Assembly: GCA_963813335.1 (NCBI GenBank)
Contig: CAWEYL010000003.1
Location: 320,001 to 384,000, forward strand
Source of the DNA: an uncultured Chloroflexia bacterium
GTDB taxonomy: Bacteria; Chloroflexota; Limnocylindria; Limnocylindrales; CSP1-4
DNA: 64,000 bases
Direction: 5' to 3'
Position numbers and translations under genes: made by a program. Within the stretch, counting starts at the first letter, position 1. Each line of letters begins with the position of its first letter. The notes beneath the pieces were generated by a model. That model made no database searches. It saw nothing but the letters and a program-made list of their open reading frames with translations, and was not told the DNA's origin. Below, in pieces: positions 1 through 64,000 of the stretch.

Positions 1-338
1 GGCGCACCGGGCAGGCGCGGGTCGCGATCATCGGCTACTACGAGGACGGCCCGAACCTCGTCACCCTGGCCATGAACGGCTGGGGGGAGAAGGAGCCCGC
101 CTGGTGGCTGAACCTCCAGGCGCGGCCCGACACGACGGTCGACCTTCCGGGCGAGACGCGCGCCGTCCGGGCCCGCGCGGCGGTCGGCGAGGAACGCGAC
201 CGGTTGTGGGCGACCTTTAGCGACTATCCCGGCTGGGGCGACGACATCGGCGCCCTCGCCGCGCGCCGACCGACGGAGACGGCGGTCGTCGTGTTCGAGC
301 CCCGGGCCGCCGGCGCCGGGATCGGGGCCGCGTCATGA
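1..338 (+). CDS. Deazaflavin(F420)-dependent nitroreductase (Ddn-like), 5'-truncated by window edge
   Basis: Frame from nt 3 reads RTGQARVAIIGYYEDGPNLVTLAMNGWGEKEPAWWLNLQARP, matching the Ddn-family G...P.W..NL motif. Confidence 0.8.
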   Translation, partial: RTGQARVAIIGYYEDGPNLVTLAMNGWGEKEPAWWLNLQARPDTTVDLPGETRAVRARAAVGEERDRLWATFSDYPGWGDDIGALAARRPTETAVVVFEPRAAGAGIGAAS

Positions 339-742
339 CCGCCATCGTCCTGCGCCGCCCGGGCCGCCTCGCTGTCCGACATCTCTGGCTCATCCCGGGG
401 ATCGCCCTCGGGATCTACGCCAACATGGTCGCAGGGCAGCATGCCCTCGGGCTGGTGCCGGTCCTGGTCTTCGGGATCGTCCCCCACCTCGCGGTCTTCG
501 CCGGGACGGGCCAGCCACACGCCGCGGGCCAGCTCGCACCCCGTGCCGTGCCGCTCTACAACGCGATGCACCGGCCGGCGCTGCCGCTGGCTCTCCTCGC
601 GGTCGCCGCGGTCGGCATCCTCCCGCCGTTCTGGCTCGTGGGCGCCCTCGCGTGGCTGGGGCACATCGTGGCCGACCAGGGCGTCGGCAAGGGGCTGCGG
701 ACGCCCGATGGCTGGCGCCGCCCGCTGTGGCTCGAGCGATGA
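335..742 (+). CDS. DUF4260-like membrane protein
   Basis: Hydrophobic; LYNAMH and WLGHIVADQGVGKGLR motifs; ATGA overlaps with both neighbours. Confidence 0.65.
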   Translation: MTAIVLRRPGRLAVRHLWLIPGIALGIYANMVAGQHALGLVPVLVFGIVPHLAVFAGTGQPHAAGQLAPRAVPLYNAMHRPALPLALLAVAAVGILPPFWLVGALAWLGHIVADQGVGKGLRTPDGWRRPLWLER

Positions 743-1674
743 CGTCGCCGTCGATCGCGTACGACGTGGTCGTGGTCGGCGGGGGGGCGGCCGGCCTGAG
801 CGCCGCGCTCGTGCTGGGCCGGGCCCGGCGACGGGTCGCGGTGGTCGACGCCGGCGCGCCTCGCAACGCGCCGGCGGCCCACATGCAGGGCTTCCTGTCC
901 CGCGACGGGATGCCACCGGCCGAGCTCCTGGCCGCCGGCCGTGCCGAGGTCCACGGATATGGCGTGGACCTGATCGAGGATCGGGTCGCGGCCATCGATC
1001 TCGGGTTCACGGTCCGCCTCGCCGGCGGTCGCGAGCTGGTCGCGCGTCGGATCCTCGTCGCCACCGGCGTCCGAGACGAGCTGCCGGACATCAGCGGCGT
1101 CCGGGAGCGCTGGGGCCGGGACCTGCTCCACTGCCCGTACTGCCACGGCTGGGAGGTCCGCGATCAGCCGATCGGCGTCCTGGGCACGAACCCGGGCGCG
1201 GTCCAGCACGCGCTCCTGGTCCGGCAGTGGTCCGACGACGTCGTCCTCTTCGCCCATATGCTCGAGCTGGGTGCGGACGAGCTCGAACAGCTCCACGCCC
1301 GAGGCGTGCAGGTCGTGGGCGGGGCGGTCGCCCGGCTCGTGATCGAGAACGACCAGCTGACCGGCGTCGAGCTGGCCGGCGGTCAGGTCGTCCCGCGCGC
1401 GGCCGTCTTCATCCGGCCTGTCAACGTGCCGCATGCGGACGGGCTGTTGGCGGGTCTCGGTGTCGAGGTCGATGCCGGCGGTTTCGCGATCGTCGACGCG
1501 GTCGGTCGCACGAGCACGCCCGGCGTCTGGGCCGCCGGCAACGTCGCGGATCCGCGCGCCCAGGTGATCACCTCCGCGGGCATGGGATCCGCTGCGGCGA
1601 TCGCCATCAACGCCGACCTCGTGCAGGACGACGTCGCAACGGCCGTCGAGGACCTGGTACCCCGGCGTCCTTGA
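739..1674 (+). CDS. Thioredoxin-reductase-like FAD/NAD(P) oxidoreductase
   Basis: GGGAAG FAD motif, ATG motif, HCPYCHGWE redox CxxC, GVWAAGN; ATG at 739 overlaps the upstream stop. Confidence 0.9.
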   Translation: MTSPSIAYDVVVVGGGAAGLSAALVLGRARRRVAVVDAGAPRNAPAAHMQGFLSRDGMPPAELLAAGRAEVHGYGVDLIEDRVAAIDLGFTVRLAGGRELVARRILVATGVRDELPDISGVRERWGRDLLHCPYCHGWEVRDQPIGVLGTNPGAVQHALLVRQWSDDVVLFAHMLELGADELEQLHARGVQVVGGAVARLVIENDQLTGVELAGGQVVPRAAVFIRPVNVPHADGLLAGLGVEVDAGGFAIVDAVGRTSTPGVWAAGNVADPRAQVITSAGMGSAAAIAINADLVQDDVATAVEDLVPRRP

Positions 1675-1739
1675 GGGTCGGTGATGGATCACCGAGCGTC
1701 ACCCGGCGCGAGCGGATGCGGGTCGATCGCGATCCGGTC

Positions 1740-1777
1740 TTGACAGCGGACCGACTCCAAGGTCTACGGTTCGCGCC
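1740..1777 (+). promoter_or_regulatory. Sigma70-type leaderless promoter with 19-bp (MerR-type) spacer
   Basis: TTGACA(1740-45)-19 nt-TACGGT(1765-70), then 7 nt to ATG 1778; spacer contains ACTCCAAGGT. Confidence 0.55.
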
Positions 1778-2830
1778 ATGGCAGCGACACCCGAGTCCGG
1801 TTTCCTGGTCATCGCCGACCTGACGGGCTACACCGCGTACTTGGCGGGCAGTGAGATCGAGCATGCCCCGGCGATCGCCGGCGACCTCCTCGAGACGATC
1901 GTCGGCCGCCTGGAGCCCCCGTTCCGGCTGGCCAAGTTCGAGGGCGATGCCGCGTTCCTGTTCGTCGAGGACGGCCGGGCGGACGGCTCGCTGCTGCTCG
2001 ACGCGATCGAGGCCTCCTACCTCGCCTTCCGGCGCCGGCTGCGCAGCATCGACCAGGCGACGACCTGCGACTGCAACTCGTGCCGGCTGGCCCCGAAGCT
2101 CGACCTCAAGGTGTTCCTCCACCACGGCGCCTTCGTCTGGAGCCGCATCGCCGGGCGCGACGAGCTCGCCGGGTCGGACGTGATCATCGTCCACCGGCTG
2201 TTGAAGGGCGCCGGCGCCGCGGAGGCTCGCGCCAACGGCTTCGCGCTGTTCACGGCGGCCGCGGTCGATGCGCTCGGGCTCGATCCCGCCATGGTCGATC
2301 TCCGGCCGGGCCACGAGGACATCGAGCACCTCGGGCAGGTCGACACCTTCACCCTGGACCTCGAGGCGCGCTGGCAGGCGGAAAGCGGGGCGCGACACCT
2401 CGACATCGCCGATGCCGATGCCGCCTTCGACGTGGTGGCGACGCTGGCCGCCGAGCCGTCCGTCGTCTGGGCGCACCTGACGTCGCCGGACCTGCGGACG
2501 CGCTGGGAGGGGCCGATCCGCATCGACGAGACATCGGCCGGCGGGCGCCGCGGCGTGGGCACGACCGCGCAGTGCGTGACCGGCCGGCTGGCCACGCTCG
2601 AGGAGATCGTCGACTGGCAGCCCTACGACCGCGTCGCCTGGCGGCTGACCGTGCCGGGCCTGGGACCGATCGCGGCGACGGCCGATCTGGATCCGGCCGA
2701 CAACGGGACCCGGCTCCGCATCCGCTGGGCCTACCAGGGCGAATCACCCGCGGACCCAGACGCAGTCGAACGGTTGCGCGTCGAGAAGGAAGCTGCCTAC
2801 GCGCGCCTCGCGACGGTCGTTGGCGGTTAG
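1778..2830 (+). CDS. DUF2652 (nucleotide-cyclase-like) domain fused to SRPBCC/START domain
   Basis: IADLTGYT, KFEGDA, CDCNSC, LKVFLHHG, GSDVIIVHRLLK; C-terminal VWAHLT..P....W and EEIVDWQPY. Confidence 0.8.
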   Translation: MAATPESGFLVIADLTGYTAYLAGSEIEHAPAIAGDLLETIVGRLEPPFRLAKFEGDAAFLFVEDGRADGSLLLDAIEASYLAFRRRLRSIDQATTCDCNSCRLAPKLDLKVFLHHGAFVWSRIAGRDELAGSDVIIVHRLLKGAGAAEARANGFALFTAAAVDALGLDPAMVDLRPGHEDIEHLGQVDTFTLDLEARWQAESGARHLDIADADAAFDVVATLAAEPSVVWAHLTSPDLRTRWEGPIRIDETSAGGRRGVGTTAQCVTGRLATLEEIVDWQPYDRVAWRLTVPGLGPIAATADLDPADNGTRLRIRWAYQGESPADPDAVERLRVEKEAAYARLATVVGG

Positions 2831-3858
2831 TGCTCGACGACCTGCTCGAGGGTCCCCGCCGCATCGATCCAGTCGCTGATCTCCGCCTCGCCAGGGACCC
2901 GCCGCACGATGCCGGGCCGGGCGGCCACGACCTCCTGGAAGGTGACCTCGAGGTTGGCCGCGTTACGCCGGGCCAGCTCGGCTGGTGAGCCGACGCCGGC
3001 GGCCACGAGCAGGTCGCTGTACTGCGGCCCGACGCCCGGGACCCGCATGAGGTCGATCTTGTCGACCCACTCGCGGATGCGCTCGCTGCTGATCCCGGTG
3101 GCCTCGGCGATGCGCTCGCGGTCGTACGGCCGGGCACCCGCCGAGAGCAGGTCGTCCGTGGTCTTGATACCCGCCGCGGCGAGCCTCTCGCCGCTGGCCG
3201 GACCGATCCCTTCGACGTCCTCGATCGGCATCCGGTCGACCGCCGGCGGCGGCTCGTCCGGTGCCGCGGCGGCCATCGGGGCGGCGGCCATCGGCGCGGC
3301 GGCGACAGGAGCCGCGACGGGCTCCTCGGCAGCCGGCTGGGCGGCGACGGCCGCTGCCGGCGCGACCATCACCGCTGCGGCGACGGGCGCGGGTGCGGGA
3401 GCGGCCACCGGTGCGGGTGCAGCCGCCGCGACGGGCGCGGCGGCGACGGCCGGTGCCGCTGCCACTGGCTCGCCCACGCCGAAGGCGGCCTTCACCTCGC
3501 TGGTGTTCAAGTACCAGAAGAGCAGGCCGGGCATGATGGCCATCGCGAAGCCGACGCCCGTCCCCGGGAGCTGGAAGAACGCGAGGACCGCCTCGAAGAG
3601 GGCGAAGCCCGTGACGATCAGCGCGAAGACCCGCGCCCACGGCTGGAGTCCCCAGAGGCCGAGGGCGACCAGGATCCAGATGAGCCCGGTGACGACCGCG
3701 AGCCACCCCCACAGCCCGACGCCGTCGAAGGCCGGGATATCGCCCAGCACGCCGAACCAGTCGAAGCCGAGGACGCGCAGGCCGAAGAAGAGGTTGCCGA
3801 AGCCGGCGAGTGCGGCGAAGAAACCCAGGACCGCGATGAGGATGGGCGGGTTCTTCAT
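2827..3858 (-). CDS. Membrane protein with Ala/Pro-rich linker and C-terminal DUF4332 (HhH) domain
   Basis: Four N-terminal TM helices; IEDVEGIGP and DLMRVPGVGPQYSDLL helix-hairpin-helix motifs; GAGG upstream of ATG 3858. Confidence 0.8.
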   Translation of the reverse strand: MKNPPILIAVLGFFAALAGFGNLFFGLRVLGFDWFGVLGDIPAFDGVGLWGWLAVVTGLIWILVALGLWGLQPWARVFALIVTGFALFEAVLAFFQLPGTGVGFAMAIMPGLLFWYLNTSEVKAAFGVGEPVAAAPAVAAAPVAAAAPAPVAAPAPAPVAAAVMVAPAAAVAAQPAAEEPVAAPVAAAPMAAAPMAAAAPDEPPPAVDRMPIEDVEGIGPASGERLAAAGIKTTDDLLSAGARPYDRERIAEATGISSERIREWVDKIDLMRVPGVGPQYSDLLVAAGVGSPAELARRNAANLEVTFQEVVAARPGIVRRVPGEAEISDWIDAAGTLEQVVEH

Positions 3859-4058
3859 GGGTGTGTCCCTCGAGCGCTGCCGACGCGACCGCCATGGTGG
3901 GCGAACGGGCGCCGGCTTCTGTTTCCCGCCAGTCGCGGCGGACGCCCCAATTCTAGGGACCCGGGCCCACGTCCATCCGGGCTGTCGGTACGTCTTCCGC
4001 GGACGTGCCGCATGGCCCCGGGTCCAGGCGGAGAGCGCCACGTACACTCGGTCACACG

Positions 4059-4727
4059 ATGAGAACGACAGGACGGCCAGATCGATCGAGCACCCGGCGC
4101 CCGCGAGCGACATCGTTCCGACGTGGGGGCCGCATGGCGGCGGTGGCCGGTCTGTCGCTGCTGGCCGCGTGTAGTCCAACCGCGTTGGGACCCGTGTCGC
4201 CCACCGCCGCAGGACCCAGCTTGGCAGTCTCGACGCCGCCCGCCAGTCCAAGCGCCGCGGCGAGTGTCGCTGTCGAGGCCAAGCCGGCATGGTTCGACAT
4301 CAGGATGACCGACGTCCTCACCGGCCGGACATTCGCCATCAACGACTTCTCCGGAAAGGTCGTGCTCGTGGAGGCGATGGCGGAGTGGTGTCCCACCTGC
4401 ATCCAGCAGCAGGCCGAGGTGAAGAAGCTCCATGACCAGCTGGGGTCGACCGACGACGTCGTCTCCATCAGCCTCGACATCGACGTCCACGAGGACGAGC
4501 CATCGCTGAAGGAGTACGCCACGGCACTCGGCCACGACTGGCACTACGCGGTGGCGCCCCTCGAGGTCGCCCGAGCCCTGGGCAACCTCTACAGCGCGGA
4601 GTACCTCAATCCACCGTTCTCACCGATGCTGCTCATCGATCGGCACGGCGTTGCGACGAGCCTGCCGTACGGCGTCAAGACCGTGGACTTCCTGCGCACG
4701 ACACTGGAACCGTACCTGGCTCCATGA
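4059..4727 (+). CDS. TlpA/ResA-like thioredoxin-fold lipoprotein
   Basis: Lipobox LLAAC, DFSGKVVLVE, WCPTC; coupled to ccdA; start uncertain (4059 or 4134). Confidence 0.8.
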   Translation: MRTTGRPDRSSTRRPRATSFRRGGRMAAVAGLSLLAACSPTALGPVSPTAAGPSLAVSTPPASPSAAASVAVEAKPAWFDIRMTDVLTGRTFAINDFSGKVVLVEAMAEWCPTCIQQQAEVKKLHDQLGSTDDVVSISLDIDVHEDEPSLKEYATALGHDWHYAVAPLEVARALGNLYSAEYLNPPFSPMLLIDRHGVATSLPYGVKTVDFLRTTLEPYLAP

Positions 4728-5401
4728 CCCAGCTGGACATCGCGATCACCTCGTTCGCGCTCGGCCTCCTGGCCATGACCAGCCCGTGTGTCCTCCCGCT
4801 CTACCCGGGCTTCCTCGCCTACCTTAGCGGCCAGACCGAGCTCACGTCGGCGCGGCGGCGGTTCCTGCTAGGCCCTGCCGTCCTCGCCGGCGTGCTCACG
4901 ATGATGATCGCGCTCGGAGCCGCGATCGCGGGCCTCGCGGTCTCGGTCGGCACGGCCCTGGCGGTCATCATCCCGCTTTCGGCGTTGCTGCTTGCCCTCC
5001 TCGGCGTGGCGCTGCTGCTGGACCACAATCCGTTCAGGAGCCTCCCTCAGGTCCGCATCCCGATCCTGCGCCGGCCACTGTTGAACGCGTACGTCTATGG
5101 CTTGCTGTACGGACCGATCGCGCTGCCCTGCTCCGGGCCCCTCGTCGTCGCGATCTTCGCCCTGTCGCTCACGGTCGGGGAAGCGCTCGACAAGCTGTGG
5201 GTCTTCGTGTGGTTCGGGATCGGGTTCGGCATGCCCCTGTTGATCCTGTCGTTCCTGTCCGGGACGTTCCAGCAGCGCCTGACGCGGGCATTCGCGCGGC
5301 ATGGCCGACGGATCAACACGATCGGCGGTCTGCTGCTGATCGGCATCGCTGTCTACAGCCTGTGGGACAACTGGCCGATGCTCGTTGCCTTCTACGCCTG
5401 A
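4724..5401 (+). CDS. ccdA: Cytochrome c biogenesis protein CcdA (DsbD transmembrane domain)
   Basis: SPCVLPLYPGFLAYL and LPCSGP motifs, six TM helices. Confidence 0.85.
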   Translation: MTQLDIAITSFALGLLAMTSPCVLPLYPGFLAYLSGQTELTSARRRFLLGPAVLAGVLTMMIALGAAIAGLAVSVGTALAVIIPLSALLLALLGVALLLDHNPFRSLPQVRIPILRRPLLNAYVYGLLYGPIALPCSGPLVVAIFALSLTVGEALDKLWVFVWFGIGFGMPLLILSFLSGTFQQRLTRAFARHGRRINTIGGLLLIGIAVYSLWDNWPMLVAFYA

Positions 5402-5468
5402 GCAGACTCCGCTGGCATCCGATCGTCACCGGGCGCCCCGAGGTCGGGGACCCGGGTAGCATCTTGGC

Positions 5469-6020
5469 GTGGTTGCTGTGGACGACGAGCCGGAAACGAC
5501 GCTGGCCGTCGACGAGTTCATCCTGCGGCCGTGGCGCCGGACGGATGCCCCAGCGTTGCTGGCCGCATGCCAGGACCCGGAGATCGCACGATGGGTCACC
5601 ATCCCGCAGCCGTACCAGCAAGCCGACGCGGACGCGTTCATCGAAAGCTCGCTCGCAGCGTGGCGGGACGGCACTGGCGCGCCGTTCGCGATCGTCGACG
5701 CCGCGACCGATCAGCTCCTCGGAGCGGCCACCCGCTTCGGGCCGGACGGGCACCAGGCGACGCTCGGCCTGTGGCTCGTCCAGGAGGCGCGTGGACGCGG
5801 GATCGGCACGCGGTCCATCCGGGCGCTGGCCGACTGGACGTTCGCCACGACAGCGGCCTTCCGCCTCGACGTCTTCATCATGGTCGGCAACGACCCATCG
5901 GAACGCATGGTCGAGCATGCCGGATTCCGGCGTGAGGGCGTCCTTCGCGCCTGGGACCTGCATCACGACGGCGTCCCGGTCGACTGCGTCGTCTACTCGC
6001 GCCTCCGCACCGACGAGTAG
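5469..6020 (+). CDS. RimJ/RimL-type GNAT acetyltransferase
   Basis: LRPWRRTD, ARGRGIGT, GN.PS, GFRREGVLR; TAGCAT -10 element 6 nt before GTG. Confidence 0.85.
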   Translation: MVAVDDEPETTLAVDEFILRPWRRTDAPALLAACQDPEIARWVTIPQPYQQADADAFIESSLAAWRDGTGAPFAIVDAATDQLLGAATRFGPDGHQATLGLWLVQEARGRGIGTRSIRALADWTFATTAAFRLDVFIMVGNDPSERMVEHAGFRREGVLRAWDLHHDGVPVDCVVYSRLRTDE

Positions 6021-6109
6021 GGCCGCGCGCACGACCCCCCGCGTGTCATCCTCGGACTGCACGTACATGCCGCCGGCGGAAGGTTGCCGCCCCTGAAAGG
6101 AACCCTGCC

Positions 6110-7969
6110 ATGTCCGCCGAGTCGTCCGAGTCCGTCCGCACCGCCAACCGCGACTTGCTGCAGTCCCTCCCCTTCGATGACACCCAGGACTTCGAGGACG
6201 CCGAGCGGGGCCTGATCGGGCGGCTCGATCCGTGCGTGATCCGGGCCGCGGACGGCCGCGTGGTCTGGGACAACGAGTCCTACGGTTTCCTCGAAGGAGC
6301 GGCGCCGGAGACCGTCAATCCCAGCCTCTGGCGCCAGTCCCAGCTCGTGGCGTCGGACGGCCTGTTCGAAGTGGTGCCCGGCATCTACCAGGTGCGGGGA
6401 TTCGACCTCTCGAACGTGACATTCGTGGAGGGCGGCACCGGGGTCCTGGTCATCGATCCGCTCATCAGCACGGAAACGGCGTCTGCCGCGCTGGCGTTGT
6501 ATCGCGAGCACCGCGGCGAGCGGCCGGTCGTGGGCGTCATCTACACCCACAGCCACATCGACCACTTCGGTGGGGTCAAGGGCGTGACCAGCCAGGCCGA
6601 CGTGGACGCAGGGCGCTGCGAGATCATCGCGCCCGTCGGGTTCCTGGAGCCTGCGATCGCCGAGAACGTCTACGCCGGGACGGCCATGGCTCGCCGGGCG
6701 GGCTACATGTACGGCGCGGTGCTCGAGCGGGGTCCCGACGGCCAGGTCGGCGCAGGGCTGGGTCAGACCGCCTCCGGCGGCACGGTGACGCTGATCATCC
6801 CGACGGTCAGCATCGCGACCACTGGCGAGGAGCGCGTCGTCGACGGCATCCGCATGGAGTTCCAGCTCACGCCGGGCACCGAGGCGCCCGCGGAGATGAA
6901 CGTCTTCTTCCCCGACCACGGCGCCCTGTGCATGGCGGAGAACACGACCCATACGCTGCACAACATCCTGACCATCCGTGGTGCGCTGGTCCGCGATCCA
7001 CGCATCTGGGCGCGCTACATCACGGAGGCGATCGACCGGTTCGGCGACCGGACCGACGTCGTGTTCGCGTCGCATCACTGGCCCACCTGGGGTCGTTCGC
7101 GCGCGCTTGGCTACCTGGCGCTCCAGCGCGACCTGTACGCCTACCTCCACGACCAGACGCTGCGGATGCTCAACCGGGGCATGGTCGGGTCGGAGATCGC
7201 GGAGGCGATCCAGATGCCCCCGGCGCTGGAGGCCGCATGGCACGCACGCGGCTACTACGGCTCGGTGAGCCACAACGTGAAGGCGATCTATCAACGCTAC
7301 ATGGGCTGGTACGACGGCAACCCGGCGCACCTCTGGCAGCACATCCCGACCGAGGCCGGCCGGCGCTACGTCGCGGCCATGGGGGGCGCGGACGCGGTGC
7401 TGCGCACGGCCCGAGCGGCATTCGACGAAGGGGACTTCCGCTGGGTCGCCGAGCTGGTCGACCACCTCGTCTTCGCCGAGCCTGACAACGCTGCGGCCAG
7501 GGCCCTCCAGGCCGACGCCCTGGAGCAGCTCGGGTTCGGGGCGGAGAACGGCACCTGGCGCAGTGCCTACCTGGCCGGGGCCACGGAACTGCGGCGCGGC
7601 AGCTTCGGCACGCCGACGGCGACCTCTTCCGCTGACCTGCTCGGGGCGCTCTCGCCGGACCAGGTGTTCGACGCCATCGCGATCCGGGTGGATGGACCGC
7701 GAGCATGGGATCTGGCGCTCTCGATCGGCGTGTCCCTGCCTGACACGGGCGAGAGCTATCGGCTGGACCTTCGCAACGGGGTGCTGGTGCACCACGAGGC
7801 ACCCGTCGACGATGTCGCGCTCGTGATCCGCACCTCTCGTGAGGCGCTGCCGGGGCTCCTCGTGGGCAGCACGCAGGGCATCACGCTCGAGGGCGATGCG
7901 ACCGTCCTGGGGCGACTGCTGGCCGTGCTGGAGGCACCGGACCCGGACTTCTCCATCGTCACGCCCTGA
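6110..7969 (+). CDS. Alkyl sulfatase (SdsA1-type metallo-beta-lactamase fold with dimerisation and SCP2 domains)
   Basis: NPSLWRQ, YQVRGFDLSN, THSHIDHFGG, PGTEAPAEM, HNILTIRG, SHHWP, RGYYG. Confidence 0.93.
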   Translation: MSAESSESVRTANRDLLQSLPFDDTQDFEDAERGLIGRLDPCVIRAADGRVVWDNESYGFLEGAAPETVNPSLWRQSQLVASDGLFEVVPGIYQVRGFDLSNVTFVEGGTGVLVIDPLISTETASAALALYREHRGERPVVGVIYTHSHIDHFGGVKGVTSQADVDAGRCEIIAPVGFLEPAIAENVYAGTAMARRAGYMYGAVLERGPDGQVGAGLGQTASGGTVTLIIPTVSIATTGEERVVDGIRMEFQLTPGTEAPAEMNVFFPDHGALCMAENTTHTLHNILTIRGALVRDPRIWARYITEAIDRFGDRTDVVFASHHWPTWGRSRALGYLALQRDLYAYLHDQTLRMLNRGMVGSEIAEAIQMPPALEAAWHARGYYGSVSHNVKAIYQRYMGWYDGNPAHLWQHIPTEAGRRYVAAMGGADAVLRTARAAFDEGDFRWVAELVDHLVFAEPDNAAARALQADALEQLGFGAENGTWRSAYLAGATELRRGSFGTPTATSSADLLGALSPDQVFDAIAIRVDGPRAWDLALSIGVSLPDTGESYRLDLRNGVLVHHEAPVDDVALVIRTSREALPGLLVGSTQGITLEGDATVLGRLLAVLEAPDPDFSIVTP

Positions 7970-7992
7970 CGCCACTGGCGTGCCGGGCCGGG

Positions 7993-8442
7993 TCAGTGAT
8001 GGATCGCGTCAAGCGTCACGCGACGCGCGTGGATGCGGCAGATGACGCGCGTCTCGAGCGCTGCCTGCTGGGCTGGGTAGATGAACCCGTAGTAACGCGG
8101 GTGTTGCGTGTACCGCCGCGTGAGCGCGTCGAGGTGCGCCTCGGCGCCATCGGTGATCAGCTCGGCCTCGCCGCGGACCTGGACGAAGCGGCCGGTGTCA
8201 TCCGGGTCGACGACGAGCAGCGAGACGCTGGGGTCCGCGAGAAGATCCCTGCCCTTTCGCCGTTCCAGCGTGGTGTTCACACGGGCGCACGTCCCGTCGT
8301 AGTCGACCCAGACGAGGCTGGACTGCGGCTGCCCATCGGGGAGCATCGTCGTGAACACGCCGACGAGAGGGCGGGCCAGGAGGTCGAGGTGGGACGCAGC
8401 GACCGGCACGTCGGCGGGTGCGACCGGGCTCGTCACCGTCAT
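7993..8442 (-). CDS. PPOX-class F420-dependent oxidoreductase
   Basis: TTMLPDGQPQSSLVW, RKGRDL..DP.VSL. Confidence 0.85.
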   Translation of the reverse strand: MTVTSPVAPADVPVAASHLDLLARPLVGVFTTMLPDGQPQSSLVWVDYDGTCARVNTTLERRKGRDLLADPSVSLLVVDPDDTGRFVQVRGEAELITDGAEAHLDALTRRYTQHPRYYGFIYPAQQAALETRVICRIHARRVTLDAIHH

Positions 8443-8936
8443 GACGTGCCGCCCTCGCCCCGCGCATCGAACGCCACGACGTGGGTCGGTCGGATCCGGC
8501 ACAGGACGGGGATCTCGGTCTCGGCAAGGACGGCCGGCACGCATTCGCCGAAATAGCGCATCGGCCGACCGGCGTATTTGGACGTGAGCGCGTCGAGGTG
8601 GGCCCCGGCCGCGACCTCGGTCATCTCCGAGACCATGCCGCGCACCTCCAGATACCGTCCGTCGTCGCGGGGGTCGTAGCAGAGGAGCGTCACGCGAGGG
8701 TTGCGTCGCATGTTCCGCTCCTTCTGGAACCCGGCCATCGTGTTCACCCGGACATGTTCGTCATCGAAGTCGCACCAGACGACCGACGTCTGCGGCGAGC
8801 CGTCGGGCATCACGGTCGTGAGCGCGGCCACGGGTGGGCACTCGACCAGGTCCAGGTGCGAATCGGGGATCCGGCGCCGGTCGCCGGGGATGACGCCGAT
8901 CACCGGCGGCCGGATCGAAGGTGGCGACGCGGACAT
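8439..8936 (-). CDS. PPOX-class F420-dependent oxidoreductase (tandem paralogue)
   Basis: TTVMPDGSPQTSVVW, QKERNMRRNPRVTL, YLEVRG. Confidence 0.85.
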   Translation of the reverse strand: MSASPPSIRPPVIGVIPGDRRRIPDSHLDLVECPPVAALTTVMPDGSPQTSVVWCDFDDEHVRVNTMAGFQKERNMRRNPRVTLLCYDPRDDGRYLEVRGMVSEMTEVAAGAHLDALTSKYAGRPMRYFGECVPAVLAETEIPVLCRIRPTHVVAFDARGEGGTS

Positions 8937-9005
8937 GCCGACGACGCTAGCGACGGCGCACGCCGACGGCGAGAGCCGGACGGACCGTTGCCGGCAGGCA
9001 GAGGG

Positions 9006-9281
9006 TCAGCCGATGACGTGCGTCTCCGGGTGCCGCTCGAGGTACGCGCGCACGTACGGACAGGAAGGGATGACGCGGAGCCCGCGCCGCCGTGCGTCGT
9101 CGAGCGCGAAGCGGACGAGTCGATCACCGACGCCTTGCCCTCGATGGGTTGGCAGCACTTCGGTGTGGACGAGCGCGATCCGGCCGCGCTTCACGATGTA
9201 GTCGAGGTAGCCCGCGACGGTGCCGTCGTCACGCGCCTCGTACCGCTGCGCGTCTTCGGCATCCACGATCGTCAGTCCCAT
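9006..9281 (-). CDS. Small GNAT (YjdJ/Acetyltransf_CG type)
   Basis: HTEV...RGQGVG and VIPSCPYV motifs; TACCAT -10 element before ATG 9281. Confidence 0.85.
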   Translation of the reverse strand: MGLTIVDAEDAQRYEARDDGTVAGYLDYIVKRGRIALVHTEVLPTHRGQGVGDRLVRFALDDARRRGLRVIPSCPYVRAYLERHPETHVIG

Positions 9282-9486
9282 GGCGACCGATGGTACGGCG
9301 CCGTGGCTCGGCGGGCCCGGCCATCGACGACCACCCATTCACCCGGGGTGGATCGACGTCGGGATGATGGCTGCCGATCCCTCCTGACGCACGATGCGAT
9401 CTGGCCGTTCTGTCGGTCTGCGACGCAACTAGGCTTGCAGGTGATTCGACGAAGAGCCGGTTACCGCCGGCGTTGGGAGTGATGCG

Positions 9487-11844
9487 ATGAGTGCGCCGTT
9501 CCAGGGCAAGATCAGCGTCGACATTCGCGACTCGGTCCCCGACTGGGCGCCCTTCCAGCCGCCCAAGGCGCCGGACGGTGCACCGAGCGTCGTGTACATC
9601 GTCCTGGACGACGTGGGCTTCTCCGCGATGAGCTCGTACGGCGGTCCGATCGAGACCCCGAACATCGATCGCATCGCGACGCAAGGCGTTCGCTACACCC
9701 AGTGGCACACGACGGCACTGTGCTCCCCGACACGATCCTGCCTGCTCACTGGCCGCAACCACACCCGCAACAGCATGGCCTGCATCACCGAAGCGGCCGG
9801 AGGGTACCCGAATGCCAGCGGCACGATCCCGCCCGAGAACGGGATGCTGCCGGAGATCCTGGGCGAGCTGGGCTGGAACACCTACATGGTCGGCAAGTGG
9901 CATCTCTGCCCGACCGTGGAGATGAACCTCGCTTCGACCCGCCGCAACTGGCCGAGCGGCCGCGGGTTCGAGCGCTGGTACGGGTTCCTCGGCGCCGAGA
10001 CGAACCAGTGGTTCCCGGACCTCGTCTACGACAACCACCCGGTGGACCCGCCGAAGACGCCCGACGAGGGCTACCACTTCGGCGTCGACATCACGGACAA
10101 GGCGCTCGAGTTCATCCGTGACGCCAAGGCCATCGCGCCAGACAAGCCGTTCTTCCTGTATTACGCGCCCGGTGCGGCGCATGCGCCACACCACGCCCCG
10201 AAGGACTGGATCGATCGGTTCAAGGGTCGCTTCGACATGGGCTACGAGGCGATGCGCGAGCAGACCCTCGCCCGCCAGAAGGCGTTGGGCCTCGTGCCGG
10301 CGGACACGGAGCTTCCGCCCCTCAACCCGATCGGCACGGCGCAGACCCGCAGCGGGCCAGACGGCAAGCCGTTCCCGCCGCTCGAGTACACGAAGCCCTG
10401 GGACACGCTCTCCGACGACGAGAAGCGCCTCTTCGCGCGGATGGCGGAGGTTTATGCGGGCTTCCTCGCGCACGCCGATCACCAGATCGGCCGTCTCCTC
10501 GACTACCTCGAGGAGACGGGCCAGCGCGAGAACACGCTGGTCATCCTCGTGTCCGACAACGGCGCGAGCGGCGAGGGCGGCCCGGACGGATCGGTCAACG
10601 AGAGCCTCCTGTTCAACGGCATCCCTGACAACCTCCAGGCCAATCTGGCCAAGCTCGACGAGCTTGGCGGCCCGACGACCTACAACCACTACACGAACGG
10701 GTGGGCGATGGCCTTCAACACGCCGTTCAAGATGTGGAAGCGGTACGAGTTCAATGGGGGCACGTCCGACCCGTGCATCATCAGCTGGCCGGGCAACGAG
10801 GCCGCCGCCGGCCAGATCCGGGAGCAATACCACCATGCGGTGGACCTGGTCCCGACGATCCTCGACCTGCTCGGCGTCGAGCCGCCGGCGAAGATCAAGG
10901 GCCACGTGCAGAGTTACTTCGATGGCGTGAGCATGCGCGCCAGCCTCGCCGACGCATCCGCCCCGTCCCCCCGGCACACGCAGTTCTACTCGATGCTCGG
11001 CTCGCGCGCGATCTGGCACGAGGGATGGAAGGCCGTCACGACCCATCCGACCATCAGCGGCTGGAGCCACTTCGAGAGCGACACCTGGGAGCTCTACCAC
11101 ACGGACGTGGACCGCTCCGAGATCCACGACCTCGCGGCCGAGATGCCCGAGAAGCTCCAGGAGATGGTCAACCTGTGGTACGCCGAGGCCGGCCGGAACG
11201 ACGGCTTCCCGCTGGACGATCGGTCGCCGCTCGAGATCATGTTGACCCCGCGACCGCAGCTGGCCAGCCCGCGGAACCGCTACGTCTACTACCCGGACAC
11301 CGCCGAGATCCCCGAGGCCCAGTCGGTCAATGTCCGCAACCGCTCATTCACGATCGGGGCGCTCGTTGACATCCCGGGACCGGGAGCAAACGGCGTGCTC
11401 TTCGCCCAGGGCGCGCGCTTCGGAGGGCACGCCCTGTACGTCAAGGAGAACCGGCTCCACTACGTCAACAGCTTCGTCGGGATGTTCGAGCAGAAGATCG
11501 TCGCGACAGAAGACCTGCCGACCGGCGAGAACCTCATCCTCGCGGCGTCGTTCGACAAGGACGGCGAGGACCCGCCCCACGTCTCGACCGGGATCCTGTC
11601 CCTCTACCACGGCGACAAGAAGGTGGGCGAGGGACGCATCAAGACCCAGCCGGGCATGTTCAGCGTCGCGGGTGAGGGCCTGTGTGTCGGACGTGACAGC
11701 AGCGATCCGGTGACCACCGACTATCCCGGCGAAGCGCCATATCGCTTCACGGGCGGGGTGATCCATCGGGTCGCGGTCGATGTGAGCGGCGAACCGTTCG
11801 TCGACATGGAGCGAGAGGCCGTCGCGATGTTGGCGCGTGAGTGA
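9487..11844 (+). CDS. Arylsulfatase (formylglycine-dependent, Cys-type) with C-terminal extension
   Basis: LDDVG, ALCSPTRSCLLTGRNH (CxPxR), GKWHL, SDNG. Confidence 0.95.
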   Translation: MSAPFQGKISVDIRDSVPDWAPFQPPKAPDGAPSVVYIVLDDVGFSAMSSYGGPIETPNIDRIATQGVRYTQWHTTALCSPTRSCLLTGRNHTRNSMACITEAAGGYPNASGTIPPENGMLPEILGELGWNTYMVGKWHLCPTVEMNLASTRRNWPSGRGFERWYGFLGAETNQWFPDLVYDNHPVDPPKTPDEGYHFGVDITDKALEFIRDAKAIAPDKPFFLYYAPGAAHAPHHAPKDWIDRFKGRFDMGYEAMREQTLARQKALGLVPADTELPPLNPIGTAQTRSGPDGKPFPPLEYTKPWDTLSDDEKRLFARMAEVYAGFLAHADHQIGRLLDYLEETGQRENTLVILVSDNGASGEGGPDGSVNESLLFNGIPDNLQANLAKLDELGGPTTYNHYTNGWAMAFNTPFKMWKRYEFNGGTSDPCIISWPGNEAAAGQIREQYHHAVDLVPTILDLLGVEPPAKIKGHVQSYFDGVSMRASLADASAPSPRHTQFYSMLGSRAIWHEGWKAVTTHPTISGWSHFESDTWELYHTDVDRSEIHDLAAEMPEKLQEMVNLWYAEAGRNDGFPLDDRSPLEIMLTPRPQLASPRNRYVYYPDTAEIPEAQSVNVRNRSFTIGALVDIPGPGANGVLFAQGARFGGHALYVKENRLHYVNSFVGMFEQKIVATEDLPTGENLILAASFDKDGEDPPHVSTGILSLYHGDKKVGEGRIKTQPGMFSVAGEGLCVGRDSSDPVTTDYPGEAPYRFTGGVIHRVAVDVSGEPFVDMEREAVAMLARE

Positions 11845-11960
11845 TGCGGCACCAGCGCGCCACCGTCCGCGTGGTACCGACCTCGGCTGGATGACCGGCG
11901 GGCCAGGGACGAGCGGCCGTGACGTCGGGCCCTGCCGCTGCTGGATCGCATCGGCGCGCG

Positions 11961-12359
11961 ATGCGCGCGCTGGCATGGTTCACGTTGGCACGGGGCTGCC
12001 TGGCGTTGGCCCTGGGTGTCGCTCTGCTCCTGCGGCTCGACGGGACGAGTGAGACCCTCGCCACATTCATGGGCCTCTACTGGCTGACGGGCGGGGTCGT
12101 CACGCTGACCCTCCATCGCGAGATCCGCAGCATCGGTGCGCGTCGCATGCCGATCGTGGCCGGCATTACGGGCGAAGCATGGCCGGGGCGCCGACGGATT
12201 CCCCGGAGCTCGAGGGGCGAGTCGACGCCTGGTCGAGTCGCTCGAAGAGGCGGTCGCGATCGATGTGCTCGGGTCGTTCTGGCGGCGGCGCGATCTTCGT
12301 GGCCCGCACGGTCGGCCGGCTGGTATGAACGTCCAGGGACGCAACGGGGCGGCTCATGA
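11961..12359 (+). pseudogene. HdeD/DUF308-like membrane protein remnant
   Basis: ARG.LALALG...LATFMGLYWLTGG start; frame breaks after about 70 codons; end coordinate approximate. Confidence 0.5.
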
Positions 12360-12388
12360 AGGACGTCCAGTGCAGGGAACCGAGTTGA

Positions 12389-12416
12389 TGGTCCGGGCGA
12401 GAGGATGGGAGCCTCC
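12389..12416 (-). repeat. Degenerate tRNA-Pro 3'-end copy (att-like site 1)
   Basis: TGGTCCGGGCGAGAGGATGGGAGCCTCC matches 50754-50781 at 24/28 positions; intergenic. Confidence 0.7.
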
Positions 12417-12433
12417 CAAGGACCGGGACGGCG

Positions 12434-13843
12434 TCACGCCTCTGCCGCCCCGTGACAGTGCTTGACCTTGCGGCCGCTCCCGCACGGGCACGGGTCGTTC
12501 CGCCCGGCCTTCGCGACAGCAGCCCGGAGTTCGGCGTCGCGTGCCGCGTAGACCGCCATCAACTCTGCCGGGGCACGACCCTGGCTCAGCAGGGCCGACA
12601 TCGCACGCATCGGCTGGTCGACATGGTGGAAGAACGCCTTGTACCCACTGCACAGGTAGTTGAGCCCGGGCTCGCCGTCCGGCGTCCGGATGAAGCGGTC
12701 CTTGGGACATGCGCCGTGGCAGGCGAACCGGACGTCGCAGTCAAGACAGAACTGCGGGAGGGTGTCGAGCTTGTCCTGACCGAACTTGCGCTGGGCGGGT
12801 GAGGCGACCAGCTCGGCCATCGGCGTCTCCGTGATGTTGCCGAGCTTGTAGCCCTCCTCGACGAAGTGATCGCACGAGTAGACGTCGCCGTTGTGCTCCA
12901 TCGCCAGCGCGGCGCCGCAGGTCGGCTGGAAGACGCACAGGCCGCCCGGCTCGCCGTGCCAGTTGGCCAGGGCGACATCGAACATCTGGACGTAGACGGT
13001 CCCGATGTCCCGGCGGACCCACTCGTCGAAGACCGTGTTGAGGAACGTGCCGTACTGGTCGGCCGTGACGGAGCGGTCGGTCACGAGATCGCCTTCCTGG
13101 CGGTATAGCGGCCGGTCGCGCCACGATCGCCACGGCGCCTCGCGCGCCAGGCCCGGAGACAGCTCGATCTGATCGAGGGTCACGTCGATCCGCGGTGTCG
13201 GCAGGCGCTCGATGATCGGGATGAACTGGAGATAGCGCGACCCGAGCTCGTCGCGCAGGTAGCGGTAGACCTCGAGCGGACTGTCGGCGTTCGCCCGGTG
13301 GAGCGTGGTCAGGGTGTTGAACTCGACGTCGTGGCGCTTCAGGGTCTCGAGACCGCGGAGCACGCGGTCGGAGGTCGGCGCGCCGCCTCGGTCGACGCGA
13401 TAGGCATCGTGCATCGCCGGCGGTCCGTCGATGCTGATCCCGACGAGGTAGTCGTGCTCCTTGAAGATCGCCGCCATCTCGTCGTCGATAAGCGTGCCGT
13501 TGGTCTGGATCGTGAATTCGACCTGCATGCCCGGCCGCCGGTACTTCTCGACGTAGGCATGGGCGCGCCGGAAGAAGTCGGCGCCCATGAGGGTCGGCTC
13601 ACCGCCCTGCCAGGCGATCGCCACGTACGGCACCCGCTGCGCCTCGATCAGCTGGCGGATGTACGACTCGAGCAGCTCGTCGGCCATTCGGAAGCGACTG
13701 CCCGGATACAGCATCTCCTTGGACAGGAAGAAGCAATACTCGCAGTCGAGGTTACAGGTCGCGCCGGTCGGCTTGGCCAGGAGGTGAAAGGCCGGCGGGG
13801 CGTCCGTCGCTGCGGTCGGGACAGGCGTCTCGGTCGGATTCAT
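12434..13843 (-). CDS. Anaerobic sulfatase maturase (radical SAM/SPASM) with SEC-C tail
   Basis: KPTGATCNLDCEYC, WQGGEPTL, VYSCDHFV, CRFACHGACPKDR, GRNDPCPCGSGRK. Confidence 0.95.
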   Translation of the reverse strand: MNPTETPVPTAATDAPPAFHLLAKPTGATCNLDCEYCFFLSKEMLYPGSRFRMADELLESYIRQLIEAQRVPYVAIAWQGGEPTLMGADFFRRAHAYVEKYRRPGMQVEFTIQTNGTLIDDEMAAIFKEHDYLVGISIDGPPAMHDAYRVDRGGAPTSDRVLRGLETLKRHDVEFNTLTTLHRANADSPLEVYRYLRDELGSRYLQFIPIIERLPTPRIDVTLDQIELSPGLAREAPWRSWRDRPLYRQEGDLVTDRSVTADQYGTFLNTVFDEWVRRDIGTVYVQMFDVALANWHGEPGGLCVFQPTCGAALAMEHNGDVYSCDHFVEEGYKLGNITETPMAELVASPAQRKFGQDKLDTLPQFCLDCDVRFACHGACPKDRFIRTPDGEPGLNYLCSGYKAFFHHVDQPMRAMSALLSQGRAPAELMAVYAARDAELRAAVAKAGRNDPCPCGSGRKVKHCHGAAEA

Positions 13844-14250
13844 CGGGGCACCGAGCCGCCGTGGACGACGCCCACATCTACACCGCGGCGGCCGCGACGG
13901 CCGGTGTCTGGACGGGCGACCACGACTCCGGCGCCGAACCGGTGCTCGGACACCACGTGCGCGTGACGCCGATCTGGAGTCGGTAGACGTCGATCATGCG
14001 GCGCACTTGTCCCTTTCCGTCGCGGTGGTCCACCACAACCATAGTGGTCCGGCCGAGCACGCGAAGCGGCATCTCGCCGACTTGGGGCACGGTCGGGCGC
14101 GACCAGCCGAGCACAGGATCTCCCTCGGACGCTCGGAGGTGTGGCCGAGTCTGTCGAGCCGTGAGTCGCCGGAGAACGAGGAACCGGAGACCGAGGGCCG
14201 GTGCCCGCGATCTCCGGTCGTTGGTGGGCGCCAACCGGGCCTACCAGGTC

Positions 14251-14790
14251 TCAGTTGCCGTCGTCGCTCCCGCCACCCTTGCCGCCGTGGTCGTCGGGCG
14301 TGGCCGTCGGCTTGGCCGCGTCGTCGCTGCCGCCACCCTTGCCGCCGTGGTCGTCGGGCGTGGCCGTCGGCTTGGCCGTCGGCTTCGCCGAGTCGTCGCT
14401 GCCGCCTCCGCTGCCGGCGTGGTCGTCCGCCGAGGCGGTCGGCTTGGCCGCATCATCGCTGCCGCCACCGCTGCCGCCGTGGTCGTCGGGCGAGGCGGTC
14501 GGGTTCGTCGCGTCGTCGCTGCCGCCGCCGCTGTCGCCGTGGTCGTCGGCCGACGCGGTCGGCTGGGCCGCGTCGTCGCTGCCGGCGCCGCTGCCGCCGT
14601 GGTCGTCGGGCGAGGCGGTCGGCGTCTCGATCAGCCCGCCATTGTCGTCCGCGCCCACAGCGGGCTGGGCGACGATCGGAGCCGGATGGTCATCCTTGTT
14701 CTCGGCGTCGCGAGCCAGGGCCATGCCACCGACCATCAGGAGGGCGGCGGCGGCGAGGATGCCAGTGGTGGTGAGGTTTTGGCGGTTCAT
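14251..14790 (-). CDS. Secreted low-complexity DDHGG-repeat protein
   Basis: Signal peptide ending ALA; six 20-aa repeats PTAxxDDHGGxGGGSDDAAx. Confidence 0.8.
   Translation of the reverse strand: MNRQNLTTTGILAAAALLMVGGMALARDAENKDDHPAPIVAQPAVGADDNGGLIETPTASPDDHGGSGAGSDDAAQPTASADDHGDSGGGSDDATNPTASPDDHGGSGGGSDDAAKPTASADDHAGSGGGSDDSAKPTAKPTATPDDHGGKGGGSDDAAKPTATPDDHGGKGGGSDDGN
14258..14625 (-). repeat. 60-bp in-frame tandem repeat, six units
   Basis: Repeated gtcgtcgctgccgcc...gccgtggtcgtcggg units. Confidence 0.85.
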
Positions 14791-14904
14791 CTCAGACCCT
14801 CATATCTCGGTGCTGGTCGTTCTGTCAGTCGGGTGGGTTCGCTGCACTGAACGATGGGGTCGGTCTGCGGCTTGCACCACCGGCCCAGGTTCCGAAACGC
14901 ATCG

Positions 14905-14937
14905 GACCTTGGTCTGACGCCGGCTCAGACCCGGGTC
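14905..14937. promoter_or_regulatory. Paired GACC-N2-GGTC palindromes (putative response-regulator sites)
   Basis: GACCTTGGTC at 14905 and GACCCGGGTC at 14928, 23 bp apart, between divergent genes. Confidence 0.55.
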
Positions 14938-14993
14938 CGGTCTCCTCGCGCCGCCGCCCTCCTACAATCGGGTGCAAGGAACAGGAGGTAGCG

Positions 14994-16484
14994 GTGCTTC
15001 GACAGCGAGTCGCCGGGCTCAGGGCGCAGGCTCGAAGCCGACCGGGACGACCTCGTGTTCGTCTGCCGACGGCCTGGCACCTGCCCGGGCTCGGCCTGGC
15101 GGGCATGCCCCTGGCCCGCCGCTACCTGCTGGTCAGCCTCGTCTTCGTCGTCATCGGCGGGGGAGTGGTGGCCTTCTCACTCGGCCAGCTCATCGAGAGC
15201 AGCGCCATCAACCGCACGACCTCGCTGACCGCCTTGTATGCCGACAGCTTCCTGGCGCCAGAGCTGCAGTCGCTGGCCAGCAGCCAGGACCTGAGCCCGT
15301 CCGAGATCGCATCCCTCCAGCGCCTCCTCAGCGATTCGCCACTGGCCCAGAAGGTCGTCTCCTTCCGGGTCTGGTCGACCGACGGTCGGATCCTCTACAG
15401 CCCGGTCCCGGAGCTGATCGGCCGCCGGTTCGACATGAGCGGTGACCGCGGCGCGGCCGCCCAGGGCGCGGTGATCGGGGACCTCAGCGACCTCAGCGAT
15501 CCGGAGAACGCGTACGAGCGGGAGCGCTGGAACCACCTCATCGAGATCTACCTGCCGGTTCGCGCGACCGGCTCGTCCCGGATCATCGCGGTGGCCGAGT
15601 TCTATCAGCTCCCCGACGAGCTCGAGGCCGAGGTGAACAAGGACCGCCTGATCACGTGGGGGCTGGTGGCGGGCGCCACGTTCCTGGCCTATCTGGCCCT
15701 CGTCCGCGTCGTTCGCCAGGGCAGTTCGACGATCCTCCGCCAGGAGGGCGAGCTCCGGCAACAGGTGCTCGAGCTCTCGACGCTGCTCGAGCGGAACGCA
15801 CGGCTGAGCGACCGCATCCGTCATGCGGCGGCCCGGACCACGGCTCTGACCGAACTGGAGCGCCGCCGGATCGGCTCCGACCTCCACGACGGGCCGAGTC
15901 AGACCCTCGCCCTCGCGATGCTCCGTCTCGACGCCGTGGAGGGACGATTCGATGCCGCGGGCCTGACCGGCGACGCCGATCTCCAGGATGTGCGGGGCGC
16001 GATGGAGGCGGCGCTGACGGACATGCGCGGCATCGCCGCGGGGCTTCGAACCCCCGAGCTCGAGCGGGCCAGCCCGGTCGAGATCGTCCGGCGCGCCGTC
16101 GCCGAACACGAGCGCCTGGCCGAAACACCGGTCACGGTGGTGCTCGACGGCATCCCGGCCAGCGCCCCGCTCGCGACCAAGATCGCCCTCTACCGGATCC
16201 TGTCCGAGGCCCTGTCGAACGCGGCGCGGCACGGACGGGGGGCCGCGGTCGAGGTGAGGGTGACCGAGGGAGATGAGGGCGACCTGATCCTCGAGATCAG
16301 CGACAGCGGGCCCGGGTTCGATCTCACTCGGAAGCCCGCTGAAGGGCACCTCGGCCTCGCGGGCATGCGCGAGCGCGCGGAGCTGCTTGGCGGTCGGTTC
16401 GATCTCGAGTCCACCCCTGGTTTCGGCACTCGCGTCAGGGCGGCGCTGCCGCTCGTCGGACCATCGGGCGAGGAGGACGCGTGA
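14994..16484 (+). CDS. Membrane sensor histidine kinase (HisKA_3/NarX class)
   Basis: Two TM helices flanking a Cache-like domain; ERRRIGSDLHDG, EALSNAARH, DSGPGF, GLAGMRER. Confidence 0.93.
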   Translation: MLRQRVAGLRAQARSRPGRPRVRLPTAWHLPGLGLAGMPLARRYLLVSLVFVVIGGGVVAFSLGQLIESSAINRTTSLTALYADSFLAPELQSLASSQDLSPSEIASLQRLLSDSPLAQKVVSFRVWSTDGRILYSPVPELIGRRFDMSGDRGAAAQGAVIGDLSDLSDPENAYERERWNHLIEIYLPVRATGSSRIIAVAEFYQLPDELEAEVNKDRLITWGLVAGATFLAYLALVRVVRQGSSTILRQEGELRQQVLELSTLLERNARLSDRIRHAAARTTALTELERRRIGSDLHDGPSQTLALAMLRLDAVEGRFDAAGLTGDADLQDVRGAMEAALTDMRGIAAGLRTPELERASPVEIVRRAVAEHERLAETPVTVVLDGIPASAPLATKIALYRILSEALSNAARHGRGAAVEVRVTEGDEGDLILEISDSGPGFDLTRKPAEGHLGLAGMRERAELLGGRFDLESTPGFGTRVRAALPLVGPSGEEDA

Positions 16485-17149
16485 CCGAGCCGATCCGCAT
16501 CATCGTGATGGACGACCACCCGCTCCTCCTGGACGGCCTCGTCGCCACCCTCTCGGCAGACGAGGAGCTGGAGGTGGTCGCAACGGGCGGCGACGCGTCG
16601 TCCGCTGTGGCGGCCGCACGACGCCTGCAGCCTGAGCTCGCCCTGCTCGACATCGGGATGCCCGGCGGCGGCATCGAAGCCGCGCGGCTCATCGGCTCGG
16701 GCTCTCCCACGACTCGCGTGGTCATCCTCACGAGCTCCGAGAACGAGGACGACCTGCGGGCCGCCATGGATGCGGGCGTCAAGGGCTACGTGCTCAAGGG
16801 TGTGGCCGGGCGCGAGCTTCGGACCATCCTCAAGTCGGTCCACCGCGGTGAGGTCTACGTCGCCCCCGGGCTGGCGTACGTCATGATCAAGGGCCTGACC
16901 AGGCCGCGTTCCGTCGACCCGTTCGAGGACCTGACCACTCGAGAGCGCGAGGTCCTCGAGCTCGTTGCCGCCGGCCTCTCGAATGCCGAGATCGGCGGCC
17001 GGCTCGGACTCGCCGAGAAGACCGTGAAGCACTACATGACCGCGATCCTGGGCAAGCTCCAGGTCGGCAGTCGCGTCGAGGCTGCGTTGCTCGCCTACAA
17101 GGCCGGCGTGCGCCCCGACGCGGACGGACGAGACGACAGCCAGGGCTGA
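16481..17149 (+). CDS. NarL/LuxR-family response regulator
   Basis: DDHP, LLDIGMP, LTTREREVL, TVKHYMTAILGKL. Confidence 0.95.
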   Translation: MTEPIRIIVMDDHPLLLDGLVATLSADEELEVVATGGDASSAVAAARRLQPELALLDIGMPGGGIEAARLIGSGSPTTRVVILTSSENEDDLRAAMDAGVKGYVLKGVAGRELRTILKSVHRGEVYVAPGLAYVMIKGLTRPRSVDPFEDLTTREREVLELVAAGLSNAEIGGRLGLAEKTVKHYMTAILGKLQVGSRVEAALLAYKAGVRPDADGRDDSQG

Positions 17150-17189
17150 ACACCGCGAGGGACCGCCTCCCCCGCCATCGTCTGCCACG

Positions 17190-17222
17190 GACCAAGGGTC
17201 GGCGCCCGTTCAGACCAAGGTC
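17190..17222. promoter_or_regulatory. Paired GACC-N2-GGTC sites upstream of the secreted-protein gene
   Basis: GACCAAGGGT at 17190 and GACCAAGGTC at 17213, 23 bp apart. Confidence 0.55.
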
Positions 17223-17355
17223 CGGCTTCGTTCGCGACTGGAGCCCGTTCCGAAACCGCATCGTTCCGCCGAGGCTGTGCATCAACGAAAGGGCGCGGCG
17301 CCAAGGGAACCACCCAGCGGCCCGCCCGGTCCGTCAAGCAGTCAAGGAGCCACCG

Positions 17356-17775
17356 ATGTCCCGCCTCAGCACCAGCCGCGTCTCCCGCTTCCTCGCGACG
17401 ACCGGCATCGCGTCCGCCATCCTGCTCGGGACGCTCGCCGCCCCGACGGCCACGCTCGCCAAGGGCGGCGGCACCGTCGTCCGCGCCACGGGCACCTGCA
17501 CGGCCGCCAGCACTTCGAAGCTCAAGGCCAAGCACGACGGCAGTCGCATCGAGGTCGAGTTCGAGGTCGATCAGAACCGCAACAACCGCCTGTGGAAGGT
17601 GACCATCTCGGACGACGGCCACCGGGTCTTCACCGGCACGCGCCGGACCGTGGCACCCAGCGGCTCGTTCTCCGTCACGCGCCGGATCCCGAACCGCGTC
17701 GGCAAGGACCGGATCGTCGCCCGGGCCGTCAATGCCACGACGGGCGAGGTCTGCCGGGCGGCGCTCAGCGTCTGA
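17356..17775 (+). CDS. Secreted protein of unknown function
   Basis: AAGGAG RBS, signal peptide, two Cys, KLKAKHDGSRIEVEFEVD. Confidence 0.8.
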   Translation: MSRLSTSRVSRFLATTGIASAILLGTLAAPTATLAKGGGTVVRATGTCTAASTSKLKAKHDGSRIEVEFEVDQNRNNRLWKVTISDDGHRVFTGTRRTVAPSGSFSVTRRIPNRVGKDRIVARAVNATTGEVCRAALSV

Positions 17776-17794
17776 ATCCCGCGCTTCCCGAACG

Positions 17795-17829
17795 AACGGA
17801 CGGTGGTCCACGACCACCGTCCGTTTCTT
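17795..17829 (+). terminator. Intrinsic terminator
   Basis: Perfect 14-bp stem AACGGACGGTGGTC-CAC-GACCACCGTCCGTT followed by TCTT. Confidence 0.8.
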
Positions 17830-17904
17830 GATTCCCGGGGCGGGTCGGCGAGGGTGATCGGCGCGGTCGGGCCCCGCGACAGCGGCCCGATCACATCGAT
17901 CGGG

Positions 17905-19105
17905 TCAGGATGCCGGATCCTGCGACGAGTCCGCTGGCTCGGTCGGGACGGCCGCCTCATCGGCGGAGATCGCATCGCCCCCGGAGCCAGCGGGGCGTCG
18001 GGCGACGCCGGGCATCGCCTGCTGGACCGCCCGCCCGATCATCTCGAGGAGTGGGGCGACTTGGCCAAGCAGCTCCACTCCTTCGCCGTAGAAGGTCAGG
18101 TTCGTCCCCTGGAGGACCTTTGATGCGGCCTCGACGATCTCGGGTGCCTGCTGGACCGGGAGCAACTCGAGCTGCATCTGCTGCTGTGCCCGTGGGAGCA
18201 GCAACTGCTGATCGACATCGAGCGACTTGACCTGATTCTGCAGCGTTCGCATGGCGAGTTCCTCGGCGAGGATCCCGCGCTCGGTCTCGATCCGAAGGAG
18301 TCGGACCGGAGCCTCCGCCGTCAGGCGGTCCTGCTCGGCAGCGAGCCTGCCGTGCAGCCGCTGCTGTTCGAGTTCGCCTTCCTGCCGCTCGGTCTCGAAG
18401 TGTTCCGCCAGGTCTCGCCGCTGGCGAGCGACCTTGGCGGTCTCCATCTCCTCCTCGCGTCGGAGGGTGGCCTGGTCGGCCGCCAGCTTCTGTTCCTGGA
18501 TCCGGGTCTCGGACTCCAGTTCGGCCAACTGGAACTGCTCCTGGGCCTGCATGTTCGACTGGTCGGCCTTGAGCTTGATCTCGTTGCGGACCTCGGCCTC
18601 GAGCTGCTGCCGAAGGGTGGGGTCGACGATGAAGACCTGCGCGACCTGGGATGTCTCGATCCGGACGCCCCATTCCGTCGCGTCGCTGCCCTCGGGGTGG
18701 ACCGTCGCCCGCAAGCGCCGCGTCGATGACGCCGCTCAGCGTCGTCTTCCGCTGCTCGATGCACTCGACCATCGTCATGTGCGAGACGGCGTGCCGCAAT
18801 TCGCCGTAGCAGACGTGGGTGAGCAGAGTGGTGATCTGGGTCGTGCCGTCGCCCTTCGTGAAGTCGAACATGGCGGCAGCGGCGACGGGGTCGGTGATCC
18901 GATAGATGAAGGTGCCCTTGAACCGCAGCGGGACGCCGTCCTTGGTCTCCTGGGTGAACTCGAAGGCCGCTTCCTGCTTCGTGCTCGGGACCAGGACGTA
19001 GATCGTGCCCGGCCTCAGGTAGGTGTTGACCGCCGATCCGCGGTTCTCGAGCACCCCCTTGCGACCCACCAAGAGGTACTCGTTCGGCCCAGCGCGCACC
19101 ATCAT
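17905..19105 (-). CDS. SPFH/flotillin-like protein with coiled coil (one frameshift near 18713)
   Basis: AAGGAGG RBS; MMVRAGPNEYLLV...ETKDGVPLRFKG; continues in the 17905..18714 frame (WGVRIE..QV, coiled coil). Confidence 0.75.
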
Positions 19106-19427
19106 CAGCCTCCTTCGGCGGGCCGTCGGGTAGGCGTCGTCATGACGCTCCACGCGCCCTGAGACAAGGAGAGCACTGCGGGCCGACGTCTCCAATCAGC
19201 CGGAAGTCCGGTCGGTGCCTCGGGGGGCGTTGGCGAGCGGGGAAGCCAGCTCCGGTCGTACGCGCAGCGCTTGTCAGCGGCAGCGGCTGTCGGCGGTGGC
19301 AGGCCCGCTCTCGACGCACCGCGATCGGTACGCTCCTCGGATACGAGGCCTCGGCCTTCTGGGGCGTGAGGTGAGCACGGTCACGGCAAGCTCGTGGTGG
19401 ACCCGCCTGTGACTCGATGTGGACCGG

Positions 19428-19703
19428 CTACGCGCTCGCCAGAACGCTGAACACGTCGACCGACTCGACTCGCATGAAGGGAGGTCGAGGCGCAGTGCGG
19501 GCGGCCTCGAGGGCGTCGCGCGCGGCCTCCTCGGACGCGAAGACCAGGACATTGAGCGTCCTGCCGGCACCGTCGCTCATCCAGAGCGCCGAGACGAAGC
19601 CCGGCGCAATGCGAACGCGCGGCGCCACGTTCGCATTCACCATGCTCCCGCTTCCATCGATCTGCGCCGCATCGCCCGCCTCGCGGACCACGACTGCGAA
19701 CAT
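19428..19703 (-). CDS. Small hypothetical protein (ABM/ferredoxin-like fold)
   Basis: AAGGAG RBS; VAPRVR.APGFVSA.W and VFASEEAA patterns. Confidence 0.6.
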   Translation of the reverse strand: MFAVVVREAGDAAQIDGSGSMVNANVAPRVRIAPGFVSALWMSDGAGRTLNVLVFASEEAARDALEAARTAPRPPFMRVESVDVFSVLASA

Positions 19704-19768
19704 CGGACGCTCCTTCTCTTATGATCACGCAAGCCAACGTGATTTCACATAAGGTAGAGTTGCACGAA

Positions 19769-20437
19769 ATGACCCAGAGCGTCAAGCCCCGTCGCCGCTA
19801 CGACTCACCGCGGCGCGCCGCGCAGGCCGCGCAGACGCGACGCGACATCGTGACGGCGGCCGGGCTGCTCTTCCGTGATCGCGGCTACGGCGTCCCGCTG
19901 GCCGAGATCGCGAGCGAGGCCGGCGTTGTCGTCGAGACGGTGTACCGGATCTTCGGCACCAAGGCCGCGCTCTTCGGGGCAGCGGTGGAGGCACTGCTGG
20001 CGGGTGGCGCCGGTCGGGCCGAGGTCCCCGTCGAGCAGCGGCCGGCGATCAGTGCCATTCGCGACGAGCCGGATCCGCGCAAGCAGGTGGAGCGCTATGC
20101 CGCGACGCAGCCCGGGATCCATCGTCGTGCGGGACCACTCTTGCGCGCCCTCCGCGATGCCAGGGGGAGCGATCCCGATCTCCGGCGGCTGTGGGACGAG
20201 ATGGAGGCCTGGCGGCTCGACGGGCAGGGGCGCTTCGTGCAGATGCTCGCCGATCGGGGGGCGCTCGCGCCGGGCCTCACGGTCCATGTGGCGATCGACA
20301 TCACGTGGACGCTGTGCTCGCTTGCGGTCTACGACTCGCTGGTCCTCGGTCGGGGCTGGGGCGACGAGCGCTACCAGGCCTGGCTGACCGAGACTCTCGC
20401 CCGGCAACTGCTCGCGGGTGACTCTCCTCGCCGCTGA
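19769..20437 (+). CDS. TetR/AcrR-family regulator
   Basis: RRYDSPRR..A..TR, IASEAGVVVETVYRIFGTK HTH; TAGAGT -10 element before ATG 19769. Confidence 0.9.
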   Translation: MTQSVKPRRRYDSPRRAAQAAQTRRDIVTAAGLLFRDRGYGVPLAEIASEAGVVVETVYRIFGTKAALFGAAVEALLAGGAGRAEVPVEQRPAISAIRDEPDPRKQVERYAATQPGIHRRAGPLLRALRDARGSDPDLRRLWDEMEAWRLDGQGRFVQMLADRGALAPGLTVHVAIDITWTLCSLAVYDSLVLGRGWGDERYQAWLTETLARQLLAGDSPRR

Positions 20438-20461
20438 AGCCGCGGGAGACGCGAGGCACTC

Positions 20462-22597
20462 CTATGGCGCGTCCACGACCATGAGCGCGTCGAGCGCCAT
20501 GGCCCCTTGACCGGCTCGATACACGACCACCGGGTTCAAGTCGATCTCGCGGATCGAGGGCTGGGCGCGGAGGATCGCAGCCACGCGCGCGATGATCCGG
20601 GCGACGGCCTCGACGTCCGACGGCTCTGCCCCTCGGAAGCCGCGCAACGATGCACCCAGCTTGAGCCGCTGCAGCTCACGCACGATGCCTGGCACCGTCA
20701 GGTCCGGCGGCAACACCCGGTAGTCCTCCAGCAGCTCCGCCTGCACGCCTCCAAAGCCAACGAGGAGGACCGTGCCCCAGTCCGGATCATTGCGACCGCC
20801 CACGATGAGCTCGATGCCGGGTCGACTCATCCGTTCGACGAGGACGCCGTCAAGCGCGACACCTGGGGAGTGCTCCGCGACAGCCGCGTGCAACGTGCGC
20901 CAGCCCCGATCGAGCTCTGCGGCGTTCTGTACATCGAGGATCACGCCCCCCGCATCGCTCTTGTGCGAGAGCTCGACGGCCTGCGCCTTCAACGCCACTG
21001 GGAAGCCAAGGGAGGTCGCCGCGTCATGAGCCTGGTCCACGGTCACGACGAATCGACGTCGCGGAAACGGGATCCCCATCGGCGCCAGCAGCTCTTTCGC
21101 GCGGTATTCCGCCACGACGCCTTCGGGCATCTTGCCAAGGGCTTTGACGGCCGGTGCGGGTTCGCGCTCCTCGACATCGCGCTCCTCGAGGGCATGCACG
21201 CGTGCGACCGCGCGCAACGCACGCTCCGGCGACACGAAGCACGGCACGTGCAGCGTCCGCAGACGCTGCAGGTAGTGCTCAGGGACGGCGGCACCTTCAT
21301 CGAGGCCGGCGAAGATCACCGGTGTCCGGGGTCGCAGTCGTTCGACGGCGCCGATGATCGATGGGAACTTGAGATCCGATGTCTTGGCATCGGTCTGGAT
21401 GATGGCAAGGACGATGCTGCCAAAGCGCCGGTCGGGAAGCAGCGCCGCGAGCGTTCGGTGATAGAGATCCGGATCGACCAGGCCCTGAGCCGTCAGATCG
21501 AGTGGGTTGCTGACCGGGACGAACTGCGGCAGGGCGGCGCGCAAGGTCGGAGCGCTCGCGTCGGTCAGGACGGGCAGCGGCAGACCCACCTGCTCGCAGA
21601 GATCGAGGGTCAGCGCCTTGAAGGCGCCCGACTCCGTGATCACCGCGCTGCCGCCGCGCGGAAGGGTCGAGCAGCGCGACACGAGCTCCAGCACGTCACC
21701 GAGCTCTTCGAGGCTCTCGACCAGCACCACGCCGGCGCGTTCGACCAGCACGCTCATGACCCGGTAGTCGCCGGCCATGGCGCCCGTGTGCGTTGCCGCT
21801 GACGCTCTTGCCGCGCTGCTGCGGCCAGGATGCAGCAGCACGATCGGCTTCCCGCGACTGCGTGCGCGTCGCGCAAGCTCCAGGAACTGTCGTGGTCGTC
21901 GAAACTGCTCGACGATCATCCCGATCGCCTTCGTCATGGGATCGTCGAGCAGGTAGGCGACGTAGTCCTCGACGCCGCTCGCCGCTTCGTTACCCGTGGA
22001 AACGGAATACGAGACGCCGAGATCCCGGCTCGTGAGCATGACGTGGAGCACGGCCGCCATCGCCCCGCTCTGGGAGACGATGCCGATGCCGGGCTCCGCG
22101 AGCGCAAGCGCAGGTGTCTCGACGAAGGTGAGTGCCACGCGATCGACGTGATTGACGTAGCCGAGGCAGTTCGGTCCTTCGATCAACATCTCGCTTTGGG
22201 CAGCGATGCGCGCAAGCTCGAGTTGCTCGGCGCGACCGGCTTCACCGCCTTCAGCGAAACCCGCCGAGAAGATGACGGCCGCCCCGACCCTTCGACGCGC
22301 GAGGGCTCTGACGGCATCGAGGACGGCGGCTCGGGGGATCGCGAGCACGGCGGCATCGACATCGGACGGCAACTCATCGATGGAGCCGAGGCAGCGTCGG
22401 CCACCGATCTCGGCGCGGTTGGGATTGATGAGATAGACGTCGCCGCGGAACTGCATCCGGTCCAGGTTCGCGATGGTCGACGCCCCCAGCGCGCCGGGCG
22501 TGGCAGATGCGCCGACGATCGCGATCGACTTCGGCTTCAACAAGCGTTCGATCGCGCTCACCGGATAGCGAGCGCCGGCGCCCGTCTCTACCGGCAC
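20462..22597 (-). CDS. ferA: NDP-forming acyl-CoA synthetase, FerA-like feruloyl-CoA synthetase
   Basis: PKSIAIVGAS, GPNCLG, SQSGA, HTGA, NPLDLT, HKSDAGGV, DLNP; directly follows ferB. Confidence 0.8.
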   Translation of the reverse strand: MPVETGAGARYPVSAIERLLKPKSIAIVGASATPGALGASTIANLDRMQFRGDVYLINPNRAEIGGRRCLGSIDELPSDVDAAVLAIPRAAVLDAVRALARRRVGAAVIFSAGFAEGGEAGRAEQLELARIAAQSEMLIEGPNCLGYVNHVDRVALTFVETPALALAEPGIGIVSQSGAMAAVLHVMLTSRDLGVSYSVSTGNEAASGVEDYVAYLLDDPMTKAIGMIVEQFRRPRQFLELARRARSRGKPIVLLHPGRSSAARASAATHTGAMAGDYRVMSVLVERAGVVLVESLEELGDVLELVSRCSTLPRGGSAVITESGAFKALTLDLCEQVGLPLPVLTDASAPTLRAALPQFVPVSNPLDLTAQGLVDPDLYHRTLAALLPDRRFGSIVLAIIQTDAKTSDLKFPSIIGAVERLRPRTPVIFAGLDEGAAVPEHYLQRLRTLHVPCFVSPERALRAVARVHALEERDVEEREPAPAVKALGKMPEGVVAEYRAKELLAPMGIPFPRRRFVVTVDQAHDAATSLGFPVALKAQAVELSHKSDAGGVILDVQNAAELDRGWRTLHAAVAEHSPGVALDGVLVERMSRPGIELIVGGRNDPDWGTVLLVGFGGVQAELLEDYRVLPPDLTVPGIVRELQRLKLGASLRGFRGAEPSDVEAVARIIARVAAILRAQPSIREIDLNPVVVYRAGQGAMALDALMVVDAP

Positions 22598-22618
22598 GGG
22601 ACTGTCACGAGCAAGCCG

Positions 22619-23473
22619 TTAGGTCTTCCGGGACGGGTCGTAGGCCCCAAGCCCCGGCTTGTAGGCCTTGTCGTCGATGAACTGCTTGATGCCTTGCTTG
22701 CGACCCTCGTTGTCGAAGGAGTTGGCAGCCTCCTGCGCGCGCACCAGGTAGTCCTCTGCATTGTCGTAGGTCATCTCGCCGACGCGGCGGATCGCGTCCT
22801 TCGTCGCCTTCAGCGCCACCGGATTCTTCTCCAACAACGTGCGGGCGACCTGTTCGACCCGTGCTGCCAATGCGCTGAGCGGCACTGCTTCGTTCACCAG
22901 CCCCCACTCCGCCGCCTTCCGGCCATCGACGGTCTCGCCCGTCAACGCGTGATACATCGCCCGCCGGAATGTCAGCAGTTCGCGCGCGACCTTGGTCGCC
23001 CCGCCGCCCGGCAGGATCCCCCAGTTGATCTCGGAGAGTCCGAACTGGGCTTCCTCGGCGGCAAACGCCAGGTCGCAAGCGAACAACGGACCGTAGCCGC
23101 CGCCGAAGCACCAGCCATTCACCATCGCGATCGTCGGCTTCTGATACCAGCGGAGGCGCCGCCACCAACCGTAGGCCTCGCGTTGCGCGGCGCGAACGGC
23201 GCCCATGCCCTTGGCCTCGGTCTCGCGGAAATACTCGTTGAGATCCATGCCGGCCGACCACGACGAGCCCTCGCCGCTCAAGACCAGCACCCCGACATCG
23301 TCGCGGAACTCAAGCTCATCGAGGACCTGCATCATGCGCCGGTTCAGCTTGGGACTCATGCTGTTGCGCTTGTCCGGGCGGTCGAACCTGACCCAGGCGA
23401 TGCGATCGCGCACGTCGAACGCCACGAGCTGACCGTCAGCCCGCTTGGCGTTCCCCGCTCTAGCAGCGCTCAT
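22619..23473 (-). CDS. ferB: p-Hydroxycinnamoyl(feruloyl)-CoA hydratase/lyase
   Basis: AGMDL.EYFRE, MVNGWCFGGG, FGLSEINWGI.PG, YKPGLGAY motifs diagnostic of HCHL/Ech. Confidence 0.93.
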   Translation of the reverse strand: MSAARAGNAKRADGQLVAFDVRDRIAWVRFDRPDKRNSMSPKLNRRMMQVLDELEFRDDVGVLVLSGEGSSWSAGMDLNEYFRETEAKGMGAVRAAQREAYGWWRRLRWYQKPTIAMVNGWCFGGGYGPLFACDLAFAAEEAQFGLSEINWGILPGGGATKVARELLTFRRAMYHALTGETVDGRKAAEWGLVNEAVPLSALAARVEQVARTLLEKNPVALKATKDAIRRVGEMTYDNAEDYLVRAQEAANSFDNEGRKQGIKQFIDDKAYKPGLGAYDPSRKT

Positions 23474-23519
23474 CGATCCAGGCCCTCGTGCGTCGGTGGT
23501 TGCCCGGCTTCGCCGTGGA

Positions 23520-23538
23520 GTGCTATACGCTATAGCGA
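23520..23538. promoter_or_regulatory. MarR (FerC-type) operator
   Basis: GTGCTATACGCTATAGCGA contains the inverted repeat GCTATA-N3-TATAGC between divergent ferB and marR. Confidence 0.75.
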
Positions 23539-23582
23539 TCGGCTCGTCGCCGACGATAGCAGAGGCTTGCGGCCTTGTTCAC

Positions 23583-24017
23583 ATGATCGATCCGCTGGTG
23601 GAGTATCCGGGTTACCTGTTGCGCCGCGCCTCCGTCGCGGCGATGGCCGACCTGGCCGATCGACTCAGCGTCCTGGGTCTTCGGCCGACGGAAGCGACCG
23701 TCCTGCTCGTGATCGATGCGAACCCGGGCGCCACCCTCAGTGACGTCGGCCGGCTGCTCCGGATCGCCAGCGCCAACATGGTGCCGCTGATCGCTCGTCT
23801 GGAGGCGCGGGACCTGATCGATCGTGAGCCGATGGACGGCCGATCGCAGGCATTGGTCCTCGCGCCGCTCGGCCGATCGTTGACCCAGGAGATCAAGGCC
23901 GTCGTGACCGAGCACGAGGCAACCCTGATCGAGAGGATCCCCGCCGGCGTACGCGGTGACTTCCTGGAGGCGTTGCGCACGATCTGGGCGGGAGGATCGA
24001 CCGCCGACGCCCGATGA
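23583..24017 (+). CDS. MarR-family regulator (FerC-like)
   Basis: PGYLLRRAS, NPG.T.SDVGR.L.I.SANMVPLIARLE.R, DGRS; divergent from ferBA. Confidence 0.85.
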   Translation: MIDPLVEYPGYLLRRASVAAMADLADRLSVLGLRPTEATVLLVIDANPGATLSDVGRLLRIASANMVPLIARLEARDLIDREPMDGRSQALVLAPLGRSLTQEIKAVVTEHEATLIERIPAGVRGDFLEALRTIWAGGSTADAR

Positions 24018-24066
24018 TCGCGCGGACAGGCGTCCGGCACCATCCGATGGGAGCCTCAGCCGAACG

Positions 24067-24441
24067 TCAGACCCGGCGCAGGCGCTCGAGCTCGCGCCGC
24101 AGGCGCTTGCTCGGCCGTCCCTCCCCACGGATGAGGACGATCCCCGGCCCGGCCTCGGGCACGACCGGCGGGCTGTGGTCCACGTAGCAGGTCGCGGCCA
24201 CGGGCGCCCCGACACGCGACTCGATCGGCCTCACGACCTCGACGATGCGCCGGCGATCGGCGATCAGGGCCTCCACCCGATCGCCGGCGCGGACCTTCGT
24301 CGACGGCTTCGCCGGTGATCCATTCACGAGGACGTGGCCGGCCTCGCACGACCGGGTCGCCAGCGGGCGGGTCTTCACCAGGCGCACCGCGCACAGCCAG
24401 CGGTCGATGCGCGTCTCGTCGGTGGCGTGGGGATCAGTCAC
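24067..24441 (-). CDS. S4-domain RNA-binding protein (Hsp15-like)
   Basis: RIDRWLCAVRLVKTR, G.V.VNG..AKPS, GRPSKR.RR. Confidence 0.9.
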   Translation of the reverse strand: MTDPHATDETRIDRWLCAVRLVKTRPLATRSCEAGHVLVNGSPAKPSTKVRAGDRVEALIADRRRIVEVVRPIESRVGAPVAATCYVDHSPPVVPEAGPGIVLIRGEGRPSKRLRRELERLRRV

Positions 24442-24633
24442 GCGCTACAGGATGGCACGGGCCGAGAAGGCGTCGCGGCGGACTGGGCCTGGACAGCGGC
24501 ACTAGTCCCAGGCCCAGGCGAAGGCCGAGATGCGCCACCCGTCGGCCTCCTCGCGGAGCGCCGCCGTCAGGAAGCCTGTCCTCTCGACCGGCGCCGTCCT
24601 GCAGCCATCGCGCGCCGACGGGAACCACCACCG

Positions 24634-24651
24634 CCATGACACGCGTCATGG
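24634..24651. promoter_or_regulatory. Inverted repeat upstream of the ABC-DesKR operon
   Basis: CCATGAC-ACGC-GTCATGG, probable site for the operon's response regulator. Confidence 0.55.
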
Positions 24652-24707
24652 TCGGTTCACGACGGGCGTGACTGAGCATGGCGGGGGCCGGGCGGGACAC
24701 TGGGGGC

Positions 24708-25715
24708 ATGACCAACGCCCGTTCTGAGAGAGATCGCATGCCGTTGACCGCAACCATCGACGTCGCGCCTGCTCCCGCCATGACCACTGCCGGTCACCAA
24801 GCCAAAGCGAGCAGTGTCGCGATCGACTTCCGCGCTGTCGAACGACGATTCGGCGACATCACGGCGATCGACGGAATGAACCTGACGATCCATGACGGTG
24901 AGACCGTCGCGCTGCTCGGTCCGAATGGGGCCGGCAAGTCGACCGCCATCGGGCTCATGCTGGGCCTCATCGAGCCCACCCGCGGTACGGTGACCACGCT
25001 CGGCCTGCCGCCCAGAGACGCGGTCGCCAGCGGTCGCATCGGCTCGATGCTCCAGGACGCGGGGCTGCCGATCAACGTCAGGGTGGGCGAACTCGTCGAC
25101 TTCGCTCGCCGCCTCTACCCCCACCCGCTTGCCCAGGACGACGTCATCGCGCGCGCCGGCCTGACCGACCTGACCGGGCGGTCTGTCGACCGCCTGTCCG
25201 GCGGCGAGGCGCAGCGAGTCCGGTTCGCGATCGCCATCGCCGGCGACCCGGATCTCGTCTTCCTGGATGAGCCGACCGTCTCCATGGATGTCGAGACGCG
25301 GTTGGCCTTCTGGGCCGACATGCGGCGGTCAGCCGCGGAGGGACGGACGATCCTGTTCGCCACCCATTACCTCGAGGAAGCCGACGACATGGCGGATCGC
25401 GTCATCGTCCTCGACCATGGCCGGATCGTCGCCGACGGCACCGGTCGATCGATCAAGCGCCGCGTCGGCGGCCGGATGATCCGGTTCGACCTCGCGGGCG
25501 CCGATCGCGCACGACTCGCTGCGTTGCCAGGGATCGAAACGGTCGAGATCCATGGCGACTCGGTCCGGTTGACGACAGCGGACAGCGACGACACGGTCCG
25601 TGCGCTACTCGAGTCGGGCCTCCCCGTCCGCGATCTCGAGGTGACCAGTCCTGGCCTCGAGGATGCGTTCATCGCCCTCACGTCGGCGCATGGCTCGAAG
25701 GAGTCCATCCTATGA
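24708..25715 (+). CDS. ABC transporter ATP-binding protein
   Basis: GPNGAGKS, LSGGE, FLDEPT, ATHYLEEA; start uncertain. Confidence 0.93.
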   Translation: MTNARSERDRMPLTATIDVAPAPAMTTAGHQAKASSVAIDFRAVERRFGDITAIDGMNLTIHDGETVALLGPNGAGKSTAIGLMLGLIEPTRGTVTTLGLPPRDAVASGRIGSMLQDAGLPINVRVGELVDFARRLYPHPLAQDDVIARAGLTDLTGRSVDRLSGGEAQRVRFAIAIAGDPDLVFLDEPTVSMDVETRLAFWADMRRSAAEGRTILFATHYLEEADDMADRVIVLDHGRIVADGTGRSIKRRVGGRMIRFDLAGADRARLAALPGIETVEIHGDSVRLTTADSDDTVRALLESGLPVRDLEVTSPGLEDAFIALTSAHGSKESIL

Positions 25716-26509
25716 CGGCCACCGCCACGGCCCGATCGGTGGGCGCCCTCGGGCCGGTTGCCGGCTTCATCTCGCTCGAGCTCCGGCGCGCACTCCGGAA
25801 TCGACGCTACGTGATGCTCGCGATCACGATTCCGGTCGCCTTCTACCTGCTGTACACGGGCGTGCTGTCCGGTGCCGCGACCGACGCCGACGCTCCCGTC
25901 GAGGGTCTCCCATGGCGCACGTACTTCATGATCTCGATGGCCGCGTACGCGGCGATCGGCGCCGCGCTTGGCGGCGCGATCGTCATCGCGCAGGAACGCG
26001 ACTCCGGTTGGACACGGCAGCTTCGCGTGACTCCGCTGCCCCCGGTTGCCTACGTCACGGGCAAACTGGTCGTCTCGTACGTCGTGACCGTGCCGGCCAT
26101 CGCGGCCGTCCTCATCGCGGGCTTGACACTCAACCACGTCGCGCTGTCGATCGAGACATGGCTGCTGCTCTTGGTGTCGCTCGGCGTCGGGGCCCTGCCG
26201 TTCGCCGCCCTCGGGCTGCTGATCGGATACGTGTTCGACGGCAACAGTGCCCAGGGCGCGACGATGCTCGGTCTCTTCGGCCTCGCGATCCTCGGCGGAC
26301 TGTGGGCGCCGATCTCGGCGTTCCCGGACGATGTCGCTACCATCGGACGCATGCTCCCGTCATTCCGGCTCGCGGACCTCGGGCGCGACGCGGCCGGTGG
26401 CCTCCCGCCCGACGGCACAGACGTCGCGATCCTCGCGCTGTACGCGGTGGTCGTCGGAGCCCTGACGATGTGGCGGTACCGATCCTCCGAGCAGCGCGCG
26501 AGTGACTGA
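25712..26509 (+). CDS. ABC-2 type permease
   Basis: Six TM helices; ERDSGWTRQLRVTPL. Confidence 0.9.
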   Translation: MTATATARSVGALGPVAGFISLELRRALRNRRYVMLAITIPVAFYLLYTGVLSGAATDADAPVEGLPWRTYFMISMAAYAAIGAALGGAIVIAQERDSGWTRQLRVTPLPPVAYVTGKLVVSYVVTVPAIAAVLIAGLTLNHVALSIETWLLLLVSLGVGALPFAALGLLIGYVFDGNSAQGATMLGLFGLAILGGLWAPISAFPDDVATIGRMLPSFRLADLGRDAAGGLPPDGTDVAILALYAVVVGALTMWRYRSSEQRASD

Positions 26510-27617
26510 CGGCGTGCGTTGGATCCCGGTATGGCGCGTCATCGGCGCGATCTTCGTCGCCTACCCGGTCGTCCGGATCCTCGCGGCGCCGCCGGAACCG
26601 GTCGTCGCTGTCCTGGTCCTCTCCGCGACCGCGATCTTCGCGCTGCTGATCGGCGTCCTGGCGCGACTCGACCCGCTCGACGAGCGACGCGGATCGCCGA
26701 CCATGGCCGCGCTCGACCTGGGGATCATCGGCCTGGCGACCGCGACCTTCGTCCGCGCGCCCGAGGACGGCTGGATCGCGCTGTTCTATTACGCGGCCAC
26801 GGCGGCCAGCCTGCTGCTGCCGGAACGACGAGCGATCGCCGTCATCATCCTGTCCGGTGTCATGTGCGCCGTCAGCCTGGGCGGCGTCGCCGATCTGGCC
26901 GATGCGCTCATCCAGGGCCTGTCCGTGTCGGTCATCGGGATCACGGTGTTTGCGATGGCCGCGTTGCGCCGCACGAATGCGGCGCTCGTCGCGACGCGCC
27001 AGGAACTTGCGACCTTGGCCGTGGCGGCGGAGCGCCATCGGATCGCTCGTGATCTGCACGACCTGCTCGGTCACAGCCTCTCCCTGATCGCGATCAAGAG
27101 TGAACTCGCCGGACGGTTGCTGCCAAGCGACCCGGATCGAGCCCGCTCGGAGATCTCGGACATCGAGCGGGTCGCCCGGGAGTCGCTGGCGTCCGTCCGC
27201 GAGACGGTCGGCGGCTATCGCCAGCCGACGCTCGAGCGCGAGCTGGCGGACGCGAAGGTCGCGCTCGATGCGGCCGGCATCGATCCGACGATCGACCATC
27301 GGGTCGGACCACTTCCCGCACCGGAGGACACCGTGCTCGCCTGGGCGCTGCGCGAGGCCGTCACCAATCTTGTCCGCCACAGTGCGGCCCGCCACAGCGT
27401 GATCCGGACATCCCGGGACGGAGCCGTGGCCGAACTCGAGGTGGTGGACGATGGTCCGGGACGGGCGACCGACATCGCGGCCGACGGGAGCGGCCTGGCC
27501 GGCCTGCGGGAGCGCCTGGAACGCATCGGCGGGCGGCTCGAGGCGGGCCGCCAGCCGACCGGCGGCTATCGACTCGTCGCGACGGTGCCGATCCCTGACT
27601 GGCCGAGGGTCTCATGA
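26502..27617 (+). CDS. DesK-like sensor histidine kinase
   Basis: Multi-TM N-terminus; ERHRIARDLHDLLGHSLS, REAVTNLVRHS, GSGLAGLRER. Confidence 0.93.
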   Translation: MTDGVRWIPVWRVIGAIFVAYPVVRILAAPPEPVVAVLVLSATAIFALLIGVLARLDPLDERRGSPTMAALDLGIIGLATATFVRAPEDGWIALFYYAATAASLLLPERRAIAVIILSGVMCAVSLGGVADLADALIQGLSVSVIGITVFAMAALRRTNAALVATRQELATLAVAAERHRIARDLHDLLGHSLSLIAIKSELAGRLLPSDPDRARSEISDIERVARESLASVRETVGGYRQPTLERELADAKVALDAAGIDPTIDHRVGPLPAPEDTVLAWALREAVTNLVRHSAARHSVIRTSRDGAVAELEVVDDGPGRATDIAADGSGLAGLRERLERIGGRLEAGRQPTGGYRLVATVPIPDWPRVS

Positions 27618-28240
27618 CGGCGCCGATCCGCGTGCTCCTGGCTGAGGATCAGTCCATGGTGCGCGGTGCGATGGCGGCCTTGCTGTCGATGGAGGACGAT
27701 CTGGTGGTGGTCGGGCAGGTTCCAGACGGTGCCGCCGTCGTCCCGGAGGCGCTCCTTGTCCGGCCGGACGTCGCCGTCCTCGACATCGAGATGCCCGGCG
27801 TCAACGGATTGACCGCCGCGGCCGCTCTGCGTGCGGCGGTGCCCACGTGTCGCGTCCTCATCGTCACGACGTTCGGACGGCCGGGCTACCTGCGGCAGGC
27901 GATGGAGGCGGGAGCCACCGGATTCATCCTCAAGGATGCTCCGGCGAGCGAACTCGCTTCCGCCATCCGACGCGTCGCCGCGGGGCGTCGTGTGGTCGAC
28001 CCGTCGCTGGCCGTCGAGGCATTAGCGGAGGGCGCGAACCCACTCTCCGAGCGAGAGCGCCAAGTCCTCGAAGCAAGCATCGAGCAGGCGACGATCGCCG
28101 AGATCGCGGCGTCGATGTCGCTGAGCGAGGGCACCGTCCGCAACCACCTCTCCGCAGCGATCCAGAAGGTGGGCGCTCGCAATCGCGCCGAAGCCGCCAG
28201 GATCGCCCGCGACATGGGTTGGCTCGAGGCGACCGGCTGA
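27614..28240 (+). CDS. DesR-like response regulator
   Basis: LAEDQ, LDIEMPG, TTFGRPGYL, GTVRNHLS. Confidence 0.95.
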   Translation: MTAPIRVLLAEDQSMVRGAMAALLSMEDDLVVVGQVPDGAAVVPEALLVRPDVAVLDIEMPGVNGLTAAAALRAAVPTCRVLIVTTFGRPGYLRQAMEAGATGFILKDAPASELASAIRRVAAGRRVVDPSLAVEALAEGANPLSERERQVLEASIEQATIAEIAASMSLSEGTVRNHLSAAIQKVGARNRAEAARIARDMGWLEATG

Positions 28241-28255
28241 CCAGCTGACCGGCGT

Positions 28256-28283
28256 CGATGGGGGCGAGAGGATCTGGCCCTCC
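28256..28283 (-). repeat. Degenerate tRNA-Pro 3'-end copy (att-like site 2)
   Basis: Exact 13-mer GGGGCGAGAGGAT (28261-73); 22/28 match to 50754-50781; intergenic. Confidence 0.6.
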
Positions 28284-28346
28284 CACTCGAGGAGCACACC
28301 CCGACGGGGGACTCGGCACCCACGCACTCGATGCTCCATGACCGAC

Positions 28347-29226
28347 CTACCGGGCCGAGACGCCGTCGAGGCCGACGAGGCGGGCGCTGACCTCCCACAG
28401 GCGGGCGGCGGCGGCGATGTCGTGTGAGGCCTCATTCGCGTTCCGTGGCCGGCCGTTGGCGAAATACGTACCCGTGACGCCCTCCACCTCCGACGACGAC
28501 GCCAGGTAGATCGACGTCGCGGCGCCCTGCTGCGGTGACTTCATGAACGGTCGCCAGAACGGCACGAGGAACTTGAAGATCCGCGAGGGATCCTCGGAGC
28601 CGAAGCCGCTGTTCACGACACCGGGGTGCAGCACGTTGGCCGTCACACCGGTGCCTGCCAAGCGACGGGCCAGCTCGTAGGTGAACATCACGCTGGCCAG
28701 CTTCGACTGGTTGTAGGCGTCCTGGCCGGAGTACCGACGCTCGCCCTGTAAGTCCTCGAAGTCGATCGTGCCGAGTGACTGGGCATTGGAGGACACGGTC
28801 ACGACCCGCGCCGGGGCAGCTGTCCTTCAGCCGATCGAGCAGCAAGTCGGTGAGCAGGAACGCCGCCAGATGGTTCACGGCGAAGGTGTGCTCGAGCCCA
28901 TCAGCTGTGACATGGCGGGTCGCCCAGAAGCCACCGACGTTGTTGATCAGGACATCGAGGCGCGGATAGGTGTCAAGCACCTCCGAGGCAACGCGGCGCA
29001 CCTCGGACTGAATTGACAGATCGGCGCCAAACGCCTTCACATCCGGATTGCCAGTCACACGGCGGATGTCGGCCGCCGCGTCCTCGGCACGCCCGAGGTC
29101 CCGGCCCGTGATGGCGACACAAGCACCCAGCGTGGCGAGTCCGACGGCTGTGGCCTTGCCGATGCCGGCAGTCCCGCCGGTGATCAGCACGACCTTGCCT
29201 GCCATCGACCCGTTGCTGCCAACCAT
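28347..29226 (-). CDS. Short-chain dehydrogenase (retinol-DH-like), frameshift near 28818
   Basis: TGGTAGIG, INNVG, FAVNHL, then YNQSKL and LHPGVV in the next frame. Confidence 0.85.
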
Positions 29227-29305
29227 GGCCAACTCCTCGTACGTCTGGTGGTGGGCGCCGGTTGCGTTCCGGCGCCCACTCGACGGCATCACGAAACGAT
29301 GCCTG

Positions 29306-29723
29306 TCATGCAGTGGTAGGGCGGGAAGCAGGCTCCGACGTCCGGAGGGCCGTTCCGGACGCGCCATCGGGCCCGGCCACCAGGAAGGCGACCATCGCGA
29401 AGAAGCCGAAGTTGAAGATCCCCAGCAGGAGCAGGACCGGCGAACCACGTCTTGCTCTGGAGCTGCCAGGTGTTCAGCAGGGCTCCGATCCATGCGATGA
29501 GGCCCGCGATCAGGCCGCCAGCGATCGCGATGCCGCCGACGATCCCGAGGGGAAGCATCGACCACGCGAGCGGGCTGCCCCTGAGACCGACGATGTCGGG
29601 GCCGTTCATGACGAATGCGTCGTTCGCGTTTGCGATCGCCACGGCCACGATGGCCAGGATGGCGCCTGCGATGACGGCGAGCCCGCCGCCGATAAAGAGC
29701 CGGGTGACAGTTGCCTTGGACAT
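29306..29723 (-). CDS. Small membrane protein, frameshift near 29440
   Basis: AAGGAG RBS; MSKATVTRLF...AWIGALLNT..KTWF then LLLLGIFNFGFFAMVAFLVAGPDG. Confidence 0.65.
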
Positions 29724-29812
29724 TGGATGTCTCCTTTCGAGTTGACGAAGGACCGTGGTGGTTGGTCCCGGCGATACGGCCGGTTGTTGCGCGAAGCGCC
29801 CCCTGTCGTTGG

Positions 29813-30583
29813 TCAGCTGGTCGCCACGAGGGCGTCGGCACGCACCGGTGCGACGGCATCTGCCAGATGGCGCTCCGAAGACCGGAACCCCTTGGCGATC
29901 AGCCAGACGCCGAAGGCGACTTCGAAGAGTCCACCGGGGATCGAAAGCAGCAGCGAGACATGGATCCCGAAGATCTCGGCGATCGCGCCAGTGAGGAGGA
30001 CCGCGTAGCCCACGACGCCCCACAGCGCGAGCGTCCGAGGGACCATTCGTGTTCGGAACACAAACCAGGTCATGAACAAGGCCCCGAATGCCAAGGTTCC
30101 CTCGCCAAGCTGGTAGGCCAGCGTATTGGCCTGCATCAGGAGCGATCCGAGCCCCGTGGCCCCGCTGTCGGCGGCGCCGGTGACGAATTCGCTCAGCGGC
30201 ACGAGCATCAGTAGGAACAGCACCCCCAGGTCCAGGAGGACGACTTGGGCGGTGATCGCGGCGAGGTAGACGAGCCCGGTGCGCTTGCCCCGGCGCTCAG
30301 CGATCGGGAAGAACAGCACGCCCTTCCCGATGTCGGTGGCGGTGTTGAGGAGCATGAGGAAGGCGCCGAGCAGCAACGTGGTCGAGTGTGCGGAAAGTGT
30401 GGCCATGAAGTCAGGCGCGGTCGTGACAGAACTCACCAGGCCGAAGCCGATTCCGTAGACCAGGAACCCGGCGATGAAGAGCGCCCCGAAGATCCTCGAA
30501 AAGCGCTTACCGGGCCCCTGCGGGTCCTCGATGGAATGGTTGGTAGAGGCGGCTGTGTCGCGGCCCTGAACGTTGGAAGTCAT
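29813..30583 (-). CDS. DUF4386-type membrane protein
   Basis: R..GALFI, VPR.LA.WG..GY, PGGLFEV.FG.WLI.KGF. Confidence 0.8.
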   Translation of the reverse strand: MTSNVQGRDTAASTNHSIEDPQGPGKRFSRIFGALFIAGFLVYGIGFGLVSSVTTAPDFMATLSAHSTTLLLGAFLMLLNTATDIGKGVLFFPIAERRGKRTGLVYLAAITAQVVLLDLGVLFLLMLVPLSEFVTGAADSGATGLGSLLMQANTLAYQLGEGTLAFGALFMTWFVFRTRMVPRTLALWGVVGYAVLLTGAIAEIFGIHVSLLLSIPGGLFEVAFGVWLIAKGFRSSERHLADAVAPVRADALVATS

Positions 30584-30667
30584 GTCATCTCCTTGTCGTT
30601 GTTGTGTCGTGTCGTCCGGGCCTCACGGCCGCGGTAGGTTGGAAGTGGCACGTGGCGTCCGCCGGCA

Positions 30668-31636
30668 TCACACGGTGATCGCGACCTTCCCCTGCGCATG
30701 GCCGGCTCCGACGTGGTCGATCGCCTGCGCTGCGCTGCTCAGGGGATAGGTACGATCCAGGACAGGCATGACCTTGCCGGCCTCGATCAGCGCCTTGAGG
30801 GCGACGAGATCGGCATGGTTCGTGGAGACGAGGAACCGCCCGAGGCGCTGCGTGCCGAACCGGAACAGGAACGTCGCACGGATGAGCCGGCCCGCACTCG
30901 CGAACCATCGGTTTCCGAAGTTCCCGCCGTTCGGGATGAGCACGCCCGTGGGGCTCAGCGCCCGGCGCAGGCTGGACAGCGAGTGGTTGGAGACGTTGTC
31001 GAGGATGACGTCGTACAGCTTCCCCTTGCTGGTGAAGTCCTCCGCCGTGTAGTCGATCGCGTGGTCGGCCCCGACCGAGCGGAGGAGGTCGAGGTTCCGC
31101 GTGCTCGCGACCGCGGTGACCTCGGCGCCGAGCGCCTTGGCGATCTGGATGGCGAATGTGCCGATGCCGCCTGATGCCCCGTTGATCAGGACCGCCTGTC
31201 CGGGGCGGACCTTGCCGTGGTCCCGGATGGCCTGGAGGGCCACGAGGCCCGCCATCGGGACCGTGGCGGCCTGCTCGAAGGTCAGGTTGGCCGGCTTCAT
31301 GGCCAGCTCGTCCTCGGACGCGGCGGCGTACTCGGCGTACGAGCCGGTGGACGCGCCGAACACCTCGTCCCCGGGCTTGAACCGCGTCACGCCGTTGCCG
31401 ACGGCCGCCACGTACCCGGCAACATCCGTCCCGCGGACGCCGACCTTGGGCCGGCGCAGCCCGTAGACGGGACGCGCGATGTACGGCAGTCCGCTCATCA
31501 CCGCCCAGTCGGCCGGGTTGACGCCGGCGGCACGGACGCGGACGAGCACATCGTGCTCGCCGATCTCGGGTCGCTCGATCTCCCGTAGCGCGAGCGTCTC
31601 GCCTGAGCCGTAGTTGTCCTGAACGATCGCCTGCAT
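30668..31636 (-). CDS. Zn-independent MDR / NADPH:quinone reductase-like oxidoreductase
   Basis: GVNPADW, GTDVAG, INGASGGIG, GHAQGKV. Confidence 0.92.
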   Translation of the reverse strand: MQAIVQDNYGSGETLALREIERPEIGEHDVLVRVRAAGVNPADWAVMSGLPYIARPVYGLRRPKVGVRGTDVAGYVAAVGNGVTRFKPGDEVFGASTGSYAEYAAASEDELAMKPANLTFEQAATVPMAGLVALQAIRDHGKVRPGQAVLINGASGGIGTFAIQIAKALGAEVTAVASTRNLDLLRSVGADHAIDYTAEDFTSKGKLYDVILDNVSNHSLSSLRRALSPTGVLIPNGGNFGNRWFASAGRLIRATFLFRFGTQRLGRFLVSTNHADLVALKALIEAGKVMPVLDRTYPLSSAAQAIDHVGAGHAQGKVAITV

Positions 31637-31828
31637 CGGATCTCCTTCCCTCGGGTCGGCGCCGCTCCTGATCGGAGTGCGCTTACTGCACGCTAGGGAG
31701 GACGCTGCCCTGTTCCATCCGGACGAACACGTACTCGGCACTTAGGACCGCGCGGGACGGGGGACTACGTACCCGCTCGGTGTTCCCCGCGATGTGGTGG
31801 AACCACCGAGCCAGCGACCATCCGGACC

Positions 31829-32203
31829 ATGCCTACCTACTTGATCGAGGTACACATGGCGGACGCAGACACGCTCGAGCTGGAGCGCGCCACGCGGATG
31901 CTGGTAGCCGCTCAGTCCCGGATGCGCGGGCAGGCGAGCTTCGCGCGAATGATGTTCGCTGGTCTCGATCGCGCCGATGGTCGGCTCGTCTACGTGGTCG
32001 AAGCGGACAGCCTCGAGTCGGCCCGACGCATGGTGAGCCTGGCCCTCCTACCACCCGGGCGGATCCGCGAGATCACCAACCTCGCGGACGCGCACCTACT
32101 CGGTGGTCGACACCCACGAGGCGATGCTGACTCTGGAGTTGAAGCCGAGCTTGTTGAGGATGTTGTAGACGTGGGTCTCGACGGTCCGCTCGGACAGGAA
32201 TAG
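31829..32203 (+). CDS. DUF4242-like small protein
   Basis: MPTYLIE start and YVVEADS.E pattern; 3' end overlaps the convergent LuxR gene. Confidence 0.5.
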   Translation: MPTYLIEVHMADADTLELERATRMLVAAQSRMRGQASFARMMFAGLDRADGRLVYVVEADSLESARRMVSLALLPPGRIREITNLADAHLLGGRHPRGDADSGVEAELVEDVVDVGLDGPLGQE

Positions 32204-34408
32204 CCGAGTGGCGATCTCCTTGTTGCTCAATCCCTCGGCAATGAGCGTCGCGACCTCTCGCTCACGCTTGCCAAGCGGATCGGGCGCACTGGCGGTCGGG
32301 GACCCAGCATCTCGCACGACCTTCTTCCCGAGGGCGAGACCCACGGCACCGTCCCGGTCGAGGCTCGCCCCCGCCTCGAATGCCTTGTTGAAGCGGGCCT
32401 CGCCGAGCACGGCAGTGGACTGCTGTCGAGACTTCGCGACCAGGGGCATCGTGAACGGGCTCGGCTGGGCCCCGATCGCTCGACGCAACATCTCCGACGC
32501 ACCCAAGAGCTCTGCCGCACGCTGCGCGCTTCCCGCCATCGCGGCGGCACTTGCGAGCGCTTCCATCCGCATCGCCAATCCGGGGCGGTCGTCGACGACC
32601 AGGCTGGCATCCAGTGCTTCGATCAACGCCGCCTCGGCCGCAGCGTGATCACCGAGCATCAGGGCACCCATGCCGGCGCTGGTGAGATGCACGCTGAGCA
32701 TGAAGATCTCGTTGCACTTGCGCGAACGCGCAGCGGCGGCGAGCCCGACGTCCCGCATCCGGGTGAAGTCGGCGTCGACGAAGGCCACGAAGGCCTCAGA
32801 CTGGGCGGCCGCGATGAACGACATGTCGTCCCCGAGGCGCGTCGCGAGCGCCGTCGCTTCCGCGGACGTCGCGCGGGCTGCCGGCATGTCGCCGGCGAGG
32901 ACCTCCAAGGCCGCCTGGTTCGCGAGGATCCGCACGAGGAGGCCGTCGTCCTTCGACCGGCGTGCGATCGCGGTCGCTTCCGCGACGGCCTCCAGTCCCG
33001 CCGCATGGTCACCCTGGACGACCGCGAGGGTGATCTTCACGTAGAGCGCATGGCTTCGGATGGCCTCGTCGCCACCGCGCCGGGCGAGGAGGTCGTCGAT
33101 CCAGTAGACGCCTTCGCTCACGGCGCGGTGTCTCCAGTGTTGGCCTAGTCCGGCCGCCATCGCCAGACCGAGGTCCGTCCCGTCTGGGTCAGCCAGGCAG
33201 TGCCGCAATGCGGCGCGGATGTTGTCGGCTTCGAGATCCAGCTCCTCGAGCCATGCGAGCTGGGATGCCACATCAGGTCTGGCCAGATCGAACTCGGTGG
33301 GTCGGCAGAGGCTCGAGTAGAACGAACGGTGTGCGTCCTTCGCGATCGCCTCCTCGCCCGCTTCACGGAGCCGAAGCAGCGCGAACTCACGCATGGTCTC
33401 GTGGAGTCGATAGCGCGCCCTTCCTGACGTGCCCTCGCGGACGACGAATGAGCGCTCAACGAGATTGGTCAGGACGTCCAGCGCGCTGAACTGCGTCGCT
33501 GTGCCCGCCTGGCCCACCTTCTCGGCTGCCTCCAAGCCGAACGAGCCGGCGAACACGGACAGGCGCCGGAGGACTGCTCGATCGTCGGGACCCAGCAGGG
33601 CGTGACTCCAGGCGATGGTGGCTTCGAGTGTCTGGTGGCGCAGGGGAGCGGTTCTGCTGCTACCAACAAGCAACTGGAAACGGTCGTTGAGACGCTCGAC
33701 GAGCTGCTCGAGGCCGAGGGTCCGCAGTCGCACCGACGCAAGCTCGATCGCCAGGGGGATGCCGTCGAGGCGGCGCGCCAGCTCCATGACGGCGGCCTGA
33801 TTGTCCGGGGTGATCTCGAAGGGTGCGCCGGCTTCCCGTGCACGCTCCACGAGCAAGGCGACGGCTTCCGACTGGGCGATCCGGTCGGGCGCCGCATGCC
33901 CCTCGGCGTCCGGGACCGACAACGGGCCGACCTGGATGACTGTCTCTCCGTTGACGCCGAGTGCCTGTGTGCTGGTCGCCAAGATCCGGAGAGACGGCGC
34001 CTCCCGCAGAACCGCATCGGCGAGCACCGCGCAGGCGTCGAGAAGGTGCTCACAGTTGTCGAGGACGAGCAACAACCGTTTGGAGGAGACGTACTCGATC
34101 AACCGGGACAGAGGCCACTGGCTCGACTCATCGCGAAGCCCGAGCGATGTCATGACCGTCTTCGTGACGAGCTCTGCATCCTCCAGACCGGCGAGCTCCA
34201 CGAGCCACACACCGTCCGGAATGCCGCGCCGGAGGTCAGCTGCCGACCTCAGGGCGAGCCGTGTCTTGCCCACCCCGCCCGTCCCGACAAGCGTCACGAG
34301 ACGGGCGGTTGCCAGAGCGGCCTTGATCTCCTGCAGTTGGCGGCGTCGACCGACGAAGGTCGTCAACTCGGCGGGCAGATTCCCCCGCATCGCTGTGGGA
34401 GTGGACAT
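32096..34408 (-). CDS. STAND ATPase-TPR-LuxR HTH transcriptional regulator
   Basis: GNLPAELTTFVGR, GTGGVGKT, LVLDNCEHL, LDGIPLAIELA, C-terminal REREVA.L...GLSNKEIA HTH. Confidence 0.93.
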   Translation of the reverse strand: MSTPTAMRGNLPAELTTFVGRRRQLQEIKAALATARLVTLVGTGGVGKTRLALRSAADLRRGIPDGVWLVELAGLEDAELVTKTVMTSLGLRDESSQWPLSRLIEYVSSKRLLLVLDNCEHLLDACAVLADAVLREAPSLRILATSTQALGVNGETVIQVGPLSVPDAEGHAAPDRIAQSEAVALLVERAREAGAPFEITPDNQAAVMELARRLDGIPLAIELASVRLRTLGLEQLVERLNDRFQLLVGSSRTAPLRHQTLEATIAWSHALLGPDDRAVLRRLSVFAGSFGLEAAEKVGQAGTATQFSALDVLTNLVERSFVVREGTSGRARYRLHETMREFALLRLREAGEEAIAKDAHRSFYSSLCRPTEFDLARPDVASQLAWLEELDLEADNIRAALRHCLADPDGTDLGLAMAAGLGQHWRHRAVSEGVYWIDDLLARRGGDEAIRSHALYVKITLAVVQGDHAAGLEAVAEATAIARRSKDDGLLVRILANQAALEVLAGDMPAARATSAEATALATRLGDDMSFIAAAQSEAFVAFVDADFTRMRDVGLAAAARSRKCNEIFMLSVHLTSAGMGALMLGDHAAAEAALIEALDASLVVDDRPGLAMRMEALASAAAMAGSAQRAAELLGASEMLRRAIGAQPSPFTMPLVAKSRQQSTAVLGEARFNKAFEAGASLDRDGAVGLALGKKVVRDAGSPTASAPDPLGKREREVATLIAEGLSNKEIATRLFLSERTVETHVYNILNKLGFNSRVSIASWVSTTE

Positions 34409-34609
34409 CGTGCATCGCTCCGGGCGTCGGGTCGTTCGTAGTCTGACAGCAACGCCGTCCGTGGCCGCGACGGGTTCCGGCCCTCGCCTGATCGTCCAAG
34501 CGCCCCGTCGCCACGAAAGCGCCGGAGGCGATCGGCCCGCCCGCAGGCTTCGCTACCGACACGTGATCGACGGCTCGCGAGCGGAGCGAGGGTCGCTGCA
34601 CCCCGAGTC

Positions 34610-35725
34610 TCAGTTGACGAGCGGGTAGGTGCCCCAGTCGGCGGGGTAGTCGTCCTCGGGACCGTTCGTGACCCGGACGACATCCATGCCGTCGGCGCGC
34701 ATCTGGAAGAGGTTGGCTTTGGTCTGGCCGCCGCCGATGTCGACCTGCCGGGTGAACAGGATCCGGGTGCCGTCGGGCGACCACTGCGGGTTCCCGAGGT
34801 TCGCCTCATCCGGGCTCGCGGCGATGACGATGGCCGTCGCCGCGCCCGACGCGATGTCGACGCTGTACAGCCGGCCGGCGCTCTCGACAGCGATCGACCG
34901 GCCGTCTGGTGCCCAGTCGCCATCCTCGACCGGGATGTCGCCGACCTGGCGTGCGTTCGTTCCGTCGGCGTCGGCAAGGAAGAGGCGGGGGCGGTCTTGT
35001 GGGGTCACCACCCGCGTGAACGCGATCGAGCTTCCGTCCGGCGCGAAGCCGATCGGGATGTCGTGTCCCCCGTTCGTCGAGGTCGTCAGTTGACGGAGGC
35101 CGCCGCCGTCAGAGCTGCGCAGCGACCACAGACCGGTCTGGCTCGGATCGGTGTCGTTCCATCCTTCGGCCACGATCGACGTCTGATCCACCGACCAGAC
35201 CCCGCAGAAGATGTTGAGCGGGCCGGTCGGGCTCGCGAGGAGACGGAAGCCGGTCCCGTCCCCGTTCATCACGGCGCCGGGGGTGGTGATGAGCTTGCCG
35301 TCGGGCGACCAGTACGGGCACGCGTGCGGCTCGGGCCGAAGCTGGCGCAGACGGGATCCGTCGGGGTTCACGGTGTACAGGACGACGTCGTTCTGCGCCG
35401 GGTCCCACCGGCCGAAGACGATCCGACCATTGGACGGTGGGCCGAAGGGGCGCCCACCGCCGGCAAGCAACGTCGCGAGGATCAGGGCGAGGATCAGTGC
35501 CGCGACCGCGAGCATCGTCCAGGCCGGACTCAGCGCGACTCGCGGGAACCCGATCGTCTTGGCAGTCATCGAGGAACTGCTCAGCGTCGCCCGCCAAGTG
35601 GGCCGCTGCCGACGGTGCGCGACGTGATCGAGGACCGCGTCGAGTTGGCCATCGACCACGGTCCGGTCGGCAAGGCCGTCAAGCGTTGCGCGGAGGGCAC
35701 GTTCGAGATCAGGCGAGGTATTCAT
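34610..35725 (-). CDS. Putative anti-sigma factor with TolB/PD40 beta-propeller
   Basis: Coupled downstream of the ECF sigma; single TM; repeated WSPDG motifs. Confidence 0.8.
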   Translation of the reverse strand: MNTSPDLERALRATLDGLADRTVVDGQLDAVLDHVAHRRQRPTWRATLSSSSMTAKTIGFPRVALSPAWTMLAVAALILALILATLLAGGGRPFGPPSNGRIVFGRWDPAQNDVVLYTVNPDGSRLRQLRPEPHACPYWSPDGKLITTPGAVMNGDGTGFRLLASPTGPLNIFCGVWSVDQTSIVAEGWNDTDPSQTGLWSLRSSDGGGLRQLTTSTNGGHDIPIGFAPDGSSIAFTRVVTPQDRPRLFLADADGTNARQVGDIPVEDGDWAPDGRSIAVESAGRLYSVDIASGAATAIVIAASPDEANLGNPQWSPDGTRILFTRQVDIGGGQTKANLFQMRADGMDVVRVTNGPEDDYPADWGTYPLVN

Positions 35726-36279
35726 GCCAGATGCTCCGCGGTCATTGACGGGATCCGCGCGTCGGCCTCGAGCGAGGCTCTCAACGCGGTCAGGGACCGG
35801 TTGAGCCGTGACTTCATCGTCCCGAGCGGGACGCCCAGCGTCGCGGCCGCGTCGGTCAACGGCAGGTCGAGGTAATAGACGAGGACGATCACGCTGCGTT
35901 GCTCGATCGTCAGGCGACGAAAGCCTCGCTCGATCTCGTCTGAGACCGCATTCGAGTACTCGATGTCGGGGCCGACCGGCTCGTGGATCGGCTCCAGTGG
36001 GACCTCGAGCCGCACGCGCCGGCTGGCGCGCCTGGCCACGTCCTGACAGGCGTGGACCAGGACCCGGTTCAGCCAGGCATCGAAGCGGTCCGGATCCCGC
36101 AGTCCACGCAGGTCGAGCCAGGCGTCAACCAGCGCGTCCTGGACCGCATCCTCGGCTCGACCCTCGTCGCGACAGATGAGCCGGGCGACGGCGTTGAGGC
36201 GACCGATGGACGCCATCGCGAGTTGCGAGAAGGCGTCGCGATCGCCTGCTCGAGCCCGGACGACGAGGTCCCGATCCAT
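35722..36279 (-). CDS. ECF RNA polymerase sigma factor
   Basis: AEDAVQDAL, FDAWL, region 4 LGVPLGTMKSRL. Confidence 0.93.
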   Translation of the reverse strand: MDRDLVVRARAGDRDAFSQLAMASIGRLNAVARLICRDEGRAEDAVQDALVDAWLDLRGLRDPDRFDAWLNRVLVHACQDVARRASRRVRLEVPLEPIHEPVGPDIEYSNAVSDEIERGFRRLTIEQRSVIVLVYYLDLPLTDAAATLGVPLGTMKSRLNRSLTALRASLEADARIPSMTAEHLA

Positions 36280-36311
36280 CTCACCACCTGACGAAGGTGC
36301 GGACGCGTTCC

Positions 36312-36361
36312 GCTGTCATGGTGAACGGCCGAAGCTCGCAGGAAAAGGTTCCATCTTGTCC
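36312..36361 (-). promoter_or_regulatory. Putative ECF promoter, copy A
   Basis: Minus strand GGAACC-N19-CGTTC; 43/50 identical to 37468-37517. Confidence 0.65.
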
Positions 36362-36377
36362 ACGCGATAGGCCCGGA

Positions 36378-37447
36378 TCAACTCGGCGAGATCCGCAGCA
36401 CATACGGCTGACCTTCGGCCGCGACCCAGACCGCTCCACCCGCCACGACGACGTTACCGCACTCGCCATCGAGTATCGAGGTGCCCGACGATGCGTCCCG
36501 TCGCGGCGTCGATCCGCGTCAACCCGCCGTCGGCGACCCAGACGGATCCGAGGCCGACGGCCAGGCCGCCGATGCCTACCTCGGTACCCAGGTCGACCGC
36601 GGTGATGGCCTTGCCCGAGTCGGGATCGATGCGGGACCGACCAGCCCGTGCGGCCCGTGCCGACGCCGATCCAGACCTCCTTGCCGTCGCTCGCCACCGG
36701 GCCGTCCAGCGGTACCCGCAGCCCGACCTTGTTGGTCGCGGCATCGATCCGCACCACCTCATCCATGTTGTCGACGTCCACCCAGACGCCACCGGGTCCA
36801 GCCGTCATGATCTGCGGCCCATTCGGTCGCGATCGGCCCGACCGGGATCGTCGCGACGACCTTGTTGGTCGCGGGATCGATCGCGCGTGACCGCGCCACT
36901 GTGCTCGTCGGCCACCCATACCGACGCCCGCGGTCACGGCCACGCCCAGCGGCTGCGATCCGACCGGGATCGACGCAACCACCTTGCCGGCGACCGGGTC
37001 GATCCTCAGGAGGGCGTCGTGCTCGTAGTCCGACTGCCAGACGGCACCTGCTCCGGTCGTCACGTAGCCGTACTCCATCCAGTCCAAGGGGAATCGTCCC
37101 GTGATGGCGGACGTCGCCAGATCCACGCGCACCAGGCTCGTGGGCTCGTGGACCCAGAGCGACTGGTCGTCGGCAGCGAACCAGCGCGGTCTCGACTGGC
37201 TGACCGACCTGGATCCGGCTCTCGATCTGCGCGCCGGCCGGGATGGACGCGGACGATGACGGAGCCGCACTCGCGATGCCGGTGGCGACTCGACAACGGC
37301 CGTGAAGCTCGTGGCTGACACGCTCGCGGAAGCCGCCGGCGTGGTCTCACGGGACGAAGGACTCGTCGGCGTCGCCGCACAGGCTCCGACTGAGATCGCG
37401 ACCAAGGCGGCGACGCTCGCCCCCACGACCAATGACGGATATCGCAT
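36378..37447 (-). CDS. YncE/Vgb-like beta-propeller lipoprotein with several frameshifts
   Basis: Lipobox VGAC; repeats G.GAVWV...RIDP.T.KV spread over three frames; ends QPYVLRISPS*. Confidence 0.65.
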
Positions 37448-37467
37448 GGAACGGCTCCTCGGTTCGG

Positions 37468-37517
37468 GCTGTCATGGGGAACGGCCGACGTTCGAGGGGA
37501 AAGGTTCCATCTCGTCC
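37468..37517 (-). promoter_or_regulatory. Putative ECF promoter, copy B
   Basis: GGAACC-N19-CGTTC directly upstream of the propeller lipoprotein. Confidence 0.65.
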
Positions 37518-37595
37518 GCGGGAAGGTCCCGACGCGCACGGTGCGGGCCGAGGAGTCCAGTCGATCGGAGCGATCGCTCGACGATCAGGCAGGTA

Positions 37596-37612
37596 TGGTC
37601 GGGGCGAGAGGA
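37596..37612 (-). repeat. tRNA-Pro 3'-end copy (att-like site 3)
   Basis: Exact TGGTCGGGGCGAGAGGA; left flank AGGCAGGTA resembles the tRNA flank AGGCAGGTT. Confidence 0.9.
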
Positions 37613-37806
37613 CTGGACCCGACAGAACCTACCTCATCGACGGTCGCCGACCGGGTCTCCGGCGTGCTGTGATCCATCCAGTGAAGCGACCAGCGTTCCC
37701 GAAATCGGGATGGATCCCGAGTGTCCCAAACGGTCATGACTCAGGACACAGCCGACCGCCGTCGACTGACTGGCCGCGAGACGCTGGATGGACACTGGTC
37801 GGCCTG

Positions 37807-38205
37807 TCAGCCGGCGAGGACGCTGTCCACGCGGATGACCGGCGGATGCTCGAAATGCTTCTTCACCGCACATTGCTCCGCCGACCTGACGACTGCGTCG
37901 GCGTACTTGGCCGGGAACCCTTCGGGCAGCTCGATCGTGACCTGCACGTCGTTGACCAGGTGGGTCGCCGGGTCGAGCTGCATGCGCTGGACCAGACGGA
38001 TGCCCTCCGGCGAGATCCCCCGCTGCCGGCAGAAGCCCAGGACGTAGATGCCCGCGCAGGTGCCGATCGTCGAGAGGAACGTCGCGAAGGGCGTCGGGGC
38101 AGAACTCTCGCCGCCGCCCGCAGCGGGCTGATCGGTGGGCACGACGAATCCGCCGAAGTGCGCGTCGACGCGCGCGCCGCCGGGGAAGTCGATGGTCATC
38201 TCCAT
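37807..38205 (-). CDS. OsmC-family protein
   Basis: TDQP, APTPF..FL..IGTCAG, QCAVKK (two Cys). Confidence 0.88.
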   Translation of the reverse strand: MEMTIDFPGGARVDAHFGGFVVPTDQPAAGGGESSAPTPFATFLSTIGTCAGIYVLGFCRQRGISPEGIRLVQRMQLDPATHLVNDVQVTIELPEGFPAKYADAVVRSAEQCAVKKHFEHPPVIRVDSVLAG

Positions 38206-38232
38206 GGCATGAAACCTCGTTCTGTGGATGTC

Positions 38233-38631
38233 CTATTCAAGGGGTGCGCCGGCCGCGGCGAGGTCCGCCATCCCACCGGCGTCGACGATGTCGCTGAAGC
38301 CAGCCGCGACCATCTGGTCAGCGGCGACAGCGCTCCGCCGGCCGGAGTGGCAGTAGACGAGATAGGCGGCCGACTGGTCGAGGGACGAGATCCGCGACGC
38401 GAAATCGGCGGCCTCGACGCTGATGTTCTGCGCCCCGGCGATATGGCCGGCCGCGTATTCCGCATGGGTGCGGACGTCGATGACGACCCGCGAGTCCAGC
38501 ATGCGCACCGCCTCGCTCGGGTCGACCTTCTGGATGGCGGACCGTGCCGAGGAACCGCCGCATGCGGCAATGGCGATCGCCGCCAGGGCGAGAAGGACGA
38601 CGAGGCCGAAACGAGTGGAACGGTGGTTCAT
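38233..38631 (-). CDS. Rhodanese-domain lipoprotein
   Basis: Lipobox IAAC; IDVRT..EY..GHI.GA; active loop YCHSGRRS. Confidence 0.9.
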   Translation of the reverse strand: MNHRSTRFGLVVLLALAAIAIAACGGSSARSAIQKVDPSEAVRMLDSRVVIDVRTHAEYAAGHIAGAQNISVEAADFASRISSLDQSAAYLVYCHSGRRSAVAADQMVAAGFSDIVDAGGMADLAAAGAPLE

Positions 38632-38759
38632 CCTGATGCTCCGAGTGTCGTGGTCCGTCGGACCTGTCGGTCGACGGGGGGTGGTCGGTTCCTGGGCGAG
38701 GCGACGGTCGTGCCCATCGGCGATGCCATCGACGTGATCGGGCGGCCGCACGAGTCCAT

Positions 38760-39290
38760 TCATCGGTAGCAGATGCCCCCTCTGGCGCGCATCCGAAATC
38801 GCCAGGCCAGCGTGCCGGCAAGGAGGATCAGCGAGACGGCTCCGATGACGGGCTGGAGGGGCGCGAAGACCGTCATGGCCCCGCTGGTCCCGAGCAGGAC
38901 CAGGGCGATCTTGTTGCACACCGGGCAACCGATCGCCAGGAACGCACCGAGGCTGGCGACGGCCCCGAGGGTCGTCCCGTCGCCACCTCCGGCGGCCGTG
39001 CTGGCAGCGAGGAGGAACGCGTCTGGCTCGGCCGGGACGATCGGGCCGGGCGCCGTGTAGGTCGCGCCCAGCAGGCCCATGAGCGGAGCCGACATCAGCC
39101 ATATGGCGATCGCGAACGGCTCGACGGGCACCTGCCGACCGAACACCGGGTTGGGGATGATGGCCGCGACCACGCCGAAGGCGACGACCGACGCGGCCGT
39201 CCAGAGCACGGCATGCACGGCGAAGCGCCGGTCGATGGTTGCGAGCACCGCAGCCGCTGGACAGCCGACCGGCAGTGAACGACCGATCAC
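38760..39290 (-). CDS. Membrane protein with GCPVCNK motif
   Basis: IIPNPVFGR, LAIGCPVCNKIAL..LG..GA, FAPLQP; GTG overlaps the DUF302 stop. Confidence 0.7.
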   Translation of the reverse strand: MIGRSLPVGCPAAAVLATIDRRFAVHAVLWTAASVVAFGVVAAIIPNPVFGRQVPVEPFAIAIWLMSAPLMGLLGATYTAPGPIVPAEPDAFLLAASTAAGGGDGTTLGAVASLGAFLAIGCPVCNKIALVLLGTSGAMTVFAPLQPVIGAVSLILLAGTLAWRFRMRARGGICYR

Positions 39291-39700
39291 GGCCGGTCCA
39301 GCGTCGCGATCACGCGTTGAAGGCGGGCCCTCGCCTCCTCGGCCACCAGCCGGATCGCCGGCAAGTCGACGATACCGAGGATGGCCATCGGATCCATCGC
39401 CTCGACGATCGTGCCCGTGCCGTCTTGGCGGAGGACGACGTTGCAGGGGAGCAGGGCGCCCACGGACGGATCGGCTTCGAGCGCCCGGTGAGCGAGCGGA
39501 GGGTTGCAGGCTCCGAGGATCACGTACGGTGGCCGCTCGATTCCCAGCTTGTCCCGCATCGTCGCCTTGATGTCGATCTCGGTCACGACGCCAAAGCCCT
39601 CGGCGCGAAGGGCGGCCTCGACGGCCGAGCGTGCGCTTGGGAGATCGCTCTTCATGCGCGTGCCGAAGGTGAAGCTGGTGGCGATTGCCATGGGGCTCAC
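39287..39700 (-). CDS. DUF302 domain protein
   Basis: EGFGVVTEID, YVILGACNP, LLPCNVV. Confidence 0.9.
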   Translation of the reverse strand: MSPMAIATSFTFGTRMKSDLPSARSAVEAALRAEGFGVVTEIDIKATMRDKLGIERPPYVILGACNPPLAHRALEADPSVGALLPCNVVLRQDGTGTIVEAMDPMAILGIVDLPAIRLVAEEARARLQRVIATLDRP

Positions 39701-40056
39701 CTCGCGCTGGCCCGGAGAGCAGGCCCATTCGGGCGACGTGCAGGCGGCAGGACCCGCTCCAGGCGGCGCGCCACGATCGCATGGATGATGTCGCAGGCAT
39801 CGGTGATCGCCGGCTCGGCGAGCCGGTAGTACACGGTCGTCCCGGTGCGGCGGCCATCGACGAGTCCCGCCGATCGCATGACGGCGAGGTGTTGGCTCAC
39901 GTTCGGCAGTGCCACGCCGATCGCGGCAGCCAATCCGCCGACGGATCGCTCGCCTCCCCGCAAGGTATCGAGAAGCATGAGCCGTTTCGGGTCCGTCAGG
40001 ACTTTGCAGAGCTCTGCGTGGAGGCGGTACGTCTCCGACTTGTCGTCAAGGTCCAC
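39697..40056 (-). CDS. ArsR/SmtB-family regulator
   Basis: CKVLTDPKRL, VSQHLAVMR.AGLV, VYY; GGAGG RBS before GTG 40056. Confidence 0.9.
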   Translation of the reverse strand: MDLDDKSETYRLHAELCKVLTDPKRLMLLDTLRGGERSVGGLAAAIGVALPNVSQHLAVMRSAGLVDGRRTGTTVYYRLAEPAITDACDIIHAIVARRLERVLPPARRPNGPALRASAR

Positions 40057-40112
40057 GGGATCGGGTGTCCTCCAGGAGGCGGTGCGTGGCGTAGTCCCTA
40101 CGGTACGCCTAT

Positions 40113-40128
40113 TTGCGTACTTGCGCAA
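40113..40128. promoter_or_regulatory. Putative ArsR operator
   Basis: TTGCG-TACTTG-CGCAA inverted repeat in an AT-rich patch upstream of arsR. Confidence 0.5.
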
Positions 40129-40287
40129 CTAACGTACTAATCGGTGCACCTGGAACCTCGCACGGACTCCGACTGGAATGAGCAACCGCGCGCGACTCGA
40201 CGGCGTCCCATCGACGCGGGCGCGACATGGGCGCACCAACCTAGGACCGCGATCGCGGGGACGTTCCCACGTGGCTCGCACAGAAAG

Positions 40288-40303
40288 TGGTCGGGGCGAG
40301 AGG
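40288..40303 (-). repeat. tRNA-Pro 3'-end copy (att-like site 4)
   Basis: Exact TGGTCGGGGCGAGAGG. Confidence 0.88.
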
Positions 40304-40383
40304 GATAGCCCCGCCACCAACGACCTTCCCATCACGATGCGCCTCGCCGAGCCGCCGGAGCCTTTCGACTGGCTCAAGAGCGC

Positions 40384-40639
40384 ATGACGAGACGGCCATC
40401 CCGCCGAGCGCGCCACCGACCGCGAGGTCCGGGTGGTCGAAGCCGTCCTGGTCGCCGGGTCGGAGAAGGCCGCCGCCTACCGCCTCGGCCTGTCGCACTC
40501 GACCGTCAAGCACCACCTGGCGAACGCACGGACGAAGGTGGGGGCGGAGACGACGGCGCAGCTCGTGTGGATCCTGGCGGAGCGGCTGCCCGAGGCCGAA
40601 GACCTGGCCCCACCGGACGACGAACAGCAGTCCGCATGA
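40384..40639 (+). CDS. Small stand-alone LuxR-like HTH protein (probable frameshift near 40409)
   Basis: TDREVRVV...AAAYRLGLSHSTVKHHLANARTKVG. Confidence 0.65.
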
Positions 40640-40795
40640 CGAGGTCGTAGGGCTACTCGCGCTACCCCGAGGACTCTTCTTGGCACCCAAGACCGTCGAG
40701 GCGGACATCGCCAGCATCTTCTCGGAGCTCGAGCTCCTGCCCGCGCCGGACGATCACCTCGGGGTGCTTGCCGTCCTTGCCGATCTTCGAGGGGC
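40640..40795 (+). pseudogene. Decayed C-terminal fragment of a NarL-type response regulator
   Basis: LFLAPKTVEADIASIFSELELLPAPDDHLGVLAVL resembles the KTVE.H..SIF.KL....DDH.RVLAVL tail; no receiver domain. Confidence 0.6.
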
Positions 40796-41062
40796 GGGTG
40801 ACGCCGTCCTTCATGGTCACGTCGACCGCACAGCTCGGCCCGTTTCGCTCGCGCGGCTCGTGCTGTGGGTCCTGCGTTCAGGCGGGCTCGCGCTCCGACT
40901 CCTCCGTCGTCTCGACGCCGCCCGTTCCTTCGGTGCTCCCATGCCACGTGGATCCTGGGAGGGGCCCACGACGGCGGCGCCCGCCGGCTGGCGTTGCCGG
41001 CGCGCGGTGAAGATGGTCGGGGACGGGATGGTCGACGATCTGCGTGCCCAGGAGCTACCTCG

Positions 41063-41636
41063 CTAGGGGTTGGCCACGCGCCACGATTGGCTCACGCCGA
41101 CCCCATTGGTGTCGCCCGCCCCGTGGTCGCCGGCCGAGAAGTACAGGGGCGCGCCGTTGTAGGTGAGCTGCACGGTCCCGTCTGGCCGCGTCACCTGGGC
41201 CAACTTGCCGGTGATCCCGCTGACACCCGCGGTGGCGCCGTCACTCAGGAGCAGCGGCGGCCAGGTCTTCGAGCAGCTCGCGTTGCAGGCGCTCGTCCCA
41301 GAACCGGGCACGTCCTTGTTGAAGACGTAGACGGTCAGGGGATCCTCGCCAGTCGTCGAATTCGGCCACGAGGTACGTGCCCACCCCGGCCTTCGTTGTT
41401 GACGACAGGGTCCACACCGCGACGTTGTTGCCCTCCCCGCCAGCTGCCGTGGGAGCGGCCGATGCCGGTGCGACCGTGGTGGTCGCCGCTGGCACCGACG
41501 AGGCGCCGTTCGACGCACAAGCGCTGAGCGTCAGAGCGAGGGCCGCGACGATCACGATGAGCGCTCGGGCATGCAGGCGTTGGTTTGGTGCGCGCCCGGT
41601 TCCGGATCCCTTCTCATGCTGTGCGTTCATCTTCAT
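41063..41636 (-). CDS. Lipoprotein with Y-x4-D repeats (COG4315-like), frameshift near 41345
   Basis: Lipobox LSAC; TVYVFNKD, SAC...C..TWPPL, RPDG..QLTYNG.PLYF..D...GD.NG. Confidence 0.8.
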
Positions 41637-41880
41637 GGTCCTTCCTCTCGGCTCCCCGCGCCGCTCTCCACGACGTGGATCTGGCCTAGTCAATTCGAGG
41701 TTGCTGCCGGCCCAGCCGACGCCGGGGCGCAGCGAACGCGTGCGTGGCACATTGCTGACATCACACCGCCGCCTTACAGGCGCACGGATCGTGGATCCGA
41801 AGCCCGGTCACTCAGCTCGCGGTCGTTCCCGTGCGCAGGACGACCGCGTCCGGGTTGCGAAGGGCGAGGCAGATCGGGCA

Positions 41881-42246
41881 CTACGCGAAGGCGACCGTCT
41901 TCGCGCCGGCCACGATCTCCTCGACCACCTTGGCCGCCCCGACGATCCTCGCGCCGTCGGCCACCTGCTCCTCGCCGATCCCGCGCGGCTTGGTGCAGGC
42001 GCCGCACAGCCAGACCTCGCCGCCGTTGCCGATGAACTGCGCATACAGGTCGGCCAGCACCGGCAGGCCCGGGGAGGCGATCCCGTCGAGGCCGCCGTGC
42101 GTTCCGAGCCAGACGGCGTCGATCGTGCACAAGACAACCGCGCTTTGTCCCGCGGTCGCCGCGATATTCGCCGCGACGAACGGGAGCGTCGCCCGCTCGG
42201 CCTCGTCCTTGCCGTGCGTGCAATTGAAGATCAGCATGTCGCTCAT
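41881..42246 (-). CDS. DsrE-family protein (module 1)
   Basis: THG.DE.ERATLPFVAAN.A, WLCGACTKPRGI. Confidence 0.85.
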   Translation of the reverse strand: MSDMLIFNCTHGKDEAERATLPFVAANIAATAGQSAVVLCTIDAVWLGTHGGLDGIASPGLPVLADLYAQFIGNGGEVWLCGACTKPRGIGEEQVADGARIVGAAKVVEEIVAGAKTVAFA

Positions 42247-42929
42247 CGGGTCCTCTCGATCGTGAACTGGTGGCGCCCGTCGCCGGTCGCCTCGGTGGAA
42301 CGGACCGTCTGGCCCAGCATCCGGGCCAGCGGCGGCAGGTCCTCCTTCGCCGCCGGGTCGCGCGCGACGACCACGAGGACGTCGCCTAGGGGGATGGCGC
42401 CGATGCGCCGGCGGAACTCGTCCGCCAGGCCGTCGGCGCAACCCATGGCCCCGGCGTCGAAGTGGTGGACGCCCGACTGTGCCGCGGCCCTGGGCGCGTC
42501 CCCCTCGCCAGCCGGCCGGAAGCCGGAGCAGAGGACGTCAAGCCGGGCGATGCGCCCGTCGGGGTCGACGTCGAGGTAGACCTGCTGCTCGACGAGCTCC
42601 CAGGCGCCGTCGGCGTAGGTGCGGAACTGGTACCGGGCCGAGGTGCGGTCGGCCATCCGCTCGGTGAGGACCTCCCGGACCTCGACGGCGTCCGCGTCGC
42701 CGAACCAGTCTGTGTACCTGGCGACGACCTCGGCGGCGCCGGTGACTGCCCCCGGGCCGCTCGGGATGAGGTATCGGAGGGCGGCGTCGCGAGCCAGGAG
42801 GTCGAACATGCCGCGGAAGTCGCGGGCCGCGACGGCCGCGACGAACTGCCGGGCTGCGGCGCGGGCTGGGTCGCCGCCGCTGGGTGCGGCCGGTGCGATT
42901 GTGGCCTGGCCGCCTGCCTGGGATGTCAA
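42243..42929 (-). CDS. SnoaL/NTF2-like domain fused to TusA/SirA sulfur-carrier-like domain (module 1)
   Basis: FV.AVAARDF..LLA.D, LCSGF, then FDAGAMGCADG...GDVL.V...DPAAKEDLP; probable TTG start after GGAG. Confidence 0.75.
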   Translation of the reverse strand: MTSQAGGQATIAPAAPSGGDPARAAARQFVAAVAARDFRGMFDLLARDAALRYLIPSGPGAVTGAAEVVARYTDWFGDADAVEVREVLTERMADRTSARYQFRTYADGAWELVEQQVYLDVDPDGRIARLDVLCSGFRPAGEGDAPRAAAQSGVHHFDAGAMGCADGLADEFRRRIGAIPLGDVLVVVARDPAAKEDLPPLARMLGQTVRSTEATGDGRHQFTIERTR

Positions 42930-43004
42930 CTGCGTTTCTCCCCTGCTGGTTGGTGCAGGGGGCACGCTACGGGCTGGGCAACCCCGTGTCGTCCGGCGTT
43001 CGCC

Positions 43005-44660
43005 CTACGAATTGAGCGGTTCGAGCGAGTCGAGCAGGCCCTGCTGCATCGCGAACAGCGTGGCCGTCGAGCGCGTGGAGGCGCCGATCTTGGAGTAGAT
43101 GCGCTCGATGTGGGTGCCCGCCGTCTTGGGCGTGATCCCCAGGAGCCCGGCCACCTGCTTGTTCGACGCGCCCCGGGCGATCAGCAGCAGCACTTCCACC
43201 TCGCGCGCGGTGAGCCCGCCTGGCCCCGTGTGGCGGCGGGCCCGCCGCTGCCCCGCGGCCTCGAGCACCGCGTCAACCGCATCGGCCGCGAGGCGCCCAG
43301 CCCGGACCTCGCCCCGGAGCTGGTCGGCGGCCGCCCTCTCGGTCAGGGCCTCGCGGTACGGTCGTGCCTCGCTCATGGCGGCGAAGGCATCCGCGGCGGC
43401 GAGGATGCGGCCTGTGGCTGGGATCGCCGAGCCGGCGAGCCCGCGGTGGTACCCGGAGCCGTCGAGGCGTTCGTTCGCGAGCGCGGCGATCGCGCCGATC
43501 CGCCCGAGGGCGGGCGGTCGGGAGAGCATCCGGTGCGTGTAGTAGGCGTGCATCCGCATCCGCTCTGCCTCGCTCTTGGACAGCGGGCCGGGCTTCTCGA
43601 GGATCGTGGCCGGCAGGCCGTTCATCCCCAGGTCGTGAAGCAGTCCGGCCCGGCGGAGCGTTGCGGCGTCAGCGGGCGGCAGGCCAGAGAGCTCGGCCGC
43701 CAGCGCCGCCAGCGCCGCCACCCTGCGCGAGTGTCCGCCGCGCGAGGACGACCGGAGGTCGGTGAAGTCCGCCAGGGCCTCCATGGCCGTGTCGATCTCC
43801 GCTTCCGGCAGGCGACGCTGCAGGCCGACCTGGTCCGCGATCTCGTCGTTCCAGTCGCCGACCTTGTCGAGGCCAGCGAGGACGGCCTCGGCGTCGGCTA
43901 AGAAGGCGTCCACCACGTCGGGGGCGAACTGCGTGCCCCGCCACTCCTTGGCCAGCTTGACGGCGCCGGGACGGCCGTGGATGCGGTGCAGGACCTCTAC
44001 GCTGTCGGCGACGTGGAAGAGGCGCACGGCTGGTGCGATCTGCTCCCCGCCGACCCCCTCGGGCACGCCCTTTCCGTCCCACCGCGTGAACACCTGCAGG
44101 AGCTGGTGCGCGACGCCGGCGCCCAACCCGAGGCGCTCGGCCATCCGGGCGGTGGAGATGCAGTGCGACATGAAGCCGCGGGCGACCGGGGCCCCACCGG
44201 TGGACACGAGCGCGACGCCCAGCCTGAGCCGCTGGACGAGGGGCGCGCCGGCTCCCACCTTGCGCAGCGAGTAGGCCATCATCGGCAGGCCGGCCCGGTC
44301 CACGCCGAAGCTGTCACGCCGAAAGGCGATGTCGTCGCCGAACCAGTGCGCCACCTCGGGCGTGTCCGCGACGCAGCCCACCCAGGCAAGCGTCACGACG
44401 TAGTAGAGATCCTGGCGGTCGGCCGCTCCGAGGCCCATCCGCGCGGCGAGGCGGTCGGCGATCAGCCACGAGCGGAGGGCGTGCTCCATGGGCAGGCCGA
44501 GGCCAAGGTCGGTGGCCAGCGAGAAGGCGGCCACGAGGTCGGCCGAGCGGATCCCCGGATCGAGCTCGAGGTCGGGCGAATGGGGCGCAGCGGGTCGCAC
44601 TGCTGCAGTATCCCCCACCGACAGCGCCGGGCCGACGAGCGTCGGCCGGGCCCTGTTCAC
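43005..44660 (-). CDS. HD-GYP-like domain + LuxR HTH regulator
   Basis: SLATDLGLG, RWDGKGVP, LLHDLG, ERLDGSGYH, LTAREVEVL HTH; start may be 44600. Confidence 0.9.
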   Translation of the reverse strand: MNRARPTLVGPALSVGDTAAVRPAAPHSPDLELDPGIRSADLVAAFSLATDLGLGLPMEHALRSWLIADRLAARMGLGAADRQDLYYVVTLAWVGCVADTPEVAHWFGDDIAFRRDSFGVDRAGLPMMAYSLRKVGAGAPLVQRLRLGVALVSTGGAPVARGFMSHCISTARMAERLGLGAGVAHQLLQVFTRWDGKGVPEGVGGEQIAPAVRLFHVADSVEVLHRIHGRPGAVKLAKEWRGTQFAPDVVDAFLADAEAVLAGLDKVGDWNDEIADQVGLQRRLPEAEIDTAMEALADFTDLRSSSRGGHSRRVAALAALAAELSGLPPADAATLRRAGLLHDLGMNGLPATILEKPGPLSKSEAERMRMHAYYTHRMLSRPPALGRIGAIAALANERLDGSGYHRGLAGSAIPATGRILAAADAFAAMSEARPYREALTERAAADQLRGEVRAGRLAADAVDAVLEAAGQRRARRHTGPGGLTAREVEVLLLIARGASNKQVAGLLGITPKTAGTHIERIYSKIGASTRSTATLFAMQQGLLDSLEPLNS

Positions 44661-44820
44661 CAGCCGGCCGGCGCCAGATCGACACTCAAGGCGAGCGGAT
44701 GCCTGTGCCAGGTCCTGCGCTCAGCCGGGCGCCGGCCCGGGACGCGCACCAGCAGGCCCGGCCGGAGGGCTCGGTGGGCCGCAGCCTATTTGCCTTCGTC
44801 CGCGTGCCAGAAGGTCAGTC

Positions 44821-44837
44821 TGGTCGGGGCGAGAGGA
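44821..44837 (-). repeat. tRNA-Pro 3'-end copy (att-like site 5)
   Basis: Exact TGGTCGGGGCGAGAGGA; the following about 27 nt are nearly identical to those after 37612. Confidence 0.9.
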
Positions 44838-44927
44838 CTCGGCCCGACGGAACCTACCTCATCGCTGCGAACGCGTTGAGGCTCTCTCGAGCGGGAGAAG
44901 GTCTCGAACTCCACTTGCCCCTTGATC

Positions 44928-47858
44928 TCAGCCCGTCGTCGCCGGGGTAAGCAGCCCCAGGGTCGCCAGACGTTGGACGGCCTCCGCACGCGTCTGACAG
45001 TCGAGCTTCAGGAGCGCGCTGCCGACGTGCATCTCGACGGTGCGCGGGCTGATGAAGAGCGACTGGCCCATCTGACGGCTCGTCATGCCCCGGGCGACGA
45101 GGCGCACGACCTCGAGCTCGCGCCGAGTCAGGCCATGGTCCGCGAGCCTGCGTGCCTCGCGTGGCCCCAGCCGACGCTCGACGGACTCGCCGATCATCGC
45201 GAGGTCGGCGGCGATCGCCCGCCCCAGTGGGATCGCGCCGAGGCGGCGGGCCGTGCGGGCCGCGGCCACGAGCAGCGCGACGCCCTCGTCGCGGCGGCCG
45301 GCGCGAACGACCGCGATCCCGGCGCGGCGCCCGATCTCGGCCCGGTCCAGCGGCAGGTCGCGGGAGGAGACCGCTTCGAGGGCGCTGACGAGATGCTGCG
45401 CCGCGGTTTCGACTTCCCCGTCGATCCAGGCTGCGGCGCCGAGCGTCGCGCCGAGAGCCGCTACCGCCTCGGGCTGGGCAGTCTGGGCGGCGATCCGGGC
45501 GAGGGCTTCGGCGCAGGCCCGGACGCCAGCGCCGTCCCCGAGATCTCCGTAGACGGTGGCCGCCCAGCGCAGCGCGGGCACGATGTAGTGGCGCTCCTCC
45601 GTCCGGCTCCACCGCTCGCGCAGTCGGGCACAGCGCTCCAGCACGGCGGCCTCGTCACCGTCGAGTCGGTCGCACAGGGCTAGCCCCCACGTCGACGTCA
45701 GGTCCATGGCCGCGAGCTCGATGTGGCGGGCGAGCTGGACCGATGCCTCCAGATGTGGGCGCGCTCGCGTCGCGCTTCCGCGTAGCGCGGCGATGATGCC
45801 GACGATGCCTTCGGCGACGGCGCGGGCATGGAGCGTCGCGTCCCCCGAGCGGATCACGTCGCGCCCCATCTGCTCGGCGCGCGACCATTGCCCGGTCTGC
45901 CAGAGAACCATCGTCATGCACGCTACGCACAGTTGCGCCGATGACCCGAGCGCCTGGGTCCGGCAGTACTCGGCGCCTTCGACGTAGGCCGACCGCGCCG
46001 GATCGTAGTGACCGCCGTGCTCGAGCGAGTCGGCGAGCCGCTGGTACAGCTCGGCGGCCGCCGCGACGTGGCCCCCGTCGAGCGCCAGCGACAGACCCTC
46101 GCGGACAAGGGCGAGACCTTCCTCGAACCGGCCGAGTCGCGCCCGCACATTGCCGTCGAGTCCGGTCGCCCGGGCCACCAGGTCGACCCGCCCGGCGGCA
46201 GCAGCCTCCGTCCGCGTCACCGTCAGGAGCTCCTGTGCGGCGCTGAAGCTCCCAGCGGAACGGAGATGGGCGGCAGCCGCGAGGCGCTCGGTCGCCGCTT
46301 CTGCCGGGAGACCGGCCGCGGCGAAGGCGTCAGCGGCGGCGAGGCGGGCGTCGATCGCTCGCGCCCACCGGCCGAGGACTTCGAGGCAGCGGGCCCGGCG
46401 CGCATGCGCCTGCGCGGCGAGGTCGCCCCGGCCCTCCTCAGCCCGCTCGGCTGCCGCCCGCTCCCACGCCCGGGAGGCATCGGCTGGCGAGCCCGCCAGC
46501 TCCGCGGACTCGGCCAGCCGCTCGGTGATGGCGACCCGGGACGCGAGCGTGCCGCGGTCCTCCTCGAGCGCGCGGCGGTAACCGTCCGCGGCATCACGAT
46601 AGGCGTGGACGCGACGCGACGCATCGGCGCTCGAGAGGAGCCAGGGGATGGCCTCCTGAGGCTCGCCGCCGCGGAGCCAGTGCTCGGCGATGACCAGCGG
46701 CTCGGCTTCCCGATCCGCGAGCAACGCCGCGGCGTGACGGTGTCGCGAGCGGCGCTCGGGAGCCGGCAGCTCGTCGACCAGCACCTCGCGAACGAGCGCG
46801 TGGCGGAACCCCACGACCCCGTCCCGATCGGTGAGGATGCCGCACTCGAGACCCTCCCTCGACCACGCACCGGCGTCCGGGACGAGCTCGTCGATGAGCG
46901 ACCCGTCGATCGGATCGCCCAGCAGCGCCGCCGTCACGAGCGCCCGACGGGCCGCGGGGCTCAGGCCGTCCGTGCGCGCGAGGATACTGTCGCGCAGGGT
47001 GTCGGGGATCGGCAGGTCGGCCCGGGCGAGCGTGGCCCGGTCGCCCGAGACGGATACGGCGTCATCTCGGAGCAGGGCAGCGGCGAGCTCCTCCACGAAG
47101 AGCGGAAGGCCCTGACTCCGATCGACGAGCCGCCCGGCCAGTGTGTCGTCCGGCCGGGCGCCCAGCACCTGACTTGCCAGCTCGATGGTCGCCTCGGCAT
47201 CCAACGCGCCGAGCTCCACCTCCTCGAACCGTCCGATCCTGCGGAGTTCCACCCGCAGGCGCCGGACCCCACTGCCGCGCGGGATCTCGTCGGTGCGGTA
47301 TGCGCCGATCGCCAGAAGGGGCTCGTGGGCGGCTCGCGCGGCGATCACCGCGAGGGCCTCCAGGGTGGCATGGTCGGCATCCTGGAGATCCTCCACGACG
47401 AGCACGAGCGGGCGGCGTCGGGCGAGCTCGACGAGGACCTCGCATACGACCTCGAGGACATCAGCTCGGCCCTCGGCGATGACCGGCGACGCAGGCTCGA
47501 GGACCCGCGACGGGACTTCCGTCGATGGATCCAGGCCCAGCAGGATGCGGGCCGCGTCGCCGCCAGGCCTGCCACGCCCGACCCGCTCGATGACGGCTGG
47601 ACCGATCTCGGGCCAGGCGGGGTGGAAGCGGATCGCCGCCACGAGAGGCCCCAGCGGCATGGCGCCGGCACGACCCGCCGTGCCGCCCAGGACCACCAGG
47701 CCTCGCCGGTCGAGGGCGTGCTCGATCAGCGCCGTCTTGCCGATCCCCGCCTCACCGGCGACCAGGAGCACGCCACCGCGGCGCCGCCGAGCGTCAGTGA
47801 CCGCGCGACGAACGGTGGCGAGCTCTCGATCTCGACCGACCAGCGTGGAGGACCGCAT
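44928..47858 (-). CDS. AAA ATPase-TPR-LuxR (LAL-type) regulator
   Basis: LVGRDREL, GEAGIGKT, VVEDLQDAD, GLPLFVEEL, FRHAL, C-terminal LTRRELEV HTH. Confidence 0.93.
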   Translation of the reverse strand: MRSSTLVGRDRELATVRRAVTDARRRRGGVLLVAGEAGIGKTALIEHALDRRGLVVLGGTAGRAGAMPLGPLVAAIRFHPAWPEIGPAVIERVGRGRPGGDAARILLGLDPSTEVPSRVLEPASPVIAEGRADVLEVVCEVLVELARRRPLVLVVEDLQDADHATLEALAVIAARAAHEPLLAIGAYRTDEIPRGSGVRRLRVELRRIGRFEEVELGALDAEATIELASQVLGARPDDTLAGRLVDRSQGLPLFVEELAAALLRDDAVSVSGDRATLARADLPIPDTLRDSILARTDGLSPAARRALVTAALLGDPIDGSLIDELVPDAGAWSREGLECGILTDRDGVVGFRHALVREVLVDELPAPERRSRHRHAAALLADREAEPLVIAEHWLRGGEPQEAIPWLLSSADASRRVHAYRDAADGYRRALEEDRGTLASRVAITERLAESAELAGSPADASRAWERAAAERAEEGRGDLAAQAHARRARCLEVLGRWARAIDARLAAADAFAAAGLPAEAATERLAAAAHLRSAGSFSAAQELLTVTRTEAAAAGRVDLVARATGLDGNVRARLGRFEEGLALVREGLSLALDGGHVAAAAELYQRLADSLEHGGHYDPARSAYVEGAEYCRTQALGSSAQLCVACMTMVLWQTGQWSRAEQMGRDVIRSGDATLHARAVAEGIVGIIAALRGSATRARPHLEASVQLARHIELAAMDLTSTWGLALCDRLDGDEAAVLERCARLRERWSRTEERHYIVPALRWAATVYGDLGDGAGVRACAEALARIAAQTAQPEAVAALGATLGAAAWIDGEVETAAQHLVSALEAVSSRDLPLDRAEIGRRAGIAVVRAGRRDEGVALLVAAARTARRLGAIPLGRAIAADLAMIGESVERRLGPREARRLADHGLTRRELEVVRLVARGMTSRQMGQSLFISPRTVEMHVGSALLKLDCQTRAEAVQRLATLGLLTPATTG

Positions 47859-47864
47859 CCTGGG

Positions 47865-48224
47865 TCAGAAGGTTAACGAAGCGGCACCCGATGCGAGGAG
47901 CTCCACGACCTGCGCCGCGCTGACGATGGACGCGCCGTCGACCAGGTCGTCCGCGGTGATCGCGCGTGGCTTCGTGCACGCGCCGCAGGCCCAGATCCGA
48001 CCGCCGGCCGCAACGAACTGGGCCATGACATCCGAAAGCGCCGGGAGCGTATCGGCCACGACGCCGTCGGCACGGCCCTTCACGGCGAGCCAGGCTCCTT
48101 CGATGGTCAGAAGCACGATCGCATCCTGATCGGCGGTCGCCGCGACGTTCGCCACGACGAAGGGGAGGGTCGCGCGCTCCGGGTCTTCCGGTCCGTGCGT
48201 CGCGTTGACGATGATCGTAGCCAT
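47865..48224 (-). CDS. DsrE-family protein (module 2)
   Basis: THGPEDPERATLPFVVANVA, WACGACTKPR. Confidence 0.85.
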   Translation of the reverse strand: MATIIVNATHGPEDPERATLPFVVANVAATADQDAIVLLTIEGAWLAVKGRADGVVADTLPALSDVMAQFVAAGGRIWACGACTKPRAITADDLVDGASIVSAAQVVELLASGAASLTF

Positions 48225-48931
48225 CAGTTCGTGCCTCCTGAGGTCGATTCGTTTCCCGGCGCAGCAGCGCGTCGGATGAAGTAGCGGGCAGCGGCCTCGC
48301 CGGCCTGCTCGCGGCCGACCACGTGGTGGCCGGTCATGCGCCCCCATGAACGGAGGCCGTCCTCCGCCGAGGGGTCGTCGGTCAGGATCTCGAGCGTCTG
48401 GCCCGGCTCGAGGGCAAGGACCTCCGCCCGGATCGTCGGGGTCAGCGTGGCGCAGCTCAGGCCGAGTCCATCGAGCCGACGATCGGCGCGAACGCCAGCC
48501 GATGGCGCGGTGGCGATCGGACCAGCCTCTTCGACGATCGCGAAGCCCGAGCAGACCAGGGCGACGTCCGTCAGGCGGCCGTCGGCCACCCGTGCCACGA
48601 CGCGCTGCTCGACGACCCGGCGGATGCCCTCCTCCCAGAGCCGGATGCGGAAGCCAACCAGGAGCCGGTCGACGATCGAGTCCACGCTCGAGGCCAGCAG
48701 CTCCCGGTCCGAGGTCCCTTCGAACCAGCCCTCGATGACGGCGCGCGTGGCCGCGGCGGTCGATTCCTGGCGGATCGTCCGCGGGGTCAGCGCCCGGAAC
48801 CGGACATCCGGCGCAAGAAGCTGCTCGAACGCGTCGAAGTCCCCGGCGACGACGTCGTCGATGAGCGTCTGGCCGAGCCGCTCGGCGGCCGGGTCGTGTG
48901 GGATCGCGCGGTCGGGCGCGGAAGCGGTCAT
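48224..48931 (-). CDS. SnoaL/NTF2-TusA fusion (module 2)
   Basis: GGAGG RBS; LLAPDVRFRALTP, VCSGF, then LDGLGLSCATL...GQTLEILTDDPSA..GL.SW. Confidence 0.8.
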   Translation of the reverse strand: MTASAPDRAIPHDPAAERLGQTLIDDVVAGDFDAFEQLLAPDVRFRALTPRTIRQESTAAATRAVIEGWFEGTSDRELLASSVDSIVDRLLVGFRIRLWEEGIRRVVEQRVVARVADGRLTDVALVCSGFAIVEEAGPIATAPSAGVRADRRLDGLGLSCATLTPTIRAEVLALEPGQTLEILTDDPSAEDGLRSWGRMTGHHVVGREQAGEAAARYFIRRAAAPGNESTSGGTN

Positions 48932-49109
48932 CTCGGTACCTCCGGGCGTGCGGTCGAGGTCGACTCGACGGTATGTCGCGCGCACGACCCGAACAACCGG
49001 AGCACTACGGGGTTTCCGGTGCGAGGGCGCGCCCGACAGCTGCCGTCCGTCGCGTGACTCGGCGGCCGTGGGAGTAGCATCACCGCCTCGCGGGAGGAGG
49101 TCGTTGTCG

Positions 49110-49976
49110 ATGTCGACATCGGAGGTTCGGGTCTTCGACCCAGTCGCATACAAGAGCACCACCCGCGAGCAATGGCAGACGACCGCCGAGGCGTGGCACC
49201 GGTGGGGGCCGACGCTGGAGGCCTGGCTTGGCCATGCGACCCAGGCGATGCTCGACATGGCTGGCATCAAGGGCGGTGCTCGGGTCCTGGACGTCGCCGC
49301 GGGTGCGGGCGGGCAGACGATCGCGGCGGCCCAACGGGTCGGGCCGAGCGGGACTGTTCTCGCCACCGACATCTCCCCCGTGATCCTCGAATTTGCCCAG
49401 GCTGAGGCCTCGACGGCCGGACTGTCGAACGTGACGACCCGAGTGATGGACGGCGAGGACCTCGAGGTGGAGCCCGGATCGTTCGATGCCGTGATCTCGC
49501 GCCTCGGACTGACCTACTTCCCCGACCAGCAAGAGGCGCTCGGGAACATGCGCCGCGCATTGCGCGACGGCGGACGGGTCGCGGCCATCGTCTACTCGAC
49601 GCCCGAACGCAATCAGTTCAACTCGATCCCGATGTCGATCATCAGGCGACGTGCTGCGCTGCCGCCGCTGCTCCCAGGACAGCCCGGGCCGTTCAGCCTC
49701 GGAGCGCCGGGCGTGGTCGCGGCCGCCTTAGAGACCGCCGGCTTTCACGACGTCGAGACCCGCCTGGTCGACGCGCCACTTCGGCTGACGTCGGCCGCCG
49801 AGTGTGTTCTGCTCGAACGGGAGTCGTTCGGAGCGCTGCGCCAGATGCTCTCCGGCTTGTCCGAGTCCGAACGCAACGAGGCTTGGGTCGAGATCGAAAC
49901 GGCTTTGGCCACGTTCGAGGGTGCGAACGGTTTTGTCGGGCCGTGCCAGCTGCTTGTCGCCGCAGGGATCAGGTAG
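49110..49976 (+). CDS. Class I SAM-dependent methyltransferase (UbiE-like)
   Basis: VLDVAAGAG, ATDIS, FDAVISR, PGPFSL; GGAGG RBS. Confidence 0.9.
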   Translation: MSTSEVRVFDPVAYKSTTREQWQTTAEAWHRWGPTLEAWLGHATQAMLDMAGIKGGARVLDVAAGAGGQTIAAAQRVGPSGTVLATDISPVILEFAQAEASTAGLSNVTTRVMDGEDLEVEPGSFDAVISRLGLTYFPDQQEALGNMRRALRDGGRVAAIVYSTPERNQFNSIPMSIIRRRAALPPLLPGQPGPFSLGAPGVVAAALETAGFHDVETRLVDAPLRLTSAAECVLLERESFGALRQMLSGLSESERNEAWVEIETALATFEGANGFVGPCQLLVAAGIR

Positions 49977-50130
49977 CTCGGCAACATCCACCGCCATCGG
50001 CTTGGACGGGTCGGCCAGCACGCAGCGACGAGCGGCATGGCCCGGACCTGAAGGTATCCTCCTCGCGCCCACCCCGCGCAAGAACGCGCTATGGTTGGTG
50101 CACGCGGAGGAGGCCCACCACAAGTTGCGA

Positions 50131-50403
50131 ATGGCGGATCTCCAGCCCGGCTGGGCGGTGGTCGGGAATGATGGAAAGCGGGTCGGCGCCGTGCAGCGGG
50201 TCGGCCAGAACTACGTGCTCACCTCGATCGACGGGCGGGCCGGTGAGATCTACATTCCCGCTTCTGCGATCGCCAACGTCGACCACGACGTCATCCATCT
50301 CTCGATGCCGCAGGGAGACGTCGCACAGATGGGATGGGGGCAGCCGCCGCGGGACGACGACGTCCCGACCACGTCCGAGTCCGACCTCCACCGACATGTC
50401 TGA
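50131..50403 (+). CDS. Small PRC-barrel/DUF2171-like protein
   Basis: GW.V.G.DG.RVG.V and IYIPASAI pattern. Confidence 0.6.
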   Translation: MADLQPGWAVVGNDGKRVGAVQRVGQNYVLTSIDGRAGEIYIPASAIANVDHDVIHLSMPQGDVAQMGWGQPPRDDDVPTTSESDLHRHV

Positions 50404-50420
50404 CTCGGCGTCGACCGCGA

Positions 50421-50741
50421 TCAGCGGTGAAGCGTCGGCCGGTAGGTGAGCTCCTGGGTGTGGCCGTCGAGGGTCCTGCCCGCGATCAACTCGAGGTCGA
50501 AGTCGGCTGCACCTTCGAAGATCGGGCGCGCTCCGGTCTGGCCTGTGACCACGGGGAAGATGGTGACCTGCACGCGGTCGACCAAGCCGGCTGCCAAGAG
50601 CGCTCGGTTCATCGACAGGCTGCCGTGCGCGCGTAGAGGCACGTCGGACTCTTCCTTGAGCCGGGCGACCACATCGACGGCGTCGCCGCGCACCAAGGTC
50701 GCGTCCGGCCAATCGAGTGGCTCATCGAGCGTCCTCGAGAC
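50421..50741 (-). pseudogene. 5'-truncated RibD-C/dihydrofolate-reductase-family gene
   Basis: SRTLDEPLDW...GSLS..RALL.AGLVDR...FPV..G; N-terminal half absent; abuts the tRNA 3' end. Confidence 0.75.
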
Positions 50742-50751
50742 GAGAGGCAGG

Positions 50752-50830
<79 letters not shown>

Positions 50831-51028
50831 ACCGAGGTGCCCGTTGTACAGGGCCTGCGGATGATAGCGCACCAGGCCGCAATGCCACCGCGAGCACGGA
50901 TCAGTGCGTGCCGTGCCCGTACCTGCCCATGACCATGGTCCCATCGGGTACCGGACCACCGCGACCCTGACCCGGCCTCGCGCGCGAGCCTATGGTGCAG
51001 AGAGGCGACACCCCGGGGCGGGTGCCGC

Positions 51029-53461
51029 ATGCCATACGGAGCGCCTGGCTTGCCCGATACCGGATCGGACGACCGACCACACCGCGGACGCCGCATCCGA
51101 CCGCCGCACTGGCTGGGACCTCGCGCGGTCCTCGTCGCGGCGGTGGTCGGCTCGGTGCTGGGCGCCTCCCTGCTCACGGCGGAGGTCGTCACCGACCACG
51201 TCCGCGATTCGGCCACCGACGAGGCCGTGCGCAGCGCCGAATCGGTGGTCCGCGCCTTCGTCGACCCGATCCTGACCGAGGGCGCGATGGGCACCCCCGA
51301 CAGCGCCGGCGGCCGGCAGATCGATGCCCAGCTCGAACGGCTGGTCGGGTCGGGCAACCTCCTCCGCATCAAGATCTGGGGTTCGGACGGCACCGTGCTG
51401 TTCTCCGACCTGCCGGCGCTGCGCGGCCAGCGCTTCGATGTCGATGCCGACCTGCAGGAAGCCTTCGCCGGCGAGATCTCGCACGACATCTCGGACGCCT
51501 CGGCAGCCGAGAACGAGTTCGAGCACGGCATCGCCGACCGGCTTGCTGGAGGTCTACCTCCCGGTCACCGGTCCGGATGGCAAGGTCATCGCCGCCTACG
51601 AGATCTACCAGGATGCGGCGGCCATCGACGCCAACATCGCTGCCACCGGCGCGATGTCTTCCTGATCGCGGCCGCGATCGCGATCCTGCTCGCGGCCCTG
51701 CTGATCGCCGCGTTCGACGGCACCTCGCGGCGACTCGACCGCCAGAACCGACGGCTCCGCCAGCTGACCGACACGCTGGCCGACAGCGAAGCGCGCTTCC
51801 GCTCCCTGGTCCAGCACGCCTCGGACCTCTTCGTGGTCGTCGACCGCGACGGACGGATCATGTACGAGAGCGTCGCGGTCGAACGGCTCCTCGGCTACAG
51901 CCCGGACGACCGGGTCGGCCAGGCCTTCGTCGACGAGGTCCATCCCGACGATCGCGACATCTTCCTGCGCCATCTCGCGGCCATCGCGGAGCGTCCTGAC
52001 GGGGAGATCGTGGGCGAGACACGGCTCCTGCATCGCGACGGCCGCTGGCTTGCCTTCGAATGGACCGCGCACAACCTGCTCGACGACCCGGCTGTCGGCG
52101 GCCTGGTCATCAACGCGCACGACGTGACCGAACGCACGGACCTCGAGGCCCAGCTCCGCCACCAGTCGTTCCACGACCCGCTGACCGGGCTCGCCAACCG
52201 CGGCCTCTTCACCGACCGCGTCGCCCACTCGCTCGCCCGGCGCCGCCGCGGCCGGGCGATGCCGGCGGTCCTGCTGATCGACCTCGACGACTTCAAGAAC
52301 GTCAACGACACCCTCGGCCACGGCTCCGGCGACCGCCTCCTCGTCGAGGTGTCGCGGCGCCTCACGGACACGATCCGCCCGGGCGACACCGCCTGCCGGC
52401 TGTCCGGCGACGAGTTCGCGGTCCTGCTCGAGGAGATCGGCGATGTCGCCCACGCCGTGGAGATCGCCGACCGGCTCCTCGCGCAGCTGGCGAGCCCCGT
52501 GGACATCGGTCGCGAGGTCTCCGTGACCGCCAGCGTCGGCATCGCCATGGTGGACACCGAGGTCGACGACGCGGACGACCTGCTCGCCCGGGCCGACGTC
52601 GCGATGTACGCGGCCAAGACCGCCGGCAAGGGCCGCCACGAGTGCTACGAGCCCGCGATGCGGGCACGGGCCTGGTCGCGCCTGGAGCTGGAGGCGGAGC
52701 TCCGCCGGGCGATCGGCGCCGGCCAGATCGCCGTCGTCTACCAGCCGATCATCGACCTGCGCAACCGCGCCCCGGTCGAGATGGAGGCGCTCATCCGCTG
52801 GGACCACCCGCAGCGCGGCCGCCTCGCCCCGGCCGACTTCATCGGCGTCGCCGAGGAGAGCGGGCTGATCGTGCCGCTCGGACGGTTCGTCCTCGAGGAG
52901 GCCTGCCGGCAGGCGAGCGCGTGGCCCCGCCAGCCCGGCGGCCGTCCGATCGACCTGAGCGTCAACCTCTCGAGCCGCCAGTTCCGCGACCCCGGGCTGC
53001 TCGAGACGATCTCGTCGGCGCTCGAACGGGCGGACCTCTCGCCGTCGAACCTCAAGCTCGAGATCACCGAGTCCGCGATGCTCGACGCCGACGCCTCGGA
53101 CCTCCTGATGCGGCGCATCCGGGACCTCGGGGTGCGCATCGCCGTCGACGACTTCGGGACCGGGTTCTCCGGCCTCAGCTACTTCCAGCGCTTCCCGCTC
53201 GACACGCTCAAGATCGACCGGTCCTTCGTCGCCGGGCTGGGCCGCGACCCGCGCAGTGGTGCCATCGTCCACGCCACGATCGCGTTCGCGAAGGCGCTCG
53301 GGCTGACGGTCACCGCCGAGGGCATCGAGACCGAGGACCAGTTCGAGCGGGTCCGCGCGCTCGGCGCCGACCTCGGCCAGGGCTACCTGTTCTCGAAGCC
53401 GCTCGAGGCGGCCGCCGTCGCGCCGTACCTCGCCGCCGCCCGGAAGGCCAGCGCCGCCTAG
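51029..53461 (+). CDS. Membrane sensor-PAS-GGDEF-EAL protein (compensating frameshifts near 51543 and 51646)
   Basis: TM + Cache-like domain, VHPDD PAS, HDPLTGLANR, SGDEF, MEALIRW, DDFGTG, QGY. Confidence 0.9.
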   Translation: MPYGAPGLPDTGSDDRPHRGRRIRPPHWLGPRAVLVAAVVGSVLGASLLTAEVVTDHVRDSATDEAVRSAESVVRAFVDPILTEGAMGTPDSAGGRQIDAQLERLVGSGNLLRIKIWGSDGTVLFSDLPALRGQRFDVDADLQEAFAGEISHDISDASAAENEFEHGIADRLAGGLPPGHRSGWQGHRRLRDLPGCGGHRRQHRCHRRDVFLIAAAIAILLAALLIAAFDGTSRRLDRQNRRLRQLTDTLADSEARFRSLVQHASDLFVVVDRDGRIMYESVAVERLLGYSPDDRVGQAFVDEVHPDDRDIFLRHLAAIAERPDGEIVGETRLLHRDGRWLAFEWTAHNLLDDPAVGGLVINAHDVTERTDLEAQLRHQSFHDPLTGLANRGLFTDRVAHSLARRRRGRAMPAVLLIDLDDFKNVNDTLGHGSGDRLLVEVSRRLTDTIRPGDTACRLSGDEFAVLLEEIGDVAHAVEIADRLLAQLASPVDIGREVSVTASVGIAMVDTEVDDADDLLARADVAMYAAKTAGKGRHECYEPAMRARAWSRLELEAELRRAIGAGQIAVVYQPIIDLRNRAPVEMEALIRWDHPQRGRLAPADFIGVAEESGLIVPLGRFVLEEACRQASAWPRQPGGRPIDLSVNLSSRQFRDPGLLETISSALERADLSPSNLKLEITESAMLDADASDLLMRRIRDLGVRIAVDDFGTGFSGLSYFQRFPLDTLKIDRSFVAGLGRDPRSGAIVHATIAFAKALGLTVTAEGIETEDQFERVRALGADLGQGYLFSKPLEAAAVAPYLAAARKASAA

Positions 53462-54705
53462 TCGCCGATGGCCGTCTCGGCCTCGTGCGCCGCGTTCGAG
53501 CGGGCGCGCGCGTCGGCGTGGATCGGCAGCGTGCCGAGCGCGGCGAGCAGGAACGTCACGGCCATGAGCCCGAAGACGATCGGGACGCCGGCCGCCTTTC
53601 CGGCGCTCTGGATCACCACCCCGTAGAGGGCGGTCCACAACGAGCCGATGCCGAACGCGAACGCGAAGTAGACCGCATACGACGCGTCGCGGATCGATGG
53701 CGGCGCGATATCCCCCAGCAGCGCCTGGAGCTGCGGACTCTCGGCGAAGCTGAACAGCCCCATCAGGATGATCCCGGCCCACAGCCCGACGAGGGATGTG
53801 CCGGCGAGGAGGAACACGACGAACCCGAGCGCCCCGCCGAGGTAGACCCCCACGATCAGCGGCTTCCGGCCGATCCGGTCCGAGAGCCAGCCGGCCACCA
53901 GCGGCATCGGCACGGAAAAGACGATGAGCGCCCCGTACATCAACCCGGCTGTGGCCTCGTCGAAGCCGAGGACCTCGGTCAGGTAGATGAGCACGAACAG
54001 GTTGACCACGCCGAGGCCGCGGCCGCCGCCGCCCAGCGCCGACGTCAGGTACAGCCAGCGCAGGTCGCGGTCGCGCATGACCCGCCCGAGCGCGGTCCGG
54101 ACGCTGCCGCTCGCGATGGCGGCGGCGCGGTCCGTCCCGCGCTCCTTCACGAACGCCAGGATCAGCAGCGCGATGACGATCGCCGGGATGCCGAAGATGA
54201 CCGAGGTCCAGCGCCAGCCGACGAGGGCGATGAGCGGGACGCCCACGATGGCCACGACCACGGTCCCCACGTTGCCGCCGGCGATATGGGCGCTGATGGC
54301 GAACCCGCGCCGATCCGTCGGGAACTGCTCGGCCAGCAGGCCGTTGCCCACCGGGTGCTGCGGGGAGCCGCCGATCCGCGACGCGATATTCGGGATGGCG
54401 AACGTGGGCATGTTGACCGCGAGCGCCTGGAGGGCGAACCCGCCGCCGAACAGGATGCCGCCGCCGGCCAGGAGGCGCCGCCGCGAGACGAGTCGGGTCA
54501 GCGACGCGTAGCTCAGCTGGACGAGCCCGGACGCCACCGCCCCGATCGCCGCCAGGAAGGCGATGCTCTCCACGCTGACCCCGAACTCGTCGATGATCTT
54601 GAGGTAGATCAGCGGCAGCAGGACGGCCTGAGCGTGGTTGACGGCGTGCGCGACGGAGAGCAGGCCGAGCGAGCGCATCGGCCGGATCTCGGCCACGTCG
54701 TGCAT
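53458..54705 (-). CDS. MFS transporter
   Basis: About 12 TM helices, AHAVNH, GWLSDRIGRK; start uncertain. Confidence 0.9.
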   Translation of the reverse strand: MHDVAEIRPMRSLGLLSVAHAVNHAQAVLLPLIYLKIIDEFGVSVESIAFLAAIGAVASGLVQLSYASLTRLVSRRRLLAGGGILFGGGFALQALAVNMPTFAIPNIASRIGGSPQHPVGNGLLAEQFPTDRRGFAISAHIAGGNVGTVVVAIVGVPLIALVGWRWTSVIFGIPAIVIALLILAFVKERGTDRAAAIASGSVRTALGRVMRDRDLRWLYLTSALGGGGRGLGVVNLFVLIYLTEVLGFDEATAGLMYGALIVFSVPMPLVAGWLSDRIGRKPLIVGVYLGGALGFVVFLLAGTSLVGLWAGIILMGLFSFAESPQLQALLGDIAPPSIRDASYAVYFAFAFGIGSLWTALYGVVIQSAGKAAGVPIVFGLMAVTFLLAALGTLPIHADARARSNAAHEAETAIGD

Positions 54706-54799
54706 CCGCGTATCGTGCGGCATCGTTGGCCTATCGCGTCGGTCCAAGATGCGCGCCGCCGCACGACGCGGTTGCCGCGCCGGGGGGCCGGCGCGGCCG

Positions 54800-55309
54800 T
54801 CACGATCGCGCGAGGCGCTCCTTCAGGCTGGCCCGGCCGCGCGACAGCCAGCTGGCGACGGTCCCCTGCGGCACCTGGAGGATCGACGCGATCTCGGCGT
54901 GGGTGTAGCCGTCGACCGCACTGAGGAGGAGCGCGGTGCGCGTCCGCGGCTCGAGGGACGAGAGCGCCACCCACAGGTCCGGGTCCACTGGATCGACCCA
55001 GGGCACCGGGTCGAGCCGCGCGAGCGCGGCGACGAGCCGGCGGCGCCCGCGGAGCTGGTTGAATGCCAGGCGCAGCGCGATCGTGTATAGCCAGGCGCGG
55101 ACATCGGTGCCGTCGAACCGGTCCCACGACCGGAACGCCCGCAGGTACGCATCCTGGGCGACGTCCTCGGCGTCGTGCTCGTTGCCCAGGACCAGCACGA
55201 GCCGACGCAGGAGTGCGGGGTAGTGAGGCTGGACGGCCGCCTCGAACGCGGCCGTGTCCTCCCGGCCCGAACCGGTCACGACGGCGAGGGGCTGTCGGAC
55301 GGTCTCCAT
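54800..55309 (-). CDS. ECF RNA polymerase sigma factor
   Basis: DAEDVAQDAYLRA, AWLYTIA, EIA.IL.VP.GTV.SWL.R. Confidence 0.9.
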   Translation of the reverse strand: METVRQPLAVVTGSGREDTAAFEAAVQPHYPALLRRLVLVLGNEHDAEDVAQDAYLRAFRSWDRFDGTDVRAWLYTIALRLAFNQLRGRRRLVAALARLDPVPWVDPVDPDLWVALSSLEPRTRTALLLSAVDGYTHAEIASILQVPQGTVASWLSRGRASLKERLARS

Positions 55310-55821
55310 CACGGCATCGGCAGGTCCGGGCAGGCCCCGGTCCCGGTGGCACCGACCCGCTGGTCGACGACCATGATCACGCTGCCGTCCTCCAGGAGCG
55401 AGCCCGGCACGACGTAGCCGTGCGCCGGCGGCGTCGTCCGCTGGATGCTCGACCCCTCGCCCTTGACGCCCGCGGTCCCGGACTCCACCTGCCAGGTGAC
55501 CGTCGTGAAGCCGTGCGCGGCGAGCAGCGCCGCGGCCTGCGGCGGTGTCAGGCATTCCATGTGGGCGCCGGCCATCGGCTGGCCGTCGTTCTGGATGCCC
55601 GGGTAGCCCCTGACCAGCCCGCTGGCCACGACCGCGGCGCCAGCGGTCGCGGCGATGGCGAGGACGAGGACGGGTGCCGCGCTGAGCGACAGGGCGAACC
55701 GGCGGGATCGCCGACCGGTCGCACCGAGCGCCGGTGGGGCGCCGGCGACCGGCACGCGTGATTCCATCGCCGCGAGGCGCCGGTCGAGACCGGCGTCGAG
55801 ATCCAGGTCGAGGTCGTGCAT
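55309..55821 (-). CDS. Putative single-TM anti-sigma-like protein
   Basis: N-terminal helix, one TM, two Cys; stop overlaps the sigma start. Confidence 0.6.
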   Translation of the reverse strand: MHDLDLDLDAGLDRRLAAMESRVPVAGAPPALGATGRRSRRFALSLSAAPVLVLAIAATAGAAVVASGLVRGYPGIQNDGQPMAGAHMECLTPPQAAALLAAHGFTTVTWQVESGTAGVKGEGSSIQRTTPPAHGYVVPGSLLEDGSVIMVVDQRVGATGTGACPDLPMP

Positions 55822-55955
55822 GTCAGGTCTCCAGTGACCCGGGGCCGCCGGTCCAGCCCGGCCATCTTCCCCTGTCGACCTCTACAACACCGCAGCGCCG
55901 CAGATCCATGCAGCCCGCCGCGGCCGGGGGCGCGATCCCCGGCCCGGCGCCGGTC

Positions 55956-56213
55956 CTACTTGTGCTTGGGGACCTCGTAGAGGTCGGCCTGCGTCGTCTT
56001 GTGGCTCGACCCGGACCCGCTCGACCCCGTGCCGCCCTGCTTCGGGAGGATGTACAGGATCATCAGGGCGATCGGGCCGAAGATGATCCCCATGGCCCCC
56101 CAGACCGCGGCGCGTCGCCCGAACTTCGGGGCGCCGCGATACGCGTAGATCGCGCACACGACCCAGACGACGGCTCCGGTGATGAGCAGTCCACCGGTGT
56201 AGATCGGGTCCAT
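55956..56213 (-). CDS. Small two-TM membrane protein
   Basis: GGAGG RBS; A..KFGR...W...G.IFGPIAL.IL..LP. Confidence 0.7.
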   Translation of the reverse strand: MDPIYTGGLLITGAVVWVVCAIYAYRGAPKFGRRAAVWGAMGIIFGPIALMILYILPKQGGTGSSGSGSSHKTTQADLYEVPKHK

Positions 56214-56288
56214 GGATCCTCCATTCGGCCGACGGCCTTGGCTCAGTCGAGTCGCGGTCGCCTCCGGGCACCGTCGCGCGACAAGGAT

Positions 56289-56320
56289 ACCGCCCGGCCG
56301 GGAAGCCCCGGCCGGGCGGT
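56289..56320 (-). terminator. Hairpin terminator after glutamine synthetase
   Basis: Perfect 14-bp stem ACCGCCCGGCCGGG/CCCGGCCGGGCGGT. Confidence 0.65.
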
Positions 56321-56359
56321 CGTGCGGCGGTCGACGGCCCGCTCGACGCGGGCCAGCTC

Positions 56360-58504
<2,145 letters not shown>

Positions 58505-58649
58505 GGGTCTCCTGTCGGTGCCTCGGCGTCGCGGGACGCCGCACTGCTCGTCGTGTCGTAACGGTAGCAGCGGGTCGGGTTGCGGTTCAGTACCCGTCCG
58601 TCCGTCGCAACCTTGTGCATCGGCGTTAGCGTGCCGCTCCGGGCCGGCG

Positions 58650-60116
58650 TCAGGCGCCGCCCGGGGCGGGCGTCTCCCCCGGCCGGCGGACCGCCACCAG
58701 GTCGTCGAGCAGCCGGCCGAACTCCCGCTCGACGTCGACGTAGCGGTCCGAGCGCCACACGACCGCCAGGCGTCCGTCCGCGGTCAGCCGCGTCCAGACG
58801 CGGCGGCGCGGCAGGTAGAACGTGATCGTGATCCCGGCGATCAGCGAGATGAACGCGAGCCAGATGATGCCCTGCCCCGGGTCGTGCTTGGCGATCAGCA
58901 GCGTGTACGCCCCGACGTCCTGCAGCTGGACCGACAGCCCCAGCTGATCCGACACGCGGGTGTCGCCGGGACTGAGGGTCGTGGCGTCGTAGTTCCGGGT
59001 GATCGGCGTCCCGTCCGGGTTCTCGCCGACCACCTGGTACGGCAGCATCAGCACGACCGTCGTCCCGTCGTCCGCCTTGCGCAGCAGGAGCTGGAGGCCG
59101 ATGTCCCGGCCGGGGACGGCGAGGATGCCGTAGGGGGAGCCGTCCGCCGCGTCGGTCAGCGGCACGGCGCCGTCCCACAGCGGCCGCCCCGCCGCGTCCT
59201 TGACGATGAGGTACGGCGCCGGTCCGAAGCCGTTCTGGTGGAACGTGTAGCCGCCGATCGAGAGCGGGTCGTTGACGCGGATGGTCTTGCGCGCGATCTC
59301 CTGGCCGTTCTGGTAGACCGCGAGATCCGTGGTGAAGTCGGACGCCTGGCCGGTCTCGAACCCGGGCGCCTCGAAATCGAGGTTCTTCACCAGCAGCAGG
59401 CCGGGCGTGCCGATCGGCTGGACCGTGAGCGACTCGCCCTCGGGCACGACCAGGCCCTGCTCGTCGCCGAGCCGCGACGTCACCGCCGCCGCGACGAGGA
59501 ATAGCACCAGCCCGGTGTGGGTGAGCAGCGTCGCCATCTTGGTGAACTGGTGGCGGTCGCCGTAGAGGAACGTCGTGCCGTCCTCGCCGGTCGCCTCGCG
59601 GACCCGGAAGTGGTTGCGCCGCAGGACCGAGCGGGCGTCCGCTGCGGCCACGCCGGTCATCGCCGCGCGGTCCGGGAGCCGCGGGTCGAAGTACGGCTCC
59701 GGCTGGTCCACCCGGATGTCCGCGACGCCGCGCCACAGCTTGGGCGTGCGGTCGAGCGTGCACACGACGATGGAGACGACCAGCAGCGTGAGGCCGGCGC
59801 TGAACCAGACGGAACGGAAGATCGAGAAGACCGACAGCCGCTCCAGGACGTCGACGAGCGCGGTGCCCATGACCGGGTCGTAGCGGCCGTGGATGTCGTC
59901 CATCGCGGCGGCATAGTCGCCGGCCGAGCGGAAGGCGAAGTCCGGGAGCTGCTTGATGGTCATCCCGACGATGGCCATGACCAGCAGCACGATGATCTGC
60001 GCGACCGCGAAGTCGACCGAGGTCAGCAGGCGCCAGATCCCGCGCCCGACCCGGGCGAGGGGGTTCGACGGGGCGGGTCGGGTGATGGCGGCCGGGACGG
60101 CCGTCCGGGTCGCGAT
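58650..60116 (-). CDS. resB: Cytochrome c biogenesis protein ResB/Ccs1
   Basis: LTSVDFA TM1, IFRSVWF, VCTLDR, THTGL, IRVNDPL...Y.FHQ, HDPG, RRVW; start appears to be ATC at 60116. Confidence 0.85.
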   Translation of the reverse strand: MATRTAVPAAITRPAPSNPLARVGRGIWRLLTSVDFAVAQIIVLLVMAIVGMTIKQLPDFAFRSAGDYAAAMDDIHGRYDPVMGTALVDVLERLSVFSIFRSVWFSAGLTLLVVSIVVCTLDRTPKLWRGVADIRVDQPEPYFDPRLPDRAAMTGVAAADARSVLRRNHFRVREATGEDGTTFLYGDRHQFTKMATLLTHTGLVLFLVAAAVTSRLGDEQGLVVPEGESLTVQPIGTPGLLLVKNLDFEAPGFETGQASDFTTDLAVYQNGQEIARKTIRVNDPLSIGGYTFHQNGFGPAPYLIVKDAAGRPLWDGAVPLTDAADGSPYGILAVPGRDIGLQLLLRKADDGTTVVLMLPYQVVGENPDGTPITRNYDATTLSPGDTRVSDQLGLSVQLQDVGAYTLLIAKHDPGQGIIWLAFISLIAGITITFYLPRRRVWTRLTADGRLAVVWRSDRYVDVEREFGRLLDDLVAVRRPGETPAPGGA

Positions 60117-60126
60117 GGCGGGACTC

Positions 60127-61380
60127 CTAGACGGCGGCCGGGGTCGCGGGAGGGGCGGCGGCGCGCGCGGTCGCGAGGGCGTCCGCGATGTCCGCCTCGA
60201 TGTCCTCGACGTCCTCGAGACCGACCGAGACGCGGAGCAGGCCCGGCGAGATGCCGGCCGCCAGCAGCTCGGCCTCGGACATCTGGCGCTGCGAGGTGGA
60301 CGGCGGGTGGACGACCATCGTGTGGACACTGCCGAGCGAGGCGGTCAGCTCGGGGAGGGTCAGCGCGTCGATGAGCGCCTGGCCCGCCGCACGGCCGCCG
60401 GCGACCTCGAAGGCGAGCATGCCGCCCGCGGCGCCTGGCCGGAACTGGCGGATGGCGGTGGCGTGCTGGGGGTGGCTCGGGAGGCCGGGGTAGAGCACGC
60501 GGTCGACGCCGTCCTGACGCTCGAGCCACTCGGCGAGGGCCAGCGCGTTGCGGGCGTGCTGTGCGCCGCGCACGCCCAGGGTCAGCATGCCGCGCAGGAC
60601 CAGGAACGCCTCGAACGGGCCGAGCGTGGCCCCGGTCTCGATCTGGACCCGCTCGACCTCGGCGACCCACGCGGCCGGGCCGGCGACGACGCCGGCGATC
60701 AGATCGCTGTGCCCGCCCAGGAACTTGGTGGCGGACTCGACCACCAGGTCGGCGCCCAGCTCCAACGGCCGGCAGATGTACGGGCTGGCGAACGTGTTGT
60801 CGACGACGTACGCCGCCCCATGGCGATGGGCCAGCTCGGACAGGGCGGCGTGGTCGCTGACGAACGTCGTCGGGTTCGCGATGGTCTCGGCGTAGAGGAC
60901 CCGGGTGGGGGCGGCCTCGAGCGCGGTGGCCACGGCGTCGAGATCGGTCATGTCGACGATGTCGATGCGGACCCCGAACCCGCCGAAGGTGCGCAGCATC
61001 TGAGTCCGGGTGGAGCCGTAGACGGCCGCCGGCGCGACGATCCGGTCGCCGGTGCGGACCAGGGACGCGAGCGCGGCGTGGATCGCGCCCATGCCGGAGG
61101 CCAACGCGACCCCTGCCTCGCCCGAGGCGATCTCCGCGTAGGCCGCGCCGAGGGCGGCCGTGGTCGGGTTGGCGATCCGGCTGTAGGCGTAGCCGCCGCG
61201 CGGGTCGGCGGCTGCCCGGCCGAGCTCCTCGGCGTCGGCGGAGGCGAAGGTGGCGGTCTGGTAGATCGGGACGCTGGTCGGCGTCTGCTCGATCCGGGGG
61301 ATGCGCGACGCGGCGCGGATCGCGCGGGTCGAGAAGCCACGGGCCGGTCCGTCCGGGCCGCGCACGTCGGGGTCGCTCAC
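60127..61380 (-). CDS. Cys/Met-metabolism PLP enzyme (cystathionine gamma-synthase / methionine gamma-lyase family)
   Basis: PIYQTATF, YSRIANPT, SGMGAI, DNTFASP, ESATKFLGGHSD, SLG, LRVSVGLE. Confidence 0.92.
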   Translation of the reverse strand: MSDPDVRGPDGPARGFSTRAIRAASRIPRIEQTPTSVPIYQTATFASADAEELGRAAADPRGGYAYSRIANPTTAALGAAYAEIASGEAGVALASGMGAIHAALASLVRTGDRIVAPAAVYGSTRTQMLRTFGGFGVRIDIVDMTDLDAVATALEAAPTRVLYAETIANPTTFVSDHAALSELAHRHGAAYVVDNTFASPYICRPLELGADLVVESATKFLGGHSDLIAGVVAGPAAWVAEVERVQIETGATLGPFEAFLVLRGMLTLGVRGAQHARNALALAEWLERQDGVDRVLYPGLPSHPQHATAIRQFRPGAAGGMLAFEVAGGRAAGQALIDALTLPELTASLGSVHTMVVHPPSTSQRQMSEAELLAAGISPGLLRVSVGLEDVEDIEADIADALATARAAAPPATPAAV

Positions 61381-61424
61381 GGCCGGATGCTACACCGGTC
61401 TCGCGCGGCGGGGGTCGAGCCCGC

Positions 61425-62651
61425 CTAGACCGCCCGCTGGAGCGGCATCGCCACGCCGGTGACGCGGTCCTTGCCGGCCCGCTTGGACACGTACATCGCG
61501 TTGTCCGCGCTGATCATCAGCTCGTCGACGCTGCGGCCGTCATCGGGGTAGGCCACGACCCCGACGGAGAGCGACGGGCGCGGCGCCCCGATGGGCAGTT
61601 CCAGCGGCATCGTGCGGACCCCGATCCGGATCTTCTCGGCCAGGACGAATGCCCCGGTCGGGTCGGTCTCGGGGAGCACCACCACGAACTCGTCGCCGCC
61701 GTAGCGGGCGGCAGTGTCGATGCGCCGGATGCTGGTCTCGATCACCTCGCCGACCGCGCGCAGGACGCGGTCGCCGTGGAAGTGCCCCGCCCGGTCGTTG
61801 ACGGTCTTGAGCTCGTCGACGTCCATCATCAGCAGGCAGAACCCGCGGCCCGAGCGCGCCGAGCGGGCGATCTCGCGGTCGATCGCGGCGAAGAAGAACG
61901 TCCGGTTGAAGAGCCCGGTGAGCGGGTCCACGGTCGAGAGCCGGATGGCCGCGTCGCGGGCGCGGCGCTGTTCCCGGCCGATGACCATCGACACGAACGC
62001 CAGCAGGACGAGGGCCGTCAGGTTGACCGTCACGTACGCCAGCTCGGTGGAGCCGAGCGATCCGGACGCCGAGCCGGCCAGCACCGCGATCACGTAGCCG
62101 AGGGCCGCGATCAGCGTGAGGACCACCGTGATCCGCCCCGGGACGACCAGCGCCGCGCCGGCCACGACCAGCGGGAAGGCGAAGAAGAACGGGCTCGCCG
62201 CGCCACCGGTCAGGGCGACCAGCAGTGAGGCACCGATGAGCGCGGCCGCGCCCTCGAGGACGTACCGGGCGGACCCGAGCACGTCGGACGGCATCAGGTC
62301 GTGGACGAGGACGATGAACAGGCCGCCGAGGGCGAGGAGGACGAGGATCGCGGGCTGCGTGTCCGGCCAGAGGCCGCTGACCGCCACGATGACGGTGGTC
62401 GCCATCAAGAAGGTCCAGGCCACGATGCGCACGACCCGGTCGTAGCCGGGCATCGGATCGCCCTCGGGCGGGACGATGTCGTCGACCCCGAGGATGGCCG
62501 CCGCCTCGGCGTGGCGCGGCGGGCTCTGGGCGACGCCGCCGGTCCCCCATCCGGACGCGTCGACCAGCACGGGGACGACGAGGGCGGCCATCAGCCCGAA
62601 GTTCGCTGCCACCGCGACCACGATGAGGGCGAGGATCGCCTCGACCGGCAA
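61425..62651 (-). CDS. Membrane-bound diguanylate cyclase
   Basis: Multiple TM helices; DPLTGLFNR, RRID I-site, RYGGDEF. Confidence 0.92.
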   Translation of the reverse strand: MPVEAILALIVVAVAANFGLMAALVVPVLVDASGWGTGGVAQSPPRHAEAAAILGVDDIVPPEGDPMPGYDRVVRIVAWTFLMATTVIVAVSGLWPDTQPAILVLLALGGLFIVLVHDLMPSDVLGSARYVLEGAAALIGASLLVALTGGAASPFFFAFPLVVAGAALVVPGRITVVLTLIAALGYVIAVLAGSASGSLGSTELAYVTVNLTALVLLAFVSMVIGREQRRARDAAIRLSTVDPLTGLFNRTFFFAAIDREIARSARSGRGFCLLMMDVDELKTVNDRAGHFHGDRVLRAVGEVIETSIRRIDTAARYGGDEFVVVLPETDPTGAFVLAEKIRIGVRTMPLELPIGAPRPSLSVGVVAYPDDGRSVDELMISADNAMYVSKRAGKDRVTGVAMPLQRAV

Positions 62652-62790
62652 CGTCCAACCTCACGACAGGGTGCGTCGAACGCCGCCAGCGCGCGCCCGA
62701 CAGAGGGTCATCTTAGCGGCTGGACGGGTGGGCTCCGGGGCGGAGCGGACGCCTCCGGTGCGGTGGGGCACCAGCTTGCGCGACGGGTCC

Positions 62791-63288
62791 CTAGCGGACC
62801 CCCCACTGGTAGCTCTGCTTCACGAGCCGGAGGTAGACGAACGTCTCCGTCTCGCGCACGCCCTCGATCGCCCGCAGGCGCTCGGCGAGGAAGCGCAGGA
62901 GCGATTCGTTGTCCTCGCAGACGGTCTCCACGAGGAGGTCGTACGTCCCCGCGGTGATGACCACGTAGTCGACCTCCGGCATGGCCGCGAGCTCCTCGGC
63001 CACGGCCACCAGCCGGTCGCTCTGGCAGCGGACGCCGACCATGGCCATCTGGTGGAAGCCGAGCTTGAGGGGGTCCGTCACCCCGACCACCTGGAGGATC
63101 CCGCGCTCGATGAGGCGGTTCGTGCGGGCGCGGACCGCCGCTTCCGACACCCCGAGCTCGGCGGCGATCTGGGTGAACGGGCGCCGCCCATCGGCCTGGA
63201 GGTGCTCGATGATCCGCTTGTCGAGGTCGGACACGTCCTCGACGTTCCTGCCGTTGCGAGATCGAGCTGGGCGTCCATTGGCGGTCAT
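62791..63288 (-). CDS. Lrp/AsnC-family regulator
   Basis: LDKRII..LQ.DGR.PF..IA..LGVSE..VR.R; AGTYDL. Confidence 0.93.
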   Translation of the reverse strand: MTANGRPARSRNGRNVEDVSDLDKRIIEHLQADGRRPFTQIAAELGVSEAAVRARTNRLIERGILQVVGVTDPLKLGFHQMAMVGVRCQSDRLVAVAEELAAMPEVDYVVITAGTYDLLVETVCEDNESLLRFLAERLRAIEGVRETETFVYLRLVKQSYQWGVR

Positions 63289-63989
63289 GGTCCCGTGGTC
63301 TCCCGTGGCGATGGGCTGACGCCGATCGGTCCGCCGGCACCTCCGGTGTCGCCGGCCGTCGACGATGGCGCGGGGCTGGGAGCGGCAGCGTGGCTGGGAA
63401 GCGTGACCTTGATGATCGTCCGAGTCTGCAGCGGCGCGGCGAGTCCGTCCATGGCCTTGATCAGCGCCGCGAGCGCCGGCCGCTGACCGGTGCTCGGCTT
63501 CTGCGGCTTCGCCCCGGTCGACGGCCCCCATTCGATGAGGATGTTCATGCCCTTGAGCGCGATCGGCGATTCGCCCTGACCGGGCTTCGAGCCGGACTTC
63601 CAGGCGGTCGCCTTGGCCAGCGCCTTGGCCGAACTGTACTGGCTGATGATGATGGGCCAGCCGGCGTACGTCGCGACGATCCGCTTGACGAGGCCGCCCT
63701 TGCCCTTGCCGCCGGCGTTCGTGGGGACCAGCCTCAGGCCGGCGGCGTTGAGCGCGGTGTAGACGGCATCGGCCGTCGCGGGCGAGGTCAGGTGGGTGAC
63801 CGGGGCCGCGGACGTGACGGTCGTGGGGTGGGCCGTGGGCGTCTCGTCCGGCGTCGTGGTGCCGCCGCAGGCCGCCGCCGCACACGCGAGGACCACGCCG
63901 ACGGCGATGGGCCGTACCGACCAGTCGCCGTGGCCACGGCCCGTTCCCCGACCGCGTCCCCGTCGCGCGAGTCGATTCGAGATTCGCAT
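63285..63989 (-). CDS. Hypothetical lipoprotein
   Basis: Lipobox AAAC followed by a Thr/Pro-rich linker; start uncertain near the window edge. Confidence 0.55.
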   Translation of the reverse strand: MRISNRLARRGRGRGTGRGHGDWSVRPIAVGVVLACAAAACGGTTTPDETPTAHPTTVTSAAPVTHLTSPATADAVYTALNAAGLRLVPTNAGGKGKGGLVKRIVATYAGWPIIISQYSSAKALAKATAWKSGSKPGQGESPIALKGMNILIEWGPSTGAKPQKPSTGQRPALAALIKAMDGLAAPLQTRTIIKVTLPSHAAAPSPAPSSTAGDTGGAGGPIGVSPSPRETTGP

Positions 63990-64000
63990 CGCGGGCCGGA

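Follow-up and report, generated by a model that had tools for sequence, protein, structure and literature searches.

Two divergent SnoaL-TusA fusion and DsrE gene pairs on tRNA-bounded islets of an uncultured Chloroflexota genome: candidates for a mobile sulfur-relay cassette

What is handed on, and between which cysteines, by two gene pairs in which an NTF2-fold (SnoaL) domain is fused to a TusA-like domain and accompanied by DsrE? The question is raised by a window of 64,000 nucleotides, the whole stretch of DNA analysed here, from an uncultured Chloroflexia bacterium, for which a sequence-only reading had proposed a cysteine relay delivering sulfur to, or removing it from, a pocket-bound molecule, possibly with S-methylation. 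The two divergent pairs themselves were confirmed by open reading frames, Pfam, AlphaFold models and a motif check. Module 1 comprises fusion F1 (42243..42929, minus strand, 228 aa), with a TTG start codon where the relative G570 has ATG, and the DsrE-family protein D1 (41881..42246, minus strand), whose gene overlaps the F1 stop; module 2 comprises fusion F2 (48224..48931, minus strand, 235 aa) and the DsrE-family protein D2 (47865..48224, minus strand). Pairwise identity is 29% between F1 and F2 and 53% between D1 and D2, and the motifs CSGF, GCADG/SCATL, ERATLPF and CGACTKPR were all found in the module proteins. F1 has no cysteines other than Cys134 (in CSGF) and Cys164 (in GCADG), and F2 none other than Cys127 (SnoaL domain) and Cys160 (in SCATL); both positions are invariant in two alignments of 37/37 and 87/87 proteins. 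In Pfam, F2 scores above the TusA cut-off (35.3 against 28.6 bits) and reaches that of SnoaL_2 (27.0 against 27), F1 falls slightly below both (26.7 and 26.9 bits), and D1 and D2 exceed the PF02635 cut-off of 22.7 bits with 40.3 and 56 bits.

A total of 1371 proteins matched F1. The hosts of the cassette are soil Chloroflexota and Actinomycetota, among them the cultured Nocardioides sp. JS614, which carries it on plasmid pNOCA01 (NOCA_RS00945 and RS00940; protein pair WP_011751597/WP_011751596); an alkene/coenzyme M link on this plasmid was rejected, no such gene being annotated within 20 kb. Four soil RNA libraries contain contigs almost identical in sequence; since these extend over intergenic DNA too, they indicate presence and not expression. 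Our literature search found no paper that names SnoaL together with TusA, and matches in the ESM Atlas were to unnamed or automatically named clusters only.

The placement of four tRNA-Pro 3'-end copies puts the two modules on separate repeat-bounded segments, in agreement with the att-bounded segments first described. The integration site is the tRNA-Pro(cgg) gene at 50754..50830 (minus strand), and copies of its 16-nt 3' end lie, also on the minus strand, between the modules (44821..44836), at the far boundary of the module-1 islet (40288..40303) and at the far boundary of a third islet (37596..37611) that contains ArsR, DUF302, rhodanese and OsmC; with the one in the tRNA gene (50754) these are exactly the four occurrences in the genome. 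No gene of the window was called as an integrase. The genome, which is 81% complete, has three tyrosine recombinases, none on the window's contig; PF00589 matches were confined to contigs C1 and C6, and PF00239 was not found.

Each module adjoins a large LuxR-HTH regulator, as had been noticed from the start. In module 1 this is an HD-domain protein (43005..44600, minus strand; the start is uncertain, 44600 or 44660), for which the name HD-GYP-LuxR proved only partly apt: the HD is kept, but the motif, HHExxDGxGYP in HD-GYP proteins, is degenerate and reads ANERLDGSGYHRG. In module 2 an AAA-ATPase/TPR/LuxR-HTH gene (44928..47858, minus strand) stands directly behind D2, a position kept in 12/12 module-2-type loci, one of them (L006) with one gene inserted. 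An operator/promoter-like element of module 1 (42964..43007, minus strand; TAGGGCGAAC...GACGAC, 18 nt, TAGCGT) overlaps the regulator stop codon, is present there in module-1-type loci and has a single match in the genome. The same is true, as regards the single match, of the operator-like box AAACCCCGTAGT upstream of F2 (49004..49015, minus strand), whose central AACCCCGTAGT is found in 12/12 aligned upstream regions and at which sequence conservation among relatives starts. Both conserved boxes are putative operator elements. The minimal cassette is composed of regulator, fusion and DsrE.

The C-terminal domain of the fusions has the TusA fold that had been supposed, the AlphaFold models matching E. 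coli TusA (3lvj_C) with Z 14.2 (rmsd 1.8, 77 aligned) and Z 12.3 (2.1, 75). When aligned to E. coli TusA, its cysteine coincides with that of CPEP, and the fusions have SCATL and GCADG in place of the CPxP by which characterised TusA proteins are marked (PMC11094781). Among SnoaL fusions the TusA motifs are of several lineages (CATL, GCxxG, GCxEGP, CPY), and the fused TusA domains are not monophyletic (AU p 0.00013), which argues for several separate origins or swaps of the pairing; one locus (L179) is without SnoaL, yet its TusA nests among fused ones. Fusion events are not countable from the SnoaL-domain tree, where poor resolution leaves 9/102 branches starred.

The fusion has a DsrE gene at most 700 nt away in 50/50 dereplicated loci (73 loci reduced to 53 at 90%, less three with under 150 nt of downstream DNA), bearing out the predicted co-occurrence, and also in 15/15 fused copies from genomes sampled by means of the SnoaL profile only. 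Both cysteines of the DsrE CxxC (Cys81 and Cys84 in D1, Cys80 and Cys83 in D2) are invariant (53/53). The first of them lines up with the cysteine that is conserved in 3mc3, the nearest solved relative (E 3.7e-12), and is read as TGA in 5/5 distant DsrE relatives inspected, matching a DsrE-like UxxC selenoprotein listed in PMC13188914. The structural check of the complex that had been suggested was run with three DsrE copies assumed and the partner alone scored: the TusA domain docks on the modelled DsrE trimer with the conserved cysteines, the TusA Cys and DsrE Cys81, in the interface, and no SnoaL residue is named there. The model scored 0.75, against 0.00 for the best of three controls; this mark is reached by 116/157 solved complexes and 2/215 mismatched pairs, counts that are only rough here. 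Between runs, 96% or more of the contacts are shared, and the partner has a pLDDT of at least 81. The pass may reflect likeness to TusA/DsrE pairs and not binding of this copy, and no solved TusA-DsrE complex was found in the structure matches. A Cys-Cys contact inside the fusion is unsupported by the models, since no SnoaL residue is named in the complex and the pTM of the monomers is only 0.62 and 0.64. Sulfur transfer from DsrE3 to TusA has been demonstrated in other pairs (PMC4175335, PMC11094781), and we consider it likely that DsrE and the TusA domain form the core of a relay here. Of the proposed relay, the DsrE-TusA hand-off is supported by the complex model and by sulfane-sulfur neighbours, but SnoaL as an obligate part is not.

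The SnoaL domain is one of a large family of Cys-bearing NTF2 proteins that has so far gone undescribed (918 clusters at 50% identity, E up to 1e-10), and the conservation expected of the CSGF cysteine holds, 147/150 family members having Cys. Fold comparison with ketosteroid isomerase 6uae gave Z 15.9 (rmsd 2.2, 118 aligned) and Z 14.8 (2.3, 118). The domain is optional in the cassette. SnoaL-less TusA-DsrE cassettes are common, and in one class sample 13/13 other inspected cassette-type DsrE loci have TusA without SnoaL. Of 36 Cys-NTF2 genes in the genome samples drawn by the SnoaL profile, the sole basis for standalone contexts, 21 stand by themselves in varied surroundings, with no TusA or DsrE within 1.5 kb. 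A DsrE profile at E 1e-10 had no match in 14 of the 21 genomes with a standalone copy (62-99% complete where given), 118 of the best 150 family representatives are without a TusA domain or long tail (contig ends may cut some), and the pocket residues are alike in solo and fused forms. The domain was not found in five probe genomes.

Such observations could mean that Cys-NTF2 is an independent cysteine-dependent enzyme or binder, its fusion to TusA being shared cargo of a LuxR-type cassette and the relay being the work of DsrE and TusA alone, and the domain also travels as a passenger behind hppD. We think this unlikely. The domain is fused to TusA of several lineages, always N-terminally and always beside DsrE, and in one locus (L120) to an ArsM-like enzyme that is itself fused to TusA in another (L031); repeated choice of the same partners is unlike random cargo. 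Three further ideas about the domain were rejected. A role of solo copies in tyrosine catabolism, suggested by a position behind hppD in five genomes, failed as only 2/30 hppD loci carry the domain (hppD being present in 150/301 class genomes, and three of the 30 loci coming from unpublished ones). A resolving second cysteine specific to solo copies was dismissed, profile position 101 being Cys in 24/62 solo and 11/43 fused proteins, and no selenocysteine was seen at the SnoaL cysteine, the flagged stops being at other positions.

Neighbouring genes give an indication of what the cassette might be used for. In 53 fusion loci these include ArsR-rhodanese (9), MBL/persulfide-dioxygenase-like (5), ArsM-like methyltransferase (7) and OsmC (2) genes. 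Any sulfur-handling neighbour is present in only 14/53 loci, or 6/22 of those with 3 kb on both sides, and there is none inside the islets of the window's two modules. Many of the loci with such neighbours are related soil metagenome contigs. As for S-methylation, it is plausible through the ArsM-like Sec/Cys methyltransferase of relatives, but not through the window's own divergent class I SAM methyltransferase (49110..49976, plus strand). This is a local neighbour of module 2 and not a conserved cassette member, with no full-length counterpart in 12/12 loci with a module-2-type fusion; that it is itself the ArsM-like enzyme was rejected, the SAM-binding part only being shared (39% over 124 aa).

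The ArsM-like neighbour brings in selenium, and with it a different view of the cysteines, as a thiol-disulfide or metalloid chain in which the DsrE CxxC is a dithiol reductant, or Se, As or Hg is transferred, to recycle or feed an ArsM-like selenoprotein. Besides the invariance of both CxxC cysteines, the TGA at a conserved Cys of the ArsM-like enzyme in 15/18 readable copies (20 examined, not dereplicated) is consistent with this, and SelA tracks it in four genomes, being present in three with the TGA gene and not found in one with Cys; selenoproteins in which ArsM is fused to AhpD, tabulated in PMC13188914, set a precedent, and within the class sample every one of the 6 genomes with a fusion has SelA. 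However, these six belong to three genera nearly all of whose genomes have SelA (14/15, 12/12 and 8/9) and are not independent, and SelA is present in only 1/13 genomes with a SnoaL-less TusA-DsrE cassette. Of the arsenic-binding pair Cys174-Cys224 of ArsM (PMC6138428), moreover, the ArsM-like enzyme, which scores 220 bits against the ArsM cut-off of 263, has Gly at the first position (SNG in 19/19 readable copies) and Cys or TGA at the second, and no ars or mer operon recurs among the neighbours. A chain of this kind seems to us rather improbable.

Alternatively, sulfur might be inserted into a metabolite, passing from a cysteine desulfurase through TusA and DsrE to a substrate in the NTF2 pocket and so yielding a thio-metabolite. 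TusA and DsrE-type proteins do serve biosynthesis in E. coli (TusA-TusBCD), and P450, FAD oxidoreductase and SRPBCC proteins are occasional neighbours. This would nevertheless be very surprising, as the minimal cassette holds only the regulator, fusion and DsrE, and neither a cysteine desulfurase nor ThiF/MoeB nor a core gene of biosynthesis recurs (clusters in at least 3 of 160 loci).

The reading we prefer, tentatively, is that each module is a self-regulated, inducible mobile cassette which hands sulfane sulfur, or some comparable group carried on a thiol, from one protein cysteine to another. The DsrE trimer would dock the TusA domain, as modelled, and the first cysteine of its CxxC would exchange sulfur with the TusA cysteine, by analogy with characterised DsrE3/TusA pairs. 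The N-terminal Cys-NTF2 domain would be a replaceable terminal part, tethered by a flexible linker. Its cysteine would lie where a hydrophobic pocket with invariant Trp and Gln opens, and would most likely accept sulfur from, or donate it to, a small hydrophobic molecule, for instance an organic polysulfide, thiol or electrophile. That the SnoaL cysteine takes part in the DsrE-TusA relay at all is quite possible, if not quite probable. The likeliest purpose would be detoxification, with persulfide dioxygenase/rhodanese, OsmC or the Sec/Cys methyltransferase as sinks in fuller clusters, and the cassettes probably help soil bacteria to cope with reactive sulfur. A bolder proposal, which we hold to be speculative and unlikely, is that the CSGF family are undescribed NTF2-fold sulfur(seleno)transferases, the pocket-mouth cysteine loading or unloading sulfane sulfur on hydrophobic small molecules, and that with TusA, CxxC-DsrE and a single-Sec ArsM- or MetE-like methyltransferase they form a widespread soil pathway in which sulfur would be removed from organic polysulfides or thiols and itself methylated, giving volatile products.

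The TusA/DsrE relays characterised so far serve chiefly the thiolation of tRNA and the sulfur oxidation of lithotrophs, and the NTF2 fold is known for acid-base catalysis. The cassette is a mobile, separately regulated version of such a relay in soil Chloroflexota and Actinomycetota, and a catalytic or sulfur-carrying cysteine in the NTF2 pocket, if real, would be new chemistry for the fold. The system is directly testable, being small, with clear mutational targets, and found in the cultured JS614.

Several known systems resemble the cassette in part. Ketosteroid isomerase and SnoaL-type enzymes share the NTF2 cone fold, but the functional residues Tyr14, Asp38 and Asp99 of the isomerase are replaced by Phe/Leu, Ala/Gly and Ala or a hydrophobic residue, the Asp99 register being extended without gaps from the alignment of the other sites; Tyr occurs in 9/150 members, Asp falls outside the six most frequent residues at both acid positions, and near-invariant Cys, Trp, Gln and Pro are found instead. 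The E. coli TusA/SirA family (YhhP, YedF, YeeD/TsuB) is similar in fold (also 8j4c_B, Z 13.2, rmsd 1.4, 79 aligned) and cysteine position, but differs in the CATL or GCADG motif of the fusions, which lie far under the NCBIfam cut-offs (TusA 35.3 and 16.4 against 78; YedF 16.4 against 79).

In the DsrE3/TusA pairs of sHdr sulfur oxidisers (Metallosphaera DsrE3A-TusA, PMC4175335; Hyphomicrobium DsrE3C-TusA, PMC11094781), tusA likewise adjoins dsrE and the cysteines are at equivalent positions. The same reports identify 3mc3 as DsrE3A (PMC11094781) and give the DsrE3A motif as Cys-X7-Cys (PMC4175335), whereas the cassette DsrE has CxxC; its TusA is without CPxP and fused to NTF2, the regulators are one-component proteins of LuxR type, the islets are mobile, and hdr, dsr, lipoate, sHdr or dihydrolipoamide dehydrogenase genes occur in none of the neighbour clusters in at least 3 of 160 (short) loci.

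The cst/BigR-like sulfane-sulfur detoxification clusters of relatives (ArsR-rhodanese, MBL persulfide dioxygenase-rhodanese, MFS) include the same TusA and DsrE lineages (L021, L028, L030, L131, L154, L172), while the window modules have HD- or AAA-LuxR regulators and not those genes. Finally, a TusA-DsrE-TusA-MetE-like operon of Planctomycetota and Dehalococcoidia, which our literature search did not find in print, has neither the Cys-NTF2 domain nor a LuxR regulator and carries the MetE-like enzyme in 19/20 loci, these being partly classed by that gene, but it shares the DsrE subfamily of the cassette, and both of its TusA types fall together with F1-type TusA in the tree (94/96 support).

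The two modules on the minus strand of the window belong to a family of mobile cassettes of conserved architecture, in which a Cys-NTF2/SnoaL domain has repeatedly been fused to a TusA-fold domain and the fusion co-occurs with DsrE. Both had been proposed from sequence alone and are borne out by gene calls and domain matches. Module 1 comprises an HD/LuxR regulator, fusion F1 (42243-42929) and DsrE protein D1 (41881-42246); module 2 comprises fusion F2 (48224-48931), DsrE protein D2 (47865-48224) and an AAA-LuxR regulator, with a divergent methyltransferase adjoining (49110-49976). Sequence identity is 29% between the two fusions and 53% between D1 and D2; F1 and F2 both contain just two cysteines, one in each domain. 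In AlphaFold models of the fusions (mean pLDDT 89.6 and 94.3) two folds are recognised, that of ketosteroid isomerase at Z 15.9 and 14.8 and that of E. coli TusA at Z 14.2 and 12.3, the latter confirming the suspected TusA fold of the C-terminal domain. The genome has only two Cys-NTF2 and two PF02635 matches, all from these modules. Homologues carry labels that indicate a Limnocylindria-like member of the Chloroflexota. No NCBIfam model reached its cut-off for the fusion proteins. A search of mostly open-access literature found no paper in which the whole words 'SnoaL' and 'TusA' occur together, and nothing on such a fusion appeared among the papers listed on related subjects (20 of 126 for one topic).

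A profile search with the Cys-NTF2 family, which ends in CSGF, returned 1541 clusters at E ≤0.001 and 918 at 1e-10. Among the best 150, the SnoaL-domain cysteine is conserved in 147, as had been anticipated, together with Trp (150), Pro (149) and Gln (147). The catalytic residues of ketosteroid isomerase are absent from this domain, and the fusion is not such an enzyme. Alignment and ungapped extension place the Cys, Gln and Trp at Phe116, Pro97 and Ser58 of the isomerase, positions near the mouth of its pocket; on this register the three residues would lie there too, and we infer a role for the cysteine. A more distant NTF2 family with a CGGRW ending (L083:1450-1863) keeps the cysteine at the same place, and in one protein (P0161) a FAD-dependent monooxygenase-like domain precedes a fused Cys-NTF2 domain.

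The SnoaL domain is an optional part of the cassette. Three genome samples gave 41 Cys-NTF2 matches outside the window's genome, or 36 after removal of four unpublished and one weak CGGRW-type match. Fifteen of the 36 are fused or adjacent to TusA, with DsrE behind in 15/15. The other 21 are solitary genes that lack a DsrE within 1.5 kb, and in 14 of the 21 genomes concerned the DsrE profile had no match. At the other cassette-type DsrE loci inspected in the class, TusA occurs without SnoaL in 13/13. In a TusA tree built on 78 rows and 74 columns, with one row out of frame and a bootstrap that had not fully settled, a single clade of SnoaL-fused domains was rejected (AU p 0.00013); F1 groups with the TusA of a TusA-DsrE-TusA-MetE-like operon (support 94/96) and F2 with CATL types. 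Because the fused domains are not one clade and their groupings differ, the two domains were joined, or partners exchanged, on several occasions; one fusion carries a CPY motif. The MetE-like operon occurs in Planctomycetota and Dehalococcoidia (L033-L071), near a gene at L068, L069 and L071 that its sequence features mark as SelB-like.

An HD- or AAA-LuxR gene is present at 41/53 dereplicated fusion loci, and these regulators are part of the cassette. Upstream conservation of F2-type genes starts at a box with core AACCCCGTAGT (12/12 aligned regions); in F1-type genes a TAGGG-N-GAC element lies at the stop of the regulator. Each pattern has one match in the genome, and the boxes may be operators. 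The methyltransferase assigned to module 2 by the sequence-only reading is present, but lies outside the conserved unit, with no full-length counterpart in 12/12 module-2-type loci.

A 16-nt stretch forming the 3' end of tRNA-Pro(cgg) is present four times in the genome, once within the tRNA itself (50754) and again at 44821, 40288 and 37596, so that the modules occupy neighbouring islets. The region 37596-50830 consists of this tRNA and an array of small islets, each ended by a degenerate tRNA 3'-half copy; no integrase was found in the window, the array included. Positions 40463-44798 (4336 nt) share 98.3% identity with G570, which belongs to another genus, the match stopping 23 nt from the repeat, and this identity indicates that the module 1 segment was transferred recently. 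Similar arrays carry modules in relatives (G452, G410), and other relatives have modules beside other tRNAs; three relatives (loci L218, L219, L222 and L223) show 2-4 such repeats per 16-20 kb. Distribution is patchy: matches occur in 12/301 genomes of the phylum, 17/301 of the class and 16/401 of the phylum to which G301 belongs (Actinomycetota by label), tallies that include unpublished G173, G272, G432 and G693, with only 10-14 candidates scored per genome. A third islet (37807-40128) holds a second sulfur/redox-themed cassette of ArsR regulator (BigR-like, 65.7 bits against a cut-off of 155), DUF302, membrane protein, rhodanese lipoprotein and OsmC. Next to the tRNA is an apparently truncated RibD_C (dihydrofolate reductase-like) fragment (50421-50789); on the Nocardioides sp. 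JS614 plasmid the module has an intact one behind it.

Neighbours at the 53 fusion loci are ArsR-rhodanese (9), an ArsM-like methyltransferase (7), MBL persulfide-dioxygenase-like proteins (5), MFS (5) and OsmC (2), at least one at 14/53, counts that are not independent because many loci are related soil metagenome contigs. This company suggests a detoxification function. A SCO4226-like (DUF4242) nickel-binding gene directly adjoins the fusion or its split form at L012, L013, L024, L106 and L135, and a gene with an in-frame TGA in CxxU context, presumably AhpD/CMD-like, lies directly upstream of a solo Cys-NTF2 (L085:1031-1495). The ArsM-like enzyme, seen in one fusion with Cys-NTF2 (L120) and one with TusA (L031), has TGA at its conserved cysteine in 15/18 readable copies, tracking SelA in four genomes, and lacks Cys174 of the arsenic-binding pair (PMC6138428); for these reasons it is probably no ordinary arsenite methyltransferase. 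H2S/methanethiol methyltransferases are described as a detoxification route in Actinomycetota (PMC12904073). At L255 and L258 a Sec-type DsrE (UKGC) is divergent from the ArsM-like gene; at L255 an OsmC-like gene and an HD-LuxR gene come next. The DsrE-TusA core does not need selenium, since SelA was found in only 1/13 genomes with the SnoaL-less cassette; it is present in 6/6 with the fusion, all from genera with near-universal SelA (class tallies include unpublished genomes).

The predicted partnership with DsrE recurs elsewhere: of 73 loci, 53 remained after dereplication and three had too little downstream DNA, and in 50/50 no more than 700 nt separate DsrE from the fusion. Its CxxC is invariant in 53/53, the first cysteine aligning with that of 3mc3 and being TGA in 5/5 distant relatives inspected, which match a DsrE-like UxxC selenoprotein listed in PMC13188914. 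A complex model of three D1 with F1 scored 0.75 against 0.00 for the best control, a mark reached by 116/157 solved complexes and 2/215 mismatched pairs, although these counts apply here only roughly. With at least 96% contact agreement between runs and partner pLDDT of at least 81, the interface uses the TusA domain alone and names its cysteine (146 as submitted, F1 Cys164) and D1 Cys81. The model supports D1-F1 binding through the TusA domain, and resemblance to known TusA/DsrE pairs may contribute to its score. In alignment the TusA-domain cysteine falls on the cysteine of E. coli TusA, within a CATL or GCADG motif, not the CPxP given as characteristic of TusA (PMC11094781). Sulfur transfer from DsrE3 to TusA has been demonstrated in other organisms (PMC4175335, PMC11094781), and the cassette probably transfers sulfane sulfur too. 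It would work like a DsrE3/TusA relay, but differs from one in having neither CPxP nor Cys-X7-Cys.
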